Below are positions 1 to 64,000 of a stretch of DNA of 64,000 bases, piece after piece; position 1 is the first letter of the stretch, and each line of letters opens with the position of its first letter. Under the pieces are notes generated by a model that searched no databases, was not told the origin of the DNA, and was given only the letters and a program-made list of their open reading frames with translations. Origin of the DNA: Escherichia coli. GTDB taxonomy: Bacteria; Pseudomonadota; Gammaproteobacteria; Enterobacterales; Enterobacteriaceae. The DNA lies in assembly GCF_965641715.1 (NCBI RefSeq), contig NZ_OZ282453.1; one strand, 5' to 3'. Made by a program: the position numbers and the translations under genes.

Positions 1-393
1 CACGTAAAAATCGATGTCGCCAGGCTGTTTTCCCGCCAGCGGGCAGGGAACGCCAGGAAAGAGACGAACCGGGCGCAGGTTGACGTACTGGTCGAATTCA
101 CGACGAAATTTCAGCAGCGAACCCCACAACGAAATATGGTCCGGAACGGTGTCCGGCCAGCCGACGGCACCAAAATAGATGGCGTCGAAACGGCTAAGTT
201 GCTCATGCCAGTCGTCCGGCATCATTTTACCGTGATGGCTGTAATACTCGCAGCTCGCCCACTCCATTTGCTCAAAACTCAAGGCGAAGCCCCAGCGCTC
301 AGCGGCAGCCTGTAACACGCGAATCCCTTCAGGAAGGACTTCTTTGCCAATCCCGTCTCCCGGGATCGCAGCAATACGCATCGTTTTCATCAT
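1..393 (-). CDS. dmlA: D-malate dehydrogenase (decarboxylating), 5' portion only; gene runs off the window start
   Basis: Reverse complement of 361-393 translates MMKTMRIAAIP, the DmlA N-terminus; divergent from the LysR regulator gene downstream. Not in the ORF track because it is truncated. Confidence 0.8.
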   Translation of the reverse strand, partial: MMKTMRIAAIPGDGIGKEVLPEGIRVLQAAAERWGFALSFEQMEWASCEYYSHHGKMMPDDWHEQLSRFDAIYFGAVGWPDTVPDHISLWGSLLKFRREFDQYVNLRPVRLFPGVPCPLAGKQPGDIDFYV

Positions 394-495
394 TGGGTTC
401 TCACTTCCTGACCATCAAAATTGACAACATCACCATCCTATAATTGACTGAAAAGGAATTAATCCCTGTAACTGGTGAAACATAAAACACGAATC

Positions 496-1419
496 ATGAA
501 TAATTTACCGCTGCTGAATGATTTGCGCGTCTTTATGCTGGTGGCTCGCCGGGCTGGTTTTGCCGCCGTGGCGGAAGAACTGGGCGTTTCACCGGCGTTC
601 GTCAGCAAGCGCATCGCCTTGCTGGAGCAAACGCTAAACGTGGTGTTGTTACACCGCACCACCCGCCGCGTCACCATTACCGAAGAAGGAGAGCGGATTT
701 ATGAATGGGCGCAGCGGATTTTGCAGGATGTCGGTCAGATGATGGACGAACTTTCTGACGTGCGTCAGGTGCCACAGGGGATGCTGCGTATTATCAGCAG
801 CTTTGGTTTTGGACGACAGGTGGTGGCTCCGGCGTTATCAGCGCTGGCGAAGGCGTATCCGCAACTGGAATTACGTTTTGATGTGGAAGACCGGCTGGTC
901 GATTTGGTCAATGAAGGTGTCGATCTCGATATTCGCATTGGCGATGACATCGCCCCTAATTTAATCGCCCGCAAACTGGCGACCAATTACCGCATTCTCT
1001 GCGCGTCGCCGGAATTTATTGCGCAACATGGCACGCCGAAACATTTAACCGATCTTTCTGCATTGCCGTGCCTGGTCATTAAAGAGCGCGATCATCCTTT
1101 TGGTGTCTGGCAATTACGCAATAAAGAAGGCCACCATGCGATTAAAGTCACCGGCCCACTGTCGTCTAATCATGGAGAAATTGTCCATCAGTGGTGTCTC
1201 GATGGGCAGGGGATTGCTCTGCGTTCCTGGTGGGATGTTAGCGAAAACATTGCCAGTGGTCATTTAGTGCAAGTGCTACCGGAATATTACCAGCCAGCGA
1301 ACGTCTGGGCCGTTTATGTTTCAAGGCTGGCGACGTCAGCGAAAGTGCGGATAACGGTAGAATTTTTACGCCAGTATTTTGCCGAGCACTACCCGAATTT
1401 TTCACTGGAGCATGCCTGA
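496..1419 (+). CDS. dmlR: LysR-family transcriptional regulator of dmlA
   Basis: ORF 475-1419; internal ATG at 496 gives a 307-aa product starting MNNLPLLNDLRVF, with an HTH LysR N-terminus; divergent from dmlA. Confidence 0.9.
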   Translation: MNNLPLLNDLRVFMLVARRAGFAAVAEELGVSPAFVSKRIALLEQTLNVVLLHRTTRRVTITEEGERIYEWAQRILQDVGQMMDELSDVRQVPQGMLRIISSFGFGRQVVAPALSALAKAYPQLELRFDVEDRLVDLVNEGVDLDIRIGDDIAPNLIARKLATNYRILCASPEFIAQHGTPKHLTDLSALPCLVIKERDHPFGVWQLRNKEGHHAIKVTGPLSSNHGEIVHQWCLDGQGIALRSWWDVSENIASGHLVQVLPEYYQPANVWAVYVSRLATSAKVRITVEFLRQYFAEHYPNFSLEHA

Positions 1420-1476
1420 TTAATGATTCAATTATCGGGTTGATATCAGGTTAAAACCTGATTTTCTCCTTTCTAA

Positions 1477-2184
<708 letters not shown>

Positions 2185-2267
2185 TGCTTTCAGCCCGCGT
2201 TGTCGCGGGCTTCCCATCTATAATCCTCCCTGATTCTTCTCTGATATGGTGCTAAAAAGTAACCAAT

Positions 2268-2290
2268 AAATGGTATTTAAAATGCAAATT
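2268..2290 (+). promoter_or_regulatory. Candidate NsrR-type operator in the yeaR promoter region
   Basis: AT-rich imperfect dyad aaatggtatttaaaatgcaaatt about 70 bp upstream of the yeaR ATG; yeaR-yoaG is a known NsrR/NarL-controlled operon. The match to the NsrR consensus is only partial. Confidence 0.3.
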
Positions 2291-2468
2291 ATCAGGCGTA
2301 CCCTGAAACGGCTGGAATAAACCGTTTTCAGCGCATTCACCGAAGGAGGGAAAAGGATGCTTCAAATCCCACAGAATTATATTCATACGCGCTCAACGCC
2401 TTTCTGGAATAAACAAACTGCACCTGCTGGAATATTCGAACGTCATCTTGATAAAGGAACGCGCCCGG

Positions 2469-2478
2469 GGGTTTACCC
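2469..2478. repeat. Left copy of the IS186 target-site duplication (gggtttaccc)
   Basis: Identical 10-mer directly abuts both IS ends; GC-rich target, typical for IS186. Confidence 0.7.
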
Positions 2479-3817
2479 CATAAGCGCTAACTTAAGGGTT
2501 GTGGTATTACGCCTGATATGATTTAACGTGCCGATGAATTACTCTCACGATAACTGGTCAGCAATTCTGGCCCATATTGGTAAGCCCGAAGAACTGGATA
2601 CTTCGGCACGTAATGCCGGGGCTCTAACCCGCCGCCGCGAAATTCGTGATGCTGCAACTCTGCTACGTCTGGGGCTGGCTTACGGCCCCGGGGGGATGTC
2701 ATTACGTGAAGTCACTGCATGGGCTCAGCTCCATGACGTTGCAACATTATCTGACGTGGCTCTCCTGAAGCGGCTGCGGAATGCCGCCGACTGGTTTGGC
2801 ATACTTGCCGCACAAACACTTGCTGTACGCGCCGCAGTTACGGGTTGTACAAGCGGAAAGAGATTGCGTCTTGTCGATGGAACAGCAATCAGTGCGCCCG
2901 GGGGCGGCAGCGCTGAATGGCGACTACATATGGGATATGATCCTCATACCTGTCAGTTCACTGATTTTGAGCTAACCGACAGCAGAGACGCTGAACGGCT
3001 GGACCGATTTGCGCAAACGGCAGACGAGATACGCATTGCTGACCGGGGATTCGGTTCGCGTCCCGAATGTATCCGCTCACTTGCTTTTGGAGAAGCTGAT
3101 TATATCGTCCGGGTTCACTGGCGAGGATTGCGCTGGTTAACTGCAGAAGGAATGCGCTTTGACATGATGGGTTTTCTGCGCGGGCTGGATTGCGGTAAGA
3201 ACGGTGAAACCACTGTAATGATAGGCAATTCAGGTAATAAAAAAGCCGGAGCTCCCTTTCCGGCACGTCTCATTGCCGTATCACTTCCTCCCGAAAAAGC
3301 ATTAATCAGTAAAACCCGACTGCTCAGCGAGAATCGTCGAAAAGGACGAGTAGTTCAGGCGGAAACGCTGGAAGCAGCGGGCCATGTGCTATTGCTAACA
3401 TCATTACCGGAAGATGAATATTCAGCAGAGCAAGTGGCTGATTGTTACCGTCTGCGATGGCAAATTGAACTGGCTTTTAAGCGGCTCAAAAGTTTGCTGC
3501 ACCTGGATGCTTTGCGTGCAAAGGAACCTGAACTCGCGAAAGCGTGGATATTTGCTAATCTACTCGCCGCATTTTTAATTGACGACATAATCCAGCCATC
3601 GCTGGATTTCCCCCCCAGAAGTGCCGGATCCGAAAAGAAGAACTAACTCGTTGTGGAGAATAACAAAAATGGTCATCTGGAGCTTACAGGTGGCCATTCG
3701 TGGGACAGTATCCCTGACAGCCTACAAAACGCAATTGAAGAACGCGAGGCATCGTCTTAACGAGGCACCGAGGCGTCGCATTCTTCAGATGGTTCAACCC
3801 TTAAGTTAGCGCTTATG
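2479..3817 (+). mobile_element. IS186 insertion sequence (IS4 family), about 1.34 kb
   Basis: Terminal inverted repeats cataagcgctaacttaagggttg (2479-2501) and its reverse complement (3795-3817); single transposase ORF inside; flanked by a 10-bp direct duplication. Confidence 0.9.
2534..3646 (+). CDS. insL: IS186 transposase InsL
   Basis: ORF 2528-3646; internal ATG at 2534 gives 370 aa, MNYSHDNWSAILAHIG...; lies inside the inverted-repeat-bounded element. Confidence 0.9.
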   Translation: MNYSHDNWSAILAHIGKPEELDTSARNAGALTRRREIRDAATLLRLGLAYGPGGMSLREVTAWAQLHDVATLSDVALLKRLRNAADWFGILAAQTLAVRAAVTGCTSGKRLRLVDGTAISAPGGGSAEWRLHMGYDPHTCQFTDFELTDSRDAERLDRFAQTADEIRIADRGFGSRPECIRSLAFGEADYIVRVHWRGLRWLTAEGMRFDMMGFLRGLDCGKNGETTVMIGNSGNKKAGAPFPARLIAVSLPPEKALISKTRLLSENRRKGRVVQAETLEAAGHVLLLTSLPEDEYSAEQVADCYRLRWQIELAFKRLKSLLHLDALRAKEPELAKAWIFANLLAAFLIDDIIQPSLDFPPRSAGSEKKN

Positions 3818-3827
3818 GGGTTTACCC
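3818..3827. repeat. Right copy of the IS186 target-site duplication (gggtttaccc)
   Basis: Direct repeat of 2469-2478 immediately after the right inverted repeat. Confidence 0.7.
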
Positions 3828-4068
3828 ACGCCTTTCCGTTATGCATGGGGCGGTCAAATATCTCGGCTACGCTGATGAACACAGTGCAGAGCCTGATCAG
3901 GTGATCCTTATCGAAGCGGGGCAGTTTGCGGTGTTCCCTCCAGAAAAGTGGCACAACATTGAAGCCATGACTGACGATACTTATTTCAACATTGACTTCT
4001 TCGTGGCTCCTGAAATCCTGATGGAAGGTGCGCAACAACGGAAAGTCATTCATAACGGGAAATGAATC

Positions 4069-4251
4069 ATGGGCAAAGCAACGTATACCGTGACCGTCAC
4101 CAATAACAGCAATGGCGTTTCTGTCGATTATGAAACAGAGACGCCGATGACTTTGCTGGTGCCAGAAGTGGCGGCTGAAGTGATAAAAGATCTGGTGAAT
4201 ACCGTGCGTTCTTATGACACGGAAAACGAACATGATGTTTGTGGTTGGTAA
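4069..4251 (+). CDS. yoaG: DUF1869 small protein, second gene of the yeaR-yoaG operon
   Basis: 60-aa ORF MGKATYTVTVTNNSNG... directly downstream of yeaR. Confidence 0.85.
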   Translation: MGKATYTVTVTNNSNGVSVDYETETPMTLLVPEVAAEVIKDLVNTVRSYDTENEHDVCGW

Positions 4252-4398
4252 TTATCACTGATCGTTGATGGCGCAATTTCTGCGCCATCGCAAAATAATC
4301 CTCCGTGATGCTCGTCACAAATCTTGCCCTCCCGATGTTGTGCTATGCTTTTTATCAGCGACTAACCCGCTAATGCAAAACAGATAAGTGAGGAAACA

Positions 4399-4647
4399 AT
4401 GGGCATTCTGTCATGGATTATTTTTGGGCTTATTGCCGGTATTCTGGCGAAGTGGATCATGCCAGGTAAAGATGGTGGTGGATTCTTTATGACTATCCTG
4501 CTGGGGATAGTCGGTGCCGTAGTCGGCGGATGGATCAGCACGCTGTTTGGCTTTGGTAAAGTTGATGGCTTCAATTTTGGCAGCTTCGTGGTTGCCGTTA
4601 TTGGTGCGATTGTCGTGCTATTTATCTACAGGAAGATTAAAAGTTAA
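4399..4647 (+). CDS. yeaQ: GlsB/YeaQ/YmgE-family small membrane protein
   Basis: 82-aa glycine-rich two-TM ORF; good RBS (gaggaaaca) upstream. Confidence 0.85.
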   Translation: MGILSWIIFGLIAGILAKWIMPGKDGGGFFMTILLGIVGAVVGGWISTLFGFGKVDGFNFGSFVVAVIGAIVVLFIYRKIKS

Positions 4648-4661
4648 CGCTTAAATTGCAC

Positions 4662-4696
4662 AAAGGCTGCACACAGGCAGCCTTTGCTATTTTTTA
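4662..4696 (+). terminator. Rho-independent terminator after yeaQ
   Basis: Hairpin aaaggctgc / gcagccttt followed by a T-run. Confidence 0.6.
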
Positions 4697-4705
4697 GAGG
4701 TGACG

Positions 4706-4780
4706 TTACCACCATCCCAGCTCAGTGCCGAGTACGACAATAATCGCCACACCCATCATAATAATCGTTGTTTTTTTCAT
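4706..4780 (-). CDS. yoaJ: Small hydrophobic protein (24 aa)
   Basis: Reverse-strand ORF MKKTTIIMMGVAIIVVLGTELGWW; below the ORF-track size cut-off, read by hand. Confidence 0.5.
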   Translation of the reverse strand: MKKTTIIMMGVAIIVVLGTELGWW

Positions 4781-4782
4781 CT

Positions 4783-4881
4783 TTATGCTCCCGGGGCAGC
4801 ATAGCCGCCAATAAAAAACCATGCTAAAAATACGACCGCTGTAATGAAGATTACAACCGGAAAAATAATACCGATTCGCAT
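4783..4881 (-). CDS. yoaK: Small hydrophobic protein (32 aa)
   Basis: Reverse-strand ORF MRIGIIFPVVIFITAVVFLAWFFIGGYAAPGA; read by hand. Confidence 0.5.
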   Translation of the reverse strand: MRIGIIFPVVIFITAVVFLAWFFIGGYAAPGA

Positions 4882-4913
4882 GTTATCACCAATCAAAAGG
4901 ATGTGAATACGCC

Positions 4914-5939
4914 TCAGGAATGTAGCGCTGGATGCGTGACAAAAGGTGTTTTCTGTTTGTGTTTTTTCTCCTGATACATCGCGATATCGGCAGCATGCAG
5001 GGCACTGTCTGCATCGGTCGTTTCAGGATCGACTTCTACTATGCCAAGACTGGCACCGGGATAATACAAATCAACATCACCTAAGTGATATTCTCCACGT
5101 ATTTGCTGTTGAATACGTTCTCGCAGCGACGAAATATCCGCATTCTCGTTGTTTAGTGAAACAACCAAAAACTCATCACCACCGAGACGACCAATAACTT
5201 CGCCATTTTGCTGGAGCGTATTAAGGCGCTCGCCAACCTGAATGAGAAACAGATCGCCACTATTATGACCAAAACGATCATTGATTAATTTGAAGTTATC
5301 CAGATCGATAAACGCGATCATTATCTTATGGTTAAGATGCCGGGCGAGGGAAAACAGCGTCGTCAGATTTTCAAAAATCGCCCGCCGATTCGGTAGCCCG
5401 GTTAACGAGTCGGTATACGATTGCGCAATCAGCGCAGCATTGGCTTCGCGCAGCTGTTCAACCAGTGCCTCTTTTTGAATATATTGTGCAATCAGTCCGG
5501 CGAATAACTGTAAAACCTGTTCCGCGCGTTCACTCCACTGGCGCTTCTCACTGCTGGCGGCGCAAAGCGTGCCATAGAATGATCCATCCGGTAAGTGAAT
5601 TGGCGTGCTCAGAAATGTGGTGATGCCAAGATTGCGTGCCGCAATACAGTCGCCCCAACGGTCAGGGACTTCATCGCTGAAAAAGCAGTTTTCATCAATG
5701 GCGCGTTTGCATAACGAGTAATCCCACGAGACGGTAAAATTCTCCGGGATGTGCATTTTCTGGCTGTTACGGGCAAACATAATATGCTGCAGGCGCGCTT
5801 CGACATCCACTTTGGTCAGGTAGGTTGATTCCATATCAGTGACCATTTCCAGCATCTCCAGAAGCTGTCGGACCAGACTTTCCAGTGACTGTTCTTTGGC
5901 AAGGGATTGCGAGACGCGGGCGATAATCTGATCTGACAC
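4914..5939 (-). CDS. dgcP: Diguanylate cyclase with GAF-like N-domain and GGDEF domain
   Basis: ORF 4914-6068 trimmed to the GTG at 5939 (341 aa, MSDQIIARV...); RLGGDEF motif present. Confidence 0.9.
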   Translation of the reverse strand: MSDQIIARVSQSLAKEQSLESLVRQLLEMLEMVTDMESTYLTKVDVEARLQHIMFARNSQKMHIPENFTVSWDYSLCKRAIDENCFFSDEVPDRWGDCIAARNLGITTFLSTPIHLPDGSFYGTLCAASSEKRQWSERAEQVLQLFAGLIAQYIQKEALVEQLREANAALIAQSYTDSLTGLPNRRAIFENLTTLFSLARHLNHKIMIAFIDLDNFKLINDRFGHNSGDLFLIQVGERLNTLQQNGEVIGRLGGDEFLVVSLNNENADISSLRERIQQQIRGEYHLGDVDLYYPGASLGIVEVDPETTDADSALHAADIAMYQEKKHKQKTPFVTHPALHS

Positions 5940-6121
5940 GGAACAACTCCAGGATACGGCGGGTAAATGCTGATTATTTAATCTTTGCAGGCATGATAAA
6001 ACATCATCAACAAAGATGAAACAAGACGTAATATGTTTTGAGTGAATGTAATAAAAATAGTGCTGCAAAACAAAACGATACCGCGATACTCTAAGCTTGG
6101 ATACATATGTGAGATCAATAA

Positions 6122-6376
6122 ATGAAAATTATCAGTTTTGTTCTGCCTTGCTTGCTGATCCTAGCTGGTTGTTCAACCCGTTCTCAGCCAGAAGCACCTA
6201 AACCGCCGCAGATTGGTATGGCAAATCCGGCGTCGGTCTATTGCCAGCAGAAGGGCGGGACGCTCATTCCAGTGCAGACAGCGCAAGGGGTCAGCAACAA
6301 TTGCAAATTACCGGGTGGTGAAACGATTGATGAATGGGCATTGTGGCGACGGGACCATCCGGCTGGTGAAAAATAA
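6122..6376 (+). CDS. yoaF: DUF333 lipoprotein
   Basis: 84-aa ORF with a lipobox signal peptide (LLILAGCSTRS). Confidence 0.85.
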   Translation: MKIISFVLPCLLILAGCSTRSQPEAPKPPQIGMANPASVYCQQKGGTLIPVQTAQGVSNNCKLPGGETIDEWALWRRDHPAGEK

Positions 6377-6397
6377 CCGCCGGATGCCGTACTAAAA

Positions 6398-6745
6398 TCA
6401 CAAGCTACGTAGCCAGTCGGCCAGCACCAGCGCATGGTTCTGCGTGGCGTTTTTTGCTGAGTAGAGCAGGGTCAGCGGCTGTTTTTTGGCGATGTCCGCT
6501 AGCCGCTTTCCTTCTTGCTCGTGTTGCGCCAGTTCTGCAAGATATTGCTCGCGAAAGGTTGCAAAATCGACGACTTCGCCGTGAAAGGCTTTGCGCAGTT
6601 CCGTTGACGGCGTGATTTCTTTATCCCACTCATCAAGGGCTAAATCGGTTTTTTTGATACCGCGCGGCCAGAGGCGGTCGACCAGTATGCGATAACCATC
6701 GCTCTGTTCTGCCGGATCATAAACGCGTTTGCACTGAATATTCAT
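6398..6745 (-). CDS. yeaO: DUF488 protein
   Basis: ORF 6398-6766 trimmed to the internal ATG (115 aa, MNIQCKRVYD...). Confidence 0.85.
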   Translation of the reverse strand: MNIQCKRVYDPAEQSDGYRILVDRLWPRGIKKTDLALDEWDKEITPSTELRKAFHGEVVDFATFREQYLAELAQHEQEGKRLADIAKKQPLTLLYSAKNATQNHALVLADWLRSL

Positions 6746-6799
6746 CGTGTTTGTTCTCCCTTTCACGCATGATTTGTCACGTCACTATAGCACCGGATA

Positions 6800-7981
6800 T
6801 TAGCGAATTTCTTTGTCTCTTCCGGCGCAAAGTCCGAAAATCGCCATCAGTAGTGAAAGTATTGCAACACCCATCAGTGGTACGGACCAGTCACCGTTAG
6901 CATCGTGCATTTTACCCATCAGCGGCGGCCCACAGGCTGCCAGCAAATACCCGACGGATTGTGCCATCCCCGAGAGTGCCGCCGCCTGATGCGCAGAACT
7001 TGCCCGAAGACCAATGAACGTCAACCCCAGTATCATTGTTGCGCCGGAACCAAAACCGAAAAGCAGAGTCCAGGTGATCGCATGCGCTGGCATAAAGCAG
7101 AGCCCAACCGCGCCCACTGCGCACATCAAGGCAACGAACGCTGCAATACCACGCTGATCTTTCACATGATGTAAGAAAAGTGGGATCAGCAAACCGGGCG
7201 CTGCTGTGGCTAGTTGCAGCAAACCATGCAGTGAACCCGCCTGTGCTTCGCTATAGCCGTGACTGATGAGGATCGCCGGAAGCCAGCCAATAATCACGTA
7301 ATAGATCAGTGAGTTGATCCCAAGAAACAATGTTACCTGCCAGGCAAGCGGCGAACGCCAGATACCCCGAGTATGTAAGGCGCGCGAGGTACTCAAATTT
7401 GCATGTTGTTGGCTTCGCCACTGTGGCAGCCATAAAAAAAGAGCCAGCAGAGGAAAACACATCAGCATGAGCAACGCGCCTTGCCAGCCAAAACCGTTCA
7501 AAGCCAGCGGCACTACCATAGCCGATCCCAGAGCCGCCGCAGCTCCCATTGTCAGGGAATATGCGCCGGTAAGTCTGGCGACGGAATGAGGGAAATCGCG
7601 TTTAATTAATCCTGGCAGTAAGACATTACCTAATGCAATCCCACCGCCAATGACCGCTGTACCGCCAAATAATAAGTAAGGCGAAGGGAGAGAGCGAATT
7701 GCGATACCTGCACAGATCAAAAGTAACGCGGCAAACAGGCTACGTTCCATACCAAAACGTCGCGCCACCGGGGCAGCCAGAGGTGAGATTAGCGCAAAGG
7801 CCAATAATGGCAGGGTGGTCAATAAGCCGGTTTGCGCAGTCGTCAGCGAGTAAGCGGAACGAATCGTATCGAGTAACGGTGCTGCGCCGGTGAAGGTGAC
7901 GCGTAATGTAGTGGCAATCATCAGAATGCCAGCGATAAGGACAATCCTGTTTTTGCCGCTTAATGAAGTTGAACAGGTCAT
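6800..7981 (-). CDS. yeaN: MFS transporter (2-nitroimidazole exporter NimT)
   Basis: 393-aa, 12-TM-like ORF; divergent from the AraC regulator yeaM. Confidence 0.85.
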   Translation of the reverse strand: MTCSTSLSGKNRIVLIAGILMIATTLRVTFTGAAPLLDTIRSAYSLTTAQTGLLTTLPLLAFALISPLAAPVARRFGMERSLFAALLLICAGIAIRSLPSPYLLFGGTAVIGGGIALGNVLLPGLIKRDFPHSVARLTGAYSLTMGAAAALGSAMVVPLALNGFGWQGALLMLMCFPLLALFLWLPQWRSQQHANLSTSRALHTRGIWRSPLAWQVTLFLGINSLIYYVIIGWLPAILISHGYSEAQAGSLHGLLQLATAAPGLLIPLFLHHVKDQRGIAAFVALMCAVGAVGLCFMPAHAITWTLLFGFGSGATMILGLTFIGLRASSAHQAAALSGMAQSVGYLLAACGPPLMGKMHDANGDWSVPLMGVAILSLLMAIFGLCAGRDKEIR

Positions 7982-8077
7982 ATGCTTCTCATTGTTACAA
8001 ACGAGGCTGTACCTTACCGTTTTTATTGTTATGTTGAATCAAGCTAAAATGACAAATTATCGCTAAATTCGGACAAA

Positions 8078-8899
8078 ATGATGCACAGGTTGAATCTCAA
8101 TGGCTATGAACCCGACCGACACCATGAAGCCGCGGTCGCATTTTGTATTCACGCCGGAACGGATGAGTTAACCAGTCCTGTACATCAGCACCGCAAAGGA
8201 CAGCTGATACTGGCGCTACATGGTGCAATTACCTGTACGGTGGAAAATGCTTTGTGGATGGTGCCGCCACAATATGCGGTTTGGATACCGGGCGGGGTGG
8301 AACATAGCAATCAAGTGACAGCTAACGCTGAACTCTGTTTTCTGTTTATCGAACCCAGCGCAGTGACAATGCCGACAACATGTTGCACATTGAAAATATC
8401 GCCCTTATGCCGGGAATTGATTTTAACCCTGGCAAACAGGACGACGACTCAGCGTGCTGAGCCGATGACCCGCAGATTAATTCAGGTCCTGTTTGATGAA
8501 CTCCCTCAGCAGCCACAACAACAGCTGCACCTGCCCGTTTCTTCTCATCCTAAAATCCGCACGATGGTGGAGATGATGGCGAAAGGGCCCGTCGAGTGGG
8601 GGTCATTGGGGCAATGGGCTGGCTTTTTTGCGATGAGTGAACGCAATCTTGCCCGACTGATAGTAAAAGAGACGGGGTTGAGTTTTCGCCAGTGGCGTCA
8701 GCAGTTACAGCTGATTATGGCGCTTCAGGGATTAGTGAAAGGCGATACTGTACAGAAAGTTGCTCATACGCTGGGGTATGATTCAACAACGGCCTTTATT
8801 ACTATGTTTAAGAAAGGCCTGGGGCAAACGCCAGGCCGATATATTGCGGGATTAACTACTGTTTCCCCACAATCAGCGAAACCAGACCCGCGGCAATAA
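8078..8899 (+). CDS. yeaM: AraC-family transcriptional regulator (NimR)
   Basis: 273-aa ORF with a cupin-like N-domain and AraC HTH C-terminus. Confidence 0.85.
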
Positions 8900-9302
8900 G
8901 CGGGCCAACCGGTACGCCGCGAAACAGCGCCACGCCTAAAACAGTGCCCACCAGCAGCCCGGCGACCAGTTGCGGCTGGCTGCCCATTAACGTCACGCCG
9001 CGCCCACCCAGCCAGGAGACAATAACGCCTACTGCAATTGCCACCAGCGATTTCCAGTTCAGAAACGAGTGAATCAGGGTTGAGGGTGGTAGCGTCCCGC
9101 TGGCGATGGGGGCCATAACGCCAATCGTCAGAATGATTATCCCGATACTTAGCCCCTGTTTTTCAATCCACGGGAAAAAGGTGCTTAACGGTGTGACGCG
9201 GACAATGATCAACACCAGAATTGAAACGGCGACAGTGGTGTTATGACTGATAAAGCCCAGCGCAGCTAACCCGAGCAGGATCAGCAAAGTGACATCAAAC
9301 AT
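8856..9302 (-). CDS. yeaL: DUF441 inner-membrane protein
   Basis: 148-aa hydrophobic ORF; its 3' end overlaps the yeaM 3' end by about 44 bp. Confidence 0.85.
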
Positions 9303-9471
9303 CGTGGTTTCCTTGCCAAAAAATAATAAGCCTGCTTACTTTACGCTTGCTGCAGGAAGGAAGTAGAAAATCTTTACGTTTTTTGCATAAAAAATCAGGC
9401 GAACTGTCATCAAACTGCCATTTGTGCACGCTAACAATAACGTGAAAACAGCTATCTCCCGGGGGCATACT

Positions 9472-9576
9472 ATGAACGATCAAATGTTCGTCGAGACACT
9501 GATTATCACGTCATCGTTTTTTGCCATTGCGGTTGTGCTGGTTTTGTCCGTTCTGCTTATTGAACGGACAGGCTAG
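9472..9576 (+). CDS. yoaI: Small membrane protein (34 aa)
   Basis: [37 protein letters not shown], read by hand; abuts the yeaK stop. Confidence 0.5.
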
Positions 9577-10080
9577 TTACGCAGTGCGGCGGAAATTGAT
9601 CAGTTCTGGTTGCGCAATGCGCAAATAATCCGCGGTTTTCAAAATAACGGATTTATCCAGCATCCCTGCATTGAAGGCGATTTCATCAAATCGTTCGAAG
9701 AGTAGGGGGTCGGCAACCAGTTTGAGTTTTGGATGGAAGCTGAAAGGGGGGATCGCGCCGAAGACACAGCCTGTGAGTTCATCGACTTCCGCCGGGCTGG
9801 CCAACGAAGCGCGTAATCCGCCTATATGGCTGGCGAGTTGGCTCAGATCGGCCTGTTGATCGGCAGCGAGGATCGCCAGAACATGTTGATTTACGCCATT
9901 GCCTTTGACTTTACATACCAGTGCCTTAGCACCCTGGCCTAGAGCGGTGCCACGAATTTCTGACACCGCTTCACATTTACCTACCGCTTCATGGGTAACG
10001 ACGCGGAAATCAGCACCTTCTTGTGATAATAAAGCGATTAACCGCTGATGCGTCACGCTTCCTTTAGCCATTTCAGTCAT
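9577..10080 (-). CDS. yeaK: YbaK/ProX-type aminoacyl-tRNA deacylase
   Basis: 167-aa ORF; synteny. Confidence 0.85.
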   Translation of the reverse strand: MTEMAKGSVTHQRLIALLSQEGADFRVVTHEAVGKCEAVSEIRGTALGQGAKALVCKVKGNGVNQHVLAILAADQQADLSQLASHIGGLRASLASPAEVDELTGCVFGAIPPFSFHPKLKLVADPLLFERFDEIAFNAGMLDKSVILKTADYLRIAQPELINFRRTA

Positions 10081-10122
10081 TTCACGCTCCTGAGATTACA
10101 AGCAAACAACCACAGAAGGTTA

Positions 10123-11613
10123 TCATGAACGGCTGTTTTTGTTCTGCTTATTGACATATAAACGCTCATCGGAAGCTTTATACGCATCATGTAACGTATC
10201 GTTTTCTTTCATCGCGTAAATACCGGAAGAGAAGCCGATCTCTTTCTGCGGCGCGATATGTTGCAGACGTTTTTCGATACGTTCAGGCAGTTGTGCTGCA
10301 ATTTGCGGCGTCGAATCGACAAGAATGATGCAGAATTCATCGCCACCGAGTCGGATGGCATAATCACTTTTACGAATCGATTGTTTAATCGCCTGAGCTA
10401 ACAACGTAATCGCTAAATCCCCTTCCTGATGACCGAGGGTGTCATTTATTAGCTTTAACTTGTCCATGTCAATTGCAATAAACATCACCGAAGAACCGGA
10501 TTGCACCAGTTTCTGCAACCGCTGCTCCAGTTCAGGGGTTAAAATTTTGCGATTATACAGTCCAATCATCGCATCACTAATATTTTCTCGCGACACATTT
10601 TGGTATAAACGGAAGTGCATCCGGACCATATTCAGCAAAATTAACGCCGTCAAAATCCAGAACAGAACGCTTTTCCACGAAGACGTGATAAAGTAAAGAA
10701 TATCAATGGATAACGAGACACGAATGCCGCCCGGTAAGTCATGGACGTAACTGACATACTGGAACAGATTATCTTCGCTCTGGTTGATGATAATGTCGCG
10801 CCCCGAATCTGTATCGGTTAGCGTGACATTGAGAAAACGCCAGAGGAGAGGGCGGTCATGAGTGTAAAAGATATTCCGCAGATTGTTTTTGTTAATATCC
10901 AGCAGCACAATCCCTTTTAGCTGCCCTGCAACATACACCGGCGTCAGCAAACTCATCACGTTCTGTTTAGTACGCTGATCCTGGTAAATGCTCGACAATA
11001 CGGTACGCCCGGTAAATACCTTTTCAATATCTTTGCGATCGATGCCAATACTTCCTGACTGCAGGAAGGACCAGTTATTCATCGCAAAGTATTCAACATT
11101 AACCGGCTCATAAAAATAGACATAGCGGTCATTGAGATCGAGATAATAGTGAAATTTCTCTTCGGCCATCCCAAGACCTGAACCGTAATCATCCTGGTGG
11201 CGGTTGCCTTCCACTGCCTGATCAAAAGCGGGTAATAGTGCTGCAGCTTCCACAATTGTGTCGCAGTCAGTGGATGCGGTTTGTAGTGTGCCGCGTAAGC
11301 CCGGGTATTTATGGGCAGTCAGGTTTAAGCCATGGGTATTATTGGCAGACTCAAAAGCCTCGCAGATGGCGCGCCGCTGTTCTGGCGACACTTCCGACTG
11401 CTCAGCAGCGAGAGCGCGCATCACATGCGCGGCAATACTCTGATTCTGATACTTATCATAAAGAAAGGAGGAGTCTGCTTTCTGCACGATATAGCGCAGA
11501 TAGGCACTCATTGCTCTGTCGCTGGCGACAAGTTCAAAAATAAGGAAGGAAGATGTCAGCACAATGACACTTGCGGCGATAAAATGCCGGAGCATTCTAT
11601 GGTGCAATTTCAT
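10123..11613 (-). CDS. dgcJ: Membrane diguanylate cyclase with periplasmic sensor domain and GGDEF domain
   Basis: ORF 10123-11793 trimmed to the ATG at 11613 (496 aa, MKLHHRMLRHF...); RLGGDEF motif. Confidence 0.9.
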   Translation of the reverse strand: MKLHHRMLRHFIAASVIVLTSSFLIFELVASDRAMSAYLRYIVQKADSSFLYDKYQNQSIAAHVMRALAAEQSEVSPEQRRAICEAFESANNTHGLNLTAHKYPGLRGTLQTASTDCDTIVEAAALLPAFDQAVEGNRHQDDYGSGLGMAEEKFHYYLDLNDRYVYFYEPVNVEYFAMNNWSFLQSGSIGIDRKDIEKVFTGRTVLSSIYQDQRTKQNVMSLLTPVYVAGQLKGIVLLDINKNNLRNIFYTHDRPLLWRFLNVTLTDTDSGRDIIINQSEDNLFQYVSYVHDLPGGIRVSLSIDILYFITSSWKSVLFWILTALILLNMVRMHFRLYQNVSRENISDAMIGLYNRKILTPELEQRLQKLVQSGSSVMFIAIDMDKLKLINDTLGHQEGDLAITLLAQAIKQSIRKSDYAIRLGGDEFCIILVDSTPQIAAQLPERIEKRLQHIAPQKEIGFSSGIYAMKENDTLHDAYKASDERLYVNKQNKNSRS

Positions 11614-11793
11614 GATAAATGGCACTCCTTCGGTTAGTGAAACGAGAAAACCAGATAAAGTTCGATTGCGGCCTGGCACAGGGGCGCTAATTATACTCAT
11701 CTCTGCGCCGCTGGGGAGGGGAAATTTAGGGGTAATAGTAATAAATTGTATGCAAAAGCCACGCAAAAAGCATGGCTCTGAATATTTTTGCAC

Positions 11794-13269
11794 TTAAATA
11801 TGATGAATAATCACTTTGTTGCCCCCCTCGCTTTTCGCTTCGCGTAAGGCTTTATCTGCTTCCGTCATGACAAGCGAGATATTACGCGTGTCACCCGTTG
11901 AAAAAACCGTGCCAATACTGATGGTCATTTGTTCAGGAACATCATATCTGTTACTAAAGCCGGTCAGGAGTTCGACATTTTTACGCATACGTTCCGCAAT
12001 GATTTTTGCCTGGGCACTATTGAGTTCGGTAAATAGCAAGCCAAACACCTCACCCTCCAGTCGCGCTAAAATATCATCGGGGCGGATGCTTTGCTGGATA
12101 ATATCGACAATTGAAACCAGCACTTTATCACCCACACGATGTCCCCATTGGGCATTGATGCGTTTGAACTGATTAATATCAACCAGCATGACACAGAAGT
12201 CCTTAACAACAGGTCGCGACAATAATGACTCTACGCTGTTGAAAAAGTAGCGCCGATTGTAAATATTGGTCAGCACATCATGAACTGCCAGTTTGCTGGA
12301 GAGTTGCAGCTCCTGAAAAATGTTATAAATCAGAAAAGACACAACAAACAGTTTACTGGAGACTTCAATCCCGCGACTGATATACCAGATGGTATAATTA
12401 TACTCATCCAGAGTCAGTAGAAGTAAGTTGCAGCATAGCGATGCCAGACATAATAATGCTATTAACGGCCATAGTTCGCTGGCTAATCGTGTACGCATGA
12501 TAATAAAGAACAGTAAAAATGCCCACAGACAAACCAATATTTTTGTATAGTTGATTCCCCAGGTCGCAGTATGGTTGTCCGGACAGTAATCGACGACATA
12601 CAAAGAATAGTCAGCGTTATAACTGCTCAGATTGTGTGCCAGAAGGGGAAAAACTAAAAAAGGAATCAGCGCCAGCAACAGAATGCCAGTTTTTTTCTTA
12701 TTGTTGTCAAGGATGTTGTCTTTTCCATAACAAAAGAGCGCCAGCGAGGTTAAACAAATAAAACTGAGTTGGCGGAAAATATAGAAAATAGAAACATCAT
12801 TCGACTTTGTCTGGATCAGTGTACTGCCGTTAATTGGTTTATGGATAATTACAATGGTTTCAACTAAATAGATAAGGCCACTTAAAAATGCAAGGCTTAA
12901 AATGAGTGTTGGTAAAATTTGTTTGTTAGTGAAATATTTCATTAACATGAAAAGAAAAATGACGGCGTTAAGGAAAAACAAAGCCACAACAACCATCAGG
13001 TAATTCATCTGTGGGATGAGTTTTACATTTGTGTTTTCGTTATATAAGGTAGTAATGCAAAATAAAATTAACGTCAGCAATAAACTGAAAATAAAAAAGC
13101 TTTGAGCTTTTAATTTTTGTGTACCCATAGAAACCATAAAAAGGAGAGCAATGTGAGTGCTGGATTTTATTGATGGCAGAGATATATGGTTTTGACCAGG
13201 ATCAATTTTCGTTAACGATAAAAAATATTTAAAGAATAACCCCATGGAAATACGTGTTGACTGAATCAT
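11794..13269 (-). CDS. cdgI: Membrane protein with degenerate GGDEF domain (c-di-GMP binding, CdgI)
   Basis: 491-aa ORF; multi-TM N-terminal half; C-terminal GGDEF fold whose motif reads EGEVF instead of GGDEF; AT-rich. Confidence 0.85.
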   Translation of the reverse strand: MIQSTRISMGLFFKYFLSLTKIDPGQNHISLPSIKSSTHIALLFMVSMGTQKLKAQSFFIFSLLLTLILFCITTLYNENTNVKLIPQMNYLMVVVALFFLNAVIFLFMLMKYFTNKQILPTLILSLAFLSGLIYLVETIVIIHKPINGSTLIQTKSNDVSIFYIFRQLSFICLTSLALFCYGKDNILDNNKKKTGILLLALIPFLVFPLLAHNLSSYNADYSLYVVDYCPDNHTATWGINYTKILVCLWAFLLFFIIMRTRLASELWPLIALLCLASLCCNLLLLTLDEYNYTIWYISRGIEVSSKLFVVSFLIYNIFQELQLSSKLAVHDVLTNIYNRRYFFNSVESLLSRPVVKDFCVMLVDINQFKRINAQWGHRVGDKVLVSIVDIIQQSIRPDDILARLEGEVFGLLFTELNSAQAKIIAERMRKNVELLTGFSNRYDVPEQMTISIGTVFSTGDTRNISLVMTEADKALREAKSEGGNKVIIHHI

Positions 13270-13415
13270 TTTTCCGAATGATTGTTTTCTGGAACTAAAT
13301 TATGTAAAGGTTATGCTGTCATATTTAAAGCGATTGTAAGCTAATGTATGTAATAAATGAGATAATTTACAGTAAGCTAAAAATCAGCCAGGCGATAATG
13401 ACCCGGCTGATAGTT

Positions 13416-14711
<1,296 letters not shown>

Positions 14712-14811
14712 CTACATTTGCCAACTGTATGCTACGCCTGTGTTGCCGCTTCTCAGGCCCACGGTTCGCTGTCGTTGTAGGCCCGGTAGCATGTGTACCG
14801 GGCCAGGGTTG

Positions 14812-16746
14812 TTAAGACGATTTACGTACGCGCAAATACCATTCGCACAGTAAACGCACCTGTTTACGGGTGTAGCCTTTTTCCATCATACGGTCGACAA
14901 AGTCGTCGTGTTTCTTCTGCTCGTCGGTTGACGTTTTGGCGTTAAACGAGATAACCGGCAACAGCTCCTCGGTATTGGAGAACATTTTCTTCTCGATAAC
15001 CGTGCGCAGTTTTTCATAGCTGGTCCAGTTCGGATTGCGTCCGCTGTTATTCGCTCTGGCGCGCAGTACGAAGTTAACAATCTCGTTGCGGAAATCTTTT
15101 GGATTACTGATCCCCGCCGGTTTCTCGATTTTCTCCAGCTCGGCGTTAAGAGACTCGCGGTCAAACAGCTGCCCGGTATCCGGATCGCGATACTCCTGAT
15201 CCTGAATCCAGAAATCCGCGTAGGTAACATAACGGTCGAAAATGTTTTGCCCATATTCGGAATAGGATTCAAGGTAGGCCGTCTGGATCTCTTTGCCAAT
15301 AAACTCGGCATATTTCGGGATCAGATAACCTTTCAGGAACTCCAGATAGCGTTCTGCCTGCTCTTGTGGGAACTGCTCGCGCTCGATCTGCTGTTCCAGG
15401 ACGTAGAACAGATGGACCGGGTTTGCCGCCACTTCTACATGATCGAAGTTGAACACGCGGGAGAGGATCTTAAACGCAAAACGCGTCGACAGACCGTTCA
15501 TCCCTTCATCGACACCGGCGTAGTCACGATATTCCTGATACGACTTGGCTTTGGGATCGGTGTCTTTCAGACTTTCGCCATCATAAACCCGCATCTTTGA
15601 ATAAATGCTGGAGTTTTCTGGCTCTTTCAGGCGCGAAAGAATGGAAAAACGTGACAGTGTTTCGAGCGTGCCAGGGGCGCATGGGGCGTGAGTCAATTCA
15701 CTGTGATTAAGCAATTTCTCGTAGATTTTGATCTCTTCGGAAATGCGCAAGCAATACGGCACCTTCACGATGTAAACACGATCGAGGAAGGCTTCGTTGT
15801 TTTTGTTATTACGGAAAGTGACCCATTCGGACTCGTTCGAGTGGGCAAGAATAATCCCGTTGAACGGCAGGGCGGAGATACCTTCCGTCCCGTTGTAGTT
15901 ACCTTCCTGAGTGGCGGTTAACAAGGGATGCAGCACTTTAATCGGTGCTTTAAACATCTCAACGAATTCCATGATCCCCTGGTTGGCGCGGCACAGTGCG
16001 CCGGAATAGCCATAGGCGTCTGGGTCATTCTGCGCGTAGTGTTCGAGTTTACGAATATCCACTTTCCCTACCAGCGCGGAGATGTCCTGGTTGTTCTCAT
16101 CACCGGGCTCTGTTTTGGCGATGGCAATTTGTTGCAGAATTGACGGCCAGACCTTCACTACCCGGAACTTAGTGATATCGCCACCAAATTCATGCAGGCG
16201 TTTTGCCGCCCACGGCGACATGATGGTGCCGAGATAACGGCGAGGAATGCCATACTCTTTTTCCAGAATCTGCGCATCTTCCTGCGGATTGAAAAGACAG
16301 AACGGATGATCGTTGACCGGGCTACGCTCACCGTTGGCGCTCAATACATAAATCGGTACGAGCTGCATTAATGATTTCAGTCGCTCAGCAAGCGATGATT
16401 TACCCCCACCCACAGGCCCCAGCAGATACAGGATTTGTTTCTTCTCTTCCAGCCCCTGAGCCGCGTGTTTCAGATAAGAGACAATCTGTTCAATCGCGTC
16501 TTCCATGCCGTAAAACTCTTCAAACGCCGGATAACGTGCAATGACCCGGTTAGAAAAGAGTCGAGAAAGTCTGGGTTCCTGGGCTGTATCGACCATGACA
16601 GGCTCACCGATAGCCATCAATAGCCGCTCAGCCGCGTTGGCATAAGCACTGCGATCTTGCCGACAAGTGGTAAGAAACTCCTGCAGTGTGAACTCTTCGT
16701 CCTTGGCAGCTTCATATCGCTGGCGATAGTGATCGAATATATTCAT
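14812..16746 (-). CDS. yeaG: PrkA-family serine protein kinase
   Basis: 644-aa ORF with a P-loop GPVGGGKSS. Confidence 0.9.
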   Translation of the reverse strand: MNIFDHYRQRYEAAKDEEFTLQEFLTTCRQDRSAYANAAERLLMAIGEPVMVDTAQEPRLSRLFSNRVIARYPAFEEFYGMEDAIEQIVSYLKHAAQGLEEKKQILYLLGPVGGGKSSLAERLKSLMQLVPIYVLSANGERSPVNDHPFCLFNPQEDAQILEKEYGIPRRYLGTIMSPWAAKRLHEFGGDITKFRVVKVWPSILQQIAIAKTEPGDENNQDISALVGKVDIRKLEHYAQNDPDAYGYSGALCRANQGIMEFVEMFKAPIKVLHPLLTATQEGNYNGTEGISALPFNGIILAHSNESEWVTFRNNKNNEAFLDRVYIVKVPYCLRISEEIKIYEKLLNHSELTHAPCAPGTLETLSRFSILSRLKEPENSSIYSKMRVYDGESLKDTDPKAKSYQEYRDYAGVDEGMNGLSTRFAFKILSRVFNFDHVEVAANPVHLFYVLEQQIEREQFPQEQAERYLEFLKGYLIPKYAEFIGKEIQTAYLESYSEYGQNIFDRYVTYADFWIQDQEYRDPDTGQLFDRESLNAELEKIEKPAGISNPKDFRNEIVNFVLRARANNSGRNPNWTSYEKLRTVIEKKMFSNTEELLPVISFNAKTSTDEQKKHDDFVDRMMEKGYTRKQVRLLCEWYLRVRKSS

Positions 16747-17181
16747 GGTATGCCGTCCTTTCGTTTTTTAGCACAGGTTAAGAGCCGTTCATATGAATAG
16801 TAGAGGCTCCCGGAAGAGGTAAACTGAACGACGTCTCTTGCTAAAACACAGCAACTCTCATGCCATTTTATCGACGATGAGAACAACGTGCCCGGTGATA
16901 CACCTTCAAAATTAAGCGTAGATGGCAAATGGAAAACTTGCCTACACGGCTTTCTTAATTTCAATGGCATATCAACAACTCATCCATACATTTTGCATAA
17001 TTAATGTAAAGACTAGGCTCGCCAGTAACGCTAAATTCATTTGGCTGTAAGCGCGGTGTCATCCGCGTCAGGAAAATTAAACAGTTACTTTAAAAAATGA
17101 AAACGTAAAAAGGTTGGGTTTCGATGTATTGACGGGTAAACTTTGTCGCCCGCTAAACATTTGTTTAAGGAATGATTAATT

Positions 17182-17928
17182 GTGACCAAACTCAAACTTC
17201 TGGCACTTGGAGTGCTTATCGCAACGTCTGCAGGCGTAGCGCACGCTGAAGGTAAATTTTCCCTGGGCGCAGGCGTAGGTGTCGTTGAACACCCATATAA
17301 AGATTACGATACCGATGTTTACCCAGTACCGGTAATCAACTATGAAGGCGATAACTTCTGGTTCCGTGGCTTAGGTGGTGGTTACTACCTGTGGAATGAC
17401 GCAACGGATAAACTTTCAATTACCGCTTACTGGTCGCCGCTTTACTTCAAAGCTAAAGACAGTGGCGATCACCAAATGCGTCACCTGGATGACCGTAAGA
17501 GCACCATGATGGCTGGTCTGTCTTATGCTCACTTTACCCAGTACGGTTACCTGCGTACCACCCTGGCTGGCGATACCCTGGATAACAGCAACGGCATCGT
17601 CTGGGATATGGCCTGGTTGTATCGTTACACCAACGGTGGCCTGACCGTGACTCCGGGTATTGGTGTGCAGTGGAACAGCGAAAACCAGAACGAATACTAT
17701 TATGGCGTATCGCGCAAAGAGTCCGCTCGCAGCGGTCTGCGTGGCTATAATCCGAACGACAGCTGGAGCCCTTACCTGGAGCTGAGCGCCAGCTACAACT
17801 TCCTCGGCGACTGGAGTGTTTACGGTACCGCGCGCTATACCCGTCTGTCTGATGAAGTTACTGACAGCCCGATGGTGGATAAATCCTGGACTGGCCTGAT
17901 TTCTACCGGGATCACCTACAAATTCTGA
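17182..17928 (+). CDS. mipA: Outer-membrane MltA-interacting scaffold protein
   Basis: 248-aa ORF with a GTG start and signal peptide; beta-barrel-like aromatic C-terminus (ITYKF). Confidence 0.9.
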   Translation: MTKLKLLALGVLIATSAGVAHAEGKFSLGAGVGVVEHPYKDYDTDVYPVPVINYEGDNFWFRGLGGGYYLWNDATDKLSITAYWSPLYFKAKDSGDHQMRHLDDRKSTMMAGLSYAHFTQYGYLRTTLAGDTLDNSNGIVWDMAWLYRYTNGGLTVTPGIGVQWNSENQNEYYYGVSRKESARSGLRGYNPNDSWSPYLELSASYNFLGDWSVYGTARYTRLSDEVTDSPMVDKSWTGLISTGITYKF

Positions 17929-17959
17929 TAATGCATCTTTCCAGGGCATTTTGTGCATA

Positions 17960-17985
17960 AAAACAGGGCGTCACGCCCTGTTTTG
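17960..17985 (+). terminator. Rho-independent terminator after mipA
   Basis: Hairpin cagggcg-tca-cgccctg followed by tttt. Confidence 0.6.
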
Positions 17986-18017
17986 CATTACGGTGGTGCA
18001 ATACCTGGGAGGAAACA

Positions 18018-18872
18018 ATGCAACAAAAAATGATTCAATTTAGTGGCGATGTCTCACTGCCAGCCATAGGGCAGGGAACATGGTATATGGGCGAAGATGC
18101 CAGTAAGTGTAAAACAGAAGTTGCTGCACTACGCGCGGGCATTGAGCTCGGTTTAACCCTCATTGATACCGCCGAAATGTATGCCGATGGTGGTGCCGAA
18201 AAGGTGGTTGGGGAAGCATTAACCGGTCTGCGTGATAACGTCTTTCTCGTCTCTAAAGTCTATCCGTGGAATGCTGGCGGGCAAAAAGCGATAAATGCAT
18301 GCGAAGCCAGTTTACGCCGTCTCAATACTGATTATCTCGATCTCTACTTATTACACTGGTCTGGCAGTTTCGCTTTTGAAGAGACTGTCGCAGCGATGGA
18401 AAAATTGATCGCCCAGGGAAAAATCCGCCGCTGGGGCGTTTCGAACCTTGATTATGCTGATATGCAGGAACTCTGGCAGCTGCCGGGGGGAAATCAGTGT
18501 GCCACTAATCAGGTGCTTTACCATCTCGGTTCACGAGGGATTGAGTACGATCTACTCCCCTGGTGCCAGCAACAGCAGATGCCGGTGATGGCTTACAGTC
18601 CGTTAGCCCAGGCCGGGCGGTTGCGCAATGGACTGTTAAAAAACGCGGTAGTCAACGAAATTGCACATGCTCACAATATCAGCGCGGCACAAGTATTGTT
18701 GGCGTGGGTAATCAGCCATCAGGGTGTGATGGCGATTCCAAAAGCGGCCACGATTGCCCATGTCCAACAGAATGCGGCTGTGCTTGAGGTCGAACTTTCG
18801 TCAGCGGAATTAGCCATGCTGGATAAAGCGTATCCGGCACCAAAAGGAAAAACTGCGCTGGATATGGTGTGA
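18018..18872 (+). CDS. yeaE: Aldo-keto reductase (methylglyoxal reductase)
   Basis: 284-aa AKR-family ORF. Confidence 0.9.
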   Translation: MQQKMIQFSGDVSLPAIGQGTWYMGEDASKCKTEVAALRAGIELGLTLIDTAEMYADGGAEKVVGEALTGLRDNVFLVSKVYPWNAGGQKAINACEASLRRLNTDYLDLYLLHWSGSFAFEETVAAMEKLIAQGKIRRWGVSNLDYADMQELWQLPGGNQCATNQVLYHLGSRGIEYDLLPWCQQQQMPVMAYSPLAQAGRLRNGLLKNAVVNEIAHAHNISAAQVLLAWVISHQGVMAIPKAATIAHVQQNAAVLEVELSSAELAMLDKAYPAPKGKTALDMV

Positions 18873-18915
18873 TGTTGATACGTGCCGGATGCATCGCACC
18901 CGGCACACAACATTA
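18873..18915. repeat. REP-like palindrome between yeaE and yeaD
   Basis: gtgccggatgcatcgcacccggcac dyad in the convergent intergenic region. Confidence 0.35.
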
Positions 18916-18922
18916 ACGCAAA

Positions 18923-19807
18923 TTAACGTTTCGCAACGCGAATGGATTGCGCCAGATGTGCAGGTTTCTCTTTGGTCACTTTTTGCGTTTCTGAAGCGTA
19001 AGCCGTTTCTACACAAACAAATGTTTTGTAGCCATCATCCGGCATATCGCCCATGCTAACTGAAAGCGCCGGTCCCGGGTTCCAGCCTACAACGTTCAGA
19101 TGATGCTGGTGGCCTACGGCGATAATACGATTCAGCGCTTCATCATTAATCACGCTGCAATCTTGCGGATTCAGATACACGCGATCGGTACGGTCAGGGA
19201 AGGTCTGAATACCGTCGGTCAGTACATCTTCTTTCGCGTCATTTACTTTATCAATGAAGCGATAGCCCAGCCCACTGACGCTTACCTTAGCGATATCACC
19301 CACGTTAAAGTAGGTATGCAGGGCAGAGGTGGTTTCAAATTCGCCATGTGATTCAAGATCGATTTCACAGGTTTTACCCACGCGGAAATGCGCTAACAGC
19401 GTAAAGTCGTGCGGCCAGAATTTTTTCGTCTCTTCGCTTTGTGTCAATTCAAAAGTCAGCGCTACGCCATCAGCATCTTCATGATGTGATTTCAGCGTCC
19501 ACGGCAGGTTGCGGGCAAAACCGTGCGCAGGCAGACCTTGTTGTGCAGCCGGACCAAACCACGGCCAGCAAACCGGTACGCCACCGCGAATAGCGACGCC
19601 ATTTTTGAACGGTGTGTTGTTGCTCAACCACAGAACTTCTTCTTCACCCGCAGGTTTCCACGAGAGAAGGTGTGCGCCCTGTAATGCAAAAGAGGCTTTT
19701 ACCTGGGGATGATCGACCACAATGAGGTCCAGTTCATCCAGTTTACGACGGGAGAGGACAGGGGAGATTTGTTCGATGACCGGAAGGGCAAAAATTTTCT
19801 TAATCAT
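18923..19807 (-). CDS. yeaD: Glucose-6-phosphate 1-epimerase (hexose-6-phosphate mutarotase)
   Basis: ORF 18923-19828 trimmed to the internal ATG at 19807 (294 aa, MIKKIFALP...). Confidence 0.9.
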   Translation of the reverse strand: MIKKIFALPVIEQISPVLSRRKLDELDLIVVDHPQVKASFALQGAHLLSWKPAGEEEVLWLSNNTPFKNGVAIRGGVPVCWPWFGPAAQQGLPAHGFARNLPWTLKSHHEDADGVALTFELTQSEETKKFWPHDFTLLAHFRVGKTCEIDLESHGEFETTSALHTYFNVGDIAKVSVSGLGYRFIDKVNDAKEDVLTDGIQTFPDRTDRVYLNPQDCSVINDEALNRIIAVGHQHHLNVVGWNPGPALSVSMGDMPDDGYKTFVCVETAYASETQKVTKEKPAHLAQSIRVAKR

Positions 19808-19837
19808 GACGCAGTCCTTTAACTTCATTTTATCAGG

Positions 19838-19870
19838 TAAAAAAAAGAGCGACCGAAGTCGCTCTTTTTA
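19838..19870 (-). terminator. Rho-independent terminator after gapA (sequence-symmetric)
   Basis: Hairpin aagagcgac-cgaa-gtcgctctt flanked by an A-run and a T-run. Confidence 0.75.
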
Positions 19871-19890
19871 GATCACAGTGTCATCTCAAC

Positions 19891-20898
<1,008 letters not shown>

Positions 20899-21227
20899 CT
20901 ATTTGTTAGTGAATAAAAGGTTGCCTGTAAAATTACAAAAACCTTACGCAGCGTCAAGCGGAATCGTGTCAATCATTGCGACAAATCAATCCTGTGCCTA
21001 AGCATTACGCGACTGACTCGCCTCACTCTTCCTTTGGGCTTGAGACCACATGGGGTCGGCGCCCCGAATTTTAAAGGGCAATTACGATAAAAATGTGATT
21101 TTCATCACGATTTAGGTGCAGCCATTTCGTCGAGATCAAGTTTAGGACAAAATTTTGCCAGTTGGTGTTAATGTTTTGTTAGAATCAGTCACGTAATGTG
21201 AGCACGATTAAAGTGAGATGTGAGCAA

Positions 21228-21641
21228 ATGGCTAATAAACCTTCGGCAGAAGAACTGAAAAAAAATTTGTCCGAGATGCAGTTTTACGTGACGCAGAATC
21301 ATGGGACAGAGCCGCCATTTACGGGTCGTTTACTGCATAACAAGCGTGACGGCGTATATCACTGTTTGATCTGCGATGCCCCGCTGTTTCATTCCCAAAC
21401 CAAGTATGATTCCGGCTGTGGCTGGCCCAGTTTCTACGAACCGGTAAGTGAAGAATCCATTCGTTATATCAAAGACTTGTCACATGGAATGCAGCGCATA
21501 GAAATTCGTTGCGGTAACTGTGATGCCCATCTGGGGCATGTCTTCCCTGATGGGCCGCAGCCAACGGGCGAACGTTATTGTGTTAACTCTGCCTCTTTAC
21601 GCTTTACCGATGGCGAAAACGGCGAAGAAATCAACGGTTGA
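21228..21641 (+). CDS. msrB: Methionine-(R)-sulfoxide reductase
   Basis: ORF 21198-21641 trimmed to the ATG at 21228 (137 aa, [10 protein letters not shown]...); zinc-binding CxxC pairs. Confidence 0.9.
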
Positions 21642-21682
21642 AAAAACGATTCAGCAACTTATTCCACAGGAGCGGAAAAATT

Positions 21683-21955
21683 ATGAATCTTGATGACATT
21701 ATCAACAGCATGACGCCTGAGGTATACCAGCGTTTGTCGACCGCCGTTGAACTGGGGAAATGGCCTGATGGCGTTGCGTTGACCGAGGAACAAAAAGAGA
21801 ACTGCCTGCAACTGGTGATGCTATGGCAAGCCCGCCATAATACCGAAGCACAGCATATGACAATTGACACAAATGGTCAGATGGTCATGAAGAGCAAACA
21901 GCAGTTAAAAGAAGATTTTGGTATCTCAGCAAAGCCTATTGCTATGTTTAAGTAA
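21683..21955 (+). CDS. yeaC: DUF1315 protein
   Basis: ORF 21638-21955 trimmed to the ATG at 21683 (90 aa, MNLDDIINSM...). Confidence 0.85.
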   Translation: MNLDDIINSMTPEVYQRLSTAVELGKWPDGVALTEEQKENCLQLVMLWQARHNTEAQHMTIDTNGQMVMKSKQQLKEDFGISAKPIAMFK

Positions 21956-22214
21956 GTGGTTTATCCCCTTTTTGCCGCGGCTATGAAGGGGATAGCCAAC
22001 AATGACCCCACGACTCATCTCAATTATCTCGCCATGACCTGGCTAAGTCCCAGTCCGATCTCTTGCCGTCGCGTTCACGCCTGAATGACTTCTCCTGAAC
22101 TTAAGTCTCAGACCTATTTGGCCGGTAATCCCTCTCAAATTTGCTCATTTTGCGTTCCGCCTTCCATCAACCTGTAACAGAACCAGCCATTTTCTGCGTA
22201 ATTGTGATCTGAGT

Positions 22215-22246
22215 TGTAAAACGCAGATCATTATCTGTGTTTTACA
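22215..22246. promoter_or_regulatory. Candidate operator palindrome upstream of ydjL
   Basis: Perfect 8-bp inverted repeat tgtaaaac-N16-gttttaca about 80-110 bp upstream of the ydjL start. Confidence 0.3.
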
Positions 22247-22324
22247 GATTTAATGTTGACCTCAAAAATCATGTGGGTAAGTATGATGACCATCTAAGCA
22301 AAACAAAACACAGAGGATGACGCA

Positions 22325-23401
22325 ATGAAAGCACTGGCTCGGTTTGGCAAAGCCTTTGGCGGCTACAAGATGATCGATGTGCCACAACCCATTTGTGGCC
22401 CGGAAGATGTAGTGATTGAAATTAAAGCCGCGGCAATCTGCGGCGCAGACATGAAGCACTACAATGTCGATAGCGGTTCTGATGAGTTTAACTCTATCCG
22501 CGGCCATGAGTTCGCAGGTTGTATTGCGCAGGTTGGTGAAAAAGTCAAAGACTGGAAAGTGGGGCAACGCGTCGTGTCGGATAACAGCGGTCACGTCTGC
22601 GGTGTTTGTCCGGCCTGTGAACAAGGTGATTTTCTGTGTTGTACAGAAAAAGTAAACCTTGGTCTGGATAACAATACCTGGGGCGGTGGTTTTTCCAAAT
22701 ATTGTCTGGTTCCTGGTGAAATTCTCAAAATTCATCGTCATGCGTTGTGGGAAATCCCTGATGGTGTTGATTATGAGGACGCAGCCGTACTTGACCCTAT
22801 CTGTAATGCCTACAAATCCATCGCGCAGCAATCGAAATTCCTTCCTGGTCAGGATGTGGTCGTCATCGGCACTGGCCCACTCGGGCTGTTCTCCGTACAA
22901 ATGGCGCGGATTATGGGGGCGGTAAATATCGTTGTCGTTGGTCTGCAAGAAGATGTGGCGGTCCGCTTCCCGGTTGCAAAAGAACTGGGTGCGACGGCAG
23001 TAGTAAATGGTTCTACCGAAGATGTGGTGGCGCGCTGCCAGCAAATTTGTGGCAAAGACAATCTGGGACTGGTGATTGAATGCTCCGGTGCCAATATCGC
23101 ACTTAAACAAGCCATCGAAATGCTCCGCCCAAACGGGGAAGTGGTACGCGTTGGAATGGGCTTCAAACCTCTTGATTTCTCGATTAATGACATTACCGCC
23201 TGGAACAAAAGCATCATTGGGCATATGGCCTATGACTCAACCTCATGGCGTAACGCTATCAGGCTATTAGCCAGCGGCGCTATCAAAGTCAAACCGATGA
23301 TCACGCATCGTATCGGCCTGTCGCAATGGCGCGAAGGGTTTGATGCGATGGTCGATAAAACCGCAATCAAAGTGATCATGACTTACGACTTTGATGAATA
23401 A
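22325..23401 (+). CDS. ydjL: Zinc-dependent alcohol/polyol dehydrogenase (MDR family)
   Basis: 358-aa ORF with GHE and Cys zinc ligands. Confidence 0.9.
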   Translation: MKALARFGKAFGGYKMIDVPQPICGPEDVVIEIKAAAICGADMKHYNVDSGSDEFNSIRGHEFAGCIAQVGEKVKDWKVGQRVVSDNSGHVCGVCPACEQGDFLCCTEKVNLGLDNNTWGGGFSKYCLVPGEILKIHRHALWEIPDGVDYEDAAVLDPICNAYKSIAQQSKFLPGQDVVVIGTGPLGLFSVQMARIMGAVNIVVVGLQEDVAVRFPVAKELGATAVVNGSTEDVVARCQQICGKDNLGLVIECSGANIALKQAIEMLRPNGEVVRVGMGFKPLDFSINDITAWNKSIIGHMAYDSTSWRNAIRLLASGAIKVKPMITHRIGLSQWREGFDAMVDKTAIKVIMTYDFDE

Positions 23402-23427
23402 CAACTTTCCTGAAGGAACGTTATCGC

Positions 23428-24807
23428 ATGGAACAGATAACAAAACCGCATTGTGGTGCACGGCTGGATCGCTTACCGGATTGCCGCTGGCATTCGTCAA
23501 TGTTTGCCATCGTCGCGTTTGGCTTGCTTGTCTGCTGGAGTAATGCCGTTGGTGGCTTGATCCTCGCGCAGCTGAAAGCGTTGGGCTGGACAGATAATTC
23601 CACCACAGCCACATTCTCAGCAATCACGACCGCCGGAATGTTTCTCGGTGCGCTGGTGGGCGGCATCATTGGCGACAAAACCGGTCGCAGAAATGCGTTC
23701 ATCCTCTATGAGGCCATTCATATTGCCTCGATGGTTGTCGGTGCTTTCTCACCGAATATGGATTTCCTTATTGCCTGCCGTTTTGTGATGGGAGTTGGGC
23801 TGGGAGCTTTACTGGTTACGCTGTTTGCTGGTTTCACCGAATATATGCCCGGTAGAAATCGTGGAACGTGGTCAAGTCGGGTTTCCTTTATTGGCAACTG
23901 GTCATATCCGCTCTGTTCATTGATAGCGATGGGACTCACGCCGCTGATTAGTGCAGAGTGGAACTGGCGGGTACAACTGCTTATCCCTGCAATATTGTCG
24001 CTTATCGCTACGGCGCTGGCCTGGCGCTACTTTCCTGAATCCCCGCGCTGGCTGGAATCGCGCGGACGGTATCAGGAAGCCGAGAAAGTCATGCGGAGTA
24101 TAGAAGAAGGCGTCATACACCAGACGGGTAAACCTTTGCCGCCCGTGGTTATTGCTGATGACGGTAAAACGCCACAAGCGGTGCCGTATTCAGCCTTACT
24201 GACAGGAGTATTACTGAAACGCGTGATATTAGGCTCTTGTGTGCTGATTGCCATGAACGTTGTGCAGTACACACTAATTAACTGGTTGCCAACGATATTC
24301 ATGACCCAGGGGATTAATTTAAAAGACTCGATTGTTTTAAATACCATGAGTATGTTTGGCGCGCCATTTGGCATTTTTATTGCCATGCTGGTGATGGATA
24401 AAATTCCGCGTAAAACAATGGGTGTGGGGCTATTAATCCTGATTGCGGTGCTCGGATATATCTATTCACTGCAAACCAGTATGTTGCTCATAACGTTGAT
24501 TGGTTTCTTCCTGATTACTTTTGTCTATATGTACGTTTGCTATGCCTCGGCAGTGTATGTCCCTGAGATCTGGCCGACAGAGGCCAAACTCCGTGGCTCC
24601 GGTCTGGCGAATGCGGTAGGGCGAATCAGTGGTATTGCCGCACCTTATGCCGTTGCAGTGCTGCTCAGTAGTTATGGCGTTACGGGAGTCTTTATTCTTC
24701 TGGGGGCGGTTTCAATTATTGTCGCAATTGCTATCGCCACTATTGGAATCGAAACCAAAGGTGTCTCCGTTGAAAGTTTAAGTATTGATGCAGTAGCCAA
24801 TAAATAA
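23428..24807 (+). CDS. ydjK: MFS sugar transporter
   Basis: 459-aa 12-TM ORF. Confidence 0.9.
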   Translation: MEQITKPHCGARLDRLPDCRWHSSMFAIVAFGLLVCWSNAVGGLILAQLKALGWTDNSTTATFSAITTAGMFLGALVGGIIGDKTGRRNAFILYEAIHIASMVVGAFSPNMDFLIACRFVMGVGLGALLVTLFAGFTEYMPGRNRGTWSSRVSFIGNWSYPLCSLIAMGLTPLISAEWNWRVQLLIPAILSLIATALAWRYFPESPRWLESRGRYQEAEKVMRSIEEGVIHQTGKPLPPVVIADDGKTPQAVPYSALLTGVLLKRVILGSCVLIAMNVVQYTLINWLPTIFMTQGINLKDSIVLNTMSMFGAPFGIFIAMLVMDKIPRKTMGVGLLILIAVLGYIYSLQTSMLLITLIGFFLITFVYMYVCYASAVYVPEIWPTEAKLRGSGLANAVGRISGIAAPYAVAVLLSSYGVTGVFILLGAVSIIVAIAIATIGIETKGVSVESLSIDAVANK

Positions 24808-24822
24808 TACGGTGGATTCAAA

Positions 24823-25866
24823 ATGAAAAATTCAAAAGCAATATTGCAGGTGCCGGGCACAATGAAAATTATTTCAGCAGAAATACCAGTGCCTAAAGAA
24901 GATGAAGTTTTGATTAAAGTAGAATATGTCGGTATTTGTGGTTCAGATGTACATGGTTTTGAATCAGGTCCGTTTATTCCGCCTAAAGACCCAAATCAAG
25001 AAATTGGCCTGGGTCATGAATGCGCCGGGACGGTTGTGGCTGTGGGAAGCCGCGTGCGCAAATTTAAACCGGGGGATCGGGTAAATATCGAACCTGGCGT
25101 TCCTTGCGGTCACTGTCGTTACTGTCTGGAAGGCAAATATAACATCTGCCCGGACGTTGATTTTATGGCGACACAACCCAACTACCGCGGCGCATTAACG
25201 CACTATCTGTGTCATCCGGAGAGCTTTACTTACAAACTGCCCGACAATATGGACACGATGGAAGGGGCGCTGGTGGAGCCTGCCGCAGTCGGGATGCATG
25301 CCGCGATGCTGGCAGATGTTAAACCGGGTAAGAAGATAATTATTCTGGGAGCAGGTTGTATTGGTTTGATGACGTTGCAAGCGTGCAAATGCCTGGGAGC
25401 AACGGAAATTGCCGTCGTTGATGTGCTGGAAAAACGTCTGGCAATGGCGGAACAGCTTGGTGCGACAGTGGTTATTAACGGCGCAAAAGAAGACACTATT
25501 GCACGCTGTCAGCAATTTACCGAAGACATGGGCGCAGATATTGTTTTCGAAACAGCGGGTTCTGCGGTCACCGTTAAACAGGCACCTTATCTGGTAATGC
25601 GCGGCGGTAAAATTATGATTGTTGGTACTGTACCCGGCGATTCGGCAATCAATTTCCTCAAAATAAATCGCGAAGTTACTATCCAGACGGTATTCCGCTA
25701 CGCCAATCGTTATCCGGTCACGATTGAAGCTATTTCTTCAGGGCGATTCGATGTGAAATCGATGGTGACGCATATTTACGATTATCGGGATGTACAACAG
25801 GCATTTGAAGAGTCAGTTAACAATAAACGCGACATTATTAAAGGCGTTATTAAGATTAGCGATTAA
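24823..25866 (+). CDS. ydjJ: Zinc-dependent dehydrogenase (MDR family)
   Basis: 347-aa ORF with GICGSDVH and GHE motifs. Confidence 0.9.
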   Translation: MKNSKAILQVPGTMKIISAEIPVPKEDEVLIKVEYVGICGSDVHGFESGPFIPPKDPNQEIGLGHECAGTVVAVGSRVRKFKPGDRVNIEPGVPCGHCRYCLEGKYNICPDVDFMATQPNYRGALTHYLCHPESFTYKLPDNMDTMEGALVEPAAVGMHAAMLADVKPGKKIIILGAGCIGLMTLQACKCLGATEIAVVDVLEKRLAMAEQLGATVVINGAKEDTIARCQQFTEDMGADIVFETAGSAVTVKQAPYLVMRGGKIMIVGTVPGDSAINFLKINREVTIQTVFRYANRYPVTIEAISSGRFDVKSMVTHIYDYRDVQQAFEESVNNKRDIIKGVIKISD

Positions 25867-25886
25867 TTAATACGGGAGAACAGAAC

Positions 25887-26723
25887 ATGCTCGCAGATAT
25901 CAGATATTGGGAAAACGATGCCACAAATAAACGTTATGCTATTGCCCATTTTAATGTATGGAATGCAGAAATGTTGATGGGCGTTATCGACGCAGCCGAA
26001 GAAGCGAAATCACCGGTTATTATTTCTTTTGGCACAGGTTTTGTCGGCAACACCTCATTTGAAGATTTCTCTCACATGATGGTATCAATGGCACAAAAAG
26101 CAACGGTGCCGGTAATAACTCATTGGGATCATGGTCGGAGTATGGAGATTATTCATAACGCCTGGACTCATGGGATGAATTCATTAATGCGTGATGCTTC
26201 CGCATTTGATTTCGAAGAAAATATTCGTTTAACCAAAGAGGCTGTTGATTTTTTCCATCCGCTGGGTATTCCGGTAGAGGCGGAATTAGGGCATGTCGGT
26301 AATGAAACCGTTTATGAGGAAGCTCTGGCGGGCTATCACTATACCGATCCTGACCAGGCGGCTGAATTTGTTGAACGTACGGGCTGTGACTCATTGGCTG
26401 TCGCCATCGGCAACCAGCATGGGGTTTATACGTCAGAGCCACAATTGAACTTTGAGGTCGTCAAACGCGTACGCGATGCCGTGTCTGTTCCGCTGGTTTT
26501 GCATGGCGCATCGGGGATCAGTGATGCCGACATTAAAACTGCAATTTCGTTGGGTATCGCGAAAATCAACATCCATACGGAGCTCTGTCAGGCCGCAATG
26601 GTCGCAGTGAAAGAAAACCAGGATCAGCCTTTCCTGCATTTAGAACGTGAAGTACGTAAAGCTGTAAAAGAACGGGCATTGGAAAAAATTAAACTGTTCG
26701 GTTCTGATGGCAAAGCGGAATAA
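25887..26723 (+). CDS. ydjI: Class II (metal-dependent) aldolase
   Basis: 278-aa ORF, fructose-bisphosphate/tagatose-bisphosphate aldolase-like. Confidence 0.9.
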   Translation: MLADIRYWENDATNKRYAIAHFNVWNAEMLMGVIDAAEEAKSPVIISFGTGFVGNTSFEDFSHMMVSMAQKATVPVITHWDHGRSMEIIHNAWTHGMNSLMRDASAFDFEENIRLTKEAVDFFHPLGIPVEAELGHVGNETVYEEALAGYHYTDPDQAAEFVERTGCDSLAVAIGNQHGVYTSEPQLNFEVVKRVRDAVSVPLVLHGASGISDADIKTAISLGIAKINIHTELCQAAMVAVKENQDQPFLHLEREVRKAVKERALEKIKLFGSDGKAE

Positions 26724-26727
26724 TGAT

Positions 26728-27675
26728 ATGGATAATCTCGACGTTATTTGTATAGGTGCCGCTATTGTTGATATTCCATTGCAACCGGTCAGTAAAAATA
26801 TCTTTGATGTGGATTCTTATCCTCTTGAAAGAATCGCAATGACCACCGGGGGTGATGCAATAAATGAAGCAACAATTATTTCTCGTCTGGGCCATCGCAC
26901 AGCATTAATGAGTCGTGTTGGTAAAGATGCCGCAGGGCAGTTTATTCTCGACCATTGCCGCAAAGAGAATATTGATATTCAAAGCCTGAAACAGGACGTC
27001 AACATAGATACCTCTATTAACGTAGGACTGGTGACGGAGGATGGCGAGCGGACGTTTGTCACAAACCGTAACGGCAGTCTGTGGAAATTGAATATTGACG
27101 ATGTTGATTTTGCGCGGTTTTCTCAGGCGAAATTATTATCACTGGCCAGTATTTTCAACAGTCCACTATTAGATGGTAAAGCGCTAACAGAAATTTTTAC
27201 GCAAGCTAAAGCCCGGCAGATGATTATCTGTGCCGATATGATCAAACCGCGGTTGAATGAAACGCTGGATGATATTTGCGAAGCATTGAGTTATGTCGAT
27301 TATCTGTTTCCTAATTATGCCGAGGCAAAATTACTCACCGGGAAAGAGACACTGGATGAAATTGCTGACTGCTTTCTTGCGTGCGGCGTAAAAACGGTGG
27401 TGATTAAAACGGGTAAAGACGGCTGCTTTATCAAGCGTGGTGACATGACGATGAAGGTGCCGGCGGTCGCAGGAATAACCGCCATCGACACCATTGGCGC
27501 GGGCGATAACTTTGCTTCAGGTTTTATTGCGGCACTGTTAGAAGGCAAAAATCTGCGTGAATGCGCACGCTTTGCCAATGCAACGGCGGCTATCTCGGTT
27601 CTAAGCGTCGGTGCCACCACCGGCGTAAAAAACAGAAAGCTGGTCGAACAATTGCTGGAAGAATACGAAGGATAA
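26728..27675 (+). CDS. ydjH: PfkB-family sugar kinase
   Basis: ORF 26707-27675 trimmed to the ATG at 26728 (315 aa, MDNLDVICIG...); GAGDNF motif. Confidence 0.9.
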   Translation: MDNLDVICIGAAIVDIPLQPVSKNIFDVDSYPLERIAMTTGGDAINEATIISRLGHRTALMSRVGKDAAGQFILDHCRKENIDIQSLKQDVNIDTSINVGLVTEDGERTFVTNRNGSLWKLNIDDVDFARFSQAKLLSLASIFNSPLLDGKALTEIFTQAKARQMIICADMIKPRLNETLDDICEALSYVDYLFPNYAEAKLLTGKETLDEIADCFLACGVKTVVIKTGKDGCFIKRGDMTMKVPAVAGITAIDTIGAGDNFASGFIAALLEGKNLRECARFANATAAISVLSVGATTGVKNRKLVEQLLEEYEG

Positions 27676-27684
27676 TGAAGGCAA

Positions 27685-28665
27685 ATGAAAAAGATACCTT
27701 TAGGCACAACGGATATAACGCTTTCGCGAATGGGTTTGGGGACATGGGCCATTGGCGGCGGTCCTGCATGGAATGGCGATCTCGATCGGCAAATATGTAT
27801 TGATACGATTCTTGAAGCCCATCGTTGCGGCATTAATCTGATTGATACTGCGCCAGGATATAACTTTGGCAATAGTGAAGTTATCGTCGGTCAGGCGTTA
27901 AAAAAACTGCCCCGTGAACAGGTTGTAGTAGAAACCAAATGCGGCATTGTCTGGGAACGAAAAGGGAGTTTATTCAACAAAGTTGGCGATCGGCAGTTGT
28001 ATAAAAACCTTTCCCCGGAATCTATCCGCGAAGAGGTAGAAGCCAGCTTGCAACGTCTGGGTATTGATTACATCGATATCTACATGACGCACTGGCAGTC
28101 GGTGCCGCCATTTTATACGCCGATCGCTGAAACTGTCGCAGTGCTTAATGAGTTAAAGGCTGAAGGGAAAATTCGCGCTATAGGCGCTGCTAACGTCGAT
28201 GCTGACCATATCCGCGAGTATCTGCAATATGGTGAACTGGATATTATTCAGGCGAAATACAGTATCCTCGACCGGGCAATGGAAAACGAACTGCTGCCGC
28301 TATGTCGTGATAATGGCATTGTGGTTCAGGTTTATTCCCCGCTAGAGCAGGGATTGTTGACCGGCACCATCACTCGTGATTACGTTCCGGGCGGCGCTCG
28401 GGCAAATAAAGTCTGGTTCCAGCGTGAAAACATGCTGAAAGTGATTGATATGCTTGAACAGTGGCAGCCACTTTGTGCTCGTTATCAGTGCACAATTCCC
28501 ACTCTGGCACTGGCGTGGATATTAAAACAGAGTGATTTAATCTCCATTCTTAGTGGGGCTACTGCACCGGAACAGGTACGCGAAAATGTCGCGGCACTGA
28601 ATATCAACTTATCGGATGCAGACGCAACATTGATGAGGGAAATGGCAGAGGCCCTGGAGCGTTAA
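27685..28665 (+). CDS. ydjG: Aldo-keto reductase
   Basis: 326-aa AKR-family ORF. Confidence 0.9.
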   Translation: MKKIPLGTTDITLSRMGLGTWAIGGGPAWNGDLDRQICIDTILEAHRCGINLIDTAPGYNFGNSEVIVGQALKKLPREQVVVETKCGIVWERKGSLFNKVGDRQLYKNLSPESIREEVEASLQRLGIDYIDIYMTHWQSVPPFYTPIAETVAVLNELKAEGKIRAIGAANVDADHIREYLQYGELDIIQAKYSILDRAMENELLPLCRDNGIVVQVYSPLEQGLLTGTITRDYVPGGARANKVWFQRENMLKVIDMLEQWQPLCARYQCTIPTLALAWILKQSDLISILSGATAPEQVRENVAALNINLSDADATLMREMAEALER

Positions 28666-28801
28666 ATACTCAACACGATTCACCTCTGTTTCTGTGAAAA
28701 CTGTGATGAAAATCTGTGATTCAAACAGGTTATTTTGAAAGTAAACATCGGTTATGCGATAATCGTGCTAATGTGATGTAAAAAGATACAGGGGTGTAAT
28801 C

Positions 28802-29560
28802 GTGGCGGCAAAAGACAGGATTCAGGCAATTAAGCAAATGGTTGCCAACGATAAAAAGGTGACAGTCTCAAATTTGAGTGGGATTTTTCAGGTAACCGAA
28901 GAAACCATTCGCCGCGATCTTGAGAAGCTGGAAGATGAAGGCTTTTTGACCAGAACTTATGGTGGTGCTGTTTTAAATACAGCGATGTTGACGGAGAATA
29001 TTCATTTTTATAAGCGCGCTTCATCGTTTTATGAAGAGAAGCAGCTTATTGCACGCAAGGCACTACCCTTTATCGACAATAAAACCACCATGGCAGCCGA
29101 TTCCAGTAGTACCGTAATGGAATTGCTCAAATTGTTACAGGACCGTAGTGACCTGACGTTGCTAACCAACTCGGCGGAAGCGATTCATGTTCTGGCTCAG
29201 TCAGAAATTAAAGTCGTTTCAACGGGTGGGGAACTAAACAAAAATACACTTTCACTGCAAGGAAGAATTACTAAAGAGATCATCAGCCGCTATCATGTCG
29301 ATATCATGGTAATGAGTTGTAAAGGTCTTGATATTAACAGCGGCGCGCTGGACTCTAATGAAGCGGAAGCTGAAATCAAAAAGACAATGATCCGTCAGGC
29401 GACAGAAGTTGCGTTATTGGTTGATCACTCTAAGTTTGATCGCAAAGCTTTTGTCCAGTTAGCTGACTTTAGTCATATTAATTACATAATAACTGATAAA
29501 TCACCGGGTGCAGAGTGGATAGCATTTTGCAAAGACAATAATATCCAGCTGGTGTGGTAA
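28802..29560 (+). CDS. ydjF: DeoR-family transcriptional regulator
   Basis: 252-aa ORF with a GTG start; N-terminal HTH and DeoR C-domain. Confidence 0.9.
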   Translation: MAAKDRIQAIKQMVANDKKVTVSNLSGIFQVTEETIRRDLEKLEDEGFLTRTYGGAVLNTAMLTENIHFYKRASSFYEEKQLIARKALPFIDNKTTMAADSSSTVMELLKLLQDRSDLTLLTNSAEAIHVLAQSEIKVVSTGGELNKNTLSLQGRITKEIISRYHVDIMVMSCKGLDINSGALDSNEAEAEIKKTMIRQATEVALLVDHSKFDRKAFVQLADFSHINYIITDKSPGAEWIAFCKDNNIQLVW

Positions 29561-29677
29561 TTTAAGCACACGTTGTCAATATTATTTGTTCCTGCGCCTG
29601 GAAATAAAATGATGATAAAGATGCGGCAAGTGAATTTGCCGCAATTGCTACCTTTTTTAGCAAATCCGAGGCACCCA

Positions 29678-31036
29678 ATGGAACAATATGATCAAATTGG
29701 CGCAAGACTGGACCGCTTGCCTTTGGCCCGGTTTCATTATCGTATATTTGGTATTATAAGCTTTAGTCTGTTATTAACAGGGTTTTTGAGTTACTCCGGT
29801 AATGTCGTCTTAGCAAAGCTGGTAAGCAATGGATGGTCAAATAATTTCCTCAATGCCGCCTTTACCTCGGCATTAATGTTTGGTTATTTCATCGGCTCTC
29901 TTACCGGTGGGTTCATCGGTGATTACTTTGGGCGGCGCAGGGCGTTTCGCATAAATCTTCTCATCGTCGGTATTGCTGCAACAGGGGCCGCTTTTGTCCC
30001 TGATATGTACTGGCTCATCTTCTTTCGCTTCCTGATGGGAACAGGAATGGGGGCGCTGATTATGGTTGGCTATGCCTCATTTACGGAGTTTATCCCCGCG
30101 ACGGTGCGTGGAAAATGGTCCGCGCGGCTCTCATTTGTTGGTAACTGGTCGCCCATGCTGTCTGCGGCGATAGGTGTGGTGGTTATCGCTTTTTTTAGTT
30201 GGCGGATAATGTTTCTGTTGGGTGGTATTGGCATACTGTTAGCCTGGTTTCTCTCAGGTAAATACTTTATCGAGTCGCCACGATGGCTGGCAGGGAAAGG
30301 GCAAATCGCAGGTGCAGAATGCCAACTTCGTGAAGTAGAGCAGCAAATTGAAAGAGAGAAGAGTATTCGTTTACCCCCGCTTACTTCGTATCAGAGCAAC
30401 AGCAAGGTTAACGTAATCAAGGGTACTTTCTGGCTCCTGTTTAAAGGTGAAATGTTACGACGTACATTAGTCGCGATTACTGTTTTAATTGCAATGAACA
30501 TTTCGCTTTATACCATCACCGTATGGATACCGACCATATTTGTTAACTCCGGCATTGATGTCGATAAATCAATATTAATGACCGCTGTTATTATGATTGG
30601 CGCTCCGGTAGGAATATTTATTGCGGCATTAATTATTGATCATTTTCCTCGTCGGTTATTTGGCTCCACCTTACTTATTATTATTGCCGTGTTAGGCTAT
30701 ATCTATTCAATTCAGACTACAGAGTGGGCGATTTTAATCTATGGCCTGGTGATGATCTTCTTTTTATACATGTATGTTTGCTTCGCGTCGGCGGTTTATA
30801 TCCCGGAGCTTTGGCCAACGCATTTACGCCTGCGCGGTTCGGGTTTCGTTAATGCCGTCGGACGGATCGTCGCAGTCTTCACGCCCTATGGCGTTGCGGC
30901 ATTATTAACACATTATGGGTCGATCACGGTGTTTATGGTGCTTGGTGTTATGTTAGTGCTCTGTGCGCTGGTTCTCTCTATTTTTGGCATCGAAACGCGG
31001 AAGGTGTCGTTGGAAGAGATTTCTGAGGTGAATTAA
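29678..31036 (+). CDS. ydjE: MFS transporter
   Basis: ORF 29573-31036 trimmed to the ATG at 29678 (452 aa, MEQYDQIGARL...); paralogous to ydjK. Confidence 0.9.
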   Translation: MEQYDQIGARLDRLPLARFHYRIFGIISFSLLLTGFLSYSGNVVLAKLVSNGWSNNFLNAAFTSALMFGYFIGSLTGGFIGDYFGRRRAFRINLLIVGIAATGAAFVPDMYWLIFFRFLMGTGMGALIMVGYASFTEFIPATVRGKWSARLSFVGNWSPMLSAAIGVVVIAFFSWRIMFLLGGIGILLAWFLSGKYFIESPRWLAGKGQIAGAECQLREVEQQIEREKSIRLPPLTSYQSNSKVNVIKGTFWLLFKGEMLRRTLVAITVLIAMNISLYTITVWIPTIFVNSGIDVDKSILMTAVIMIGAPVGIFIAALIIDHFPRRLFGSTLLIIIAVLGYIYSIQTTEWAILIYGLVMIFFLYMYVCFASAVYIPELWPTHLRLRGSGFVNAVGRIVAVFTPYGVAALLTHYGSITVFMVLGVMLVLCALVLSIFGIETRKVSLEEISEVN

Positions 31037-31088
31037 ATCTTTCGTTGATGGCATCAATTGCCAGATGTGCCACTGACGTGTTTTATTT

Positions 31089-31119
31089 GGCCTACAATGC
31101 CAGTACAGAATTGTAGGCC
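31089..31119. repeat. Palindromic REP-like element between ydjE and pncA
   Basis: ggcctacaat...attgtaggcc perfect 10-bp arms. Confidence 0.35.
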
Positions 31120-31128
31120 AGCGTAAAA

Positions 31129-31770
31129 TTACCCCTGCGTCTCTTCCCAGTCTGCCAGCGTATATAGCGTTGCCCCAGCTGCTGACATCTCCATAAACGC
31201 GTGCGCACTGTCCTGTGGCTGAATATTCACGCCACGACAACCATCGGTAATCACGTTCACCTTATAACCTAACTGTAACGCATCCAGCACGGTAAACTTC
31301 ACGCAATAGTCAGTAGCCAGGCCCATAACGATCAATTCATCGATTTCATGATCGCGTAACCAGTCATCGAGCGTGGTTTTCTGCCGACGGCCGTTATCAA
31401 AAAAGGCACTGTAACTGTCAACTAAAGGATTTTCGCCTTTATGGAACACCGCTGCGATCGCTTTTTGGTTCAGTAACGGATGTAATTGTGCGCCTTCACT
31501 GTTCTGCACACAGTGATCTGGCCAGAAGGTTTGTGGCAAACCGTCGAGTTGACCTGGCGTATAAGGCTCGACACTGTGCTGACTGGCAAAACTGCCGTGA
31601 TTCGCCGGGTGCCAGTCCTGACTGGCGATAACCGCTTCACCGCGCGACTGGCACCAGTCAATCAGGCGGTTAGCGACATCCACCGTACTGTCACCTTCCG
31701 GCACGGCGAGCGCGCCACCAGCACAGAAATCATTTTGTAAATCGACCAGTAACAGGGCGCGAGGGGGCAT
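31129..31770 (-). CDS. pncA: Nicotinamidase/pyrazinamidase
   Basis: ORF trimmed to the ATG at 31770 (213 aa, MPPRALLLVDLQNDF...). Confidence 0.9.
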   Translation of the reverse strand: MPPRALLLVDLQNDFCAGGALAVPEGDSTVDVANRLIDWCQSRGEAVIASQDWHPANHGSFASQHSVEPYTPGQLDGLPQTFWPDHCVQNSEGAQLHPLLNQKAIAAVFHKGENPLVDSYSAFFDNGRRQKTTLDDWLRDHEIDELIVMGLATDYCVKFTVLDALQLGYKVNVITDGCRGVNIQPQDSAHAFMEMSAAGATLYTLADWEETQG

Positions 31771-31780
31771 TGCAGTCTCC

Positions 31781-32797
31781 TTAATCATCCGGCGTCAGTT
31801 CGCCGCGCAGGTTTTGGCTCATGGCCTTGCGAATGGTTTCAGTATCCAGTTCCTGGCTAAGCAGGTAATGCAGTTTGGTTAGCGTGGCTTCTACAGTCAT
31901 ATCTGCACCGCCAATAACGCCAGCATGGGCGAGGGCGTTACCGGTGGCATAACCACCCATATTCACTTTACCGGACATACATTGTGTCAGGTTGACCACC
32001 ACAATACCGCGATCGCTGGCTTCTTGTAATTCCTGCAGGAAGGCTTTGTTTTGTGGCGCATTACCCACGCCATAGGAGCGCAGAATCAATGCTTTCACCG
32101 GTTGGCGCAGAAAATTGCGCACGACGTCAGCAGAAATCCCTGGATAAATCGTCACTACGCCAATTGGTTGTGGGGTGATTGGATGTACGATCAATTCCCC
32201 TTCACCGTGCGGGGCGGGTGGCGTATTCAAACGACGAATATGGATACCTGCTTCCAGTAACGGAGGAAGGTTTGGAGAGGCAAACGCATCAAAACCATCG
32301 GCATGGGCTTTGGTAGTGCGGTTGCCGCGATACAGTCGGTTATTAAAAAAGAGTGTTACTTCGTTGATCGGATAATTCGCCGCAACGTACAACGCATTCA
32401 GCAGATTAATTTGTCCGTCAGAGCGTAACTCAGCCAGCGGGATTTGTGACCCTGTCACAATGACCGGTTTACCGAGATTTTCGAGCATGAACGACAGCGC
32501 AGAGGCGGTATATGCCATCGTATCGGTGCCGTGCAGAATGACAAAACCATCATAGTCGTCATAGTGCGCTTTAATATCTTCAGCAATATGCTGCCAGTCT
32601 TCCGGCGTCATATCTGAAGAATCCATCAGCGGCGTATATTCATGAATGGTGAAATCTGGCATCTCCGGGCGATGGAATTCCGGCATCAGCGCCAGTTGGC
32701 GTTGTAGATGACCTGACACCGGTATATAACCCTGCTCGGAACGCTGCATCCCGATGGTCCCGCCCGTGTAGGCGACGTAAATTGATTTCTTTTGCAT
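31781..32797 (-). CDS. ansA: Cytoplasmic L-asparaginase I
   Basis: ORF 31781-32938 trimmed to the internal Met (338 aa, MQKKSIYVAYTGGTIGM...); start may be off by 1 bp. Confidence 0.9.
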   Translation of the reverse strand: MQKKSIYVAYTGGTIGMQRSEQGYIPVSGHLQRQLALMPEFHRPEMPDFTIHEYTPLMDSSDMTPEDWQHIAEDIKAHYDDYDGFVILHGTDTMAYTASALSFMLENLGKPVIVTGSQIPLAELRSDGQINLLNALYVAANYPINEVTLFFNNRLYRGNRTTKAHADGFDAFASPNLPPLLEAGIHIRRLNTPPAPHGEGELIVHPITPQPIGVVTIYPGISADVVRNFLRQPVKALILRSYGVGNAPQNKAFLQELQEASDRGIVVVNLTQCMSGKVNMGGYATGNALAHAGVIGGADMTVEATLTKLHYLLSQELDTETIRKAMSQNLRGELTPDD

Positions 32798-32950
32798 GAT
32801 ATTGATATGAATGATATCGAAAGAGCAAAAGTATATACGTGAGGCAGGGGGAGCGCACCTGATACTATGCGGATAAGGAAATATGGGGCGAGACAGCGGG
32901 AAGAGGATTAAAAATATGGCCGACGATCTGTCGGCCACTCAGTACAAGAC

Positions 32951-34807
32951 TTAACGCACGTTGGCGCAGGTCAGGCAAAACGCATAACGGTTTTGTGGGT
33001 CGTTAAACGCCGCCAGCTTGTCGCTTTCACTTTTAACGGTAGAGGCTACCGAGGCCAGCGGTGCAGGTAACATGGCCTGGAACGCATCTGGCAACATTGC
33101 CCGGACAGAACCAGACATGTTGTCCATCACTTTGTCGAAGAAGGTCGGTTCATCAACGTAGTATTCCAGATGCCACTGTTTCACTTTTGCCAGCTCTGCT
33201 GCTTTGGCAACCGCATCATCGAAATCCCCGAGACTATCGACCAGCCCGTTAGCTTTTGCATCCTGACCGGTCCAGACGTGGCCCTGGGCGATTTTATCAA
33301 TTTGCTCCGGCGTCGAATGACGCGCATCAGCAACCAGCGTGATAAAGCGTTTATAGCCATTCTCAATGCTTAACTGCATCATCTGCTGCGCTTCCGGCGG
33401 CAGTGCCCTGGTGATAGAAACATCTGCCAGCGGTGAAGTTGAGACACCATCAGTATGAACACCAATCGAATCCAGACTATTTTCTACGGTGGTGATCACG
33501 CCGAAGATACCGATAGAACCGGTCAGGGTGCTGGGGTTAGCCACAATGTAATTAGCTGGCGTGGAAATCCAGTAACCACCAGATGCCGCCATGCCGCCCA
33601 TCGATACAACCACAGGCTTACCCGCTGCCCGGGCTGCTGCCAGTTCAGCGCGAATCACTTCAGACGCGGTAACGCTGCCGCCTGGGCTATTAACACGCAG
33701 GACAATCGCTTTCACTTTCGGGTCAAGGCGAGCGTCGCGGATTTGTGCCGCAGTGGTATCACCGCCAACATTCCCCTGAGTTTCCTCGCCATCCATAATT
33801 GCGCCATTAGCGAAGACGACACCGATGCTGTCACCGGTATCTGCCGGCGTTTTCAATGCGTAATCGTAATAACTGATGGCGCGATAATTTTTATCAGTCT
33901 TACTCCAGCCGAACTCTTTGGTCAGTGCTTTTTCGATTTCCGCACTCGATGCCAGTGCATCGACCAGCTTGTTTTCCAGTGCATATTTCGCGGTATCGCC
34001 ACCGGTTTTGGTTAAACCCTCAAGCAACCCTTGCGCGCCAGGGAATACCTGCTGAGCAGGGATCTGCCGGTTAGCGGCAACAGTATTCAGATAGTTTTGC
34101 CACAGCTCACCAATCCAGCGGCTGTCAGCTTCGCGGGCTGCCGGTGACATGTCATCACGAATAAACGGTTCAACGGCAGATTTATACGTACCCACGCGGA
34201 ACACATGGGTGGAAACTTTCAGCTTATCCAGCAACGATTTGTAGTACAGACCGTTGGTAGCAAAACCGTGCAAATCCACCACGCCTTGCGGTGACAGCCA
34301 AATTTTATTGGCGAAACTGGCGAGATAATATTGCCCCTGGCTGTAGTTCTCGCCTACGGCATAAACCGGTTTCCCGCTGTCACGAAACTCTTTCAGGGCT
34401 TTGCCGATGTACTGCATAGACGGCTGGTCGCCGCCTGCGAAGTTTTTCAGATCCATCACGATACCGGTGATATTGCGGTCATCCTTCGCCTGGCGAATGG
34501 TGTTGACGATATCAAACAGTGAGTTTTCCTGCAGACGATCGGAACTGGCACCAAGTAGTTGGCGGCTTAATTTACTAAACCGCTGAGAACTGTCGGGTTT
34601 ATCGACGATCACACCAGAAATGTCCAGCAGCAGTGCACCACGACTGGCCGTTTCTTTCGAATCACTACCACTGACCTGCATCCAGATCCCCACACCAACC
34701 AGCACGAGAAAAATAAAGAACAGGTTAAGTACCATTTCACGGACGAAATTCAGCAGACGCCACGTCCATTTAAAAAATCCGGCAATAAATCGCCAAAGGG
34801 TTCGCAT
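32951..34807 (-). CDS. sppA: Signal peptide peptidase A (protease IV)
   Basis: ORF 32951-34951 trimmed to the internal Met (618 aa, [12 protein letters not shown]...); tandem S49 peptidase domains. Confidence 0.9.
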
Positions 34808-34967
34808 GTATTCTCCCAACTTAAGGTCACACCTGTCACAGGCGCAATAGATGTGGTTATCGTAATGACCCAACCGGCACTTGTCAGCAGGAATTGCGGA
34901 CTGTGCTGTAACAAAATCCACTCTCGTGTTAATTTTGTGAATAAATATCATGACAGGAGTTAATCAA

Positions 34968-35519
34968 ATGGATGCACTCGAACTATTGATCAATCGCCGT
35001 AGCGCCTCCCGCCTGGCTGAACCCGCGCCAACGGGTGAACAACTGCAAAACATCCTGCGTGCGGGTATGCGTGCGCCGGACCATAAGTCCATGCAACCGT
35101 GGCATTTTTTTGTGATTGAAGGGGAAGGGCGCGAGCGTTTCAGCGCCGTACTGGAACAGGGGGCGATTGCTGCCGGTAGTGATGACAAAGCTATCGACAA
35201 AGCCCGTAATGCGCCGTTCCGCGCACCGCTCATCATCACGGTGGTGGCGAAATGCGAAGAAAATCATAAAGTCCCGCGATGGGAACAGGAAATGTCTGCC
35301 GGATGCGCGGTCATGGCGATGCAAATGGCAGCCGTTGCCCAGGGGTTTGGCGGCATCTGGCGCAGTGGCGCATTAACTGAAAGTCCGGTAGTGCGTGAAG
35401 CATTCGGTTGCCGTGAGCAGGATAAAATTGTCGGTTTTCTCTACCTCGGTACGCCGCAGCTGAAAGCATCTACGTCGATTAACGTCCCGGACCCGACGCC
35501 GTTTGTAACTTATTTCTGA
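34968..35519 (+). CDS. ydjA: NAD(P)H nitroreductase
   Basis: ORF trimmed to the ATG at 34968 (183 aa, [12 protein letters not shown]...). Confidence 0.9.
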
Positions 35520-35635
35520 TAATTGTCGCGAAACTGTCTGGATTGTGAGCAAAGGCGCAGGAATTCAGACACTCTCACTTATCACTTCACGGAATGAGGG
35601 TTACCATACCCGGATTGCATTGACAGGAGATGTCC

Positions 35636-36679
35636 ATGAGCGAGAACTCGATTCGTTTGACCCAATACAGCCACGGAGCTGGTTGCGGCTGTAAAATTTC
35701 CCCAAAAGTGTTGGAAACCATCCTGCACAGTGAGCAGGCGAAGTTTGTTGATCCGAATTTGCTTGTGGGTAATGAAACCCGCGACGATGCGGCGGTGTAC
35801 GATCTGGGCAATGGCACCAGCGTTATCAGTACCACCGACTTCTTTATGCCGATCGTTGATAATCCTTTCGATTTTGGCCGCATTGCGGCGACTAACGCCA
35901 TCAGCGATATCTTCGCGATGGGTGGCAAACCGATTATGGCGATTGCGATCCTCGGCTGGCCGATTAATAAACTTTCCCCGGAAATTGCCCGCGAAGTGAC
36001 CGAAGGTGGACGCTATGCATGTCGTCAGGCGGGTATTGCGCTGGCTGGCGGTCACTCCATCGATGCGCCGGAGCCGATTTTTGGTTTGGCGGTGACGGGG
36101 ATCGTACCGACCGAGCGGGTGAAGAAAAACAGTACCGCACAAGCCGGATGTAAACTGTTCCTGACGAAACCGCTGGGGATCGGCGTTCTTACCACGGCTG
36201 AGAAAAAATCACTGCTGAAACCAGAACATCAGGGACTGGCGACGGAAGTGATGTGCCGGATGAACATCGCAGGCGCGTCCTTTGCCAACATTGAAGGCGT
36301 AAAAGCGATGACCGACGTAACGGGCTTTGGTCTGCTGGGCCATTTGAGCGAAATGTGTCAGGGCGCAGGTGTGCAGGCGCGTGTTGACTATGACGCGATC
36401 CCGAAATTGCCGGGGGTTGAAGAGTACATTAAGTTGGGTGCAGTGCCTGGCGGCACCGAACGTAACTTTGCCAGCTACGGTCATCTGATGGGTGAAATGC
36501 CGCGTGAAGTGCGCGATTTGCTGTGCGATCCGCAAACTTCTGGCGGTTTGCTGCTGGCGGTCATGCCGGAAGCAGAAAATGAGGTTAAAGCTACAGCCGC
36601 CGAGTTTGGCATTGAACTGACGGCGATTGGCGAACTGGTGCCAGCGCGCGGCGGTCGTGCCATGGTTGAGATCCGTTAA
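35636..36679 (+). CDS. selD: Selenide, water dikinase (selenophosphate synthetase)
   Basis: 347 aa, [20 protein letters not shown]...; AIR-synthase-like fold. Confidence 0.9.
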
Positions 36680-36683
36680 TTCA

Positions 36684-38645
36684 ATGCGGTTGTTTATTGC
36701 CGAAAAACCGAGTCTGGCGCGCGCCATTGCTGATGTCCTGCCCAAACCGCACCGTAAAGGCGATGGCTTTATCGAGTGCGGTAATGGTCAGGTGGTGACC
36801 TGGTGTATCGGTCACCTGCTTGAGCAGGCGCAGCCAGACGCCTACGACAGCCGCTATGCGCGCTGGAATCTTGCGGATTTGCCGATTGTCCCGGAAAAGT
36901 GGCAATTACAGCCCCGACCCTCCGTGACCAAACAACTTAACGTCATCAAACGCTTCCTGCATGAAGCCAGCGAAATCGTTCACGCCGGGGACCCGGATCG
37001 TGAAGGGCAATTGCTGGTGGATGAAGTGCTGGACTATCTGCAACTGGCACCGGAAAAGCGCCAGCAGGTGCAGCGTTGCTTGATAAACGACCTGAACCCG
37101 CAGGCGGTTGAGCGGGCGATCGACCGTCTTCGTTCCAACAGTGAGTTTGTGCCATTGTGCGTTTCTGCGCTGGCGCGAGCGCGTGCCGACTGGCTGTACG
37201 GCATCAATATGACCCGTGCGTATACCATTCTCGGTCGCAATGCCGGTTATCAGGGCGTACTTTCCGTGGGACGCGTGCAGACACCCGTGCTCGGGCTGGT
37301 GGTGCGCCGCGATGAAGAGATTGAAAACTTCGTGGCGAAAGACTTCTTTGAAGTCAAAGCGCATATCGTGACACCTGCCGATGAGCGGTTTACCGCTATC
37401 TGGCAACCGAGCGAAGCGTGTGAACCGTACCAGGATGAAGAAGGGCGCTTGTTACATCGTCCACTGGCGGAGCATGTGGTTAACCGCATTAGTGGTCAAC
37501 CGGCTATTGTCACCAGCTATAACGATAAACGGGAATCAGAATCCGCGCCGCTGCCGTTTTCGCTTTCGGCGTTGCAGATTGAAGCGGCAAAACGCTTTGG
37601 TCTGAGCGCGCAGAACGTGCTTGATATCTGCCAGAAGCTGTACGAAACGCACAAGCTAATCACTTATCCGCGTTCCGATTGTCGCTATTTGCCAGAAGAA
37701 CATTTTGCCGGACGCCACGCGGTGATGAATGCCATCAGCGTTCATGCACCAGATCTGTTGCCGCAGCCAGTGGTAGATCCAGATATACGCAACCGCTGTT
37801 GGGATGACAAAAAGGTCGATGCGCACCACGCCATCATCCCGACCGCACGGAGTTCTGCGATCAACCTGACGGAGAACGAAGCGAAGGTCTATAACCTTAT
37901 TGCCCGTCAGTACTTGATGCAGTTCTGCCCGGATGCGGTGTTCCGCAAGTGTGTTATCGAACTGGACATTGCCAAAGGCAAATTTGTCGCTAAAGCGCGT
38001 TTTCTTGCTGAAGCAGGTTGGCGCGCGCTGTTAGGCAGCAAAGAGCGCGATGAAGAAAACGACGGCACGCCACTGCCTGTGGTGGCGAAAGGCGATGAGT
38101 TGCTGTGTGAAAAAGGTGAAGTGGTAGAGCGGCAAACCCAGCCGCCTCGCCATTTTACCGATGCAACACTGCTTTCGGCGATGACCGGGATCGCGCGCTT
38201 TGTGCAGGACAAAGATCTGAAAAAGATCCTTCGTGCGACCGATGGCCTGGGGACAGAAGCAACGCGTGCCGGGATTATTGAACTGTTGTTCAAGCGTGGT
38301 TTCCTGACCAAAAAAGGGCGCTATATCCACTCTACCGACGCCGGAAAAGCGCTATTCCATTCGCTGCCGGAGATGGCTACGCGACCGGACATGACCGCGC
38401 ACTGGGAATCAGTGCTGACGCAAATCAGCGAAAAGCAGTGTCGCTATCAGGACTTTATGCAGCCGCTGGTGGGGACGCTATATCAGCTTATTGATCAAGC
38501 CAAACGTACTCCGGTGCGGCAGTTTCGCGGCATTGTGGCTCCGGGCAGTGGTGGCAGTGCTGATAAGAAAAAGGCTGCACCGCGTAAACGTAGTGCGAAA
38601 AAAAGTCCGCCAGCAGATGAAGCCGGAAGCGGGGCGATAGCGTAA
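36684..38645 (+). CDS. topB: DNA topoisomerase III
   Basis: ORF 36627-38645 trimmed to the ATG at 36684 (653 aa, [19 protein letters not shown]...); starts 5 bp after the selD stop. Confidence 0.9.
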
Positions 38646-38684
38646 GCGAGCGAATCTTTCGTGCTATTCGAGTCATATTCTGAA

Positions 38685-38723
38685 ATATCCAGCGGATCAA
38701 GAAAATTCGTTGGATATTTTTTT
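38685..38723 (+). terminator. Candidate rho-independent terminator after topB
   Basis: Imperfect hairpin atatccagcg...cgttggatat followed by a 7-T run. Confidence 0.45.
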
Positions 38724-38771
38724 GCATGGATAAAATTATCGCCTCTAAAGTATGTAATAACAGGGAATGTG

Positions 38772-39812
38772 ATGAAAAAAGTTTTATTACAAAACCATCC
38801 TGGGAGCGAGAAGTATTCTTTTAATGGCTGGGAAATATTTAATAGTAATTTTGAACGGATGATTAAAGAAAATAAGGCCATGCTGCTTTGTAAGTGGGGA
38901 GGTTATTTAACATGTGTTGTCGCTGTAATGTTTGTATTCGCAGCGATAACATCCAACGGTTTGAATGAAAGAGGCCTGATTACTGCGGGATGCTCTTTTC
39001 TTTATCTATTAATTATGATGGGGCTTATTGTTCGGGCCGGTTTTAAAGCAAAAAAAGAACAACTGCATTATTATCAGGCTAAAGGTATTGAGCCGCTCAG
39101 TATCGAGAAGTTACAGGCGCTACAATTGATCGCACCTTATCGATTCTATCATAAGCAATGGTCTGAAACGCTGGAGTTCTGGCCGCGAAAGCCTGAACCT
39201 GGCAAAGATACCTTCCAATATCATGTGCTTCCTTTTGACTCGATCAATATCATTAGTAAAAGACGCGAGTCTTTAGAGGATCAATGGGGTATCGAAGATA
39301 GCGAAAGTTATTGTGCCTTAATGGAGCATTTTCTTTCTGGCGACCATGGAGCCAATACCTTTAAAGCAAACATGGAGGAAGCCCCAGAGCAGGTTATCGC
39401 CTTGTTGAATAAATTTGCTGTTTTTCCCTCAGATTATATCTCTGATTGCGCTAATAATCGCTCCGGTAAATCCTCGGCGAAGCTAATATGGGCGGCGGAA
39501 TTATCATGGATGATCTCGATATCAAGCACAGCTTTTCAAAACGGGACAATTGAAGAAGAACTGGCCTGGCATTATATAATGCTTGCTTCTCGAAAGGCGC
39601 ACGAGTTGTTCGAAAGCGAAGAAGATGATCAAAAAAATAGTCTAATGGGATTTCTTTACTGGCATATCTGCTGCTATCGCAGAAAGTTAACGGATGCTGA
39701 ACTTGAAGCGTGTTATCGTTACGACAAGCAGTTTTGGGAGCACTACAGTAAGAAATGCCGTTGGCCCATAAGAAATGTTCCCTGGGGAGCATCATCCGTT
39801 AAATACTCATAA
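38772..39812 (+). CDS. ynjI: DUF1266 inner-membrane protein
   Basis: ORF 38661-39812 trimmed to the ATG at 38772 (346 aa, MKKVLLQNHPG...); AT-rich. Confidence 0.8.
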   Translation: MKKVLLQNHPGSEKYSFNGWEIFNSNFERMIKENKAMLLCKWGGYLTCVVAVMFVFAAITSNGLNERGLITAGCSFLYLLIMMGLIVRAGFKAKKEQLHYYQAKGIEPLSIEKLQALQLIAPYRFYHKQWSETLEFWPRKPEPGKDTFQYHVLPFDSINIISKRRESLEDQWGIEDSESYCALMEHFLSGDHGANTFKANMEEAPEQVIALLNKFAVFPSDYISDCANNRSGKSSAKLIWAAELSWMISISSTAFQNGTIEEELAWHYIMLASRKAHELFESEEDDQKNSLMGFLYWHICCYRRKLTDAELEACYRYDKQFWEHYSKKCRWPIRNVPWGASSVKYS

Positions 39813-39826
39813 ACGCCTGAAATTTT

Positions 39827-39920
39827 GCCGGGGGCGCTGCGCTTGCCCGGCCTACATTAGAGCGTAACTGCAATGAATTGTGCCCATTTGTAGGCCTGAT
39901 AAGCGTAGCGCCATCAGGCA
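39827..39920. repeat. REP element pair between ynjI and gdhA
   Basis: gcccggcctaca and tgtaggcctgataagcgtagcgccatcaggca, typical REP units in convergent intergenic DNA. Confidence 0.6.
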
Positions 39921-39928
39921 TTTACAAC

Positions 39929-41272
39929 TTAAATCACACCCTGCGCCAGCATCGCATCGGCAACCTTCACAAAACCGGCAATGTTCGCGCCCTGCACGTA
40001 GTTGGTTTGCTCACCTTCACCACCATGCTCAACACAGGCATGGTGGATATCCAGCATGATGTGATGCAAACGTGCGTCAACTTTCTCGGCTTTCCAGCCC
40101 AGGCGCGCAGCGTTTTGCGCCATTTCAAGGCCTGACGTTGCTACACCGCCAGCATTAGCCGCTTTACCCGGTGCAAACAGTACGCCTGCCTGCTGGAACA
40201 GTTCAGTCGCTTCGATGGTGGTTGGCATATTTGCCCCTTCAGCGACGGCTTTAACGCCATTGGCGATAAGCTGATGCGCGGCGTCAACATCCAGTTCATT
40301 CTGGGTGGCGCAAGGCAGGGCGATATCAACCGGTACAGACCACGGCTGTTGGCCTTCGAGATAGACCAGACCAAATTCTTTGGCGTAATCTGCCACTCGA
40401 CCATCGCGGCTGGCTTTGATTTCGATAAGACGTGCCAGTTTCTCTTTCGTGAATCCGCTTTCATCAACTACAGTGCCGCTGGAGTCTGACGCAGTGATCA
40501 CACGAGCACCAAATTCCATCGCTTTTTCGATAGCGTACTGGGCGACGTTGCCGGAGCCAGAAACGGAAACGCGCATTCCTTCAAAACCCATACCGTGGCG
40601 TTTTAGCATTGCTTCTGTGAAATAAACCAGACCGTAGCCGGTAGCTTCCGGGCGAATAAGACTGCCGCCAAATGAAAGGCCCTTACCGGTGAAGACGCAG
40701 GCGGTATTGTTGGAGAGCTTTTTCATCATCCCCGCCATAAAGCCGACTTCACGACCACCAACCCCGATATCACCTGCCGGAACGTCGGTATCCGCGCCCA
40801 GGTGGCGATACAGTTCAGTCATCAGCGCCTGGCAAAAACGCATCACTTCACCTTCGCTTTTTCCTTTCGGATCGAAATCGCTGCCGCCTTTACCACCGCC
40901 CATCGGCAGAGTAGTCAGGGCATTTTTGAAGGTTTGTTCGAAGCCGAGGAATTTGAGAATGGAGAGGTTAACTGACGGATGGAAGCGCATACCGCCTTTG
41001 TACGGGCCGATGGCAGAGCTGAACTGCACACGCCATGCACGGTTGACCTGTACCTGATTGCGATCATCAACCCATACCACGCGAAACTGGATCACGCGCT
41101 CCGGTTCAACCAGACGCTCCAGTAATGACATCTGGCGATATTTTGGATTTTGTTCAAGAAAAGGCCAGAGTGTGGTCATTACTTCACGAACGGCTTGCGC
41201 GAACTCGGTTTGATTCGGGTCGCGCTTTTGGACATGGTTGAGGAATGACTCCAGAGAATATGTCTGATCCAT
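39929..41272 (-). CDS. gdhA: NADP-specific glutamate dehydrogenase
   Basis: 447-aa ORF, MDQTYSLESFLNHVQKRDP... Confidence 0.95.
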   Translation of the reverse strand: MDQTYSLESFLNHVQKRDPNQTEFAQAVREVMTTLWPFLEQNPKYRQMSLLERLVEPERVIQFRVVWVDDRNQVQVNRAWRVQFSSAIGPYKGGMRFHPSVNLSILKFLGFEQTFKNALTTLPMGGGKGGSDFDPKGKSEGEVMRFCQALMTELYRHLGADTDVPAGDIGVGGREVGFMAGMMKKLSNNTACVFTGKGLSFGGSLIRPEATGYGLVYFTEAMLKRHGMGFEGMRVSVSGSGNVAQYAIEKAMEFGARVITASDSSGTVVDESGFTKEKLARLIEIKASRDGRVADYAKEFGLVYLEGQQPWSVPVDIALPCATQNELDVDAAHQLIANGVKAVAEGANMPTTIEATELFQQAGVLFAPGKAANAGGVATSGLEMAQNAARLGWKAEKVDARLHHIMLDIHHACVEHGGEGEQTNYVQGANIAGFVKVADAMLAQGVI

Positions 41273-41507
41273 AGATATAAAACCCTTATATATTAATACG
41301 ATTGTGCTTATGTTGTTTATGTCATGTGCTTTTGCAGTTTTCGACTATACCATCAAGAATGTGACGGTAAGCAAGAAAAAAATGACCCAGGAAAGCAAAT
41401 TAATAACGAGAGTAATCTCATAACCAAATGCGATAACTCAGACGCTAAAGTTTTGCCACCCGGCTACCGTTATCAGTAGCAGAGACAATAACGTTAAGGA
41501 GTTCCCT

Positions 41508-41780
41508 GTGAGTCGAGCATTGTTCGCCGTAGTATTAGCATTTCCATTAATTGCACTGGCTAACCCGCATTATCGTCCGGACGTGGAGGTTAACGTACCG
41601 CCAGAAGTGTTCAGTTCAGGCGGGCAGTCAGCGCAGCCCTGTACTCAGTGCTGCGTTTATCAGGATAAAAATTATTCTGAAGGGGCGGTAATTAAAGCCG
41701 AAGGAATACTGCTGCAATGCCAGCGGGATGACAAAACCCTTAGCACTAATCCGCTGGTCTGGCGGCGCGTAAAGCCATAA
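41508..41780 (+). CDS. ynjH: DUF1496 secreted small protein
   Basis: 90-aa ORF with a GTG start and signal peptide; its 3' end overlaps the nudG 3' end. Confidence 0.8.
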   Translation: MSRALFAVVLAFPLIALANPHYRPDVEVNVPPEVFSSGGQSAQPCTQCCVYQDKNYSEGAVIKAEGILLQCQRDDKTLSTNPLVWRRVKP

Positions 41781-42153
41781 ACGCCTCTAATAATGGAATG
41801 TCAGCAGGGGCCAGCGGATATTGCAGCGCCTCTTCAGGTGAGCACCAGACCAGCGCCTGATGTTCATGTGCCTGTAACGTCCCGTGGAAGTCGGGTACGT
41901 GCCAGGCATGAAGATGGATAATCCGCCCCGAAACTTCTCGCTGATGGCTGGCTACATACTCACCCACAGTTGCTTCGATGCCCAATTCTTCGTTTAACTC
42001 ACGCACCAGCGCCTGCTGCTGGCTTTCATCCAGCTCGACTTTACCACCGGCAAACTCCCATAATCCCGCCTGATCGCTCTGGGCGGGGCGTTGCGCGAGT
42101 AAAATTTTGCCATCACGTTCAATGATGGCGGCAACAACTTCAATCATTTTCAT
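41746..42153 (-). CDS. nudG: Nudix hydrolase (CTP/5-methyl-dCTP pyrophosphohydrolase)
   Basis: 135-aa ORF with a Nudix box (GGKVELDESQQQALVRELNEELG). Confidence 0.9.
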   Translation of the reverse strand: MKMIEVVAAIIERDGKILLAQRPAQSDQAGLWEFAGGKVELDESQQQALVRELNEELGIEATVGEYVASHQREVSGRIIHLHAWHVPDFHGTLQAHEHQALVWCSPEEALQYPLAPADIPLLEAFMALRAARPAD

Positions 42154-42239
42154 AAATTACACACGGGCAGATAAGCGAAAAATGCCATAATATCCGCACT
42201 GTTGCTCAATCAGAAAGGCTTTATATTTAAGGAGTGCCT

Positions 42240-42860
42240 GTGCTAGACCGCCATCTTCATCCCCGGATTAAACCGTTGTTGCATCAGTGCGTGCGGGTTC
42301 TTGATAAACCGGGCATTACGCCAGATGGTTTAACATTAGTGGGATTTGCCATCGGCGTGCTGGCTCTGCCGTTTCTGGCGCTGGGCTGGTATCTGGCGGC
42401 GCTAGTCGTCATTTTGTTGAACAGGCTGCTTGATGGTCTGGACGGTGCGCTGGCGCGGCGCAGAGGGCTTACTGACGCGGGCGGCTTTCTTGATATTTCT
42501 CTCGATTTTCTTTTTTACGCGCTGGTGCCTTTTGGGTTTATCCTCGCCGCACCGCAGCAAAACGCCCTGGCAGGCGGCTGGCTGCTGTTTGCGTTTATCG
42601 GCACGGGTAGCAGTTTTCTAGCTTTTGCTGCGCTGGCGGCGAAACATCAGATTGATAATCCCGGTTATGCGCATAAATCGTTTTATTATCTGGGGGGATT
42701 AACCGAAGGCACAGAAACGATCTTACTGTTTGTTCTGGGATGTTTATTCCCTGCATGGTTTGCGTGGTTTGCGTGGATCTTCGGTGCGTTGTGCTGGATG
42801 ACGACCTTTACGCGGGTGTGGAGTGGGTATCTGACGCTGAAGTCGCTTCAGCGTCAGTAA
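42240..42860 (+). CDS. ynjF: CDP-alcohol phosphatidyltransferase-family membrane protein
   Basis: ORF 42234-42860; GTG at 42240 sits 6 bp after an aggag RBS (206 aa); DG...AR...G...D motif region. Confidence 0.85.
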   Translation: MLDRHLHPRIKPLLHQCVRVLDKPGITPDGLTLVGFAIGVLALPFLALGWYLAALVVILLNRLLDGLDGALARRRGLTDAGGFLDISLDFLFYALVPFGFILAAPQQNALAGGWLLFAFIGTGSSFLAFAALAAKHQIDNPGYAHKSFYYLGGLTEGTETILLFVLGCLFPAWFAWFAWIFGALCWMTTFTRVWSGYLTLKSLQRQ

Positions 42861-42868
42861 TTGCAATG

Positions 42869-44176
42869 TTATTTGCTGCTGTCCGGGCCGCGTTCACCGG
42901 TTGCTACCGGATTTTTTGGATCGCTGCTCCATTCGTACCAGCCGCCGTCGTAAACGGAGACGTTATTCCAGCCCATTGCTCGTGCGTACATAAAGGTTTC
43001 GGACGCGCGCCAGCCGGTGCCGCAGTAGAATGAAACTTGCTGATCTGGTTTGATATTCCATGCTTTCCACATAGCGGTAATATCATCGGCGCTACGCATG
43101 GTGCCATCCGGGTTATGGAAATCTTCCATATGCGTCGAGTCGCTACCAGCGTGTCCCCAACGTGCTCCGGCTATTTCACCTTTTGGTTTAATATAGCTGT
43201 AACCGCTGGTCGTACCGATAAATTCTGGCCACGAACGAATGCTCACCAGCGATGCATCCTGGCGATGCAGCAGTCCACGGGCCTGTTCCATATCGAGCAT
43301 CAACTGCGGTTGCGCCGGGATCTTCACGCCGAAATCCGGTTCCGCTTTCACTTTCGGTGGCGTACCGCGCTCAACGGGCAGACCCGCGTCGGACCAGGTT
43401 TGCCAGCCGCCATCCAGCAGGCGCACATCTTTCACGCCTGCATACAGCATAATCTGCGCCACACGCGCTGCAGCGTATACGTCACGCCCGTACAGAATGA
43501 CCGTGGTGTCATGGCGAATGTCGTGTTTTGCCAGCATCGCTTTTAGTTGTTCATCAGAAACTTTGTTCCACAGCGGTTCGCTTTCCACTTCGTTGGTATC
43601 GATGTAGTCAGCGCCAGGAATATGGCTGATAAGGTAAAGCTTAGGAGCGCCCCAGGCTGCTTCAATGACTTTCCAGTCACCGGCAGGTTTCGCCGTAACC
43701 TCTTTACCTTGTTGCAGGTCGTGCAGCCATTGCGGATAAACCAGCTGCTCAAAGTGCGGCAGTTTTTGTAGACGGGAAGGTTCGCTTAGCGCGTCACTCA
43801 GAATGGAGATATGCGTAAAACCTGCTTTTTGCAGTCGCGTTTTGACGGCGTCGACATCTTTGCCATTACCGTACAGCGCCACCGGGGCATCGGCTTTCAG
43901 GTTATGTTGCTTGATCCACGCGTTTAGCTGTTCGGTGCTCATTTTGTCAAGCCAGCTGGCAGAGAGGTTTAAGGCGGCAGGTTCATGACCAGAAGGGCCA
44001 TTTAAGGTTTGTGGCCAGCCGTTATAAAACGCGCTGGGGCGAGTATCTATCGCTTTGCCATTTTGTTGTTGAAGCTGGTCAAGTGTAAGAGGCTTCGCCA
44101 GTTCAGCGGCCCACGAAGAAGCGCAAGCCAGCCCTAAAGCCATTGCCAGCGCGGTCATTTGAGAAACACGTTTCAT
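42869..44176 (-). CDS. ynjE: Periplasmic three-domain rhodanese (thiosulfate sulfurtransferase)
   Basis: ORF trimmed to the Met at 44176 (435 aa, MKRVSQMTALAMALGLA...); signal peptide; active-site Cys in the C-terminal rhodanese domain (YCGTGWR). Confidence 0.9.
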   Translation of the reverse strand: MKRVSQMTALAMALGLACASSWAAELAKPLTLDQLQQQNGKAIDTRPSAFYNGWPQTLNGPSGHEPAALNLSASWLDKMSTEQLNAWIKQHNLKADAPVALYGNGKDVDAVKTRLQKAGFTHISILSDALSEPSRLQKLPHFEQLVYPQWLHDLQQGKEVTAKPAGDWKVIEAAWGAPKLYLISHIPGADYIDTNEVESEPLWNKVSDEQLKAMLAKHDIRHDTTVILYGRDVYAAARVAQIMLYAGVKDVRLLDGGWQTWSDAGLPVERGTPPKVKAEPDFGVKIPAQPQLMLDMEQARGLLHRQDASLVSIRSWPEFIGTTSGYSYIKPKGEIAGARWGHAGSDSTHMEDFHNPDGTMRSADDITAMWKAWNIKPDQQVSFYCGTGWRASETFMYARAMGWNNVSVYDGGWYEWSSDPKNPVATGERGPDSSK

Positions 44177-44242
44177 CGAAAATCCCGACATTGTAGTTTT
44201 GAGTGCGCCATTCTGAACTGACGCATTGGGAAAAACTTTGCG

Positions 44243-44896
44243 TTATCGCAGTTTGTTGTAATTTTCTGACCACTGAGCTATATCCAGAACAGAACTATCA
44301 GCAGGAACATCCTGGAGATCGTGCGTTACCTGAACGACGGGGATCGCCAGGGCGCGAACTTCGCTGAACACCCACTGGCGAAAATTATCGCGCAGAGCCA
44401 CATCAAGACGGCTGAATGGCTCATCCAGTAGCAACGCTTTTGGCTGAGCGAGAAGGGCGCGAAGCAGAGCAACGCGCGCTCGCTGACCGCCAGACAAAGT
44501 GGCAGGATCCTGATGGAAAGCTCCGTCAAGGCCTGAACGCTCAAGTGCATCATTCACGGCATTACGTCGGGCATTCCCCTTAAGTGTCGCCGGTAGCGCC
44601 AGCAGTAAATTTTGCCCGACACTGAACTGGTCAAATAACAGTGCATCCTGAAAAAGAATGCCAATCTGACGCTGTGCGGTGGGTAGCATGTCAATCCGTT
44701 GCTCATTGAGCCATAGCTCACCTGTACAAGAAAACTGTCCGGCCAGTGCACCAATCATCCATGAAAACAGAGTGGATTTTCCACAGCCAGACGGCCCCAT
44801 TAACGTGACAATGTCACCTTTATCCACCGTAAAGTTAACGTTTGTCAGCAAGCAACTTTCTGGTAAACGTAGCGAAACATTTTTCACGCAGAGCAT
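44243..44896 (-). CDS. ynjD: ABC transporter ATP-binding protein
   Basis: ORF 44243-44983 trimmed to the Met at 44896 (217 aa); Walker A GPSGCGKST and signature LSGGQ. Confidence 0.85.
   Translation of the reverse strand: MLCVKNVSLRLPESCLLTNVNFTVDKGDIVTLMGPSGCGKSTLFSWMIGALAGQFSCTGELWLNEQRIDMLPTAQRQIGILFQDALLFDQFSVGQNLLLALPATLKGNARRNAVNDALERSGLDGAFHQDPATLSGGQRARVALLRALLAQPKALLLDEPFSRLDVALRDNFRQWVFSEVRALAIPVVQVTHDLQDVPADSSVLDIAQWSENYNKLR

Positions 44897-64000: not shown

Follow-up and report, generated by a model that had tools for sequence, protein, structure and literature searches.

ynjI, a foreign-looking accessory gene in a polymorphic slot between topB and gdhA of Escherichia coli

The ynjI locus and its upstream region

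The window analysed here, a 64,000-nucleotide stretch of Escherichia coli DNA, carries ynjI between two convergent core genes, topB, which ends at 38645, and gdhA, which lies on the minus strand and ends at 39929. The ynjI coding sequence (38772..39812, + strand, 346 aa) matches the RefSeq annotation, and the gene itself is already known, a catalogued y-gene whose domain has a name and whose membrane location and regulator have been published. The features recognized at the locus are given below, where the empty haplotype is the E. coli arrangement of topB and gdhA without ynjI.

38477..38645, + strand: 3' end of topB, encoding a Lys-rich C-terminal tail; left edge of the variable segment, with mismatches to the empty haplotype dense from 38477
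38646..38771, + strand: non-coding topB-ynjI spacer, the ynjI promoter and regulatory region, with indels between alleles and published fusions
38676..38691, + strand: putative BglJ-RcsB box TATTCTGA within the block ATTCTGAAATATCCA, fitting the published core wwTTCykA
38683..38719, + strand: inverted repeat AAATATCCAGCGGAT / ATTCGTTGGATATTT, candidate operator for a dimeric regulator, kept in every allele
38731..38736, + strand: putative -10 hexamer TAAAAT, conserved in six of seven loci (AAAAAT in the seventh)
38892..39041, + strand: predicted transmembrane hairpin with a short periplasmic loop (TM1 aa 41-64, TM2 aa 68-90), from hydropathy, K/R residues and the AF2 model
38900..39823, + strand: segment replaced in a divergent ynjI allele of E. 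coli (P0005 type); both edges, 38900 and 39823, are sharp
39270..39785, + strand: all-alpha DUF1266 (PF06889) domain, aa 167-338, predicted cytoplasmic, from the Pfam match and AF2 (pLDDT 90-98)
39827..39856, no strand assigned: REP element 1 (GCCGGGGGCGCTGCGCTTGCCCGGCCTACA), an imperfect palindrome with dispersed copies
39890..39919, no strand assigned: REP element 2 (GTAGGCCTGATAAGCGTAGCGCCATCAGGC), inverted relative to REP 1 in a BIME-like pair, from palindrome, dispersed copies and fold
39929..39949, - strand: last seven codons of gdhA; right edge of the variable segment, with mismatches to the empty haplotype clustered at 39938-39949 and near-identity beyond

The original prediction had the feature begin at 38661. 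The longest open reading frame (38661-39812, + strand, 383 aa) does run from a GTG at that position, but we rejected this codon as the start since alleles differ by frame-breaking indels in the 111 nt between it and ATG 38772, and the N-terminus shared by the family starts only at that ATG. The true start is evidently ATG 38772, as also indicated by the N-terminal MKK..LLQNHPG motif common to the whole YnjI family and by an AGGGA ribosome-binding site 5 nt upstream.

The atypical, AT-rich composition first noted for the gene was borne out, with a GC content of 41% (0.411; GC3 0.406) against 53-55% (0.53-0.55; GC3 0.54-0.60) in topB, selD, gdhA and ydjA. Among the 50 long open reading frames of the window, ynjI has the lowest GC3 and the second-lowest GC, approximately 2.1-2.3 standard deviations below the mean. 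All syntenic ynjI alleles examined are likewise AT-rich (41-43% GC versus 52-55% in their flanks), and at every syntenic locus the gene lies clearly under the host backbone, as expected of a xenogeneic gene. This low GC is maintained rather than merely un-ameliorated, because approximately 41% GC persists where synonymous sites are saturated.

In published work, ynjI was silent under laboratory conditions and repressed by H-NS/StpA, its expression being "moderately increased" in a delta-hns stpA strain; it was strongly increased by constitutive BglJ, and promoter-lacZ fusions of the topB-ynjI spacer were activated by BglJ-RcsB (PMC3950696). The exact placement of the BglJ-RcsB box, the -10 hexamer and the transcription start is our own assignment and not that of the paper's figure; the position of TAAAAT agrees with the published distance to the box (PMC3950696), and transcription would start near 38743. 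The block ATTCTGAAATATCCA is invariant in all seven syntenic ynjI loci, including an allele with 58% amino acid identity, and the overlapping inverted repeat shows one compensatory change, C-G to T-A, in the allele of a gut metagenome-assembled genome (MAG). A sigma-70 consensus scan upstream of ynjI gave no match and left TAAAAT unscored, as expected because the promoter should depend on an activator. While ynjI was already a published member of the BglJ-RcsB regulon (with bgl, leuO, chiA, yidL, ynbA and others), what is added here is an assigned box block that is invariant in seven syntenic loci, other genera included.

Downstream, the expected REP cluster proved to consist of two elements with the sequence hallmarks of REP/BIME elements: palindromes of approximately 30 nt that end in GGCCTAC / GTAGGCC, an inverted arrangement, dispersed copies and a position between convergent stop codons. 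The 103-bp REP segment occurs at a median of 16 places per E. coli genome (range 3-36, at blastn sensitivity) and, folded as RNA, reaches -49.9 kcal/mol (z = -3.8); inspection by eye of the 33-nt spacer between the REPs yielded no convincing IHF consensus. REP-like palindromes are present as well at sites empty of ynjI in E. coli, E. albertii, Citrobacter and Enterobacter, and because of this the REPs, which the original prediction had counted into the signature of an old insertion, fall outside it; they are neither an insertion scar nor specific to ynjI. The pair is 99% identical between two ynjI alleles, while the gene differs by 33%.

The YnjI protein

A 346-aa DUF1266 membrane protein had been predicted between topB and gdhA, and this is what we found. 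The Pfam DUF1266 profile (PF06889) matches aa 167-338 with 85.8 bits (cut-off 27, E=5.2e-24) over its full length (positions 1-175 of 175), and the NCBIfam YnjI equivalog PRK11380 matches aa 1-346 with 660.5 bits (cut-off 386). DUF1266 was the only domain in the Pfam scan, which returned neither an Hsp70 nor a J-domain, and a DUF1266 profile search for domain fusions returned almost exclusively single-domain proteins. The hydrophobic stretches by hydropathy (aa 41-64 and 68-90), the flanking K/R residues and the AF2 helices (36-60 and 66-104; overall pLDDT 91) all fit a predicted N-in/C-in two-helix hairpin, so that the LLQNHPG motif and the DUF1266 domain are both predicted to face the cytoplasm. 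YnjI is listed as an inner membrane protein in Table 1 of PMC3950696, which cites earlier topology work. The "long K/E-rich region" of the original prediction was overstated: K and E make up 16% of the protein overall, with a single acidic patch at aa 281-288.

YnjI has the complete architecture of a subfamily of 82 cluster representatives, namely an N-terminal LLQNHPG motif, two transmembrane helices, EQxxYY after TM2, a WSETLE..P linker and DUF1266. In an alignment of 48 full-length relatives (18-80% identity), Q7, N8, Q97, Y100, Y101, W130, E135 and P138 are invariant or nearly so, and the full-length architecture and its motifs are kept down to 25% identity in distant phyla. The homologues are distributed patchily across Gammaproteobacteria and Flavobacteriia. 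The DUF1266 fold is without a relative among solved structures: Foldseek against PDB gave only E values above 1 and a sequence profile search against PDB only coiled-coil noise; against BFVD, Foldseek E values were above 0.4.

The topB-gdhA slot across genomes

Without ynjI, the gap between topB and gdhA measures 29 bp in Salmonella, 88 bp in Citrobacter, 91 bp in Enterobacter and 179 bp in E. albertii. At the level of gene order, these gaps show topB-gdhA adjacency to be the ancestral enterobacterial arrangement. Outside E. coli, syntenic ynjI was found in E. fergusonii, Escherichia sp. MOD1-EC7003, Pseudocitrobacter vendiensis and a gut MAG of an enterobacterium.

Among the 5,426 complete E. 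coli genomes surveyed, the K-12-type ynjI occupies the slot in 3,505 (~65%), whereas 1,514 (~28%), the type strain included, have it empty. An HscC-like Hsp70 gene paired with a J-domain/Sel1 gene is present in 369 (~7%), and a divergent ynjI allele (68% identical) in approximately 71 (~1%). The slot is a four-state polymorphic hotspot in E. coli in which the insertion is unfixed; hundreds to thousands of complete genomes stand behind three of the states and approximately 70 behind the fourth. In some strains ynjI is interrupted by IS elements, and gene calls lacking the N-terminus are common among database proteins (752 sequences in cluster P0004). The upstream block of ynjI is absent from the topB-Hsp70 spacer, and the two cargo types share no promoter. 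Hotspots collect unrelated cargo, and the sharing of this slot with an Hsp70 pair may be coincidence.

The topB tail differs from one slot state to the next. Within the final 150 nt of topB, the window is 69% identical to the empty E. coli haplotype and the latter is 83% identical to E. albertii; the tail in loci with the Hsp70 pair differs again. The divergent ynjI allele shows 310 mismatches over 38881-39815, while the adjoining 2.2 kb on the left has 47 and the 1.5 kb on the right 20; dS is 3.2 within the replaced segment and 0.04-0.10 in its flanks.

A classical genomic island or integrative element was rejected for ynjI. The open reading frames between topB and gdhA in the window include no integrase, transposase or IS; no tRNA or other Rfam match lies in or around ynjI at E<=1, and neither an att-like site nor flanking direct or inverted repeats surround it. 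No plasmid or phage copies were found, the sole "plasmid" match being a 4.8-Mb chromosome and the sole "phage" match a 1.9-kb fragment. The slot thus resembles other hotspots and islets flanked by core genes in its variable, alternative cargo and in the mosaic, recombined ends of the adjoining genes, but is unlike them in having no integrase, tRNA, att-like direct repeat or IS boundary and in holding only one or two genes. Unlike typical islet cargo, ynjI has also co-diverged with the backbone, to a depth comparable to the E. coli-Salmonella divergence.

The insertion appears to be very old, because the dS of ynjI against Pseudocitrobacter (1.18) equals that of its flanks (1.24 for topB, 1.31 for gdhA). 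Between alleles separated by a dS of 0.3 to more than 3, dN/dS is 0.05-0.16; ynjI is therefore under purifying selection and, because of this, encodes a functional protein. One ancient gain followed by many losses, an ancestral gene with many losses, spread by recombination in the flanks and repeated lateral replacement cannot be separated as origins, because dS is near saturation. The comparative genomics of the interval, run as the original prediction had proposed, speaks for an old insertion within a conserved backbone on the grounds of outgroup adjacency, patchy presence and AT-richness; the gene is neither uniformly present nor host-typical in composition.

The same data can be read with ynjI as ancestral at the slot: Salmonella, Citrobacter, Enterobacter, E. 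albertii and part of E. coli would each have lost it separately, and its low GC would reflect constraints of its own. Its shared position in Escherichia, Pseudocitrobacter and the gut enterobacterium, a dS equal to the flanks, a conserved promoter block and a low GC that must be maintained to persist despite saturated dS would all fit. Such a history requires many independent clean losses, however, for a gene that gave just three matches (one on a contaminant contig) among approximately 100,000 species representatives. The ynjI tree is moreover incongruent with the core: the gut MAG and Pseudocitrobacter are 93% identical in core proteins versus 58% in YnjI, and the E. coli alleles are 68% identical. 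Distant homologues whose GC is typical of their hosts occur in hosts of lower GC, in keeping with a foreign source, and we regard ancestry at the slot as unlikely.

Possible roles of YnjI

We consider it reasonably probable overall that ynjI is a foreign-looking accessory gene in a recombination hotspot bounded by two convergent core genes, topB and gdhA. The slot would change from one state to another through homologous recombination in the core genes on either side, and the product would be a two-helix hairpin protein of the inner membrane with its N-terminal motif and DUF1266 domain on the cytoplasmic side. In published work the gene is repressed by H-NS/StpA and the BglJ-RcsB heteromer switches it on (PMC3950696).

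As a sub-proposal, held tentatively and with low confidence, YnjI may be a membrane-tethered, protein-binding adaptor that works at the cytoplasmic face of the inner membrane with, or in parallel to, HscC-type Hsp70/J-protein chaperones. This is suggested because the only other DUF1266 genes of K-12, ybeR and ybeU, overlap the starts of djlB and djlC, which encode tail-anchored J-proteins, next to hscC (gene order ybeQ-ybeR-djlB-ybeT-ybeU-djlC-hscC, with 4-nt overlaps), and because the slot can hold instead an HscC-like Hsp70 together with a DjlC-like J-domain/Sel1 protein. Across its whole length the cassette Hsp70 shares 43% identity with HscC (E=4e-160), and its partner has a DjlC-like J-domain followed by seven Sel1 repeats. 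HscC, DjlB and DjlC were reportedly characterised in 2002, and sensitivity to Cd2+ or UV is reported for hscC and djlB djlC mutants. The three proteins are proposed to work at the plasma membrane, on clients not yet known (PMC8215388), and YnjI is likewise predicted or proposed to lie at the cytoplasmic inner-membrane face. Both the HscC-DjlB/DjlC system and ynjI are sporadic in distribution, which is attributed to horizontal transfer.

YbeR and YbeU, all-helical like YnjI, share PF06889 with it across the whole profile. They are 235-aa soluble proteins whose genes overlap djlB and djlC, whereas ynjI is monocistronic and its product has an additional N-terminal module of 165 residues (LLQNHPG, the two-TM hairpin and the WSETLE linker). 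Pairwise BLASTP of YnjI against YbeR and YbeU gave nothing significant (E=0.06-0.2), and they are related at the level of the Pfam profile only. A DUF1266 protein of E. coli strain 042 presumably belongs to the ybe region, to judge from its locus number. That protein is strongly repressed by H-NS (PMC7582179).

The chaperone link of YnjI would be guilt by association only. Unlike the components of the HscC-DjlB/DjlC system, YnjI contains no Hsp70 domain and no J-domain, and it could be connected to such a system solely via its remote paralogues YbeR/YbeU and the other cargo that the slot can hold. No Hsp70 or J gene lies beside a ynjI-type gene in the six kinds of context examined (the topB-gdhA slot of Escherichia, Pseudocitrobacter and the gut MAG, Hafnia, Photorhabdus, Ignatzschineria and one further contig), and no conserved operon partner was seen in Hafnia, where the gene lies between yniA and yniB, in Photorhabdus, in Ignatzschineria or on the further contig. 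Homology of the YnjI family to the cassette J/Sel1 protein was rejected (hhalign probability 0.07%).

Alternatively, ynjI might be a stand-alone conflict or defence gene, for instance a membrane-acting abortive-infection or exclusion factor, and the slot a small defence hotspot with alternative immunity modules. Presence/absence polymorphism and deeply divergent alleles at one core-flanked slot, an AT-rich and H-NS-repressed gene and the patchy occurrence of YnjI over Gammaproteobacteria and Flavobacteriia would fit such a role; the Ignatzschineria homologue is part of a variable island that also holds a gene for a YobI-type ATPase and several genes without a Pfam match, and the cassette Hsp70 gives a faint match to the PADLOC candidate PDC-M61B (E=3.5e-4). 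YnjI itself, however, matches no family of PADLOC-DB 2.0 at E<=1 and no PHROG, and its gene was not found on phages or plasmids. Strong purifying selection is not the signature of an arms race, ynjI has co-diverged with the backbone over a dS of approximately 1.2, and the retention of the regulatory box across all alleles points to a host-integrated role; we consider a defence function quite improbable. Still less likely, in our judgement, is that DUF1266 is an enzyme, a helical, toroid-like hydrolase or transferase whose substrate, at the cytoplasmic face, would be a lipid-linked or envelope precursor; it would draw on the conserved acidic residues E135 and E262 and on many conserved Trp and Tyr residues. 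That ynjI is a decaying remnant without function, preserved by silencing alone, is already disfavoured and highly improbable: the silence of the gene in laboratory conditions, its absence at no obvious cost from 28% of strains, the IS-hit copies and the frequent truncated calls are outweighed by the low dN/dS across alleles, by an architecture and motifs kept to 25% identity in distant phyla, by the conserved promoter and ribosome-binding site and by a confident AF2 model.

With ynjI as an accessory gene in a recombination hotspot, the slot offers a ready-made natural system in which a cargo of one or two genes appears to be swapped by flanking recombination without mobile-element machinery, and in which the assigned BglJ-RcsB box has remained unchanged over divergences where synonymous sites are saturated. 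Going further, and doubtfully, DUF1266 could be the module for client recognition or regulation that has been missing from HscC-type membrane Hsp70 systems, with YnjI as a self-anchored version. If this were true, one pathway would have two interchangeable modules, TM-DUF1266 and an HscC-like Hsp70 with J/Sel1, between which the topB-gdhA slot alternates; K-12 would encode that pathway in full at ybeQ-hscC, and the cellular role of HscC, DjlB and DjlC would become testable through the genetics of ynjI, ybeR and ybeU. The co-occurrence of DUF1266, J-domain, Sel1 and HscC-like Hsp70 genes at the ybe cluster and at the topB-gdhA slot gives a testable lead for two sets of orphan proteins.

The ynjI gene and its product

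The window is E. coli chromosome with the gene order ydjA-selD-topB-ynjI-gdhA(-)-ynjH-nudG(-)-ynjF-ynjE(-). The observation behind the original prediction was borne out: an AT-rich gene encoding two predicted membrane helices and a DUF1266 domain (Pfam PF06889) lies between topB and gdhA, with REP elements downstream. The GTG at 38661, which opens the longest ORF (383 aa), was rejected as the start in favor of the ATG at 38772, because a ribosome-binding site (AGGGA) lies 5 nt 5' of this ATG, the N-terminal motif MKK..LLQNHPG is kept across the whole YnjI family, and indels between alleles break the reading frame in the 111 nt upstream.

38772-39812 (+): ynjI, ATG start, 346 aa, as in RefSeq

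The DUF1266 match spans the whole profile (aa 167-338, 85.8 bits versus 27), and the protein also matches the NCBIfam YnjI equivalog. From two hydrophobic helices (aa 41-64 and aa 68-90) with Lys/Arg on their N-terminal and C-terminal sides, we predict an N-in/C-in membrane hairpin. The long K/E-rich region ascribed to the protein was overstated (K+E make up 16% of residues). Its atypical composition was confirmed by a GC of 0.411 and a GC3 of 0.406, below all neighbours compared (0.53-0.55 and 0.54-0.60, respectively), the GC3 being the lowest among 50 long ORFs of the window. Two further clearly AT-rich ORFs, 11794-13269 (-; GC 0.386, 491 aa) and 28838-29560 (+; GC 0.418, 240 aa), presumably yeaI and ydjF by position on the K-12 map, may be further foreign-looking or H-NS-bound genes.

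The YnjI-type family is a small one, forming 82 clusters (50% identity) in a set of 1.8 billion representatives, and its distribution across Escherichia, Hafnia, Photorhabdus, Ignatzschineria and the flavobacteria Sinomicrobium and Aquimarina is patchy. Every member has the same architecture, with near-invariant Q7, N8, Q97, Y100, Y101, W130, E135, P138, W172, G190, W240, E262, W266, G293, W297 and W338. The genes are monocistronic, and no conserved neighbour was found in the contexts examined. In the protein database, 264-aa N-terminally truncated gene calls starting inside the second helix are frequent (cluster P0004, 752 member sequences). In a few strains ynjI is interrupted, by IS4-like ISVsa5 or by IS110-like ISEc20 at about codon 41, examples being H1 (NZ_CP070906.1) and the O145:H28 strain RM13514 (L003:2418-4909).

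Variable content of the topB-gdhA slot

Counted against 5,426 complete E. coli genomes, the slot was found in four states, which add up to roughly the whole collection.

States of the topB-gdhA slot in E. coli
K-12-type ynjI: 3,505 genomes
Empty, 76-bp spacer with one REP, as in type strain ATCC 11775: 1,514 genomes
Two-gene cassette, Hsp70-family (566 aa) and J-domain/7x Sel1 (647 aa): 369 genomes
Second ynjI allele, 68% aa identity: about 71 genomes

The cassette (L027:305-3945 in E. coli RM9513; L028:4599-6994 in ECE170) takes the place of window 38646-39928. It is AT-rich, and terminator-like hairpins of its own flank it on either side. Its first gene encodes an HscC-like Hsp70, 43% identical to K-12 HscC over the full length; the second, overlapping the first by 4 nt, encodes a DjlC-like J-domain, with RPE replacing HPD/HPE, followed by seven Sel1 repeats.

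The variable segment begins in the last ~170 nt of topB, encoding a Lys-rich tail that has its own version in each state, and ends within the last 7 codons of gdhA. Three such tails (38477-38645) co-segregate with the ynjI, empty and Hsp70 states, and outside the tail topoisomerase III (TopB) is 97-99% identical between them. The tail of the empty haplotype is closer to E. albertii (83%) than to the ynjI-bearing haplotype (69%); the presence/absence polymorphism is therefore old or imported. No integrase, tRNA, IS boundary or flanking repeat was found at the locus, nor any genuine ynjI copy in plasmid and phage collections; we infer that the states would be swapped by homologous recombination in the flanking core genes. 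A 1.9-kb "phage" record with ynjI sequence (OR844794.1) and NZ_OL790696.1, an E. coli chromosome of 4.8 Mb that PLSDB lists as a plasmid, are database artefacts.

An E. fergusonii strain with ynjI in the slot (L020, GCA_020002305.1, 1061-5650) is a mosaic: topB and ynjI are E. coli-like, with dS of 0.17 and 0.09, whereas gdhA has dS 1.22, and across gdhA, ynjH and nudG values run from 1.2 to saturation. This suggests that the strain recently acquired either topB-ynjI from E. coli or the opposite side from another source. A comparable patchwork exists within gdhA of Escherichia sp. MOD1-EC7003 (L015).

Age and origin of ynjI

In all outgroup regions fetched, which were retrieved via YnjH proteins, topB and gdhA are convergent and adjacent without ynjI, the spacer measuring 29 bp in Salmonella, 88 bp in Citrobacter, 91 bp in Enterobacter and 179 bp in E. 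albertii. A pattern scan of ~100,000 species representatives returned close relatives in only three records, among them Escherichia sp. MOD1-EC7003 (91% aa) and Pseudocitrobacter vendiensis (81% aa), both in the same slot. The third, a 926-bp contig in the Bacillus coahuilensis m4-4 assembly (NZ_ABFU01000109.1, L017), is contamination, given its 98% protein identity to E. coli ynjI. The slot also holds ynjI in a Hadza gut MAG, whose core proteins are 98.8% identical to P. vendiensis, and in a gut enterobacterium with a YnjI only 58% identical.

Between E. coli and P. vendiensis, ynjI (dS 1.18) is as diverged as topB (1.24) and gdhA (1.31), so the K-12-type lineage co-diverged with its flanks, about as deeply as E. 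coli and Salmonella are separated (dS 1.0-1.4). In the minor E. coli allele, dS is 3.2 in the gene versus 0.04-0.10 in the flanks. Its divergence starts and stops abruptly, at 38900 (codon 43) and 39823, and the REP pair immediately past it is 99% identical between the two alleles, a pattern that speaks for import as a cassette and against rapid evolution in place. Judged by a dN/dS of 0.05-0.16 in deep comparisons, YnjI is functional and constrained. Syntenic alleles are all 41-43% GC with flanks at 52-55%, and distant homologues in lower-GC hosts are host-typical (Hafnia, 46.8% versus 48.5%; another contig, 35.9% versus 38.1%); the low GC has thus been maintained and is consistent with descent from a lower-GC lineage.

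Elsewhere, the Hafnia alvei gene (L011:4891-7721, 31% identity) sits between yniA and yniB, a further case of one gene inserted into a conserved gene pair, here with host-typical GC. In Ignatzschineria rhizosphaerae (L030:2318-11130), a 34%-identical gene lies within a block of genes without Pfam matches, adjoining a YobI-type ATPase of 1,145 aa and a protein that weakly matches Sel1, in what looks like a variable or conflict island.

Downstream of ynjI stand two REP-type palindromes:

39827-39856: REP-type palindrome 1
39890-39919: REP-type palindrome 2, inverted relative to the first

The pair folds as a stable hairpin (z=-3.8) and is part of a repeat scattered through E. coli genomes, with a median of 16 matches in each. 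REPs also occur in empty topB-gdhA sites of several genera, which makes them ordinary occupants of convergent intergenic space, not an insertion scar. Of the proposed signature of an old insertion into a conserved backbone, the insertion is supported by comparative genomics and is ancient, but it is not fixed and occupies a four-state hotspot, and the REPs, present as described, have no part in it. A genomic SELEX study lists a peak of RpoS-holoenzyme binding, of intensity 79.5, in the spacer between the convergent gdhA and ynjI (PMC5493296), that is, window 39813-39928, the REP region; no transcript from this spacer is known.

Regulation and a possible link to HscC

The BglJ-RcsB heteromer activates a promoter in the topB-ynjI spacer, and this activation was abolished when the predicted box was mutated; ynjI mRNA went up moderately in a mutant lacking hns and stpA, and strongly when BglJ was constitutive (Salscheider et al., PMC3950696). 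From the sequence, we infer where the box and the -10 lie in the window, with the box ~63-66 bp upstream of the start implied by the -10; the conserved inverted repeat is listed with them:

38676-38683: candidate BglJ-RcsB box TATTCTGA, matching the published core wwTTCykA
38683-38697 / 38705-38719: inverted repeat AAATATCCAGCGGAT / ATTCGTTGGATATTT
38731-38736: candidate -10, TAAAAT

The block ATTCTGAAATATCCA is unchanged in all seven syntenic loci, the 58%-identity allele included. Overlapping this block, the inverted repeat is likewise kept in 7/7; in the most divergent locus, one C-G pair is replaced by T-A in a compensatory change. The repeat overlaps the expected -35 region and adjoins the box, and is a candidate operator of a dimeric regulator.

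The one functional lead comes from gene context. The other two DUF1266 genes of K-12, ybeR and ybeU, lie in the cluster ybeQ(Sel1)-ybeR-djlB-ybeT(Sel1)-ybeU-djlC-hscC and overlap by 4 nt the starts of djlB and djlC, which encode tail-anchored J-proteins of the specialised Hsp70 HscC. HscC, DjlB and DjlC are thought to act at the plasma membrane on unknown clients (PMC8215388). With HscC-like and DjlC-like/Sel1 proteins as alternative cargo of the slot, both non-empty cargo types come from one four-family toolkit; the reading we therefore favour, though with low confidence, is that YnjI might be a membrane-tethered protein-binding adaptor connected to HscC-type chaperoning. Against it, YnjI is related to YbeR/YbeU at profile level only, lacks J and Hsp70 domains, and has no homology to the J/Sel1 protein; unlike ybeR and ybeU, YnjI-type genes stand alone, never next to Hsp70/J genes in the contexts examined. 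Hotspots also gather unrelated cargo by chance.

Already known are the annotation of ynjI (b1762), its domain family, membrane location and BglJ-RcsB/H-NS control, and the gene is of a familiar kind, a silenced accessory gene of foreign appearance occupying a variable slot between core genes. Absent from the papers searched, and new to us, are the Hsp70/J-Sel1 pair as alternative cargo, the depth of the ynjI alleles across species boundaries, the unchanged regulatory block together with its palindrome, and DUF1266/YnjI being without any solved fold relative. Together, these offer a modest lead that can be tested for both DUF1266 and HscC.
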